Shown in pieces: positions 1 to 28,432 of a stretch of DNA of 28,432 nucleotides. Made by a program: the position numbers and the translations under genes. How positions within the stretch are numbered: the first letter of the stretch is position 1; each line of letters opens with the position of its first letter. The notes under the pieces are model-generated. The model was given only the letters and a program-made list of their open reading frames with translations, was not told the origin of the DNA and made no database searches. Source of the DNA: a virus (lineage: Duplodnaviria > Caudoviricetes); the IMG/VR virus record IMGVR_UViG_3300032190_000018, positions 1 to 28,432 of that record. One strand, given 5' to 3'.

Positions 1-2
1 TG

Positions 3-449
3 GCCGCCCTTGATGAAATCCTGGATACATGTAACGGTAAACCTGTCTTGGTGTTTTACGCTTACAGGCATGACCTAGCCAGGCTGAAAGCATATCTGAA
101 AAAACGCAACCCCCGGACACTGGACACTGCAAAGGATATCGCGGACTGGAACAGCGGTCAGATACCGGTACTGCTGGCGCACCCGGCGTCCGCCGGCCAC
201 GGGTTGAACCTGCAGGCAGGTGGAAATATCATCGTCTGGTTTGGGTTGACCTGGAGTTTGGAGCTGTACCAGCAGGCTAATGCCAGGCTTGAGCGGCAGG
301 GCCAGCAGCACAACAGTGTGATAGTACACCACTTAGTTGCGGAAGGGACAATTGATGAGGATGTGATGAAAGCACTTAAAAATAAAGCTACAGGACAGGA
401 GGCGTTGCTGGCGGCGGTTAAGGCTAGGATCGCCAGGATTGCGGCATAG
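3..449 (+). CDS. SNF2-like phage helicase, C-terminal part (5' end outside window)
   Basis: Frame open from position 3 (AALDEILDTCNGKPVLVFYAY...). Contains HPASAGHGLNLQ, WFGLTWSLELYQQANARLERQGQ and GTIDE, typical SF2/SNF2 helicase C-terminal motifs in phage replication modules. Confidence 0.9.
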   Translation, partial: AALDEILDTCNGKPVLVFYAYRHDLARLKAYLKKRNPRTLDTAKDIADWNSGQIPVLLAHPASAGHGLNLQAGGNIIVWFGLTWSLELYQQANARLERQGQQHNSVIVHHLVAEGTIDEDVMKALKNKATGQEALLAAVKARIARIAA

Positions 450-473
450 GAGAGAGGTGATCGCTATGGCGGG

Positions 474-713
474 GTGAAAAGAGCGACATACAACAGGCCT
501 AAAAAGTCAAGGCAAATTGGTTTTTGCAAGTATCACCGGTGGCCTTTGAGTTGGCCCCAGGTTAAGAATTACGGGTGTCTCCATAAAAAGAGAGAAGGAT
601 CCTGGTGCTGCCACTTCAGGCCTAACCTGAAGCATAGTTTTTGGGCCAGCAGGAGGATTCCTGAAAGTATAAAGTGCAAGTTGGAAGCGGCTATTGGAAC
701 AGGGGGTGCCTAA
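474..713 (+). CDS. small basic Cys/His-containing hypothetical phage protein
   Basis: 79-aa ORF (GTG start) packed between the helicase and the next ORF; FCKYH...GCLH...WCCHF pattern. Confidence 0.55.
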   Translation: MKRATYNRPKKSRQIGFCKYHRWPLSWPQVKNYGCLHKKREGSWCCHFRPNLKHSFWASRRIPESIKCKLEAAIGTGGA

Positions 714-1076
714 GTGGGCGAGAATAAAGAAACCCTGCAGAAATTTGCAAGGCTGGCCAGGGAGCAGGTGGACAAGACTGTCCGGGAAAACATCCGGGCC
801 ATCGAGCAGCGCAATATGCGTGAGAACGAAATCAAGCACGGTTGTCCGGATTGTCCGGCTGCGCGTTGTGTCACAACATGCCCGCGTTATTTGACACACT
901 ACGCTAGCAGGGCGGAGTTTTGGGACTGGTGGGGGAGAACCAGCCCGCCGGATCGGCGGGAGAAGGAGGCTGTCCAGCACATACCGGCGCCGCCGGCGAA
1001 GCGGGGAGGGGGGAGTAAGTCAAAGCGAAAGCGGAAAAAGCAATACCAGGACTTGCGCCGGTGGGTTGTTGGATAG
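714..1076 (+). CDS. hypothetical protein with CPDC-x4-C-x3-C cluster and basic C-tail (possible Zn/nucleic-acid binding)
   Basis: GTG directly after the upstream stop, GGGGG RBS-like run upstream, CPDCPAARCVTTC motif, KRKRKK tail. Confidence 0.6.
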   Translation: MGENKETLQKFARLAREQVDKTVRENIRAIEQRNMRENEIKHGCPDCPAARCVTTCPRYLTHYASRAEFWDWWGRTSPPDRREKEAVQHIPAPPAKRGGGSKSKRKRKKQYQDLRRWVVG

Positions 1077-1106
1077 TTGACTAAATATTGACAGGCATGG
1101 TATAAT
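1077..1106 (+). promoter_or_regulatory. sigmaA-type promoter (candidate late or accessory promoter)
   Basis: TTGACT (1077-1082), 18-nt spacer, TG at 1098-1099 and TATAAT (1101-1106); an extra TTGACA lies inside the spacer (1088-1093). Confidence 0.7.
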
Positions 1107-1140
1107 AGCGGCGAAGCCGTACGCACCAAACAGCAAATCT

Positions 1141-1169
1141 GTGCCCAGTAGGGCGCTTTCTTTATGCCT
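1141..1169 (+). repeat. terminator-like hairpin repeat, copy 1
   Basis: GTGCCC-agta-GGGCGC-TTTCTTTATGCCT. Confidence 0.75.
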
Positions 1170-1191
1170 TTTTGTGTCGGAATATGTCAGG

Positions 1192-1217
1192 AGGATCAGT
1201 AAACCTTTCCGCCGAAT
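1192..1217 (+). promoter_or_regulatory. sigmaH-like promoter
   Basis: AGGA (1192-1195), 18 nt, GAAT (1214-1217), upstream of RBS AAAGGGGTG. Confidence 0.5.
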
Positions 1218-1246
1218 CATGCCGGAAAACGGCAGAAAGGGGTGAT

Positions 1247-1444
1247 ATGTTATTGTTTGAGTTAGGCAAAAACTATGTTATAAACTTAATACATGGAGAC
1301 GACCAAAGAGAAGAGATATGGAATTGCATAGTGCAGCAATTTGACCAACAAAATGGATTATTGAAAGTAAAACAAGGAGAAGATGTTTATATTTTTAATG
1401 TAAAAAGTCCTGGTTTCTTTTATGCAAAACTTTTAAATTATTAG
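1247..1444 (+). CDS. 65-aa AT-rich accessory protein (moron), possible small beta-barrel/Sm-like fold
   Basis: RBS GAAAGGGGTGAT then ATG at 1247 (in frame with ORF 1172..1444); stop overlaps repeat copy 2. Confidence 0.7.
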   Translation: MLLFELGKNYVINLIHGDDQREEIWNCIVQQFDQQNGLLKVKQGEDVYIFNVKSPGFFYAKLLNY

Positions 1445-1473
1445 AGCCCACCAGGGGCTCTTTCTTTATGCCT
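1443..1473 (+). repeat. terminator-like hairpin repeat, copy 2
   Basis: AGAGCCC-accag-GGGCTCT-TTCTTTATGCCT; shares its 3' 14-mer CTTTCTTTATGCCT with copy 1. Confidence 0.8.
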
Positions 1474-1516
1474 ATAAGGCCATCACCAGTCATAAGCAGT
1501 AGCAACACGAAGGGGC

Positions 1517-1537
1517 CGCCCACGAAAGGGGCGTTTT
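1517..1537 (+). terminator. short intrinsic terminator-like hairpin
   Basis: CGCCC-acgaaag-GGGCG followed by TTTT. Confidence 0.45.
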
Positions 1538-1559
1538 GGTTATAGTTTTTTTTGTTAGG

Positions 1560-1585
1560 AGGAAATAACCCCCTTAATTTAGAAT
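1560..1585 (+). promoter_or_regulatory. sigmaH-like promoter
   Basis: AGGA (1560-1563) followed by AAT, 18-nt gap, GAAT (1582-1585); same geometry as 1192-1217. Confidence 0.55.
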
Positions 1586-1611
1586 TTATTTCTAAAAGGG
1601 GGTGTTTTAAA

Positions 1612-1989
1612 ATGTCCACTTTGTATAATTTAGATGGATTGGCGAAAGTAATAGCAGATGATTTAGTTAGAGATTTAAAACATTTTAGAAACGCCGATAC
1701 AGAAAGCAGAAGCGAAAGAATAGTTTGTTTGGCTGATTTGAAGGAAGAATATCAGGAAGAAGTTAACATGAAACAAAGTATCTACTCAGGCAAAAAAGTT
1801 AATTTGGATAGAAGGTTATTCTGGGAAATAGTTATCCAGAAAAAGATTGTTTTAATAAACAAGATTGGCGGCATAAAATTAATGGCTAAAGTTTGCAGCG
1901 AATTAGAGAAGCACCCTGAAGAAAGAATATATCATTTCTCTTCCGCTTTTGATAGATTAGCAGATGGGATCGGTAATTGGATAAGTTAA
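1612..1989 (+). CDS. 125-aa AT-rich accessory protein (moron) of unknown function
   Basis: RBS AAAAGGGGGTG then ATG at 1612; ends ...DGIGNWIS; followed by repeat copy 3. Confidence 0.75.
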   Translation: MSTLYNLDGLAKVIADDLVRDLKHFRNADTESRSERIVCLADLKEEYQEEVNMKQSIYSGKKVNLDRRLFWEIVIQKKIVLINKIGGIKLMAKVCSELEKHPEERIYHFSSAFDRLADGIGNWIS

Positions 1990-1992
1990 ATC

Positions 1993-2022
1993 AGAGCCCA
2001 CGGGTTCTTTTCTTTTTGGAGT
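1993..2022 (+). repeat. terminator-like hairpin repeat, copy 3
   Basis: AGAGCCC-ac-GGGTTCT-TTTCTTTTTGGAGT. Confidence 0.75.
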
Positions 2023-2038
2023 TGTGGAGGTTTAAGCA

Positions 2039-2194
2039 ATGTCTGTAGATAAACCATCGGCATTTGAACGAAACAGACCTGGTGAAAACGCAGTTGTGAG
2101 TTTAACCAAAGTAATTTTAGGAGTCGTATTGTTGGCATTGGCTTACGTATCGCCGTTGTTTCTGTTATACTTTCAAGGTTTTAGAATTCACTAG
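2039..2194 (+). CDS. 51-aa single-pass membrane peptide (not in the ORF track)
   Basis: GGAGG RBS, ATG 2039, TAG 2192-2194; MSVDKPSAFERNRPGENAVVSLTKVILGVVLLALAYVSPLFLLYFQGFRIH with one long hydrophobic segment. Confidence 0.65.
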   Translation: MSVDKPSAFERNRPGENAVVSLTKVILGVVLLALAYVSPLFLLYFQGFRIH

Positions 2195-2220
2195 CCCTCC
2201 GGGCTCTTTCTTTTTGGAGT
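2193..2220 (+). repeat. terminator-like hairpin repeat, copy 4
   Basis: AGCCC-tcc-GGGCT-CTTTCTTTTTGGAGT; shares its 3' 14-mer TTTCTTTTTGGAGT with copy 3. Confidence 0.75.
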
Positions 2221-2223
2221 GAT

Positions 2224-2490
2224 TTGATGTACGGCAAAATAACTTATAAAGGCCAGGAGATCCACGCCTGCTGCACAAGGCAAAACCTGGTTGATGCTTA
2301 TATAATGTGCAGGTTATTCCCGGCAGCGATCTGCAAAAACTGTGGCGAGGTAACCGGAGTATTCGGAGCCGTGAGGGAATGGATATTCAGGTTTTTCTTT
2401 GCGCCCTTCTGGGATGGGCAGGTGCTGATACCCAAAGAGTTAATGAGTGATGATGAATTGGAAAGGATAGAGAGGTTTAATAATGGCTAA
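2224..2490 (+). CDS. hypothetical protein with CxxC (CKNC) motif
   Basis: GGAGTG RBS supplied by repeat copy 4; overlaps the HNH start. Confidence 0.6.
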   Translation: MMYGKITYKGQEIHACCTRQNLVDAYIMCRLFPAAICKNCGEVTGVFGAVREWIFRFFFAPFWDGQVLIPKELMSDDELERIERFNNG

Positions 2491-2842
2491 ACGAATACCA
2501 TCACCCTGCCGGCATCCAGGCTGTCCGGCCCTGGTTGAAGGCGGCGGTTATTGCGATAAGCATAAAAAACAGGAGAAAGCTTGGAAGAATAGAGACTATG
2601 ACAGGCAGCGGGGGACATCAGCACAAAGAGGTTACAATGCTCAATGGCAAAAAGTCAGGCGGCTTAAGCTGCAGCAGGATCCTCTCTGTGAGAGATGCTT
2701 GAAAGCGGGACGTTTGGTTGCTGCAACGGTGGTTCACCATATAAAGCCGGTGGATAAGTACCCGGAGCTAAGGCTTGCGATGGATAATTTGCAATCACTT
2801 TGCCAGGGATGTCACAACAGGATTCACGGCAATCATAAGTAA
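2483..2842 (+). CDS. packaging-associated HNH endonuclease (HK97 gp74-like)
   Basis: PCRHPGC...YCDKH N-terminus, RGY, PLCERC, VHHIKP, NLQSLCQGCHNRIH; lies just before the terminase genes. Confidence 0.92.
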   Translation: MAKRIPSPCRHPGCPALVEGGGYCDKHKKQEKAWKNRDYDRQRGTSAQRGYNAQWQKVRRLKLQQDPLCERCLKAGRLVAATVVHHIKPVDKYPELRLAMDNLQSLCQGCHNRIHGNHK

Positions 2843-2852
2843 CAATAATAGT

Positions 2853-2950
2853 TGGGCTGGGGGTAGGGGGTAAAATCTCTACAACCTGGCGGAGCTAGAC
2901 CGGGCGCGCGGGTTTCTTCATGCGGCCGCAAGTTTTTATAGGGGGGTCTA
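2853..2950. other. probable cos/packaging-site region
   Basis: Non-coding gap between HNH and terS with GGGGGTAGGGGGTAAAATCTCT...GACCGGGCGCGCGGG...GGGGGG, the usual place and G-run style of cos in HNH-associated phages. Exact cut site not identified. Confidence 0.5.
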
Positions 2951-2996
2951 AGCCCCAACCATAACCGAAACTTATACATACAAGGGGGTGTAAGCA

Positions 2997-3485
2997 ATAG
3001 GTAAACGCGGACCCGCACCGAAACCGACCAACTTAAAACTGCTCCAGGGCAATCCGGGGAAACGGCCAATCAACCAGGACGAGCCCAAGCCGAAACCCAT
3101 TGCGCCGAAGCCTCCGGCCTGGTTACCGAAGGAAGCGAAGAAGATCTGGAAGCAGTTGGCTCCTAAGTTAGAACCACTTGCACTGTTGACCGAAATTGAT
3201 TTTCTTAATTTCCAAAATCTTTGTCTTGCAGCCGCTAGAGTAAAAGAGATGCAGCAGGTCCTTGAAGAGAAGGGCTTGGTCATGGAGATTGAAACAAACG
3301 CTGGCGCCATCTACTACCAGCAGCGCCCGGAGGTAGCCATCCTTCATAAGAACATGGAATTGGTCAACAAGCTCGGTGCCAAGTTCGGCCTCTCCCCGGC
3401 GGATCGGGTTGGCCTCGGCGTAAAGCCGAAACAGGAAAACAAGGACCCCTTCGAGGAGTTCTTGAGCCGTGGCAAGAAAGCCTAA
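2997..3485 (+). CDS. terS: terminase small subunit (P27 family), apparent ATA start
   Basis: Frame extends upstream of TTG 3156 through the canonical N-terminus GKRGPAPKPTNLKLLQGNPGKRPIN; C-terminus has KFGLSPADR. RBS AAGGGGGTG lies 6 nt before ATA 2997. Confidence 0.88.
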   Translation: MGKRGPAPKPTNLKLLQGNPGKRPINQDEPKPKPIAPKPPAWLPKEAKKIWKQLAPKLEPLALLTEIDFLNFQNLCLAAARVKEMQQVLEEKGLVMEIETNAGAIYYQQRPEVAILHKNMELVNKLGAKFGLSPADRVGLGVKPKQENKDPFEEFLSRGKKA

Positions 3486-5148
3486 ACACCCGGTCACTGA
3501 GTATGCTGAGAAAGTTGTCAAGGGTAAGATACTGGCCGGGGAGTTAACAAAGCTTGCCTGTGAACGACATCTCCGGGATCTTAAGACCTGTAAAAGTCGC
3601 GGGCTGTATTTCGACGAAGAAGCGGCCGACCACGCCATTGAATTTTTCCAGTTTCTTAAGCACTCCAAGGGTGAGTGGGCTGGCTGCACATTCGAGCTTG
3701 AATTGTGGCAAAAGTTTATAGTCGGTTCCCTTTTTGGTTGGATGCGAAAAGACGGAACCAGGCGGTTTAGAACCGGTCTTATAGAAGTGCCCAGGAAAAA
3801 CGGTAAGTCCACTCTGATTGCAGGGATTGGACTTTATTTGTTTGTAGCAGATGGCGAGCCCGGAGCGGAAATATACTCAGCGGCGACTAAACGGGATCAG
3901 GCAAGAATTGTCTGGACTGAAGCAGCAAAGATGGTCAAGGCATCGCCCGACCTTGCCGCCAGAATCCGCGTGTATCCGGGCAAAGGTAATATGCACATCG
4001 AAGCGACCGGAGCCAAGTTTGAGCCCCTGGGCGCCGATGCTGATACCATGGACGGATTAAACGTTCACGGGGCCTTGATTGATGAACTGCATGCTCATAA
4101 AAACAGGGAAGTGTGGGACGTGCTGGAGACGGCCACCGGTGCCAGACGCCAGCCTTTACAGATAGCCATAACCACCGCTGGTTTTGATCAGCACGGCATT
4201 GGTTATGAGCAGCACGAATATGGCACTAAAATACTCAAGCGCACTATTAAAGACGACACATACTTTGTGTACATCGCATGCATGGATGACGACGACGATT
4301 GGACCAGCGTAACTACCTGGAAAAAGGCCAATCCGAACTTCGGTATATCTGTAAAAGAAGATGACCTCAAAAGAAAGTGTGAAAAGGCCAAAGAAATCCC
4401 TGCGGCCCAGAATAACTTCCTCTGTAAACACTTGAACAAATGGACCCAGCAAGCAACCAGGTGGATAGATCTTGGCATTTGGGATGAAAACGCAAGCATA
4501 GTAGTTGAAGAGGAATTGCGCGGCCGTACATGTTACGGCGGCCTGGACCTGTCAAGCGTAAATGATATAACTGCATGGGTCATGGTCTTCCCGGACGATG
4601 ACGACATTGAAACCGTAGATGTGCTGTGCAGGTTCTTTTGCCCGGAGGCGCGGCTTTATGATCCGCGGAACAAATACAAAGACCAGTACCAGGCCTGGGC
4701 AAAGCAAGGGTTTTTAACGCCAACGCCGGGCGAAGTTGTAGATTACGCTTTTGTCAGAGAGCAAATTATCAGAGATGCGGAAACTTTTGACCTTGTTGAC
4801 ATGAACATTGACCGCTTATTTAACTCACACCAAATTGCCGGCGAACTGATGGACGCCGGCATTAAAGTTATCGGAATGGTGCAGGGTCACCTCAGCTACG
4901 CTGTACCGATGAAAGAGTTTGAGCGGCGTTTGCTGTCTCGCAAGATCAGGCACGGGGGCAATCCCGTTCTGCGTTGGATGGCCGATAACGTAGCCGTCAG
5001 GGAAGACCCTGCAGGCAACCTGAAGCCGGATAAGGCGAATAGCCAGGGTAAAATTGACGGCATTGTAGCCCTTGTTATGGCTCTGGATAGAGCGATTAGA
5101 CACCAAGATGTTTCTATCTATGAAACCCAAGGGATTTTTGTGGTATAA
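3469..5148 (+). CDS. terL: terminase large subunit
   Basis: Walker A VPRKNGKS, Walker B ALIDELH, ITTAG coupling motif, GGLDLS nuclease motif, KIDGIVA. Confidence 0.97.
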   Translation: MARKPKHPVTEYAEKVVKGKILAGELTKLACERHLRDLKTCKSRGLYFDEEAADHAIEFFQFLKHSKGEWAGCTFELELWQKFIVGSLFGWMRKDGTRRFRTGLIEVPRKNGKSTLIAGIGLYLFVADGEPGAEIYSAATKRDQARIVWTEAAKMVKASPDLAARIRVYPGKGNMHIEATGAKFEPLGADADTMDGLNVHGALIDELHAHKNREVWDVLETATGARRQPLQIAITTAGFDQHGIGYEQHEYGTKILKRTIKDDTYFVYIACMDDDDDWTSVTTWKKANPNFGISVKEDDLKRKCEKAKEIPAAQNNFLCKHLNKWTQQATRWIDLGIWDENASIVVEEELRGRTCYGGLDLSSVNDITAWVMVFPDDDDIETVDVLCRFFCPEARLYDPRNKYKDQYQAWAKQGFLTPTPGEVVDYAFVREQIIRDAETFDLVDMNIDRLFNSHQIAGELMDAGIKVIGMVQGHLSYAVPMKEFERRLLSRKIRHGGNPVLRWMADNVAVREDPAGNLKPDKANSQGKIDGIVALVMALDRAIRHQDVSIYETQGIFVV

Positions 5149-5162
5149 AGGGGGTTTGGTAA

Positions 5163-7148
5163 TTGAGGATACCGTTTATATCAGATTGGTTGGAGAAAAG
5201 ATCAACGTTAGCCAACCCCGCCCAGTGGCTTGTTGATGCCCTGACAGGAGGCAGTAAATCCGCCGCCGGGGTAAGTGTAACCGAATCCAAAGCTCTTACG
5301 GCCAGCGGAGTTTATGCCTGTGTCAAAATACTGGCTGAAACAGTTGCTAGCCTGCCGCTTCCAGTTTACCGTCGGCTAAGTCCACGGGGGAAAGAACGGG
5401 CGCCCGATCACCCGTTATACTATATTCTGCATGATGAACCGAACCCCGAAATGACTGCCTTTACTTTTAAAGAAGCCCTTATGGGGCATTTGACATTATG
5501 GGGCAACGCCTATGCGGAAATAGAATGGGGTGCTAATGGCAGGCCGCGTGCACTTTGGCCTTTGCGGCCAGACAATACATGGCCTGAGCGGGACAGCGCA
5601 ACCAAAAAAATAATTTATAAAACAATTATCGACGGTACCACCTATGTTTTGCCGGCCCAAAACGTGCTTCACATTTTGGGATTGAGTGCTGAAGGACTGG
5701 TCGGCTACAGCCCGATCCGCATGGCCCGGGAGGCCATAGGGTTATCACTAGCCGCCGAGGAATTCGGTTCAAGGTTGTTTTCCAACGGCGCTCATCCCGG
5801 TGGCATAATTGAATACCCGAACAAGCTCAGAAAAGAAGCGAGGGAGCAATTTGAAAAGTCAATTAAGGAAGCATACAGTGGGCTAAGCAAAAGCCATCGT
5901 TTAATGGTCCTTGAAGAGGGACTAAAGTATCACCAGGTTGCCATACCCCCAGATGACGCCCAATTCCTTGAAACACGAAAATTTCAGCTAAATGAAATAT
6001 GCAGGATATTTAGGGTGCCGCCTCATATGGTGGGCGATCTGGAAAGAGCGACTTTCTCCAATATCGAGCATCAGAGCCTTGAATTTGTGATGTACACCAT
6101 AAGGCCCTGGCTGGTACGGTGGGAGCAGGCAATTCATTCTAAGCTATTTAGCCGGCAGGAAAGACAAACTTACTTTGCCGAGTTTTTAATAGAAGGACTG
6201 CTCCGGGGTGACGTGCAGGCCAGGTCGCAGTTCTACCGGGAAATGTTCATGATCGGGGCCATGTCACAAAACGACATCCGTGAAAAAGAAAATATGAACC
6301 CCATAGAAGGCGGCGATACTTATTATGTACCACTAAACATGGTACCGGCCGACATGGCCAGGAAGGTCCAGGAACCTACGGAACAAAATAGTAGGCAGGT
6401 GTTTTGGGAACAGCGCAGCATCAAGGTTGCCGACAACCGGCGCCTGCTGGCAAAAAGGTACGAGAAGGTTTTTGAAGATGCAGCCCAGCGCATAGTAAAC
6501 CGGGAGGTTGCTGACATTAAACGGGCGCTGGACAAGCACTTTGCCAGGCGCGACGCCACAAGCTTTAATCAGTGGCTTGAACAGTTCTACCGGGAAGCGC
6601 CGGAATGGATACAACGGGTAATGACGCCCGTTGTTTTTAGTTACGCGGGCATCATCCAGGCCAATATCGCTGACGAATTGGACATAAAGCCGGGCATGAC
6701 CCCAGAGTTAGAAGAGTTTGTACAGACTTACGTGAACACTTTCGCCACCCGGTATGTTGCATCATCTCAGGGTCAAATTAATGCATTGCTGGTCGAGGCC
6801 CTGGATAACAATATAGACCCGGTAGAGAAAGTCGTAAAACGTCTTAAAGAGTGGGAAGAGAAGCGCCCGCGAAAAGTGGCCATGCGGGAAACCATCCAGG
6901 TAGCCGGAGCTGTTGCTCTAAAGGTTTATAAAACCAACGGGGTTACGCGGTTAAAGTGGCGTGCCCGGGGCGACAGCTGCAAGTTCTGTCAAAAGCTTGA
7001 CGGGACGGTTGTCGGCATAGAACAGACCTTTGCGCATGAAGGAAGCGGGGTGGAGGCCGATGGCGAGACTTTAACGCCGCGCGGGAAAGTGATGCACCCA
7101 CCTTTACATGCCGGGTGCGACTGCGTAGTCGTAGCTGTGCAAGATTAG
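5163..7148 (+). CDS. HK97-family portal protein with C-terminal MuF/minor-head-protein-like extension
   Basis: Portal motifs VYACVKILAETVASLP, GNAYA, QFLETRKFQLNEICRIFRVPPHMVG, TFSNIEHQ. About 260 extra residues end in CKFCQKLDG...HPPLHAGCDC. Confidence 0.92.
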   Translation: MRIPFISDWLEKRSTLANPAQWLVDALTGGSKSAAGVSVTESKALTASGVYACVKILAETVASLPLPVYRRLSPRGKERAPDHPLYYILHDEPNPEMTAFTFKEALMGHLTLWGNAYAEIEWGANGRPRALWPLRPDNTWPERDSATKKIIYKTIIDGTTYVLPAQNVLHILGLSAEGLVGYSPIRMAREAIGLSLAAEEFGSRLFSNGAHPGGIIEYPNKLRKEAREQFEKSIKEAYSGLSKSHRLMVLEEGLKYHQVAIPPDDAQFLETRKFQLNEICRIFRVPPHMVGDLERATFSNIEHQSLEFVMYTIRPWLVRWEQAIHSKLFSRQERQTYFAEFLIEGLLRGDVQARSQFYREMFMIGAMSQNDIREKENMNPIEGGDTYYVPLNMVPADMARKVQEPTEQNSRQVFWEQRSIKVADNRRLLAKRYEKVFEDAAQRIVNREVADIKRALDKHFARRDATSFNQWLEQFYREAPEWIQRVMTPVVFSYAGIIQANIADELDIKPGMTPELEEFVQTYVNTFATRYVASSQGQINALLVEALDNNIDPVEKVVKRLKEWEEKRPRKVAMRETIQVAGAVALKVYKTNGVTRLKWRARGDSCKFCQKLDGTVVGIEQTFAHEGSGVEADGETLTPRGKVMHPPLHAGCDCVVVAVQD

Positions 7149-7161
7149 GAGGTGGCCAACA

Positions 7162-7794
7162 TTGAAATATGAATTAAGTTTCTTGCCACTGGAAGCATCT
7201 GAAATGCGGGTAGAAACTGAAGAAGGAAAGCCAAAACGCATTGTGGGTTATGCCGCGGTGTTCAACCGTAAAAGCGAAGACTTGGGCGGGTTTGTGGAAA
7301 TCATCCGACCCGGCGCGTTTAGAAAAGCGATAGGCGACGGCGCGGACATAAGAGCGCTATTCAATCATGACCCTAATTACGTTATTGGGCGTACTACAAA
7401 CGGCACTCTCAAGCTTGAAGAAAATCAAACCGGTCTTAAATACGAGGTTACACCGCCGGACACCCAGTGGGCCCGCGATTTGATCACATCTATCGAACGC
7501 GGGGATATTACCGGGTGTTCTTTTAGTTTCCGGGTCGCCAAAGACGGTGAGAAATGGTCTTCCCAGGGAGACTTACAACTGCGTGAACTTATTGACATTG
7601 AAGCAGTTGGTGATGTCGGGCCGGTTACATACCCGGCATATCCGGCCACATCTGTAAGCGTAAGGTCAAAGCAAGAAGTGTTTGAATCTTATACCGCCGA
7701 AGAAGCGCGGGCGCGTTCGGAGGCGGCTAAGATAGAAGCTCGGCGGGCGCTGAAGCTTCGCAAAATGCGGCTGGAGCTTGAAAAAGTAAAATAG
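7162..7794 (+). CDS. HK97-family prohead protease
   Basis: GYAAVFN, GGFVEIIRPGAF, ALFNHD, GCSFSF, VTYPAYPAT motifs; between portal and capsid. Confidence 0.95.
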   Translation: MKYELSFLPLEASEMRVETEEGKPKRIVGYAAVFNRKSEDLGGFVEIIRPGAFRKAIGDGADIRALFNHDPNYVIGRTTNGTLKLEENQTGLKYEVTPPDTQWARDLITSIERGDITGCSFSFRVAKDGEKWSSQGDLQLRELIDIEAVGDVGPVTYPAYPATSVSVRSKQEVFESYTAEEARARSEAAKIEARRALKLRKMRLELEKVK

Positions 7795-7799
7795 GAGGA

Positions 7800-9014
7800 A
7801 TGCAAGGTATGAAAACTGCACTTGAGTTAAGACAAGAGCGTGCAAATATTTGGGAGCAGGCCAAGGCTCTCATTGAAAAAGCGGAAGAAGAAAACCGTGA
7901 TCTAACTGCCGAAGAACAGGAGCAGTACGACCGTATGATGCAGGACATGGAAAGCCTGCGCAAGCGCTATGAGCGCCTTGAAGAACAAGAGCGCTTAGAA
8001 GCTGAAATGCGGCAATCAATTAACGAGCCGCACAAGCCGAACCCGCAAAACCCGAATGAACCCGAAAAACGTGATAGCAACCCTTTGGCAGCTAAAGAGT
8101 ACCGGGAAGCTTTCTGGCAGCAATTCCGCTACGGTAAAAACATCCTTGGCGCTGAGGAAATGCGCTCCTTGAATGTGGGTAGCGACTCCGCTGGCGGATA
8201 CATGGTACCGGACGAGTTTGAGCGTCAATTGATCCAAGGACTGGAAGAGGAAAATATCATGCGTGGCTATGCCACTGTCATCCAAACCTCATCCGGCGAC
8301 CGGTCGATCCCGGTAGTAACTTCGCACGGTCAGGCTTACTGGGCCGGGGAAGAGAAGGACTATAAAGAAAGCGACGACAAATTCGGGCAAAAAACCTTGG
8401 GCGCTCATAAGATTACTGTGTTGATGAAAGTATCGGAAGAGCTGTTAAATGATGCATTCTTTAACCTGGAGAACTACGTCCGGCGTGAATTTGCACGCCG
8501 TGTAGGCGTCAAAGAAGAAGAAGCATTTATTAGCGGTGACGGTGTGGGCAAGCCCAGGGGGATAATCCTTGACGCTGACGTAGGCAAGATTACGGCCGCC
8601 AACAATGCCATAACTGCTGATGAACTGATTGATTTGTTCTACTCTCTCAAGCGCCCGTACCGCATCCGGGCTACCTGGATGTTTAACGATTCCACTGCCA
8701 AGGTGATCCGCAAACTCAAAGACAACGACGGTCAGTACATCTGGCAGCCGGGCTTGCAGGCTGGCCAACCAGACCGCTTGATGGGTCGCCCGATAGCGAT
8801 ATCCTCAGCCATGCCGGAAATTAACGCCGGTGCAAAGGTTATTGCATTTGGTGACCTGTCTTTCTACTGGGTTGCTGACCGCCAGGGGCGCGTTTTTCAG
8901 CGTCTGGGTGAGCTCTATGCTACCAGTGGTCAAGTTGGATTCCGCGCGTACCAGCGCGTGGACGGCGCTTTGATCCTGGCTGAAGCTGTTAAAGTTATGC
9001 AGATGCACGTTTAA
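7800..9014 (+). CDS. HK97-family major capsid protein
   Basis: Coiled-coil delta domain, GGYMVPDEF, VSEELLND, GDGVGKPRGI, RKLKDNDGQYIWQPGL, GQVGFRAYQRVDG. Confidence 0.97.
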   Translation: MQGMKTALELRQERANIWEQAKALIEKAEEENRDLTAEEQEQYDRMMQDMESLRKRYERLEEQERLEAEMRQSINEPHKPNPQNPNEPEKRDSNPLAAKEYREAFWQQFRYGKNILGAEEMRSLNVGSDSAGGYMVPDEFERQLIQGLEEENIMRGYATVIQTSSGDRSIPVVTSHGQAYWAGEEKDYKESDDKFGQKTLGAHKITVLMKVSEELLNDAFFNLENYVRREFARRVGVKEEEAFISGDGVGKPRGIILDADVGKITAANNAITADELIDLFYSLKRPYRIRATWMFNDSTAKVIRKLKDNDGQYIWQPGLQAGQPDRLMGRPIAISSAMPEINAGAKVIAFGDLSFYWVADRQGRVFQRLGELYATSGQVGFRAYQRVDGALILAEAVKVMQMHV

Positions 9015-9059
9015 TTAGCGTGTATCTGCTTTTCCAAATCCTTAGGAGGTAGATAACCA

Positions 9060-9473
9060 ATGATGCGCGATTTGCATAATAACATTAAAGCTGTACGGGC
9101 TATAAGCCCCGTGGTCGTGGCTGACGATACTGCTCAGGTGGGTCAAATTATTGACCGCCAGGGTTTTGAATCCCTGGAATTTGTAATTCTGACTGGGACA
9201 CTGGCTGATGCGGATGCAACCTTTGCTGTTTTAGTGGAGCACGGTGACGCTTCTGATTTATCAGACGCCGATGCCGTGGCCGACAATGATCTCTTGGGTA
9301 CCGAGGCCGACGCGAGCTTTACTGCAGCTGATGATAATGCAGTAAAAAAGATCGGCTACAAAGGGGAGAAGAGGTACGTCCGCCTGACTATAACTCCATC
9401 GGGTAATGCTGCTAACGCGTCGTTGGCGGCCGTGGCCATTCTGAGCCATGCGTTTGATAAGCCCGTGTCTTAA
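9060..9473 (+). CDS. head decoration/cement-like protein
   Basis: GGAGG RBS; beta-rich 137 aa directly after the capsid gene (IDRQGFES, GYKGEKRYVRL). Confidence 0.6.
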   Translation: MMRDLHNNIKAVRAISPVVVADDTAQVGQIIDRQGFESLEFVILTGTLADADATFAVLVEHGDASDLSDADAVADNDLLGTEADASFTAADDNAVKKIGYKGEKRYVRLTITPSGNAANASLAAVAILSHAFDKPVS

Positions 9474-9496
9474 GTTAAGTGTTGGGAAATAAGTGA

Positions 9497-9520
9497 CGGG
9501 CAGGCAATTTAGCCTGCCCG
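9497..9520 (+). terminator. GC-rich hairpin after the capsid genes
   Basis: CGGGCAGGC-aattta-GCCTGCCCG, perfect 9-bp stem but only a weak U-tract. Confidence 0.55.
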
Positions 9521-9547
9521 CCAATATATTATTCTGAGGTGCATGCT

Positions 9548-9913
9548 ATGAAAATTAAAATTTTAACCTCGTTGGCTGGCATAAACTTTAGTTATTCCGT
9601 AGGTCAGATTGCTGAAGTTGATGATAAAACGGCAATACACTGGGTTAAAGCGGGCCTGGCTGAGCCTGTGGACGCCAAGCAATTTGAAAATGCTGTAATA
9701 GAGCCGCCTGAAAATGCGGCGTTAAAGGCTGCCAAAGACAAATATCCCAAACATATTGGCGGCGGCTGGTATGAGTTGCCTAATGGCGAAAAGGTAAAGG
9801 GAAAAGATGAAGCACTGGAGGCCATGGCTAAATTAGAAAAAGGCGGGAACGAGGAAGGCGGGGATGTAGATGCCGCTGGAGGCGAACGCCCTGACGACAA
9901 AGGAAACGGTTAA
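9548..9913 (+). CDS. small head-associated phage protein
   Basis: GAGGTG RBS, ATG 9548; KHIGGGWYELPNGEKVKGK segment; usual slot between capsid and connector genes. Confidence 0.65.
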   Translation: MKIKILTSLAGINFSYSVGQIAEVDDKTAIHWVKAGLAEPVDAKQFENAVIEPPENAALKAAKDKYPKHIGGGWYELPNGEKVKGKDEALEAMAKLEKGGNEEGGDVDAAGGERPDDKGNG

Positions 9914-10469
9914 ATCTTTCTTAAAAATTAATGAAGCTGATACATCTCAGGATATTTTGATAGAAATGTTAATTAACGCTGTATCAAGCAACATAGAAGT
10001 CTATTGTAACCGACGATTTGGTCAAAACCAGTATACCGATGAAGTTTATTCTGGAAACGGTGACATCTACTTGATTTTAAACCAGTTTCCAGTTTTAGAA
10101 GTGGCTGCTGTGAAAATTGATAATGAAGAGGTCACTGATTACGAATTAAAACCTGATAGCGGCATTCTCTTCCGGGAGGCCAGCTGGCCAGAAGGTGAGC
10201 GGAATATTAAGGTAAGCTATAAGGCCGGTTATGTTTTACCTAAGGATGACACAGAGCAATCGCCCCGTACCCTGCCGCACGATCTGGAACTTGCTTGCAT
10301 AATCTGGGTCATGTATTTATTTGAAAGAAAGGATAGCTTTGGTAAGGATAATGAAAGAATTGAAGGGATTAGTTATCAATATTCAAAACAAACGCTTGGT
10401 GTAAATGTGCTTGATGCGCCACCCGAGGTCCTAGCTTTAATAAATCTGCATAGGAAGTTGACTGTATGA
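9870..10469 (+). CDS. head-tail connector/adaptor (gp6-like)
   Basis: VKSFLKI...DILIEMLINAVSSNIEVYCNR, YKAGY, LPHDLELAC pattern and gene position. Confidence 0.8.
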   Translation: MPLEANALTTKETVKSFLKINEADTSQDILIEMLINAVSSNIEVYCNRRFGQNQYTDEVYSGNGDIYLILNQFPVLEVAAVKIDNEEVTDYELKPDSGILFREASWPEGERNIKVSYKAGYVLPKDDTEQSPRTLPHDLELACIIWVMYLFERKDSFGKDNERIEGISYQYSKQTLGVNVLDAPPEVLALINLHRKLTV

Positions 10470-10927
10470 GAGTAAATGATAACAACCGTATACCGAAACT
10501 AATTAAGGTGTTAAAGGAGTTGAGCAAAAAACATGTAGAAATCGGTGTTTTTGGCGATAACAATAGGTGGTTTTTATACATGGTGGCCCGCGTCCATGAA
10601 TTTGGAACCGACATAAAAGTAACGCCCAGAATGAGGGCGTTTTTTGCTTACCAGGGGCATCCTCTGAAAAGCGAAACAAAGAGAATCCATATCCCGGAGC
10701 GGAGTTTTATACGTACAGCTCACGACGAAAACATCAAAGCTCTGGAAAGCTATATGGAAAAACTGCTGGTAGGTGTATTAGAACTTAAAATGTCTGCCGA
10801 TCAGTTTTATGAAAAAGTTGGGGAATGGATGGTTGAAAAAATACAGCAAAAAATTACCGATGTTGGCTTGGTTAAAACGGGGGCACTCCGGGACAGTATT
10901 ACTTACCGGGTGGTTGAGGATAAATGA
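10466..10927 (+). CDS. neck/tail-completion protein
   Basis: VEIGVF, ARVHEFG, HIPERSFIR, TGALRDSITY motifs. Confidence 0.75.
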   Translation: MRVNDNNRIPKLIKVLKELSKKHVEIGVFGDNNRWFLYMVARVHEFGTDIKVTPRMRAFFAYQGHPLKSETKRIHIPERSFIRTAHDENIKALESYMEKLLVGVLELKMSADQFYEKVGEWMVEKIQQKITDVGLVKTGALRDSITYRVVEDK

Positions 10928-11247
10928 AGCTGCCGCGCAAATTTAAGACAATCATTTACAAGATCGAAGAAACCGGCGGTTATTACGCCGACAATGGCAA
11001 GTGGGTTCCTGGCACCCAGCAAGAAGTCCCCGTTGAGGCCGTTGTCATGCCGCTTAATAATGAAGATCTGCAATATGACGAGAACGGTACCTATACTTCC
11101 CTTGATCGAAAAATTTATACCCAGGAGCAGTTTGAGTTGGGTCAGAAAGTAAGGATCGGGAGTGACATATTCAAGATCAACGAGGGTAAGGACTACGGCG
11201 ACTACGCTGGGATCTGGATTTACTTTGCCGTTAGGGCGGGTGATTAA
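10924..11247 (+). CDS. head closure/stopper protein
   Basis: GYYADNGKWVPG, small beta-rich protein in the neck cluster; overlapping start/stop. Confidence 0.65.
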   Translation: MKLPRKFKTIIYKIEETGGYYADNGKWVPGTQQEVPVEAVVMPLNNEDLQYDENGTYTSLDRKIYTQEQFELGQKVRIGSDIFKINEGKDYGDYAGIWIYFAVRAGD

Positions 11248-11766
11248 ATGGATTACGCAGCCATAAGGGACTACATAAATACACAATTAAAAGCTTATCT
11301 GAAAATACCAGTCATCATAGGTGACCAGGTGGGAGAAAAGCCTGAATACCCGTTCCTGCGCACCAAGTTCACCATGCCTTTTAACCCGGAATTCCCGGTA
11401 CCTTTGAACGCCCCCGAAACCTTTGAAACGGTACCCAGCCAGGACCCGAACTGGGAGTACGACGTAGAAATTACCCGGCGTACGAACCCGTCAATGTCCC
11501 TGAGCATAACAGCTTACGCCCTGGATGAGGACCAGGCTGTGGAGTTGGCCATCAAGGCACACAACTGGTTTTCGTTTTACGCATACGACGACCTGCGCAG
11601 CGCGGGCATCGTAGTTGCCGGCATCGGCGCTATCCACAACCGGGACACGCTGATTGTCGGAGACTACGAGCGCAGGCAGGGGTTCGACGTAACCCTGCAG
11701 GTGAGGCAGGAGCTTAAGAAGACTGTACCCACCATTGAAGGGGTGGAGTACGACGCGAATTTGTAA
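11248..11766 (+). CDS. tail terminator/neck protein
   Basis: Directly before the sheath gene; KPEYPF and YERRQGFDVTL motifs. Confidence 0.7.
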   Translation: MDYAAIRDYINTQLKAYLKIPVIIGDQVGEKPEYPFLRTKFTMPFNPEFPVPLNAPETFETVPSQDPNWEYDVEITRRTNPSMSLSITAYALDEDQAVELAIKAHNWFSFYAYDDLRSAGIVVAGIGAIHNRDTLIVGDYERRQGFDVTLQVRQELKKTVPTIEGVEYDANL

Positions 11767-11778
11767 AGGAGTGATACC

Positions 11779-12795
11779 ATGCCTAATTACAGCGACGTAA
11801 CTGTCACCATTACGTCCACCAGGCCGGCGGTAACCCAGATAGGCTTCGGGGTGCCGCTTATTTTTAGTACCAGCGGAGCTCATGACTATAAAGAATACAA
11901 CCGGCTGTCCGAAGTTGAAGTTGACTTTGCCCAGGGAACGCCGGAATATGCAATGGCTCAGGCAATTTTTGCCCAGGACCCGGCGCCGGAGAAGATAGCT
12001 ATTTACGGCATCGCTTATGCATCGGGCACGGATCCCGTAACCGATCTTTCTGATGCACTGAATACCCTGGTTAAATCGCACAACGACTGGTATTTCCTGC
12101 TCTGCACTGAGAGCGGAGCAGCTGAAATTGCCGAGCTGGACAGCTGGGTTTCCGGCACAAACAAAATGTTTTTTACCCGCACCACCAACCAGGCAGACCC
12201 GGTAAATTATAATTCCGAGCGCACGGTTATGTTTTTCGGCACCAACGCCGATACCGAGTACCCGGACGCGGCCTGGGTGGGGCGCTGTGCTCCGGAGCCG
12301 GTCGGGCGGATTACCTGGAAATATAAAACCCTGGAAGGTATTTCGACAGAGGCCATTTCCGTTGATGACCTTGAAACGCTGCACGACAACGGCGGCGTCA
12401 CTTACATCAACAAGTTCGGCACGCCGCAAACTTCAGAGGGTATCGCTACCAACGGCAGTTACATCGACGTAACCAGATCCAAGGACTGGATTGTTGCCGA
12501 GATGACCAAGCAGGTGCATGAGTTACTTTTTAGCGTGCCCAAAATCCCGTACACTTTGGACGGTGTCGCGATGGTGGTGGACCGGGTTAAGCGGGTCCTG
12601 GAGCTGGCCGTTGACCAGGGCATTATTGACAAAGACGCCGATGGAAACGGCCTGTGGACCGTTGTACCGCCGTCCCTGGACGAGATCGACGCTGCCAAGA
12701 AGGAGCAAAGGATACTGCCCGGGGTTTATTTCGAAGCCACGCCCACCGGGGCTGTCCATGGTATGGAAATTACCGGCGTAGTGTTCGCCAGCTAA
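11779..12795 (+). CDS. contractile tail sheath (DUF3383-like)
   Basis: SDVTVTI...IGFGVPLI N-terminus, AIFAQDPAP, TWKYKTLEGI, GSYIDVTRSKDW, KIPYT, GAVHG. Confidence 0.88.
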   Translation: MPNYSDVTVTITSTRPAVTQIGFGVPLIFSTSGAHDYKEYNRLSEVEVDFAQGTPEYAMAQAIFAQDPAPEKIAIYGIAYASGTDPVTDLSDALNTLVKSHNDWYFLLCTESGAAEIAELDSWVSGTNKMFFTRTTNQADPVNYNSERTVMFFGTNADTEYPDAAWVGRCAPEPVGRITWKYKTLEGISTEAISVDDLETLHDNGGVTYINKFGTPQTSEGIATNGSYIDVTRSKDWIVAEMTKQVHELLFSVPKIPYTLDGVAMVVDRVKRVLELAVDQGIIDKDADGNGLWTVVPPSLDEIDAAKKEQRILPGVYFEATPTGAVHGMEITGVVFAS

Positions 12796-12807
12796 GGAGG
12801 GGTACAG

Positions 12808-13206
12808 ATGGATTACGATCCCAGGAATGTTAAGCTCGTTGTAAACGGGGAAACCGTCACCGGGTATGCTGAGGATACGTTCATCCGGGCCAGCAAAGAT
12901 GAGGATAACTACAGCATTCATGTCGGGGCCCAGGGCGAAGTTACACGGTCCCGTATTGCTCACCCGGTTGGCACGATAACGGTGACGCTGAAATCTACCA
13001 GCCCGTTTAACGCCAAGTTTGCGAAGCTGGCACAGAGCAAGGAATACTTTGCCGCGCACATCACTGACGGAAACACCGGTGCCACCAACGTGGGCGGAAG
13101 CAAATGCTTCTTTTTGAAGCCCGCTGACCGCGAGTGGGGCCGGGAGGAAAGCGAGCGGGAGTGGACGATTAAGGTGCTGGATTACGTGCCGCTGGAGAGT
13201 GAATAA
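12808..13206 (+). CDS. tail tube protein (DUF3277-like)
   Basis: YDPRNV, VGAQGEVTRS, GTITVTLKSTSPFN, EREWTI; follows the sheath gene. Confidence 0.85.
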   Translation: MDYDPRNVKLVVNGETVTGYAEDTFIRASKDEDNYSIHVGAQGEVTRSRIAHPVGTITVTLKSTSPFNAKFAKLAQSKEYFAAHITDGNTGATNVGGSKCFFLKPADREWGREESEREWTIKVLDYVPLESE

Positions 13207-13207
13207 G

Positions 13208-13234
13208 ATAACCCCCGGGCAATTCGGGGGTTAT
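13208..13234. terminator. bidirectional terminator between convergent genes
   Basis: ATAACCCCCG-ggcaatt-CGGGGGTTAT followed by TTT. Confidence 0.75.
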
Positions 13235-13816
13235 TTTAAAACTCCTTTTTTCTTTAATTCAAGTAATTTCTCGTACAATATTTTAATTCGCTTGGGACAC
13301 CCAAATTCAATTTGAGATTCATAAAGTTCTTTAATGAAATCATCTTTTTCTGGTGGCAAGTTAGCTAAAGTACCTTTTGCAGCTGGGTAACCCAAGCATA
13401 CAGATGATGTGAAAGATAGTATATGATTTCGCACAATTCCACCTTGGTATAATGCGCTTTGGTAGTCTTTATGGTTTACTGCTTCCGATTGCGCAAAGTT
13501 TATCTCGCTTCTTAATGTCTTATATTCATCCTTCATTTTCTTTACTTTTTTGTATATAGGAATCAACTCATTGGCAAGCTGTGCTCTGGTTATTTCTCCT
13601 TTTTCCCATTTTGTATAACTACTTTTAATTTGTTTAAGGTAAGACAATGTTTCCTCTAGTTTAATAGCTTCCCATTTTGCCAATTGTATCAATTCAGGCG
13701 GGTAGTTATCGGGCATTTTAGTATTTTTTTTTCGACTGGCTATCTGCTTGCTGGCTGCAAGAAGCAATAAACAAGCAAACAATTACAACTAAAGAAATTA
13801 AGACTACTCGTTTCAA
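13231..13816 (-). pseudogene. reverse-strand AT-rich lipoprotein moron, frameshifted at an A9 tract
   Basis: RBS AAGGAGGAG and TTG at 13816 give MKRVVLISLVVIVCLFIASCSQQADSQSKKKY* (lipobox IASC). The body (NTKMPDNYPPEL...KKKGVLK) is in the +1 frame after the A9 run (T run 13724-13732 on +). Confidence 0.75.
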
Positions 13817-13894
13817 ATAAGTCTCCTCCTTAAACTTATTGAGATTATTTTATTTTAAATGATATTGTTAATCAATGAAAGGATGTGTCGAAAT

Positions 13895-14179
13895 ATGGCA
13901 AGGCAAGAAAAAGTGATTATTGACGGTGTTGAATATACTTTGCAGCACCCAGGCGCTGTTTGGTACTTGGACATGAATGACAGGTGCCGTGGCCCTCACG
14001 GTTTAAAAATGTTGCCTTACGCCAAGGAAGTATTGGAGCATGTTGTTATTGAGCCCAGGTTGAGCGTGGAAGATTTTGATGATGACCTTGCTGCATTGGA
14101 AAAATTATTGAGTGAAGTGGAAAAGTTTCTTCGGCGCAAGAAAAAGCAGAGCAATAATAAAGCGAAGGGCCAGGAATAA
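13895..14179 (+). CDS. tail assembly chaperone (G-like)
   Basis: RBS GAAAGGATG, ATG 13895; IDGVEYTLQHPG; lies between tube and tape measure. Confidence 0.75.
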   Translation: MARQEKVIIDGVEYTLQHPGAVWYLDMNDRCRGPHGLKMLPYAKEVLEHVVIEPRLSVEDFDDDLAALEKLLSEVEKFLRRKKKQSNNKAKGQE

Positions 14180-14309
14180 ACTGGCTTTCTGGCGGCTTGT
14201 ATTTAGCGGTATAAGCTATGAAGAAGCAAAAAAAATGGACTGGGATGAGATACTAGAAGCGAATGAAGCGCTTAATCTACTTACCCCGAAAGTGAAAGGG
14301 GGTAAATGA
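14112..14309 (+). CDS. tail assembly chaperone extension (T-like), probably read by frameshift
   Basis: Overlaps the chaperone 3' end in the +1 frame, lacks a clear RBS; FWRLV...EEAKKMDWDEILEANEAL; stop overlaps the tape measure start. Confidence 0.65.
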   Translation: MKWKSFFGARKSRAIIKRRARNKLAFWRLVFSGISYEEAKKMDWDEILEANEALNLLTPKVKGGK

Positions 14310-16225
14310 TGCCAGCACTTAGGGAATTAGTTAATAAAATCGGCTTTAAGGTAGACTTCCGCGGACTACGCCGGGCTGAAGTTGAAACAGACCGTTTTGC
14401 CCAGGGGTTTGCCGAGGAGTTCAAGGAAGCGGGGATAAAGATTGAGCGGGAAATTGAAAGGATCGATCAATCTATCCGCGGTATCCACGATCCTCAAATA
14501 GACGCTTCTCAAAGCATTAATGAAATTCAACGCTTACAGAATGAAGTGGAGGAATTGAGACAAGAACTTAGGCGATTAGAACAACAGGGGCGAGATACAA
14601 ATAATACACTTGGAAATATAGACTTCGGAGCTTTAGCCGGCGCGGGTGGTGCCGGCCTGGCCCTTGGTGTTATGCAGGATGTGGATAATTCTGCGGCAGA
14701 TATCCAGGCACAGTTAGCGATAACCAGAAAAGAAGCCGAGGTCCTGCGCGGCGTGGCGATAGATGTATTTAAAGATAATTTTGCGGATAGTATTACAGAT
14801 GCTACTCAAGGTGTTGTTCTGCTTAATCGCGTAACCGGGAAAACCAATGAAGAGCTAGAAAAAACAGCAAAAAAAGCCTTCCTTATAAGAGAGGCATTTC
14901 CAGATGCCTCTGCTGATATTCGAGAAATTGTTGATGCAACAAGGGCAGTTGCTTTTACCATGGAAATGGACTTTGATCGTGCTCTAGACGTTATTGCTAC
15001 AGGTTTTGTTAAGAATTTAAATATCTCTGATGATTGGCTTGATACCGCCCGAGAGTTTTCTCCTAGCTTTAAGCGAATTGGCGCAGATGCTGAAAAAATG
15101 CTGGCTATAATTAGAACCGGTTTGGATTTGGGTATTCGTGACACTGACCGGATGGCTGACTCCATTAATGAATTTGGTATTCTAGTACAAGAAGGCGACA
15201 ACGAGGGCTTATTTAATGTTGCAAAATCAATAGCAAAAACAGATCGGGCCGCTCAAAAACTAGTTAAAACATGGCAAAAAGATTTTGCACGAGGCGGAGA
15301 ATCAGCTGCAAGGGTAACAAATGAAATTGTAAAAGGCCTCTTTGCGATAAAAGATCCATTAAAGCGAAACGAATATGGGATAAAACTATTCGGAACCATG
15401 TGGGAAGACACCGCTGGCGCGGTGGGTAAAGCATTACTTGAGGCTCAGGGGAAAGAAATAGAATTGCTTAACGCTACTGAAATCCTTGGCATCAAGCACG
15501 AAACTGCAGCTGAGAGAATAAAAGGTTTTGGTCGGTCATTGTTAGGTGATATCATTGCCCCGCTTGAAGATTTCGGGCCGATGCTAAACTTGGGTATTCA
15601 AGGTTTAACGAGTTTGGGCATGGCTTTGTTTGCGGCTCAAGGATTTGGACTAACGTTTGGCGGTGTAATGACCGCAGTTGGAACTGCTGTAAGATTTGCG
15701 CTTGGGCCAATAGGGCTGGCGATAACAGCAATAGGCCTAATAGGTTGGGCAGTTAAGGAAAATTGGGGCTTAATAATCGAATACACTGGCACCCTTAAAC
15801 AGCGCTGGACAACCTTCTGGGATACCATCCGCAACAATGCAGTCGAAAACATTAACGAAGTTATCGACGGCCTCAACTGGCTGATTGAAAAAATCAACCT
15901 CATCCCGGGCATTAAAATTGGCACAATACACAAAATCGGCCAGGACGCACCCGGTGGAGGCATGCACATCCCTGAGCCGCCCGGCCTGGCCTACGGCGGC
16001 GAAGTAACTCGTTCCGGGTTAACCTTGGTCGGCGAGCGCGGCCCGGAGCTTTTACACCTGCCGGCCGGCGCCCAGGTACAGCCGTTACCTGCTGCGGCGA
16101 CGGGAGGCGACACGTACACCATTAACATTTACGCCCCCAGCGGCGACGCAAGGGACATCGTGCGCGAGATTGACAACTACTTCAGGCGCCTGGCCGTCAA
16201 GCGGCCGCAGACTACCGAGAGGTAG
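14306..16225 (+). CDS. tail tape measure protein
   Basis: Long helical Ala/Gly-rich protein with LFGTMWED, a hydrophobic segment, and C-terminal LAYGG...LVGERGPEL. Confidence 0.9.
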   Translation: MMPALRELVNKIGFKVDFRGLRRAEVETDRFAQGFAEEFKEAGIKIEREIERIDQSIRGIHDPQIDASQSINEIQRLQNEVEELRQELRRLEQQGRDTNNTLGNIDFGALAGAGGAGLALGVMQDVDNSAADIQAQLAITRKEAEVLRGVAIDVFKDNFADSITDATQGVVLLNRVTGKTNEELEKTAKKAFLIREAFPDASADIREIVDATRAVAFTMEMDFDRALDVIATGFVKNLNISDDWLDTAREFSPSFKRIGADAEKMLAIIRTGLDLGIRDTDRMADSINEFGILVQEGDNEGLFNVAKSIAKTDRAAQKLVKTWQKDFARGGESAARVTNEIVKGLFAIKDPLKRNEYGIKLFGTMWEDTAGAVGKALLEAQGKEIELLNATEILGIKHETAAERIKGFGRSLLGDIIAPLEDFGPMLNLGIQGLTSLGMALFAAQGFGLTFGGVMTAVGTAVRFALGPIGLAITAIGLIGWAVKENWGLIIEYTGTLKQRWTTFWDTIRNNAVENINEVIDGLNWLIEKINLIPGIKIGTIHKIGQDAPGGGMHIPEPPGLAYGGEVTRSGLTLVGERGPELLHLPAGAQVQPLPAAATGGDTYTINIYAPSGDARDIVREIDNYFRRLAVKRPQTTER

Positions 16226-16233
16226 GGAATAAT

Positions 16234-17172
16234 ATGGCACGAGCTATTCTTAGCAAGAAAAACAGCGACACAGAAAGAGTAGAATTTGACGTTGTTTATG
16301 ACGAGGAACCGCAGTTCAGAAACCGGGTTACGGAGAAACCGGTAGAGAGCGGCGTTGACATTGTCGATCACGCCGAACCTCTGCCTTATACTTTCAGGCT
16401 TACCGGCATCGTGACAGGAGATGAGCATGGCCACGATGATGCGGCAGAGAAATTGAGGCAGTTGAAGGCATTCAGAAACCACAGGGAAATACTCACTTAT
16501 GTGGGGAGAAACTTAGTAGACAACGTTGTAATTGAGGAACTGATCACTACCCACGATGCCAAAAACCGGGACGGCTTTAATTTTACTTTGACTTTGAAGC
16601 AGGTGCGCATCGCCGACAGCGTGATAAACTCGGGCGGCACTCCACCGGTTGGGCCGGACCCCGTGACCGGCGGAGATGCAGAACACCAGACAAAGTCTGT
16701 GCAGGACTTGGGAATTGTGAGATATACGTCCAAGCCCTGCGATGAAGAAGTGATAAAGAAAATTGAAAACACCTTAGGCGTAGAAATAGGAGAAGTTGAA
16801 AGAGATAGGATTTACTACCTGCCTGTAGAGAAAGAAAAAATACCGTGCAAGTTCAAAACGTACATCGACTACAGCCCGTATGAGATCACTATTATGTACA
16901 ATGCCGAGGGCGACTTCTTTACCTGGAACATAAAGCATCCAAAAGTACCAGGCTATTCGTTTTATAACGGCAAAATAGTGTATGGTTTACCTGTGAAATT
17001 GCCCAAAACACGGGGCAGCCAGTACGACAATTTAGGTCGCTCCGGCAGAGCAGTGCTTTGGCCAATTGACATTACGGGTAAAGTAACCCGGGTGGGCTAT
17101 GACAACCTGGGTGAAGAAGTCTTGATCTACGTGATCCCTGAAAGTTCGGTAAGGGGCGGGTTCCCGTGGTAA
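16234..17172 (+). CDS. tail tube initiator/baseplate hub protein with fused C-terminal domain
   Basis: VTEKPVESGVDIVDH and FTLTLKQVRI motifs of the gene that follows tape measures in this myophage type. Confidence 0.75.
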   Translation: MARAILSKKNSDTERVEFDVVYDEEPQFRNRVTEKPVESGVDIVDHAEPLPYTFRLTGIVTGDEHGHDDAAEKLRQLKAFRNHREILTYVGRNLVDNVVIEELITTHDAKNRDGFNFTLTLKQVRIADSVINSGGTPPVGPDPVTGGDAEHQTKSVQDLGIVRYTSKPCDEEVIKKIENTLGVEIGEVERDRIYYLPVEKEKIPCKFKTYIDYSPYEITIMYNAEGDFFTWNIKHPKVPGYSFYNGKIVYGLPVKLPKTRGSQYDNLGRSGRAVLWPIDITGKVTRVGYDNLGEEVLIYVIPESSVRGGFPW

Positions 17173-17960
17173 ACTTCTGGATTCAAAGCATTGAAGTGAT
17201 TGTGGACCAAGTGAGATTTAAGTCGTCCGACCTGGCTATTGAATTTGAGACCCGCTTTAACGATAAAAGCGAGCCCAACGACGGCGAAGTTAAGATATAT
17301 AACCTTACCGACAACACTACCAACCGCGTAAAAAAGGGTGACAATATCATCATCAACGCCGGGTACCGGGAAGACACCGGTACCATTTTTATGGGTGTCA
17401 TTGATGAAGTGCAGGGCAGCTGGGAGGACCTGGACCGGGTACTTACATTGAAAATAGGTGACGCCACGGACAAGTGGGCCAACACTGTCGTAAACCTGTC
17501 GTTCAAGCCCGGGATAAAGGCTTCGCAAATAATTAACGCTACCCTGGGGAGATTCGGGCTAGCCATTGGTGAATTCCGGCTGCCCAGGGATGTGATATAC
17601 TCCCGAGGCAGAACGCTAAGCGCCCCGCTGCAGGCCGCGCTGCGGGAAATTTGCGCCGACTGCGGGGCAAAGTTTCACATCTCAAATGGCACTATCTATA
17701 TTCGCGATCCCAATGCCGGCACCGAGACCGGCTGGTACCTGCGGCCCGACAGCGGCCTCATTGCCACCCCGCAGCCGATTGAGGGGGACGAAGAAAAGGA
17801 TTACCGGGTAAGAAGCCTACTCAATTACAGGTTGCACGCGGACAGTATTATACGCATCGAAAGTCGCACGGCAAACGGGCTGTTCAGGGTAGTAAGCGGC
17901 AAGCACATCGCGCAATGGCCGGACCGGTTTGAAACGGAGTTGGAGGTGGCAGCTGTATGA
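17166..17960 (+). CDS. baseplate hub protein (gp27/gpD-like)
   Basis: VKIYNLT, INAGY, IFMG, SGLIATP, SLLNYRL motifs; precedes the spike gene. Confidence 0.8.
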   Translation: MVNFWIQSIEVIVDQVRFKSSDLAIEFETRFNDKSEPNDGEVKIYNLTDNTTNRVKKGDNIIINAGYREDTGTIFMGVIDEVQGSWEDLDRVLTLKIGDATDKWANTVVNLSFKPGIKASQIINATLGRFGLAIGEFRLPRDVIYSRGRTLSAPLQAALREICADCGAKFHISNGTIYIRDPNAGTETGWYLRPDSGLIATPQPIEGDEEKDYRVRSLLNYRLHADSIIRIESRTANGLFRVVSGKHIAQWPDRFETELEVAAV

Positions 17961-18700
17961 GCGACGGGATTAGTTTTTTGGAGGGACTTATAGAAGAGCG
18001 CCTGGCACATCTCCACACGGCCATGCCGGCTCGGGTGGAGAGTTTTGACCCCGTAAAGATGCGGGCCACGGTGCAGCCGCTTTTTAGGCGGAAATTTAAA
18101 GGGCAGGGGGCAATACGCATGCCCTTACTGCTGGACGTGCCCGTTGCCTTTATCCGGGCTGGTGGTTTTGTTATTAGGCCACCTTTCCGAAAAGGCGACA
18201 TTGTCCTGGTCGTGTTCAGTGAGCGGGCCATAGATAATGTGATCTATGCTGGCGAGGAAGCCGACCCGGGGATAAACAGGAAGCACGCCCTGGACGACGC
18301 CATAGTGGTCGGCGGGCTGTTGCCCAGTGTAGCAAAGCAGGAGGACGGTACAGCAGTAGAGCTGGGCCTGCCTGATACAAACGCTGCAGACCTGGTGCTG
18401 GGGAAAGAGGACTTTACCAGCGTGCTGGTCATGAATAGCAGCGGGGATATTGAGGCGGCAAACGCCGGTGGCAGTGTTAAACTAGAAGCCGAGACGGGTG
18501 ACGTGATTATAAATAATACCGGCAACGTCTACCTTGGCGGTCCTGCAGCTAACGAAGGAGTACCTTTGGGCGATACCCTCAAAGAATGGCTTGATAACCA
18601 CACCCACCATTACACCTGGGGCGATACCGCTGGCTCCGGTACTACTAACCCGCCGGACACTCTCAGCCCCAGTCCCAGCCAGAGGGTGAAAACCGTATGA
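17957..18700 (+). CDS. baseplate central spike (gp138/gpV-like)
   Basis: LHTAMPARVESFDP, ATVQP, GDIVLVVFSERAID, HALDDA; C-terminal HxH (NHTHH) metal-binding tip motif. Confidence 0.88.
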   Translation: MSDGISFLEGLIEERLAHLHTAMPARVESFDPVKMRATVQPLFRRKFKGQGAIRMPLLLDVPVAFIRAGGFVIRPPFRKGDIVLVVFSERAIDNVIYAGEEADPGINRKHALDDAIVVGGLLPSVAKQEDGTAVELGLPDTNAADLVLGKEDFTSVLVMNSSGDIEAANAGGSVKLEAETGDVIINNTGNVYLGGPAANEGVPLGDTLKEWLDNHTHHYTWGDTAGSGTTNPPDTLSPSPSQRVKTV

Positions 18701-19056
18701 AAACTTTCTACATTAATCCCGATACCGGTGACCTGGAATTTGACGGCCAGAACAATATTAAAATGGTTGAGGGCATCGAGGAAAAAGTACAATCCATGCG
18801 GCTTTTGTTCAGTACAAACCGTGGTGAATTTTTCTTAAACACCGGCCACGGTTTTGATTTTACCTACCTGCAGCAGAAGGCTCCGAGCATGGCCCGGATA
18901 ATGCTGGAGGTATACCAGACAGCCAAGCAGGACCCGCGGGTGAAAGAGGTCTATGACATATTTCCGGAGTTCGACAGGGCAACGCGCAAGTTAAAGGTGC
19001 CGTTCAAGGTACTGATGGATGATGGGAGTGTTGTTGAGAATGAGGTGAACGTCTAA
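18697..19056 (+). CDS. sheath initiator/baseplate gp25-like protein (DUF2634-like)
   Basis: TGDLEFD, TNRGEFFLNTGHG, DPRVKEV. Confidence 0.8.
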   Translation: MKTFYINPDTGDLEFDGQNNIKMVEGIEEKVQSMRLLFSTNRGEFFLNTGHGFDFTYLQQKAPSMARIMLEVYQTAKQDPRVKEVYDIFPEFDRATRKLKVPFKVLMDDGSVVENEVNV

Positions 19057-20258
19057 TGCCTTTTGGTTTAGGACCTGACGGCTTCACTCGTAAAAAGTAT
19101 GCGGATATAGTGGCCGACATGGAGGCCCGGGCCAGAAATCTTTTTGGTGAAAACGTAAACCTGTCCGAGCGCAGCCCGCTCGGTATTTTTATTAAGATTA
19201 TTGCCTGGAGCATTGCTCTGCTCTGGGAGCTTGCGGAAGCGGTGTATTATTCAGCTTTTATTGATACTTCTGAGGGCACTTCTCTTGACTATGCCTGTAA
19301 ATACGCTGGTATAGCACGAAAGCCAGCTAAAAAGGCCAGCGTAACACCAAGTGGCGATCCGGCGTATGTAAAATTTACAGGAGATGCGGGGACTACAGTT
19401 GCCCAAGGAAAGCGGGTCGCAACCGAAGACGGCGTTGAATTCGAGACACTAGAGGAAGTCACCCTGGACGCCGCTGGCGAGGCATACCCGAAAGTACAGG
19501 CGGTCGAGGCCGGGGAGCAGGGCAACGTGCCGGCCAATACAATTACCGTCATTATAAACCCGCAGGCTGGATTAAGCAGCGTAACTAACCCGGAAGAAAT
19601 AACCGGTGGCCAGGACGAAGAGACGGACGCAGAATTGCGGCAGCGCTATTATGATTCCCTGGCCAAGGGCGGCAGCTCGACTGTGGAAAGTATAAAGGCA
19701 GCGCTTTTGGAAGTGGATGGAGTAAAGGACGTCGTCATAAACGAAAACGACACTATCAACACCGTGGACGGGATACCGCCCAAGTCATTCGAGGTGCTTG
19801 TATACGGCGGAACAGATAATGATGTGGCGCAGGCAATATTCAATTCCAAGTCTGCCGGCATACAAAGCTATGGCAGCACAACTGTGGACATTACCGATAG
19901 CATGGGCAAGGTGCACACCATAGGCTTTACCCGGCCCATATTCAAGGATATATATGTGGATGTCACACTAACTACCAACGAGAATTTCCCGGTTGACGGC
20001 AAAACCCAGGTACAGACCGAAATTATTAAATACATCGGCGGTACTGACGCCAACGCGGAAGCTCATGACGGCCTGGGACTGGGCGAGGATGTCATACATT
20101 ACAAGGTCATCGCGGCCTGCAGTAACGTGCCGGGCATTACTGATTTGACCGTGCAGATAGGCTTTGCTGCAGATGCCCTTGGTACGGCCAATTTGGCTAT
20201 AGCAAGCAACGAGGTGGCGCAGACCAATACCACTAAAGTTACGGTGACGGTGGCTTAA
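19056..20258 (+). CDS. baseplate J/gp47-family wedge protein
   Basis: GLGPDGFTRK, EGTSLD, GEQGNVPANTI, GGQDEETDAELRQR, AQAIFNSKSAGI, IGFTRP. Confidence 0.93.
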   Translation: MPFGLGPDGFTRKKYADIVADMEARARNLFGENVNLSERSPLGIFIKIIAWSIALLWELAEAVYYSAFIDTSEGTSLDYACKYAGIARKPAKKASVTPSGDPAYVKFTGDAGTTVAQGKRVATEDGVEFETLEEVTLDAAGEAYPKVQAVEAGEQGNVPANTITVIINPQAGLSSVTNPEEITGGQDEETDAELRQRYYDSLAKGGSSTVESIKAALLEVDGVKDVVINENDTINTVDGIPPKSFEVLVYGGTDNDVAQAIFNSKSAGIQSYGSTTVDITDSMGKVHTIGFTRPIFKDIYVDVTLTTNENFPVDGKTQVQTEIIKYIGGTDANAEAHDGLGLGEDVIHYKVIAACSNVPGITDLTVQIGFAADALGTANLAIASNEVAQTNTTKVTVTVA

Positions 20259-20273
20259 AGGAGGCGGGTTTTT

Positions 20274-20897
20274 TTGACTCAGTACAATGCTTATTTGAAT
20301 AAGGACAAGGCCGGCAAGCTGACTTCCGCGATTTATGTTGACGGGGTTGGCTGGGTTAATTTGGTGCAGAATTACGCTGTAACAGCTGGCGGGCTGCTGG
20401 TCCCGCTAAAAAGCGCTGGCGATGGGCGGCTCCTGGGGGACGCAAATTTGCAGATAGGGGATGCGGATGTTGGAAACACCAACCCCGTGCCGGCTAAAAT
20501 CGTGGACGCGAACGGGAACCCGGTGCAGTTGGTTGATAACGGGGATGGGACATATAGTATTCCTGCACGTATATTAAACGCGGTAGATACTAAGCCGTCG
20601 GATAGAGGGGCGCAAAACGTAGATATCTGCAGTGCCGCGGACACGTCTGGCGGAGTGACTGCAGCGCTCGGTAACTATAATCAGGCTACACTATATCTCG
20701 AATCTGCTGGGAGTATAAAGCTCACTGTGGAAGTATCACCTAACGGGGGAACGGACATATACGAAATACTTGAAAGTCCAATCATTTTAGATGCAGGAGA
20801 AAAGGTTGCGTATCCTTTTACCTATAAGGCGAACTGGATAAAAATAACTGGTTCGAATACATCGGCTGTTACAGCTAAAATACGGGGTATTTATTAA
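20274..20897 (+). CDS. putative tail/baseplate appendage protein with AT-richer C-terminal beta domain
   Basis: AAAGGAGG RBS with TTG start; Gly/Ala/Thr/Val-rich; NTNPVP and DNGDGTY motifs. Confidence 0.65.
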   Translation: MTQYNAYLNKDKAGKLTSAIYVDGVGWVNLVQNYAVTAGGLLVPLKSAGDGRLLGDANLQIGDADVGNTNPVPAKIVDANGNPVQLVDNGDGTYSIPARILNAVDTKPSDRGAQNVDICSAADTSGGVTAALGNYNQATLYLESAGSIKLTVEVSPNGGTDIYEILESPIILDAGEKVAYPFTYKANWIKITGSNTSAVTAKIRGIY

Positions 20898-20922
20898 CGC
20901 TAATATTTAGCGTTATTTATTT
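20895..20922 (+). terminator. hairpin plus U-tract
   Basis: TAACGCTAA-tat-TTAGCGTTA followed by TTTATTT. Confidence 0.6.
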
Positions 20923-20939
20923 TTACGGAGGTGTGTAAA

Positions 20940-21791
20940 ATGCCCGGAAGAAAATATAGTGTTCATTTCAATCAGAGCAAGTTAGGAGCTGGAGGCACGG
21001 CTGAATTCTTCCCTAATGCAGATACTTGGGTTAGCCCGTCAGCTAATTTGGGTGATGCAGGAGTTATTTTAACAACCACACCGCTGGGAGCAGATGCAAG
21101 TTACACCCAGGATTCACAGGATAGACTTGCACCGACTATGGAAGGGGATGTTTTCGCGTTCCCTGTGGGCAGTGTCCGTGGCCTGGTATGGGCCGACCAG
21201 GCCGGGACTTTGTACCTGGAGCAAAGTGACGATGATGCGGTATGGGAAACTGTTGCCAGTGTAGCCGTGAGCGCAAATACTACGACAGAACTTGACTGGT
21301 CTTCACTTTCTAAACGCTGGTATCGCTTTAGGTATGTTAACGGAGGGGTTGCTCAGGGTAGTTTTGTTTTAATTCAACAGGTTTCCGGGTTGGCGGTAAT
21401 TAAAACCAATACTAAGCTAACGGGCAGTTCACTTCAAGATTCACAAGCTATTCCTACAAGCAAAAAGCAAGCCGATGTATTAGCAAATGATGAAACCGGC
21501 ACAGTTACAGTTTTAGCTGGTGCGGTAAAAGGTTTAAATGATTATGTTGATTCTAGAAAATATTCAAAAATAACAGCACAAATACAATGGGATGCGGCAA
21601 TATCTCATAAGTTATATATAACTAGGCGCTCTAGTGGACAAACCATGACTTATGATGATGATACGGTTGATGTGACGCAACAAAAGACAATGAAAGAGTT
21701 TATAATAAAAAATGCAGAGTCAAGGATATTTGTTAAAAATAACGATGCTTCAGACCACACAATTAAATACGATGTATTGGGGTGGTACTAA
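20940..21791 (+). CDS. putative tail appendage protein; C-terminal ~120 aa encoded by a repeat-bounded cassette
   Basis: GGAGGTG RBS, ATG 20940; beta-sandwich-like N-half (ADQAGTLYLEQS, RWYRFRYVNG); composition shifts after NTKLTGS. Confidence 0.7.
   Translation: MPGRKYSVHFNQSKLGAGGTAEFFPNADTWVSPSANLGDAGVILTTTPLGADASYTQDSQDRLAPTMEGDVFAFPVGSVRGLVWADQAGTLYLEQSDDDAVWETVASVAVSANTTTELDWSSLSKRWYRFRYVNGGVAQGSFVLIQQVSGLAVIKTNTKLTGSSLQDSQAIPTSKKQADVLANDETGTVTVLAGAVKGLNDYVDSRKYSKITAQIQWDAAISHKLYITRRSSGQTMTYDDDTVDVTQQKTMKEFIIKNAESRIFVKNNDASDHTIKYDVLGWY
21409..21423 (+). repeat. candidate recombination site, left copy
   Basis: ATACTAAGCTAACGG, 13/15 identical to 22006-22020 in direct orientation. Confidence 0.6.
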
Positions 21792-22006
21792 TGACATTAG
21801 ATGAAATAAAAAATACCTTGCCAATAAATGAGTATGGCAATGTTTATATGGAACTTTTTGATTGTGAAATCCCACCAGAAGATTTTTTGGCGCGCTTTAA
21901 AGGTGCTGAATTAGCCTGTGCCTCGTTATCTGCTCATGTAAATGCTACACCTGGCTGGATACAGCAATTTGAAAAGTGGAGAGATGATGGGATTATCCCT
22001 GCTTGA
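21791..22006 (+). CDS. 71-aa acidic hypothetical protein (possible fibre chaperone/partner)
   Basis: TAATG overlap with the upstream gene, GGGGTGG RBS; stop overlaps the right repeat by 1 nt. Confidence 0.65.
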   Translation: MTLDEIKNTLPINEYGNVYMELFDCEIPPEDFLARFKGAELACASLSAHVNATPGWIQQFEKWRDDGIIPA

Positions 22007-22020
22007 TATTAAACTAACGG
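22006..22020 (+). repeat. candidate recombination site, right copy
   Basis: ATATTAAACTAACGG at the cassette stop codon, about 220 nt before the recombinase. Confidence 0.6.
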
Positions 22021-22075
22021 TGCCGCGCTAGCACAGGAAGAAAATTTAAAAATTTTCACTGGACACCTGCCCAGC

Positions 22076-22126
22076 AGAACAAATGTTTTAATTTGACGGC
22101 GCAAATGACGCATGGTATGGTATAAT
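22076..22126 (+). promoter_or_regulatory. LexA(SOS)-like box plus sigmaA promoter of the recombinase
   Basis: AGAAC-AAAT-GTTTT (22076-22089) resembles Firmicute CGAAC-RNRY-GTTCG. TTGACG (22093-22098) is 17 nt before TATGGT, and TG-n-TATAAT occupies 22118-22126. Confidence 0.55.
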
Positions 22127-22128
22127 GT

Positions 22129-22232
22129 AAGCAGGCTAGGCCGGCGTCGCGAACCGGCCGAAAGGCGCACCTGGAGGCGCTGCCTGCTTCTATCATCTCC
22201 AGGACCAAAAATACCTTGCTCCAGGGAGGTAT
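22129..22232 (+). ncRNA. structured 5' leader (three-way junction plus SD-sequestering hairpin)
   Basis: Stems AAGCAGGC/GCCTGCTT, GGCCGG/CCGGCC and GCGC/GCGC with loop ACCTGGAG. Two CTCCAGG complements lie at 22197-22203 and 22219-22225; ATACCT/AGGTAT stem covers the SD. Confidence 0.6.
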
Positions 22233-22238
22233 CATATC

Positions 22239-23078
22239 ATGCGTCTCTCCGAAGCATGGGAGGCCTATGCCGCGGACAAGCGGTTACTTGGCTATTCCCC
22301 TCACACTTTACGCGCCTATCGTTTACAATCTACCCTTTTAATTCGGCACCTCGGAGACATTGACATCCAAGAAGTCACGTTTGAACAGCTAAAAAAGTAT
22401 CTTGCAAGTCAGGAGCACCTTAAGCCTGCGTCAATCGGTCATCGAGTTCGCTTTCTTAAGTCACTTTTTAAGTGGGCTCACGATGAAGGCTTCATAACTG
22501 CAAACCCGGCATCAAAACTCAGGGAACCTAAAATGGGTACCAGGCTTCCGAAAGCACTTTCAGAAGAGGATGTTGAATTGCTTCGGGAGGCCTGTGAAAC
22601 ACCACTGGAACATGCCCTTATTGAATTCCTTTATACTACCGGCTGCCGGATTGGTGAGGTGGCCAGACTAAACCGGAATGCCATAGACTGGGAAACCAGG
22701 TCTGTGGTGGTTCGGGGGAAAGGCGATAAGGAGCGGGAGGTTTATTTCACTATCAAATGCGGCATATGGCTAAAGAGATATCTAAAACAGCGTAAAGACA
22801 ATGATGTGGCCCTATTTGTTACGGAACGAAAACCTCACCGTATGAGCATTGCCCAGATCCGATATATAATAAAGCGGGTGGCAAGGCGGGCGGGGATACA
22901 AACCAGCGTTTACCCGCATAAACTCCGCCACAGTTACGCCACACACCTGCTTAACAACGGGGCGCCGCTGGAAGGAATTCAAACCTTGCTTGGGCACTCG
23001 AAGCTGGAGACAACACGTCTATACGCCCAGTTGTCCGGCCCCCGGCGCAGAGAATTTTATCAAAGATACTTTAGATAA
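22239..23078 (+). CDS. XerC/D-like tyrosine recombinase
   Basis: N-terminal SAM-like domain (YSPHTLRAY, NPASKL); complete catalytic set TGCRIGE (R), GKGDK (K), HKLRH (HxxR), LGH, TRLY (Y); GGAGGT RBS. Confidence 0.95.
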   Translation: MRLSEAWEAYAADKRLLGYSPHTLRAYRLQSTLLIRHLGDIDIQEVTFEQLKKYLASQEHLKPASIGHRVRFLKSLFKWAHDEGFITANPASKLREPKMGTRLPKALSEEDVELLREACETPLEHALIEFLYTTGCRIGEVARLNRNAIDWETRSVVVRGKGDKEREVYFTIKCGIWLKRYLKQRKDNDVALFVTERKPHRMSIAQIRYIIKRVARRAGIQTSVYPHKLRHSYATHLLNNGAPLEGIQTLLGHSKLETTRLYAQLSGPRRREFYQRYFR

Positions 23079-23108
23079 CCACCATAACCACGGTGGTTAT
23101 TGTTTTTT
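23075..23108 (+). terminator. intrinsic terminator after the recombinase
   Basis: ATAACCACC-ataaccac-GGTGGTTAT followed by TGTTTTTT. Confidence 0.75.
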
Positions 23109-23122
23109 GAGGTGGTGCATAT

Positions 23123-23776
23123 ATGGCCGACGACCAAATACAATCGCTGGACATGGGCAATGAAGAGGGCGGCAATTACTCCTATACAATCTTAGACGGG
23201 ATGCTTGCCCGGCTGCCCAACCTTTTCGCAAAGACCGGCATTAGTAACATCGGCAAACTGTTCGACCTGGCCGCATCGGAACTTGAGGATCTCAAAATCG
23301 CATTCCGGACCATCCGGCAGTACCGGGACATCGACCAGGCCATCGGAGCAACGCTTGATCGAATAGGGGAAAACGTACAGGAAAGCAGGGGCCAAAAAAG
23401 CGAAGACCTGTACCGGCAGTTCATCAAGGCGAAGATCCGGGCCAACTTATCCTCGGGCGACATTGAAACCATCAATAACGTCGCCCGAGTTTTTGTTGGC
23501 GACAATTACGCCGGCCTGGAAGAGCTCTGGAACTTCGGTGGCAAGTATTACAACACGGAACCGGCCGGGATACTCTTGAAATTCTACGATACAGAAGAAA
23601 CCTACATTATCCCCTATGAAGCAATGGACCGGGTTGTGGCAGCCGGGGTAAAAGCTCTATGGGAAATGACGCACAGGACAAACGAGGTGCAACTGGAAGG
23701 CAGCTACGCGGCCTACGATCTTATATACCCTTACTGCGGTACTTTTTACGCCGGGCAGGAGCTTGGAGGGTTGTAA
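23123..23776 (+). CDS. baseplate wedge 2 protein (DUF2612/P2 gpI-like)
   Basis: RDIDQAIGATLDRIGENV..R, YRQFIKAKIRANLSSG, VVAAGV motifs; this family normally follows baseplate J. Confidence 0.8.
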   Translation: MADDQIQSLDMGNEEGGNYSYTILDGMLARLPNLFAKTGISNIGKLFDLAASELEDLKIAFRTIRQYRDIDQAIGATLDRIGENVQESRGQKSEDLYRQFIKAKIRANLSSGDIETINNVARVFVGDNYAGLEELWNFGGKYYNTEPAGILLKFYDTEETYIIPYEAMDRVVAAGVKALWEMTHRTNEVQLEGSYAAYDLIYPYCGTFYAGQELGGL

Positions 23777-24085
23777 ATGCTATATCTCACGGACACGGCG
23801 CTTAATAAAATCGCACTTTATTTACAGAGCATCCTCGACCATGGTTTGTACTACCAGAACGGCGTCCCGACGCAGATACCAATTTATGATTCAGAGGTAA
23901 GCGGAGATACAATAACAATTTACCTGGAGCTTGATGAGAACGTCAGCGGGGACATAGAAAAGCTGGAGGTAATAGACACCGGTGGCGCGGTGCTAATTGA
24001 AAAGGCAAAGACATTTAATAAGGTGTTGGGCAAAGGGCTCCTTGTGAGCTTCACCTTTAGCGTAAGAGAGGTGGAAAGTAGTTGA
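23777..24085 (+). CDS. small baseplate/tail-collar protein
   Basis: GGAGGG RBS; beta-rich 102 aa between wedge and fibre genes. Confidence 0.6.
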   Translation: MLYLTDTALNKIALYLQSILDHGLYYQNGVPTQIPIYDSEVSGDTITIYLELDENVSGDIEKLEVIDTGGAVLIEKAKTFNKVLGKGLLVSFTFSVREVESS

Positions 24086-24654
24086 GTTATACAAAAACCA
24101 ACTGGAAAGACAGGGTAGTGGAGCACCCGCAGCGCTACACGCTGGTTGATAACGGTGACGGCACGTACACTATCACCCCGGCGCCGGGTACGGTGATCGA
24201 GGAAGGTACCCCAGTAAATGCCAGCAGAATGAATAAAATTGAAGATCAGATTGAATTGCTCAGCGTGCAGCCATTGTACCTGAAATCAGCAACATATGAT
24301 TCTGCAAATGATCAGATTGACTGCGTGTTTGCTGCCGGCCAGATAGAGCTTTTTAACGGCGACTCCCGAGTGCTGGTGCAGGTAAACGACGATGCAACAT
24401 ACAGTATAAACGCGCCGGCCATAAACACCACATACTATATCTTTTTACAACCTGACGGCACATTTACCCACAACACCACAGGCAACGTCCCGGCAGGGAG
24501 TGTGTTTGTTTGGGAAGTGGCCACCGGGGCCGCGGTGGACGAGATAACCAAAACCGACAGGCGGTATCAAATAAGCGGCGTGGGGGCCAAGCTTGCTGCA
24601 CATTTGGCCGATTATGCGAACTACCAGCGGAAGGTTAGGATGGGGGCGATGTAA
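24082..24654 (+). CDS. short tail-fibre base protein
   Basis: YTKTNWKDRVVE...GTVIEEGTPVNASRMNKIED N-terminus typical of Firmicute fibre proteins; ends AHLADYA plus a short tail. Confidence 0.75.
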   Translation: MSYTKTNWKDRVVEHPQRYTLVDNGDGTYTITPAPGTVIEEGTPVNASRMNKIEDQIELLSVQPLYLKSATYDSANDQIDCVFAAGQIELFNGDSRVLVQVNDDATYSINAPAINTTYYIFLQPDGTFTHNTTGNVPAGSVFVWEVATGAAVDEITKTDRRYQISGVGAKLAAHLADYANYQRKVRMGAM

Positions 24655-24983
24655 TGGGAGTTACGGTTAAAAAACTTGGTCAGACGGCACTTGATACCAC
24701 ACCAGTAACAATATGTACTGGTGTAGCAGGGGGGCATACTGAAGTAAAAAACTTGTTCATTACTAATACCAATCCTACTACGGAAAGAAAAGTGAAATTA
24801 TTTGCTCATGGAACAGCTACAGGCAATACGCTTATTGAAGAACTAATTATCCCAGCAAAAGGCACAAAAATATTCACGAAAGAAGAAATTGCAATTGTTC
24901 TTCCAGAGGGAGAGAGTTTATCAGCGTTGCAAGATGTAGGAACAGACGTAATTGTTACAGCTTATGGGATAGAGGAGGTATAA
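24654..24983 (+). CDS. small beta-sandwich tail-tip protein
   Basis: TAATG overlap; VKNLFITNT, IVLPEGESL, VTAYGIE. Confidence 0.6.
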   Translation: MGVTVKKLGQTALDTTPVTICTGVAGGHTEVKNLFITNTNPTTERKVKLFAHGTATGNTLIEELIIPAKGTKIFTKEEIAIVLPEGESLSALQDVGTDVIVTAYGIEEV

Positions 24984-24986
24984 GGT

Positions 24987-26084
24987 ATGCCTATTAGCAT
25001 TCCTGAGTCTGAAAGAAAAGGATTGTCGTCTGACATTGTAGTGCCTCACGGAGCGAGTATCCCTACTTACGGAAGCGCTATGGCAGTTGCCGAAGTTGAT
25101 GGGATTATATATTTTATTGGAGGATATAACAGGGATGTCCAATACTCACAATTAAATGAAGCCTATGACCCGGTAACGGATACTTGGACAACTAAGGCGC
25201 CGATGCCTACGGGCAGAGAATTCTGCAAAGCTGGGGTGATAAATAGTAAGATATATGTTTATGGTGGTTATAACGGTGCTTATTTAGGTACTCTTGAAGA
25301 ATACGATCCAGCAACAAATTCTTGGACATCTAAAACAGGGGCCACCGCAAGGTATCAATTTGCGCTATGTGTGTTAAATGGCGTTCTTCACGCATTTGCA
25401 GGACATGATGGTTCGGCTGCCATCACGACACACGAAATTTACGACCCAGTTACAGATACCTGGACATCAAAAGCTCCATATCCGCAAGCATTTTATGACT
25501 TAAGTGGAGCAGCAACAGATACAAAAGTATATGGATTTGGTGGTATAGCTGCTAACGGCTATGGAAGTGCTCTTTGTTATGAGTATGACCCGTCGAGCGA
25601 TACTTGGGCTCAAAAAGCGGACATGTTAAAACAGGCTTATGGAGCAGAAGCAGTTGAATTGAATGGTTTAATATACGTTTTAGGCGGACATTATGGATCA
25701 GGTACTGCATATGATGATGTTCAAATATATGACCCGGCGACGGATACATGGGAATATGGAGTGGAAATGCCAACTGCGAAGTTCGATTTTCATGCAGTAG
25801 TTTCCGGACAGAAAATATACTGTTTACAAAAAGGTATTCCATATAGTCTAGAAATATTTGACCCTGAAAAAGTAAATACTGTTGAGCTTATAAGAAGCGA
25901 TAGTAATGTGATAGTTAGCATTACGAAAACACCTATACCGTTAGAAATATACGATATTGACGGCTTGGTGGGTACTTATGATGTAGGTACTTATGGCCCT
26001 TTCGTGGGGCCGGTTACTGTTAAAGTCCCTAAAGAGAGGGCATGGTCTAGAGCGAGTACCAAGGCCGCAGTTGTTTTATATTAA
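24987..26084 (+). CDS. Kelch-repeat beta-propeller protein, candidate receptor-binding tail protein
   Basis: About six repeats of IY(F/V)xGG...YDPxTDTW (e.g. IYFIGG/YDPVTDTW, IYVYGG/YDPATNSW, IYVLGG/YDPATDTW). Confidence 0.88.
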   Translation: MPISIPESERKGLSSDIVVPHGASIPTYGSAMAVAEVDGIIYFIGGYNRDVQYSQLNEAYDPVTDTWTTKAPMPTGREFCKAGVINSKIYVYGGYNGAYLGTLEEYDPATNSWTSKTGATARYQFALCVLNGVLHAFAGHDGSAAITTHEIYDPVTDTWTSKAPYPQAFYDLSGAATDTKVYGFGGIAANGYGSALCYEYDPSSDTWAQKADMLKQAYGAEAVELNGLIYVLGGHYGSGTAYDDVQIYDPATDTWEYGVEMPTAKFDFHAVVSGQKIYCLQKGIPYSLEIFDPEKVNTVELIRSDSNVIVSITKTPIPLEIYDIDGLVGTYDVGTYGPFVGPVTVKVPKERAWSRASTKAAVVLY

Positions 26085-26102
26085 GGTGAGGGGGATGATA
26101 AA

Positions 26103-26534
26103 ATGGCTAATGTTACTGCCGATATGATTGTTAACGCAGCGAGAGAAAAGGGAATAGCTATCTCTGAGGAAACAAAAACTAGTATTCAGCTTGAGTTGGG
26201 AAAAATAGACCAAAATATAATTCAGTTAGAGGAAGAAAATAAGTTAACTTATGAAATATGGGATAAAGTCTCACCTGTTAACGGTGTACCAGCAGAAAAG
26301 TTGCTTAGTAGAAGCGATGTTGACGTCAATAGTGAGATTTATTTAATTAAGGATGCAAATACAGGTAAAGTGCTTTATTTTCAACCGCATGCACCGGGAG
26401 AGATTGGCTTTGTAAGAATGAAGACAAAGGCAGAGGCAGAAAGCGCCGCGAAAAAGCATAGGTTTCTATTAGCGGAAGCAAGAGCAAATGCTCGGATTAT
26501 AAAAGAAGTTTTAAGTAAATTTAATATGCAGTAG
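26103..26534 (+). CDS. hypothetical tail-tip associated protein (possible fibre chaperone)
   Basis: GAGGGGG RBS; WDKVSPVNGVPAE; last gene of the AT-rich block. Confidence 0.65.
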   Translation: MANVTADMIVNAAREKGIAISEETKTSIQLELGKIDQNIIQLEEENKLTYEIWDKVSPVNGVPAEKLLSRSDVDVNSEIYLIKDANTGKVLYFQPHAPGEIGFVRMKTKAEAESAAKKHRFLLAEARANARIIKEVLSKFNMQ

Positions 26535-26555
26535 GACTTAACTGTGCAACAACGG

Positions 26556-26578
26556 CGCCCAAAGGAGGCGTTATTTTT
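26556..26578 (+). terminator. terminator-like hairpin before the lysis cassette
   Basis: CGCC-caaagga-GGCG followed by TTATTTTT. Confidence 0.5.
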
Positions 26579-26629
26579 ATGCCCGGGCTCCGGTGAGTGC
26601 CCGGGCTAATTACAGGGGGTGGCCTCATT

Positions 26630-26812
26630 TTGAATACAGATGAACGCCTGGCCATCCTGGAATCGGAGGTGGCCCATTTGAAAACGCGCGATCAGCAGCT
26701 AAACGGTAGCATCCAGAAGGTCGAAGCCATGGTGTGGAGAATGTGCCTCGGGCTTTTCGCGGTGATGGGCGGCGTAATAGCCACCTTTATTGCCGTGGTG
26801 TGGGAAAAATGA
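26630..26812 (+). CDS. XhlA-like/holin-like membrane protein
   Basis: AGGGGGTG RBS, TTG 26630; coiled coil (ERLAILESEVAHLK) followed by one C-terminal TM helix; first gene of the lysis cassette. Confidence 0.7.
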   Translation: MNTDERLAILESEVAHLKTRDQQLNGSIQKVEAMVWRMCLGLFAVMGGVIATFIAVVWEK

Positions 26813-27453
26813 CTACTATACTTGCCATCGCGCCGGTCATAGTCCTGCTGGTGTATTTCTATTGTCAAGATCGTTACGACAAAGAGCCTTTGTCCAAGCT
26901 TGCCGAGGCTTTTTTTGTTGGTATGATCGTGGTGTTACAGATTCAGTACCTACAGGACCTCTTACTCGACATCAGCACGCACATAGCATGGCAGGCTTTT
27001 ATTGTGGCGGGCCTGGTTGAAGAAGGCATTAAGCTTATGGCATTAAGATTCACCATTTACCGGGACAAACACTTTAACGAGCAGGTGGACGGCATTATCT
27101 ATGCCGTTTTTTTGGGCCTTGGTTTTGCCTTGGCCGAAACAATTGTCCTATCAGTTGACCATTCAACCAGCATTGTCCGGGCGGTTACCGCTGTCCCGGC
27201 ACATGCCATGTTCGCCTGCGTGATGGGCTATTACCTGGGTAAGTACAAATTCCACAGTAAAAGAAACCTGCTAGCTTACGCTTTATTTGTACCTGCGGTT
27301 TTACATGGGGTATATAACTATCTCTTGATGTGCGGCCATACCTGGGCGCTGATTTCGTTTGTACCGTATCTCATAGCCCTCTGGGTAATCGGTATCAGGG
27401 ATACGGATATTCACCTGAGAAACTCAAGGTTTAGGAGGAAATCCAATGTTTAA
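26809..27453 (+). CDS. prsW: PrsW-family intramembrane protease
   Basis: ATGA overlap start at 26809; DRYDKEP, AGLVEEGIK (EExxK), DGIIYAVFLGLGFALAE (FxxxE), VPAHAMF, LHGVYN (HxxxN); several TM segments. Confidence 0.9.
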   Translation: MTTILAIAPVIVLLVYFYCQDRYDKEPLSKLAEAFFVGMIVVLQIQYLQDLLLDISTHIAWQAFIVAGLVEEGIKLMALRFTIYRDKHFNEQVDGIIYAVFLGLGFALAETIVLSVDHSTSIVRAVTAVPAHAMFACVMGYYLGKYKFHSKRNLLAYALFVPAVLHGVYNYLLMCGHTWALISFVPYLIALWVIGIRDTDIHLRNSRFRRKSNV

Positions 27454-28201
27454 TTGGATTAGGGAACACAAAGTACCGGCTCTGTTTATTTCTCTACTTT
27501 TGATCGTGGCGCTGGTATATGGAGTGACCCGTGGCGTAGGGTATCTTTCTGCCCAGCGACAGGCGTTCATTGACGAAATCGCCCCGGGAGCAATAGACGG
27601 ATACAGGGAGTACGGAATACTGCCGTCCCTCACCATAGCGCAGGCTATTTTAGAAAGCAACTGGGGGAAATCACACATCGAGAATAACCTTTTCGGCATG
27701 AAGGCTGGGCAGGGCTGGAAAGGCAAGGTGGTCTATCGGAAAACAAAAGAATACACGGGAGGCAAGTGGATCACTGTTACCGCCGCGTTCCGGGCCTATG
27801 ATTCCTTTGCAGATTCAGTGAAAGACCACTCTCGCCTGCTTGCTTCGCTATCGCGGTATAGGGCAGTGCTGACCGCCGCTGATTACAAAGAAGCGGCGAT
27901 GCGGGTATGGCAGGGCGGGTATGCCACGGATCCGAACTACCCGGCCAAGCTGGTAAAAATCATAGAAGCCTACGGTCTGGATAAATACGACCAACAGGCC
28001 AAGGAAGCGCTTAAACCCAAATACAAATACTTCGCAGACGTACCTGACGGCGCTTGGTTTGCCGACGCCATTAACCGGCTGCATGAGCAGGGAATAGTGC
28101 TTGGAAGAAGCGATGGGTTATGCCATCCGCATGAGCCGATTACCCGGGCGGAGGCTATGGCGCTGATTGACAGGGTAATAAACCAAAAGGAGAGTGATTA
28201 A
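27446..28201 (+). CDS. endolysin: N-terminal TM/signal segment, GH73 glucosaminidase/muramidase, C-terminal SLH domain
   Basis: AQAILESNWG, NNLFGMKA, FRAYDS, GYATDPNY; FADVPDGAWF...GIVLG...PITRAEA (SLH); hydrophobic LFISLLLIVALVY at the N-terminus. Confidence 0.92.
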   Translation: MFNWIREHKVPALFISLLLIVALVYGVTRGVGYLSAQRQAFIDEIAPGAIDGYREYGILPSLTIAQAILESNWGKSHIENNLFGMKAGQGWKGKVVYRKTKEYTGGKWITVTAAFRAYDSFADSVKDHSRLLASLSRYRAVLTAADYKEAAMRVWQGGYATDPNYPAKLVKIIEAYGLDKYDQQAKEALKPKYKYFADVPDGAWFADAINRLHEQGIVLGRSDGLCHPHEPITRAEAMALIDRVINQKESD

Positions 28202-28204
28202 AAC

Positions 28205-28432
28205 ATGGAAAGTCAGGTTATCCAATTGGCCTACGATGCGCTGGCCATCCTTATCCCGGCACTTGTGGCTCTGGGTATAGAGTATCTGCGGAGGAAGTTG
28301 GGTACCGAGAAAATGAGGAAAATCCAGGAAGAATTGGCCGCCAAACAGGAGCTTGCCACCATGGCGGTGCGTTTTGTTGAACAGGTATACAAATATGTAC
28401 ATGGGCCAGATAAGTATGAGAAAGCGGCGGAA
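28205..28432 (+). CDS. holin, LL-H-like family (3' end outside window)
   Basis: AAGGAGAGTG RBS, ATG 28205; MESQVIQLAYDALAILIPALVALGIEYLRRKLG...AVRFVEQVY...GPDKYEKA; open to the window end. Confidence 0.8.
   Translation, partial: MESQVIQLAYDALAILIPALVALGIEYLRRKLGTEKMRKIQEELAAKQELATMAVRFVEQVYKYVHGPDKYEKAAE

Follow-up and report, generated by a model that had tools for sequence, protein, structure and literature searches.

The window, by which is meant the whole stretch of 28,432 nucleotides that was analysed, covers the head-tail-lysis region of a myovirus-like phage present as a prophage, in which sheath, baseplate J and wedge genes are present. Between the baseplate J gene and a DUF2612 wedge gene it carries a block, at 20274-23078, made up of ORF207, ORF283, ORF71, an RNA motif and a tyrosine recombinase, and the features of this region are the following:

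19056-20258, baseplate J gene, upstream of the ORF207 block
20274..20897, + strand, ORF207, accessory gene, first in the block
20940..21791, + strand, ORF283, XepA-like N-terminal beta-sandwich (about residues 32-151), linker with the inner site, variable 120-aa tip
21411..21438, + strand, inner (in-gene) site: left arm ending CTAAC, 6-bp centre GGGCAG, right arm; reads K-L-T-G-S
21422..22018, + strand, variable cassette of 597 bp: ORF283 tip and ORF71, with unrelated DNA in its place in relatives
21791..22006, + strand, ORF71, small acidic passenger gene, overlapping the ORF283 stop
22008..22037, + strand, outer site: AACTAAC, 8-bp centre, weak right arm; just 3' of the ORF71 stop
22077-22088, + strand, LexA/Cheo-like box, a consensus match only
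22093-22121, + strand, sigma70-like promoter match, adjoining the LexA-like box
22129..22225, + strand, int-alpA RNA motif (Rfam RF02996), marginal at 35.9 bits against a gathering threshold of 35.8; upstream of the recombinase
22239..23078, + strand, Xer-like tyrosine recombinase of 279 aa, without an arm-binding domain
23074..23101, + strand, terminator-like hairpin 3' of the recombinase, a pattern match only
23123-23776, DUF2612 wedge gene, downstream of the recombinase block

ORF283 has a two-domain plan in common with PBSX XepA and SP-beta YomS, and its N-terminal domain is homologous to theirs (PMC6834076, in the sections cited here). When a profile of its homologues was compared with the PDB, PBSX XepA (6i56) was the sole match (E 8e-40), and the modelled N-domain fits this structure with a Z score of 19.9, an rmsd of 1.6 Å over 109 aligned residues and 47% identity, placing an XepA N-terminal beta-sandwich in the constant half of the protein. 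A full-length match to XepA was not obtained, the family model NF047953 giving 108 bits against a cut-off of 400, and the ORF283 tip is unrelated in sequence to the YomS-like C-domain of PBSX XepA, which is without the site and has kept one C-domain. In the AlphaFold model of ORF283 only residues ~42-150 are resolved, with pLDDT <50 in the tip; the Atlas, where XepA ranked fifth at 0.90, suggested a beta-sandwich for the tip, which is used here as a lead only. XepA has been described as a dumbbell-shaped pentamer that is cytotoxic in plate assays, and its authors, in the sections cited here, discuss a role at the capsid vertex, yet report that it is absent from mature PBSX particles (PMC6834076).

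ORF283 is likely to be a pentameric accessory of the virion surface or of release. The earlier note had taken it for a tail gene with a receptor-binding tip, a description that finds no support, as the constant half is the XepA N-domain and the neighbours of the module are head, tail or lysis genes, depending on the phage. Across 20 loci of the recombinase family with such neighbours, the site-bearing gene is mostly without a PHROG assignment and its anchors (constant N-terminal parts) are varied; an XepA-like domain is also present in L233 and L253, and in L251 the tip after the junction matches the PHROG profile of XepA in its C-terminal part. The possibility that ORF283 is the main tail fibre was rejected; tail-fibre-like genes lie further downstream in the window, those in a tail-fibre-like position starting at 24082, beyond the block. 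That the tip serves as a receptor-binding tail tip or another host-recognition part is something we only infer.

ORF207 has no site inside it; its residues 55-86 resemble a 156-bp mini-cassette of the relative L104. ORF71 gave no match in Pfam, PHROG or NCBIfam and none in 291 fetched loci. Small passenger ORFs recur in the cassettes of relatives, and a role of ORF71 as partner or chaperone of the tip would be a guess.

The recombinase matches PF00589 (E 7e-38) and has a SAM-like N-domain. The earlier note had called it intact, and the alignment agrees, with R137, K161, H227, R230, H253 and Y262 all kept. It falls below the family cut-offs for both XerC (211 vs 335) and XerD (201 vs 330), and the IntI model TIGR02249 reaches 105 bits against a cut-off of 265, in two separate stretches, so that the integron-specific signature is lacking. 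Upstream of the gene, the second loop of the int-alpA motif is complementary to two CTCCAGG boxes, at 22197-22203 and 22219-22225, the second of which abuts the ribosome-binding site. This complementarity is kept with changed sequence, in six sequence versions, in 13 of the 14 loci that bear the RNA (16 examined, with L227/L228 and L224/L242 near-identical in the RNA region), from which we infer that pairing between loop and box may regulate the recombinase. The box at 22077-22088 was recognised by the LexA/Cheo consensus. A LexA-like box lies at a similar distance in L221 and L222, with looser matches in L220 and L249; as an SOS-like box was found in just 5/32 loci by a loose pattern, SOS control is not claimed for the family.

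Two 15-mers, at 21409-21423 and 22006-22020, are identical at 13/15 positions and spaced 597 bp apart, as the earlier note had observed. Its description of the enclosed DNA was also borne out: this is AT-rich (36.4% G+C vs 48.6% in the 5' part of ORF283), the left copy is in frame at Lys159-Leu160-Thr-Gly-Ser163 with 120 residues of ORF283 after LTGS, the first base of the right copy is the last base of the ORF71 stop codon, and there is no inverted spare cassette, no inverted core being found within 5 kb upstream in the window. Within the window alone, the repeat pair is at chance level: 4 such pairs occur in 20901-22240, against a mean of 1.45 in Markov shuffles, 29/40 of which give at least one, and the significance of the pair therefore comes from relatives only. 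There, the real sites prove to be longer than the 15-mer, being imperfect palindromes of ~28-30 bp with the plan AACTAAC - centre - GTTAGTT-like, in which the centre is 6 bp inside genes and 7-8 bp outside. In sites with a matching right arm the two arms are 6-8 bp apart in 95/98 cases. This matches the ~11-6-11 bp palindromic plan of Xer/dif-like sites in architecture only, with a 6-bp centre in the inner sites and in 47 array sites and 7-8 bp in the others.

The copies in the window are not perfect representatives of this plan: the inner arm departs from the family core by one base, and in the outer site 4/7 bases of the right arm match inversely. It could be supposed that the system in this genome is a relic whose sites mark past exchange and are too degenerate to work, and the contigs of the one DNA sequencing run that contains the sequence, possibly its source (no RNA run is listed), show no joint or variant, a weak sign since contigs drop rare forms. 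We consider this very improbable, because the recombinase, the promoter-like site and the RNA are intact by sequence and the inner right arm closely resembles the sites of chromosomal arrays described below.

Relatives of the recombinase give the sites their meaning. In the first 22 viral loci of such relatives, the word (A/C)ACTA(A/T)CG was found in frame in the upstream gene and again just before the recombinase. The strict core lies within 750 nt upstream in 16/31 loci of the family and in 0/26 loci of distant tyrosine recombinases, and is in frame in 12/31 vs 0/26, after removal of duplicates and of loci with less than 1 kb upstream (7 family, 9 control); this comparison is partly circular, in that some of the loci from which the core motif was originally derived are also in the test set, and related loci do not count as independent. 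Loci that were new in a second recombinase scan have the core as well. Its orientation is also uneven: in the 112 kb of family loci 39 cores are on the plus strand and 3 on the minus strand, against 4 and 0 in 98 kb of controls. With a looser pattern applied to 32 loci including the window, an inner site was present in 21, an outer site in 20 and both in 17, minus-strand cores never exceeded one per locus, and 11/32 loci had no inner site. The outer core lies within 700 nt of the recombinase in 20/32 loci, and within 20 nt of a stop codon in 18/20.

Codon choice points in the same direction. When L[TS]G[SR] motifs upstream of the recombinase were picked by peptide, Leu was encoded by CTA in 23/32, against 12/228 in the host genome and an 11% share of CTA among the 7,499 Leu codons of these loci, which argues that the DNA word, and not the peptide alone, is conserved. 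Taken together, these comparisons with relatives indicate that the sites are real and that they are tied to this recombinase family and not to other tyrosine recombinases.

The earlier note had proposed an abrupt switch of C-termini at the motif, and such a switch is seen among homologues of the N-terminal part of ORF283. Of 45 homologues, sorted by eye, 23 carry a different tail after the domain, and the other 22 repeat the domain or have it C-terminally. The junction motif [LVMI][TSA]G[SRN] is present in 21/23 (P0020 and P0024 are without it), in 18 of the 21 at 22-24 residues past the last conserved motif. All 210 pairs among these 21 homologues are related before the junction and 7 are related after it, the tips forming 15 unrelated groups; in the pair P0006 and P0008, the N-parts are identical and the tips unrelated. 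The control consisted of 40 distinct PBSX-type XepA tails that lack the site, all of which fall into one group, whereas 7 with the strict site fall into 5. Two loci, L147 and L170, carry site variants that the strict pattern missed. The ORF283 tip itself had no homologue among 58 candidates of 155-496 aa or in the 291 loci, a single-protein scan of viral contigs with ORF283 gave no match, and phage records gave just 2 weak ones.

At the DNA level, the clearest case is one phage population of 8 loci (L104-L106, L183-L187), which share 99.75-100% identity over the 400 nt upstream of the core. On the 3' side of the core, 20 of the 21 comparable pairs are 21-42% identical (ungapped, over 100 nt), with 6 tips in 7 loci, as the L187 sequence ends at the site. 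Within this population L104 is 156 bp longer than L184, the extra DNA being in frame and between two inner-type sites, and 480/487 bases are identical beyond. Elsewhere, L222 and L329 carry a 97%-identical cassette from the inner core onward on different anchors, L227 and L228 are 100% identical over 1,121 nt from the outer core on, and L314 and L326 agree at 91% as far as the inner core and at 95% once more past the recombinase, which is absent from L314. Internal alignment ends fall on the core in both sequences in 18/89 and 22/194 cases, in overlapping sets, the first of which is dominated by one population that accounts for 16 of its 18 site-mapped ends. The claim that tips move between phages is upheld by these comparisons, which show breakpoints at both sites, one tip on different anchors and a unit gained or lost between sites of the same kind. 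It is likely that the recombinase lets phages trade the outer half of the protein, and since the inner site is in frame, any tip joined there would give a full protein.

The sites and the recombinase family also occur beyond phages. In 79 GTDB loci with the same recombinase family, mostly from Bacillaceae, 177 cores were counted in 1.04 Mb, against 34 in one Markov replicate. At least three same-strand cores, usually opposite to the recombinase, are present in 20/79 of these loci, and the ORFs between array cores lie on the core strand in 88/112 cases and opposite in 24. Such arrays of cassettes in the same orientation, each ended by a site, were met in the GTDB relatives only, and the window holds one cassette. 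The array centres vary in sequence and length, which suggests that the enzyme tolerates unlike centres; an alternating order of 6- and 7-bp centres was looked for in the chromosomal arrays and not found, the two classes coming in no fixed order. The family is further found on 15 plasmid records, and 6/41 related genomes, that of the window included, match at 1e-60. The host genome of the window has 25 cores and no array.

Most carriers of the site are without the recombinase. A search by inner site only yielded 32 distinct viral loci, 24 of them in frame by the cut-off used, and a recombinase was nearby in 5. Where 3 kb of downstream sequence was available (21 inner-site loci), a recombinase was present in 4 and an outer core in 9, and among XepA-domain loci 2/116 had any recombinase match. 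Five site-bearing records have no family recombinase, one of which, rated 100% complete, has just a 24% partial match. Either the enzyme often acts in trans, or it is not the agent.

The second of these options can be put in a specific form, namely that the words are short-homology hotspots of general phage recombination and that the recombinase is a passenger which once entered at the outer site. The many carriers without an enzyme would fit, as would the backbone that L314 and L326 have in common with and without the recombinase module, and conserved motifs flanking receptor-binding domains have been proposed as hotspots of this kind (PMC10408124, in the text examined). The stretch in common is, however, ~10 bp here, against 20-95 nt in the text of that study, the sites have a palindromic build around a 6-8 bp centre, they are associated with this family but not with other tyrosine recombinases, and the same site recurs in oriented chromosomal arrays around the recombinase, all of which makes a hotspot origin improbable.

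There is strong comparative support for a real, well-delimited cassette system that would work like site-specific cassette exchange. The reading to which we assign the highest probability, roughly 55%, is that the outer half of ORF283 together with ORF71 is a cassette that is swapped between phage genomes by this recombinase family, each site recombining with its own kind. If two phages met in one cell, their genomes would fuse at the inner sites and would then be resolved at the outer ones, or by homology further on, with one tip being replaced by another, and the exchange would vary what the ORF283 protein binds. The enzyme may often be supplied in trans, from another prophage, a plasmid or a chromosomal array. 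The unlike centres, of 6 bp in inner and 7-8 bp in outer sites, would guard against simple deletion. In 17 loci, the inner and outer centres have 0-2 bases in common, and none in 9 of them; L219, left off this list as its outer site fits the inner pattern, has 3 bases in common, and deletion is therefore not barred everywhere. Tyrosine recombinases acting on double-stranded DNA usually need matching centres, and given the unlike inner and outer centres, this need favours fusion at like sites followed by resolution. The proposal is drawn from sequence comparison, and its least certain step is the effect that tip exchange may have on host range.

The same end products, indistinguishable from those of exchange at like sites, would arise if the recombinase excised the 597-bp cassette as a circle and another circle entered the empty site, perhaps by one strand exchange with little central homology, a route known from integrons and the pneumococcal tvr locus. 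The tandem single-gene arrays of 20/79 GTDB loci look as if built by repeated insertion, with centres that vary in length and sequence and classes that are unordered, the 156-bp filled/empty pair of L104 and L184 amounts to gain or loss of a unit, and the arms resemble the GTT/AAC core of integrons. Excision to a clean short end had been put forward in the earlier note, and in silico it does yield a 164-residue product that ends as was written there. The empty allele that it predicts did not appear: at 0/20 outer sites is the L-T frame open for 60 codons upstream, and no truncated protein ending at the junction was seen among the 45 homologues and 5 further single-domain proteins from a search for shorter homologues (0/50). 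Moreover, 9/17 loci have no central base common to both sites, the sole filled/empty pair lies between two inner-type sites, and the enzyme has no IntI signature. We regard excision and reintegration as unlikely, more probable all the same than a hotspot origin.

Beyond the window, it is tentatively proposed, at somewhat less than even odds, that a single Bacillota recombinase family, acting on a short site of its own, sustains a gene-cassette economy across the phylum, parallel to that of integrons. It would take the form of tandem arrays on chromosomes and plasmids and, in phages of several morphologies, of cassette exchange through two incompatible sites, one of them in frame in a virion protein, often in trans on phages that have the sites only. 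Domain mosaicism in phages is commonly attributed to chance or to short homology. Exchange at like sites, if true, would provide it with a defined enzyme and site, would be a route of diversification without the stored spares of shufflons, and would link the variation of a phage protein to integron-like arrays in Bacillaceae. XepA might then be one fixed member of a variable-tipped pentamer family, and natural pairs of incompatible sites could offer a tool for cassette exchange in Gram-positive hosts.

Several known systems bear a likeness to this one. The label 'integron-like' given in the earlier note holds as a resemblance and fails as a membership. The arrays of Bacillaceae relatives resemble integrons in having tandem cassettes on one strand, most of them of a single gene and each with a site behind it, in their AAC/GTT-bearing arms and, in few loci, in an SOS-like box. 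The attC sites of integrons are long imperfect hairpins with two arm pairs. Membership was rejected, as there is no IntI signature and the arms here are 6-8 bp apart in sites of ~28-30 bp rather than in long attC hairpins; unlike in integrons, the phage cassette is half a gene fused in frame.

With shufflons the system has in common an in-gene site that splits constant from variable parts, with a recombinase adjacent, but since there are no inverted spares it is not a shufflon of the Gin/Cin/Rci type, and membership was rejected. The closest of these is the Rin shufflon of Bifidobacterium prophages, in which, as far as the sections cited here describe it, an armless XerD-like tyrosine recombinase beside a structural gene acts with direct sites inside and just after the gene, which has a constant N-terminus and a variable C-terminus (PMC6109161). 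Rin keeps 2-3 spare C-termini behind inverted sites and inverts them within one genome (PMC6109161), whereas here inverted spares are absent, the site is a different one and the variation is found from genome to genome. In the pneumococcal tvr locus, two types of direct repeat and circles have been reported, and hsdS genes are shuffled within the one locus via circles that were demonstrated, according to the part of the report used here (PMC6265443); in the present case the locus holds no reservoir, and no circle or empty form was found.

Conserved border DNA has been proposed to drive domain exchange in E. coli phage tailspikes (PMC10408124) and in Cry toxins, whose flanks have been linked to XerCD (PMC13730063). 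The tailspike motifs are longer than the site described here, with no tied recombinase in the text examined (PMC10408124), and the link for Cry toxins comes from a pangenome association, no comparable site being described in the text examined (PMC13730063). Repeats bcr1-18 of Bacillus cereus show TTTAT-linked mobility, with no linked recombinase described in the part of the report considered (PMC6199540). In the mainly open-access literature searched, no description of this site or system was found. In mechanism, the nearest parallel is with the pdif sites of Acinetobacter plasmids, short palindromic XerC/D sites at which, in the sections cited, two replicons are fused and resolved (PMC5790767). 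There, host XerC and XerD act on dif-like sites around whole genes (PMC5790767), as opposed to the one, probably dedicated, recombinase and the in-frame site of the phage module described here.

The loop of int-alpA, an RNA motif (Rfam RF02996) upstream of the gene for the Xer-like tyrosine recombinase, is complementary to two boxes downstream of it, one of which is at the ribosome-binding site, and in 13 of the 14 loci that bear the RNA this complementarity is kept despite sequence change. Because the complementarity survives such change, it suggests, as judged from sequence, that the RNA serves as a translational switch for the recombinase.

Window 22131-22225: int-alpA loop and its two complementary boxes
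L219-L225, L227-L229, L242 and L244 (loci of relatives): the same arrangement

In loci that lack the RNA (L218, L230, L231, L240, L247, L004, L010 and L011), the sequence upstream of the recombinase resembles, by eye, a small divergent gene for a regulator, and it is possible that this putative gene provides a second means of controlling the same enzyme.

The recombinase module directly follows the outer site, which lies after the cassette, and differs in presence between L314 and L326. Where L242 (the same locus as L016) and L334 are compared, the module starts at the outer site with 98% identity, the phages being otherwise unrelated. In Bacillaceae, the system's site occurs in same-strand arrays around the same recombinase family, with one to three genes between sites.

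L033, L036, L048, L055, L059 and other GTDB loci: same-strand site arrays

A second type of inner site, the one in frame within the gene that carries the variable tip, has the centre TGGTAG and marks a separate phage group (L233, L236, L237, L241, L245, L246, L249, L251 and L253), whose members possibly form, on this sequence evidence, a separate exchange pool.

The cassette of L242 holds two consecutive, closely similar genes, and long passenger genes of L219 and L104 are related to them. The same stretch of L242 also has two successive genes that bear a site.

L242 (L016), stretch between 2.4 and 0.2 kb ahead of the recombinase: tandem genes of 354 and 358 aa

Residues 55-86 of ORF207, an accessory gene (window 20274-20897), are similar both to the pre-junction linker of L237 and to the mini-cassette of L104, which is 156 bp long and in frame; despite this likeness, ORF207 contains no site.

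Two further genes of the window are listed here, the second being unusual for a lysis module.

Window 24987-26084: Kelch-repeat protein, among genes in tail-fibre position
Window 26734-27453: PrsW-family intramembrane protease gene, immediately before the endolysin

Follow-up and report, generated by a model that had tools for sequence, protein, structure and literature searches.

An int-alpA leader RNA with a two-site address loop, a palindromic P2 loop and a predicted outer helix ahead of a phage tyrosine recombinase gene

The recombinase locus in the phage late region

The window analyzed here, the whole stretch of 28,432 nucleotides from a virus of the Caudoviricetes (IMG/VR record IMGVR_UViG_3300032190_000018), is a phage late region in which the terminase, portal, major head, tail sheath, tape measure, and baseplate J genes lie on the plus strand. 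Downstream of baseplate J (19056-20258), and ahead of the following baseplate gene (23123-23776), lie three open reading frames (ORFs) without a named family and a gene encoding a Xer-like tyrosine recombinase of 279 amino acids (22239..23078, plus strand; PF00589, E 7e-38). Inspection by eye located its R-K-HxxR-H-Y residues, which we take to be the catalytic residues of tyrosine recombinases. The three ORFs and the recombinase gene (20274-23078) split a baseplate J/DUF2612 gene pair, and a terminator-like hairpin is predicted from sequence at the end of this cassette (23074..23109, plus strand). The genes upstream of the recombinase in homologous loci are variable and of late type; hence, the recombinase may take up or rearrange virion genes. 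Further downstream, the window encodes a Kelch-repeat beta-propeller protein in tail-fibre position (24987-26084) and, directly ahead of the endolysin, a PrsW-family intramembrane protease (26734-27453). Both are unusual cargo for a lysis region.

A sigma-70/sigma-A promoter (TTGACG-17-TATGGT, with TG before the -10 element) is predicted at 22093..22121 on the plus strand. Its 3' end lies 7 nt ahead of helix P1 of the RNA leader described below, and with a predicted start at about 22128-22129 we infer that transcription begins at P1. An alternative extended -10 element, TGGTATAAT at 22118-22126, would place the start at about 22133. Most homologous leaders carry TG-n-TA..T at 7-8 nt ahead of P1, and their start sites are likewise predictions.

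An exact 13-nt direct repeat, AAAAATACCTTGC, occurs at 21809-21821, inside the ORF at 21782-22006, and again at 22207-22219, in an arm of the hairpin over the Shine-Dalgarno (SD) sequence. An imperfect palindrome, AACTAAC-N6/8-GTTAGTT, was observed upstream of the recombinase genes of many relatives. Further copies separate small divergent genes in Bacillaceae loci, an arrangement like that of the recombination sites in an integron-style cassette array. Recorded positions are L035:2547, 2896, and 5981; L030:2255 and 6261; L028:1413; and L081:2816. At the corresponding position of the window (22007-22030), only the left half is present (ATTAAACTAACGG), right after the stop codon of the ORF at 21782-22006. 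The motif AACTA[AT]C falls at most 260 nt upstream in 12/23 loci with the RNA leader (RNA-type) and in 28/103 other loci. A literature search on this type of palindrome returned no specific match.

Leader anatomy and the int-alpA family

The covariance model of int-alpA RNA (Rfam RF02996) matches 22129..22203 on the plus strand, a segment comprising a three-way junction of helices P1, P2, and P3 together with a downstream site, here called site 1. P1 pairs AAGCAGGC (22129-22136) with GCCUGCUU (22182-22189). P2 pairs GGCCGG (22139-22144) with CCGGCC (22154-22159), and P3 pairs GCGC (22165-22168) with GCGC (22177-22180), to which G22164.U22181 is added. The P3 loop, or address loop (ACCUGGAG, 22169..22176, plus strand), displays CCUGGAG. 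The complement CUCCAGG occurs at site 1 (22197..22203, plus strand), 7 nt past P1, which is the predicted cis pseudoknot partner (decoy), and at site 2 (22219-22225). Site 2 is held by a plus-strand hairpin (AUACCU 22211-22216 / AGGUAU 22227-22232) over the SD sequence GGAGGU (22225-22230, plus strand), and the AUG follows at 22239, so that the PF00589 gene begins 50 nt past P1. The first-pass annotation of this DNA had already described the three stems, the loop with its two complements, and the hairpin over the SD, and all of its coordinates hold. It did not mention that the P2 loop is palindromic or that an outer helix is predicted over the AUG; both are treated below.

That annotation could not assign the element to a known family, and in this it was mistaken. 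It had proposed an Rfam scan and had conceded that a match would remove novelty. The scan returned int-alpA at 35.9 bits, marginal against the gathering score of 35.8, as the only match in 21900-22400 at E up to 10. Among 12 homologous loci, RF02996 scored above the cut-off in two (39.3 and 36.5) and below it in one (31.3), with no match at E up to 1 in the other nine. Despite the marginal score, the leader is filed as a divergent int-alpA member because the junction letters and the layout agree: its junction bases CUAG, CGAAA, and CUG are those of the Rfam entry, which is typed as 'Gene; sRNA'. The Rfam consensus also shows a CCU loop and an AGG tail that corresponds to site 1. Its 71-position model ends at site 1 and contains no pseudoknot; site 2 with the SD, the SD hairpin, the P2 palindrome, and the outer helix (P0) lie outside the model or are unannotated in it. 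Compared with int-alpA, leaders of the recombinase clade have a longer P2 (6 bp plus a 9-nt loop), a site spacing of about 20 nt versus 13.5, and P0. The family name refers to integrase and mobile-element genes, and the leader fits, with a PF00589 gene downstream. Judged by these comparisons, the leader is real and conserved and belongs to a catalogued family for which no function has been described; what is new relative to the known int-alpA RNA is the predicted promoter-to-AUG lock.

The int-alpA motif presumably belongs to the 224 motifs reported by Weinberg et al. 2017. A term search of the main text of PMC5737381 did not find the motif named; site 1, site 2, or the palindrome may already be recorded in the supplement, which lay outside that search, and the novelty would then be lower. 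Literature searches for 'int-alpA' and 'RF02996' returned no mechanism for the family, and the latter term returned no match at all. In the available portions of two papers, int-alpA is an entry in a genome annotation table, not studied there (PMC12370729), and the words 'int-alpA' denote a gene module (PMC13612085). A search of the literature on RNA dimers and phage translation found nothing about int-alpA.

This orphan Rfam family proves common in phages. About 640 stored stretches are estimated for one strict pattern, and BLAST matches include phages of E. coli, Klebsiella, Salmonella, Vibrio, and Pseudomonas. Genome sweeps detected RF02996 in 4 of 151 class genomes and model R1 in 2 of 151 order genomes, the virus's own genome counted. 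A degenerate motif search across loci gave no matches. Matches of a clade-specific pattern in viral contigs were mostly due to chance, as the RNA model confirmed four of the first 100 loci, one of which duplicates L081, and none of the other 20.

Address loop, palindromic P2 loop and outer helix

Relatives of the recombinase were collected at 182 loci, of which 159 had usable upstream DNA, yielding 144 distinct leaders. A subset of these leaders contains the same RNA with other loop letters (CCUGGAG, CCCGCAG, CCCUGAG, CUCCUGG, CCUUGG, and CCCGUAG). Removal of L159 (variant form), L189 (distant), and L283 (duplicate) from a 30-row clade alignment left 26 distinct leaders. The pairs of P1, P2, and P3 are kept at 94.6-96.5%, with two-sided changes in 13 of 17 pairs, in an alignment that was itself fitted to the structure. 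The folding energy of 22120-22250 alone is unremarkable (z -1.40), and the case for the leader is therefore built on covariation.

The covariation check suggested in the first-pass annotation, on leaders of homologous recombinases, bears the loop pairing out. The P3 loop covaries with both downstream sites, each reaching at least 6 Watson-Crick pairs in 25/26 distinct clade leaders; this level was reached at both sites in 7/498 control cross-pairs with a different loop address. Within the window, the P3-loop locus is the sole place on either strand with a 7-mer complemented twice 15-70 nt downstream, and CTCCAGG occurs on the plus strand only at 3042, 22197, and 22219. None of the four held-out clade leaders (L184, L226, L267, and the second L135 copy) fails the two-site test. 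Because 22 of the 26 clade leaders had been picked by eye, an independent family test was made. Its pattern combined junction and stem letters, free of loop or tail letters, and recovered 120 viral loci, 19 of 20 tested exceeding the int-alpA cut-off. The set contained 107 distinct members, of which 18 were dropped (17 with fewer than 5/7 P1 pairs, one with a short tail), and provided 46 distinct P3 loops. One site reaches at least 5 Watson-Crick pairs for 43/46 loops. A second site does so for 32/46, against a swapped-loop null with a mean of 5% and a maximum of 15.6%.

The positions and strengths of the two sites are similarly regular. Site 1 starts at a median of 14 nt (12-17) from the junction in the 46 family members, independent of P1 length. 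The sites are equal in strength, at -8.3 (site 1) and -8.2 kcal/mol (site 2) for the 46 family loops and at -13.5 versus -13.3 kcal/mol in the 26 clade leaders. Since site 1 is nearer, transcribed first, and as strong as site 2, it would be favoured in cis. The arms of the SD hairpin change together in homologs (AUACC/GGUAU versus ACCAA/UUGGU), and a hairpin loop often presents site 2. With site 1 captured, opening the SD costs a median of 4.9 kcal/mol, and 8.5 kcal/mol in the window. For site 1 or the linker as a dedicated anti-SD, the opening cost is 6.2 when free, 4.9 when captured, and 5.9 when shuffled.

From this arrangement, the first-pass annotation had proposed a two-state translational switch. 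The covariation at both sites supports control of translation between two states by the P3 loop, as does the location of site 2, which ends at a median of 7 nt before the start codon in the 46 family members. The ON state would be weak, and a plain throttle fits as well, because the SD is costly to open even with site 1 captured. P1 was also considered as an intrinsic terminator and rejected for most members, as at least 5 U within the 8 nt after P1 are found in only 7/46. An extension of P1 over the -10 spacer is modest in the clade (3.65 versus 2.84 pairs of 8) and not significant family-wide (p 0.11).

The P2 loop (22145..22153, plus strand) has a 2+6+1 nt layout and contains the self-complementary hexamer UCGCGA (22147-22152), unpaired in the predicted fold of the leader and a predicted dimer contact. 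Clade P2 loops share this layout, with UCGCGA, UGAUCA, UAGCUA, UCAUGA, or UGCGCA as the hexamer. A 6-nt palindrome is found in 13/17 distinct clade loops, compared with a mean of 1.6 and a maximum of 6 after shuffling, and an imperfect hexamer ending in CUC occurs in 5/20 clade members. The two adjacent central bases are GC in 15, AU in 12, and CG in 1 of 29 rows, and hence complementary in 28/29. This covariation is not explicable within one strand, because neighbouring bases cannot pair there. The hexamer underwent 12 changes on a 20-leaf quick tree, with clustering no greater than for shuffled labels. Family-wide, a palindrome of at least 4 nt is present in 26/34 short P2s (null 15.4, maximum 25), as extracted by a regular expression that is biased towards palindromes; clade P2 loops were taken from fixed columns instead. 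A GACG tetraloop is found in 5/34 family P2s and neither a 4-nt palindrome nor GACG in 6/34. P3 loops are palindrome-poor (11/46 versus a null of 20). A palindromic P2 loop that changes identity yet remains self-complementary points to RNA dimers. A DNA-level cause, such as methylation or restriction sites, is possible but would require a different enzyme for each set of letters.

Retroviral dimer signals provide a parallel of unrelated ancestry. The HIV-1 DIS likewise presents a six-base palindrome in an apical loop, and other int-alpA members carry GACG tetraloops as do Moloney retroviruses, in which these form two-pair kissing dimers (PMC7357161). According to the portion of that source available, conserved flanking purines are required in the HIV-1 DIS, whereas those of the clade P2 are not conserved (5' CG, AU, CC, UC, AC, AG, or GC; 3' A or C). 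The proposed purpose in the phage leader would be translation control, not packaging.

The outer helix P0 would enclose the entire element. Its 5' arm (22107..22123, plus strand) overlaps the -10 region and precedes the predicted start; it would thus occur only in read-through transcripts, so that promoter-born mRNA would lack P0. The 3' arm (22229..22245, plus strand) covers the 3' edge of the SD, the spacer, the AUG, and two further codons. The inverted repeat (22107-22122 / 22230-22245) contains two mismatches, both G.U, and folding of 22080-22270 yields a helix of 17 bp that encloses the complete element (z -3.89 with P0). A duplex of -14 kcal/mol or better is present in 22/28 RNA-type loci, 1/12 loci with a divergent repressor gene (repressor-type), and 4/85 others; a wider search window gives 22/28, 2/12, and 4/89, respectively. 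At least 10 of 16 pairs form in 21/26 distinct clade pairs, and P0 is weak in 5/26 clade leaders. The central ten columns (21 pairs) comprise 178 Watson-Crick, 19 G.U, 5 A.C, and 8 other cells, and the excess of G.U over A.C favours RNA over DNA operators. Own partners form 12.1 pairs versus 11.2 for permuted ones (permuted maximum 12.0), and this conservation is inflated because the 5' arm overlaps the conserved -10 element. P0 was not found in the wider int-alpA family (p 0.37).

Transcription is predicted to be able to enter the element in the window, where co-oriented late genes lie upstream and no plus-strand terminator-like site was found from 21700 up to the leader (21700-22100 for the entry prediction). 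The upstream gene is co-oriented in 15/18 RNA-type, 9/11 repressor-type, and 18/80 other loci. That repressor-type loci are mostly co-oriented yet lack P0 counts against insulation. The predicted helix would bury the AUG in read-through transcripts from upstream late genes. A clade-type leader with P0 was also observed at L184:1486-1612, ahead of a different, 335-aa integrase, which suggests that the leader moved between recombinase families.

Fold-back protection from outside promoters was reportedly described for IS10/Tn10 by Davis, Simons and Kleckner in 1985. P0 resembles that mechanism in that only promoter-born transcripts would be translated. T4 I-TevI likewise hides its translation signals in a helix that uses sequence upstream of its own promoter, as stated in the available portion of PMC2988022. 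In contrast to both, P0 spans about 105 nt, encloses a second structured regulator, and covers the AUG but no more of the SD than its 3' edge, and its long transcripts would stem from predicted late-operon read-through.

Sister loci differ in the type of upstream control. A quick tree was built from 75 of 126 recombinases, comprising all RNA-type and repressor-type rows and 40 random others. In one group of 36 rows (support 91), 23 leaders are RNA-type, 11 are repressor-type, and 2 are of other kinds, with the types interleaved. Switches of leader type in this group amount to 8 and 9 changes, of which the starred branches force only 2 and 3, on a quick tree whose kin within the group are not independent. 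Among 11 divergent ORFs scanned, seven match HTH_26 above the cut-off, three match RHH_1 weakly, and one matches DUF7120 weakly; a twelfth repressor-type locus (L116) was labelled from repeats only. The RNA model matched none of the 12 repressor-type loci. This distribution suggests that the RNA leader does the job of a repressor, which sister recombinases carry as a divergent gene instead.

Models of translational control

The leader likely keeps the recombinase scarce, probably through pairing with a second leader copy and silencing of transcripts that enter from upstream genes. As a complete model, a protein-free translational damper tightened by self-dimerisation and insulated by P0 against read-through is given slightly less than an even chance. 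In a lone transcript, the P3 loop would sit on the nearer site 1, allowing low translation. Pairing of two leaders through their palindromic P2 loops would shift the P3 loop to site 2 on the SD; the loop would be supplied by a decay fragment in which it is free, or the junction would open. One of these routes is needed for repression because two full-length leaders hold two loops and four sites; a U-tract after P1 that could give the short form is limited to 7/46 family members. We infer that leaders dimerise in the cell, with repression and not activation as the result. P0 would bury the AUG in transcripts running in from the phage late genes, leaving late read-through mRNA silent. A small burst of recombinase would thus follow entry into a new cell, with damping as the RNA builds up, a task likely done by the divergent HTH/RHH repressor in sister loci.

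A broader reading extends this logic to the whole family and is possible, on the doubtful side. There, int-alpA would be a widespread self-sensing riboswitch that has another copy of itself as its ligand, with P2 dimers shifting the loop from decoy to SD. Translation of hazardous DNA-acting genes would track the RNA level without any protein, and the P2 and P3 letters would constitute two interchangeable address codes. Within the recombinase clade, the module together with the promoter-to-AUG lock would replace a protein repressor. If dimer control is true, the leader represents a natural RNA-only concentration sensor with programmable addresses, relevant to phage gene-dosage control and synthetic biology. 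If it is false, a compact insulator and damper for selfish genes remains, interchangeable with a small repressor.

Among the alternatives, a static throttle is unlikely but retains appreciable weight. The loop would partition in cis between the decoy site 1 and site 2 at the SD, giving low constant translation, and the P2 palindrome would serve something else, such as stability or a protein or DNA-level site; insulation by P0 may still hold. The equal strength of the two sites, the SD hairpin that makes the SD costly to open in every state, and the lack of a good palindrome in some members all agree with such a throttle. It does not account for adjacent P2 bases covarying as self-complementary pairs over some 12 changes, and it leaves the GACG loops unexplained.

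The same covariation and palindrome can also be read in the opposite sense, as a dimer-activated switch, which is decidedly unlikely. The loop of a monomer would be unable to reach site 1 and would sit on site 2 (OFF), whereas in P2 dimers each loop would take the partner's site 1 and free the SDs, turning translation ON at high transcript levels during lytic growth. No short form would be necessary, two tail genes are among the targets, and linkers of 4-5 nt occur that would be short if P3 stacks on P1. However, site 1 matches site 2 in strength, lies closer, and is synthesised first, and the predicted silencing of abundant late transcripts by P0 in the clade fits badly with activation at that stage.

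The P1 c4 RNA forms the structured 5' end of a phage transcript and controls expression by pairing with its own mRNA. The P4 CI RNA and the Gifsy-1 IsrK RNA are likewise structured 5' ends that pair with their own mRNA, according to the available portion of PMC4825925. A trans antisense RNA of this kind, in which a processed P1-P3 fragment would build up and cover both sites on new transcripts with no role for P2 dimers, is improbable for the present leader. Phage leader RNAs with three arms that target their own mRNA do exist, int-alpA is typed as an sRNA, and site 2 is frequently displayed in a hairpin loop, all of which speaks in favour of it. Most members have no terminator after P1, and the palindrome would be left without an explanation. 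The first-pass annotation had raised the likeness to c4 and CI, which can be retained only as a loose analogy: no C4, c4-2, or isrK match was found in 21900-22400 at E up to 10, and the predicted transcription start coincides with P1. Moreover, both targets of the leader lie downstream, whereas the CI RNA has one upstream and one downstream target in the portion of PMC4825925 available. The leader further differs from CI, c4, and IsrK in using one short loop against two identical downstream targets and in its palindromic P2.

Scanning 58 of the 78 ORFs behind family leaders identified 10 nucleases, 6 replication proteins, 2 methyltransferases, 2 regulators, 1 integrase, 2 tail proteins, and 6 unknown families, with 29 giving no match. 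With nucleases, replication proteins, integrases, and tail genes downstream, and hence no shared metabolic theme, a small-molecule riboswitch is unlikely. Binding of a metabolite, an ion, or a host or phage protein to the junction (CUAG, CGAAA, CUG), which would then choose the site, is the least probable of these readings together with P0 arms acting as inverted DNA operators: the strong conservation of the junction bases is circular because the collecting pattern fixed those letters, and the conserved inverted repeat at promoter and start codon shows the G.U over A.C bias that favours RNA. Readings as a hammerhead, a bridge RNA, or an ssDNA origin were set aside, given that the second target is linked to the SD.

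Several loci display further variation. Variant leaders at L095:2585-2712, L125:957-1084, and L159:2876-3003 have a long P3 with the loop CCUGUUU, two AAACAGG sites, and a palindromic P2 (UAGCUA, UUGCAA), and the clade model matches them barely or not at all. Two leader copies per locus occur in L135 (2876-3003 and 5014-5140) and in L333 (1494-1566 and 2081-2150). The L135 copies share the palindrome and nearly the address, the second lying ahead of a frame of only 26 codons, and the L333 copies differ in their P2 loops. The homolog L338 gave 0 reads in two raw-read RNA runs. Contigs from six runs overlap parts of it, and such contigs are uninformative on ends, strand, or level. In one contig of run X10, 375 nt of this locus (L338:1483-1859), comprising the int-alpA leader and a small gene, are missing, and 20 other letters stand in their place; hence, leader and gene behave as an exchangeable cassette.

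Follow-up and report, generated by a model that had tools for sequence, protein, structure and literature searches.

Genes and features of the lysis cassette

The DNA analysed here, called the window, is the whole of contig C4 of genome G000, 28,432 nucleotides long, and contains the late genes of a phage with a contractile tail: terminase, portal, capsid, baseplate J and tail genes. A lysis cassette lies at its end. The gene order reported in a preliminary description of this DNA (60-aa ORF, PrsW, endolysin, holin) is present on the plus strand, with the following features.

26630-26812, plus strand: 60-aa ORF with a TTG start, its product soluble towards the N-terminus and with a hydrophobic helix at the C-terminus
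26809-27453, plus strand: PrsW gene (M82), 214 aa, PF13367, seven predicted membrane helices, four catalytic motifs intact
27433-27438, plus strand: AGGAGG, the ribosome-binding site of the endolysin gene, inside the PrsW coding sequence
27446-28201, plus strand: endolysin gene, 251 aa, GH73 and SLH domains
27446-27547, plus strand: N-terminal anchor of the endolysin, residues 1-34, based on alignments, column counts, a shuffle control and a profile search
27584-27976, plus strand: GH73 glucosaminidase domain, residues 47-177 (PF01832, E 7.2e-35; endolysin PHROGs)
28031-28156, plus strand: SLH cell-wall-binding domain, residues 196-237 (PF00395, E 1.6e-8)
28205-28432, plus strand: LL-H holin, truncated by the contig end (PF09682, E 1.8e-8; phrog_608 holin, E 6.5e-6)

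The overlaps of PrsW with both neighbours, through ATGA at 26809-26812 and through 8 nt at 27446-27453, were likewise seen in the sequence. A separately assembled contig of run X1, possibly the window's own sample, covered 24866-27664 with zero differences, so the cassette junctions are not an assembly artefact. Third-position GC was 0.55 in PrsW, 0.58 in the lysin and 0.57 in the holin, compared to 0.30-0.31 in two upstream genes. The 76 residues of the holin that are present scored 35.1 bits against PF09682 (cut-off 24.9). The 60-aa ORF had been called XhlA-like; its shape agreed with this, but it had no Pfam or NCBIfam match and no PHROG at E 0.01, its best match being phrog_1193, a hemolysin (E 0.019). 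Promoter and terminator counts were at chance level, and no RNA holder was listed.

The phage PrsW belongs to a separate clade

The window PrsW matched PF13367 with E 4.7e-34 (118.1 bits, curated cut-off 23.5) and fell below the cut-off of the canonical equivalog NF033739 (173.5 versus 225 bits). As the preliminary description had stated, all catalytic motifs were kept: E71-E72-x-x-K75, F106-x3-E110, H132 and H166-x3-N170. These map onto the four motifs EExxK, FxxxE, H and HxxxD/N of B. subtilis PrsW, YpdC (PMC12943098; papers are cited here for their accessible portions). The structure model had seven long helices (pLDDT 89.3), in keeping with the membrane fold shared by PrsW, CPBP and APH-1 proteins, and its best solved match was APH-1 (Z 13.1, rmsd 4.2, 196 aligned), a level that helical bundles nearly reach by chance.

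In a tree of 55 rows, ten PrsWs including that of the window formed one branch with a support of 100/99; the tree omitted P0009-P0012, which lie near P0008, and L083 and L192 were long branches in it. Within this clade, one branch goes with GH73 lysins and the other with amidase lysins. The five closest relatives of the window PrsW were 47-64% identical to it and had motifs in common that are absent from ordinary PrsWs. Two positions were specific to the clade, E33 (10 of 10 members versus 1 of 45 others) and Q44 (9 of 10 versus 0 of 45). Mutual identity among the five clade PrsWs with gene context was only 36-53%, and E71, E72, K75, E110 and H132 were kept in all ten members and H166 in the nine that cover it.

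We found that the window PrsW was the sole PF13367 match in G000 (95% complete). A further clade member was carried by none of 40 relatives and by none of 161 other genomes of the class (E 1e-30); judged from these genomes, the window PrsW is no recent capture from this host lineage. Among 400 genomes of the phylum, 70 had ordinary PrsW only, with a best score of 191.5 bits versus 311-344 for whole clade members, and none of 148 others in the class of G162 had a clade member (E 1e-50). Neither the window PrsW nor the L114 PrsW had a match among 50,697 GenBank phage records. Three PrsW scans of viral contigs found none; such scans miss members, because L192, from the same collection, was later recovered through its amidase.

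The endolysin carries a conserved N-terminal anchor

The endolysin scored 120.8 bits against the GH73 family PF01832 (cut-off 30.2) and contains E70 and Y159-A-T-D, which we take to be the GH73 catalytic residues. Its N-terminus follows the pattern W-I-x3-K-V-P, an 18-residue hydrophobic helix and then G-[IV]-x2-G-x-[GST]-Y-L. This anchor was common to five full-length relatives of the lysin; close GH73 relatives without the anchor start at about residue 37. The helix had been described as strongly hydrophobic and unlike SAR anchors, and the numbers bore this out, with a mean Kyte-Doolittle value of 2.62 (residues 10-27) and a Gly+Ala content of 20% (residues 10-34). Across the anchored lysins the Kyte-Doolittle values were 2.27-3.10, and the Gly+Ala fraction was 0.12-0.28 in 13 of 14 and 0.40 in that of L114. 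The criterion applied was the published description of a SAR domain as a weakly hydrophobic, Gly/Ala-rich helix (10.1101/2025.11.12.688109).

When a 45-column anchor profile was searched against 1.84 billion proteins, ten matches were obtained: two already in the profile, seven new anchors and one internal match in a 1533-aa protein (P0077), which was excluded from the anchor comparison. The anchor precedes either a GH73 or an Amidase_2 domain, which is followed by SLH, CWB2 or Cu_amine_oxidN1, and it also occurs in three anchor-only mini-proteins of 52-61 aa. Across 17 anchors I5 and G26 were invariant, W4, G30 and L34 occurred in 16, and P11 and Y33 in 15. Between seven GH73-SLH and six amidase lysins the anchors were 45.7% identical, compared to 14.1 +/- 1.0% (maximum 17.1%) in 1000 shuffles preserving the segment layout. 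By sequence comparison, the anchor is a conserved module on two unrelated catalytic domains, and residues 1-34 are the predicted recognition element for PrsW. A quick GH73 tree placed P0073 apart from the other anchored GH73s, and no starred branch in it forces a second origin.

Signal-peptidase sites are recognised by the -3/-1 rule. Among 14 anchored lysins a strict site was present in two and a lenient site in ten, and four had none; all seven GH73-SLH lysins had a lenient site at residue 36 (L-x-A/S), including the window lysin, whose L-S-A36 is lenient only. At none of five loci did a second start codon, in frame and with its own ribosome-binding site, follow the anchor. The anchor was also considered as a holin and this was rejected, as none of five lysin anchors matched a holin PHROG and only the mini-protein P0079 did (E 7e-4).

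Further searches showed how scarce the group is. A viral scan using the lysin alone gave nothing, and the 11 loci picked out of viral contigs by the anchor motif contained neither the anchor nor PrsW. An anchor search of 401 genomes yielded G162 and one chemoreceptor helix, the latter being rejected as an anchor. The Atlas yielded nothing above 0.77 for the mini-protein, and Foldseek gave no match at E 0.001. In all, the searches yielded ten clade PrsWs and some 20 anchor proteins, every one from uncultured sources.

PrsW co-occurs with anchored lysins

The preliminary description had proposed to test whether a lysis-cassette prsW co-occurs with membrane-anchored endolysins. We found that all five distinct loci with flanking DNA pair PrsW with an anchored lysin, the PrsW gene lying no more than 0.6 kb upstream of the endolysin, while PrsW occurred at none of 115 loci with an unanchored lysin. 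The loci other than the window are listed below.

L102: GH73-SLH lysin directly downstream of PrsW
L105: Amidase_2-CWB2 lysin, overlapping PrsW
L114: Amidase_2 lysin, overlapping PrsW
L083 (Dethiobacter sp. record): from a genome scan on the lysin side; PrsW stops 5 nt before the lysin
L192: from a viral scan with an amidase alignment; PrsW, an anchor-only 52-aa gene, a 121-aa ORF and an anchored amidase

Five distinct loci were counted because L102 and L083 carry the same cassette. On the PrsW side, scanning metagenome contigs for the clade motif produced 33 loci, five of which encode a true PrsW, the remaining 28 being rejected as chance matches. With L115 (the window's own contig) and L094 (which ends before the PrsW stop) set aside, all three remaining loci (L102, L105 and L114) had an anchored lysin directly downstream. 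On the lysin side, which was blind to PrsW, four scans gave 121 loci, 117 of them with a lysin (2 anchored and 115 unanchored). Both anchored lysins (L083 and L192) had PrsW upstream, and PrsW was found at none of the 115 unanchored GH73 or amidase loci, 111 of which had at least 1 kb upstream. This contrast is descriptive rather than a statistical test, because the 115 controls contain near-copies and repeats. The control loci are probably mostly from other hosts. Conversely, none of 29 ordinary chromosomal PrsW loci had an anchor within about 1.5 kb. At L192 two ORFs separate PrsW from the lysin, which we counted against the release reading set out below.

Gene order around the pair varied strongly between loci. 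The holin was well separated from the pair in G699, which holds L192 and is a large myovirus with a 41-kb record (estimated 32% complete) and neck and tail-tube genes downstream. Its sole LL-H-like gene scored 19.7 bits, under the cut-off. The pair is located at 3458-5706 and the holin-like gene at 36673, about 31 kb away, which indicates that PrsW follows the anchored lysin and not the holin.

Since the PrsW tree splits into GH73-linked and amidase-linked branches, the five loci point to one ancestral pair and not to five independent recruitments. On these alignments the pair is a single ancestral pairing kept through long divergence (36-53% PrsW identity). Because the five loci share one origin, tight linkage alone could carry both neighbours. 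Gene context covers 7 of the 17 compared anchor proteins and 6 of the 10 clade PrsWs, and because it covers only part of each, some anchored lysins may lack PrsW. Among longer proteins no fusion of PrsW with a lysin turned up, which is weak evidence. The coupling of PrsW to an anchored endolysin passed the co-occurrence test, and the interpretation given in the preliminary description is partly supported.

A putative release mechanism

The reading that we favour, at slightly better than even chances, treats the lysin as a type II membrane protein liberated by the phage PrsW through a cut outside the membrane. The exported, tethered lysin would be cut just outside the membrane, and would then reach and digest the wall. 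Insertion N-in, C-out would be achieved by the host Sec or YidC machinery, with the anchor presumably not removed by signal peptidase. PrsW would recognise the anchor within the membrane, probably through W4, K9 and P11 together with G26-x3-G30-x2-Y33-L34, and a cut near residues 30-40 would leave a product resembling the unanchored relatives. The timing would probably depend on how PrsW responds to holin depolarisation or envelope stress; the anchor-only mini-proteins may be decoys that delay the cut.

Judged by loop charges, loops 2, 4 and 6 of PrsW are predicted to lie outside, and loop 5 and the C-terminus inside. In this arrangement E110 is likely to be near the outer face, where G26-x3-G30-x2-Y33-L34 of a lysin inserted N-in, C-out would also be exposed. 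In B. subtilis the single-pass protein RsiW receives its site-1 cut from PrsW (PMC5358783, PMC10202637), a cut classed as extracellular-side (PMC9263693). When the complex of PrsW with lysin residues 1-60 was predicted, the score was a weak 0.41, the best of three controls being 0.00. The runs disagreed (0.00, 0.41 and 0.44), with a contact agreement of at least 6% and a partner pLDDT of at least 49. Of 157 solved complexes 116 attained the mark for this score, as did 2 of 215 mismatches; at scores of 0.60 or below these were only 18 of the 157 solved complexes and both mismatches. The prediction shifts the odds little. The window still encodes an LL-H holin, which we counted against release by PrsW.

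Relation to known systems

The phage PrsW resembles canonical PrsW in its Pfam family, its seven predicted helices and all four motifs, and the proposed phage substrate is, like the canonical one, a single-pass membrane protein. It differs in forming a separate clade with E33 and Q44 and in being linked to endolysins rather than to sigma factors. The accessible text of one review gives holin holes, cleaved signal peptides, SAR domains, a chaperone and co-transport with teichoic acid as the ways in which endolysins get to the wall, every one of which awaits holin depolarisation (PMC6116005). Exported endolysins such as fOg44 Lys44 and the SAR types P1 Lyz and phage 21 R21 also have an N-terminal hydrophobic signal, holin-independent export and a holin (PMC6116005). 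By comparison, the anchor of the window type is strongly hydrophobic, conserved in sequence and mostly without a strict signal-peptidase site, and a dedicated protease gene accompanies the anchored lysins.

Three other arrangements invite comparison. In SagB-SpdC and LytH-ActH of Staphylococcus aureus, an anchored glucosaminidase or amidase likewise has a partner from an intramembrane-protease family (PMC9245657, 10.1101/2021.03.06.434200); as described there, these systems are chromosomal and serve wall building through binding and activation rather than release, and the partners are CAAX-like or rhomboid and not PrsW. For PrsW-fused polymorphic toxins it was proposed from comparative genomics that PrsW processes the C-terminal cargo and releases it across the membrane (PMC3482391); there PrsW and cargo form one polypeptide, whereas in the phage two genes encode them and an endolysin is the cargo. 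Mtz-Tim of a Listeria prophage also involves a phage-linked protease that releases a membrane-tethered partner and enhances lysis. In that system, however, Mtz is a secreted metzincin, the partner is a TIMP-like lipoprotein encoded downstream of the holin-lysin genes, and the endolysin is not the substrate (PMC8235301).

The accessible text of the exported-endolysin review names no phage-encoded releasing protease (PMC6116005). In the literature on phage and prophage PrsW we found no earlier account of a PrsW-endolysin coupling, a field in which subscription papers and supplements (for example that of PMC3482391) could still bear on the matter; the sole match for PrsW, prophage and endolysin together concerned PrsW as a neighbouring chromosomal gene (PMC8235301, in its accessible part). 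The coupling of PrsW with an anchored lysin, both of known families, is apparently undescribed. The broader proposal, to which we give a little less than even chances, is that these proteins represent a third class of exported endolysin, in which a permanently anchored lysin is freed by the phage's own site-1 protease and not by signal peptidase or by slipping out of the membrane, the anchor being a portable cut tag on unrelated lysins and the mini-proteins being timing decoys.

If release by PrsW is correct, a phage membrane protease would add regulated proteolysis to the endolysin routes. PrsW would also gain its first small, defined substrate beyond the anti-sigma factors. PrsW specificity is poorly known; B. 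subtilis YpdC is called the only functionally characterised PrsW domain in the accessible part of PMC12943098. A 214-aa protease and a 34-residue conserved partner with lysis as the read-out make PrsW substrate recognition directly testable, and the anchor/PrsW pair could serve as an inducible release tag.

Alternative explanations

PrsW might instead bind the lysin anchor without cutting it, as a membrane scaffold, activator or restraint, in the way that SpdC acts for SagB. Such a role would account just as well for the pairing and the conserved anchor. The membrane helix of SagB makes the contact with SpdC, and SagB requires SpdC in cells (PMC9245657, 10.1101/2021.03.06.434200), which makes a non-cutting scaffold a real alternative. 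SpdC belongs to the same fold as PrsW and is described as a protein that binds a hydrolase and presents it; the PrsW model weakly matched one chain of 6u0o, an entry for SagB-SpdC (Z 7.2, rmsd 4.3, 165 aligned). However, all catalytic residues are kept at 36-53% identity, which suits an active enzyme, and the SLH, CWB2 or Cu_amine_oxidN1 domains of the lysins suggest action away from the membrane. We regard such a scaffold as unlikely, roughly a one-in-six prospect; if it were the case, the pair would still represent the SagB-SpdC type of arrangement in a phage.

To the same low degree we credit the possibility that the anchor is a signal peptide cut by host signal peptidase I, as in fOg44 Lys44, with the holin triggering lysis and PrsW as a linked accessory whose targets are proteins of the host, for instance an ECF anti-sigma factor. 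The lysin N-terminus has the layout of a signal peptide, the lenient L-S-A36 site is common to the seven GH73-SLH lysins, and endolysins with signal peptides are known alongside holins (PMC6116005). G000 has ECF sigma genes adjacent to genes for zf-HC2 anti-sigma factors, and these pairs are potential targets; G000 is without another PrsW, and a single shared origin could account for the linkage. Several findings speak against this. The anchor is 46% identical across the swap of catalytic domains, with W4, I5, G26, G30, Y33 and L34 near-invariant, and signal peptides usually conserve less sequence than this. Four of the 14 lysins are without even a lenient site, the anchor also stands alone as three proteins of 52-61 aa, and PrsW remains beside the lysin despite very different gene orders.

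It is improbable that PrsW cuts the anchored lysin in order to inactivate it and so shield the cell or lysogen from early lysis. This would fit the same pairing and active-site conservation, and the pair also occurs in the bacterial contig L083 of G162, where no phage genes were recognised by eye. Nevertheless, a cut after the anchor would yield a product like the unanchored lysins that start at about residue 37, and the overlapping genes of the late cassette suggest joint expression at lysis.

Least probable of all, at very low odds, is processing of the XhlA-like protein or the holin by PrsW, an option raised in the preliminary description that the ATGA overlap with a small upstream membrane gene (window and L114) and small membrane genes near PrsW in L094 and L105 would favour, but these small genes have no family match in common and no holin or XhlA-like gene was recognised adjoining the pair in L192 or L083. 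At L083 no holin or XhlA-like gene was recognised, a candidate holin gene there having been dropped for want of a holin match, and the pair lies among bacterial genes, with no phage genes recognised by eye in 14.5 kb upstream or 4 kb downstream. The 60-aa protein is not constantly linked to the PrsW-lysin module, and in G699, the record of L192, the holin-like gene is about 31 kb from the pair.

PrsW-lysin pair in bacterial surroundings and two further genes

When the locus L083 (record titled Dethiobacter sp.) was inspected, we found that the PrsW protease gene and its adjoining anchored lysin gene were intact amid bacterial genes, several of which were broken.

L083:3222-4675 (G162:C47:14574-16027), PrsW-lysin pair

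No phage genes were recognised near this pair, which reads as a two-gene module, stranded or domesticated. Two further genes belong to loci with an anchored lysin.

L192:2461-2619, gene for the anchor-only mini-protein P0079
L105:2152-2652, second Amidase_2-like ORF (weak match), with the anchored amidase on one side and the holin on the other

P0079 and two other mini-proteins, P0071 and P0074 (52-61 aa), consist of the anchor alone and an acidic C-terminal tail with (I/V)VPC. The P0079 gene follows prsW after 17 nt, and the mini-proteins could possibly act as decoy, inhibitor or second substrate. The Amidase_2-like ORF of L105 has an acidic tail and is without the anchor.

PrsW outside the lysin-linked clade

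A wall hydrolase also adjoins PrsW at a few ordinary chromosomal loci. In 3 of 29 such loci (L153, L157 and L158) the next gene encodes a secreted, SleB-like PG_binding_1 + Hydrolase_2 cell-wall hydrolase; the anchor is absent from all three hydrolases. Genome G180 carries two PrsW genes, one of which is the top-scoring outsider to the clade (191.5 bits). It joins the clade in the tree at weak support (28/5), and no anchored lysin lies alongside it at its locus, L150.

Other features of the window

Three further features were recorded.

5163-7148, portal protein, 661 aa
20274-23078, 2.8-kb block separating baseplate J from the DUF2612 gene
24987-26534, Kelch-repeat protein (365 aa) and 143-aa ORF, end of the tail region

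The portal C-terminus gave a weak MuF-like match (PF04233, E 6.5e-4) below the cut-off. A tyrosine recombinase (PF00589) is encoded in the block alongside ORFs of 207, 286 and 74 aa, and a 31-nt stretch (81%) is common to 20530-20560 and 24143-24173; the block is possibly an inserted element or tail-module switch. The Kelch-repeat and 143-aa ORFs read as a recently swapped module, perhaps receptor-binding, with a third-position GC of 0.30-0.31 compared to 0.44-0.67 in the other genes measured.
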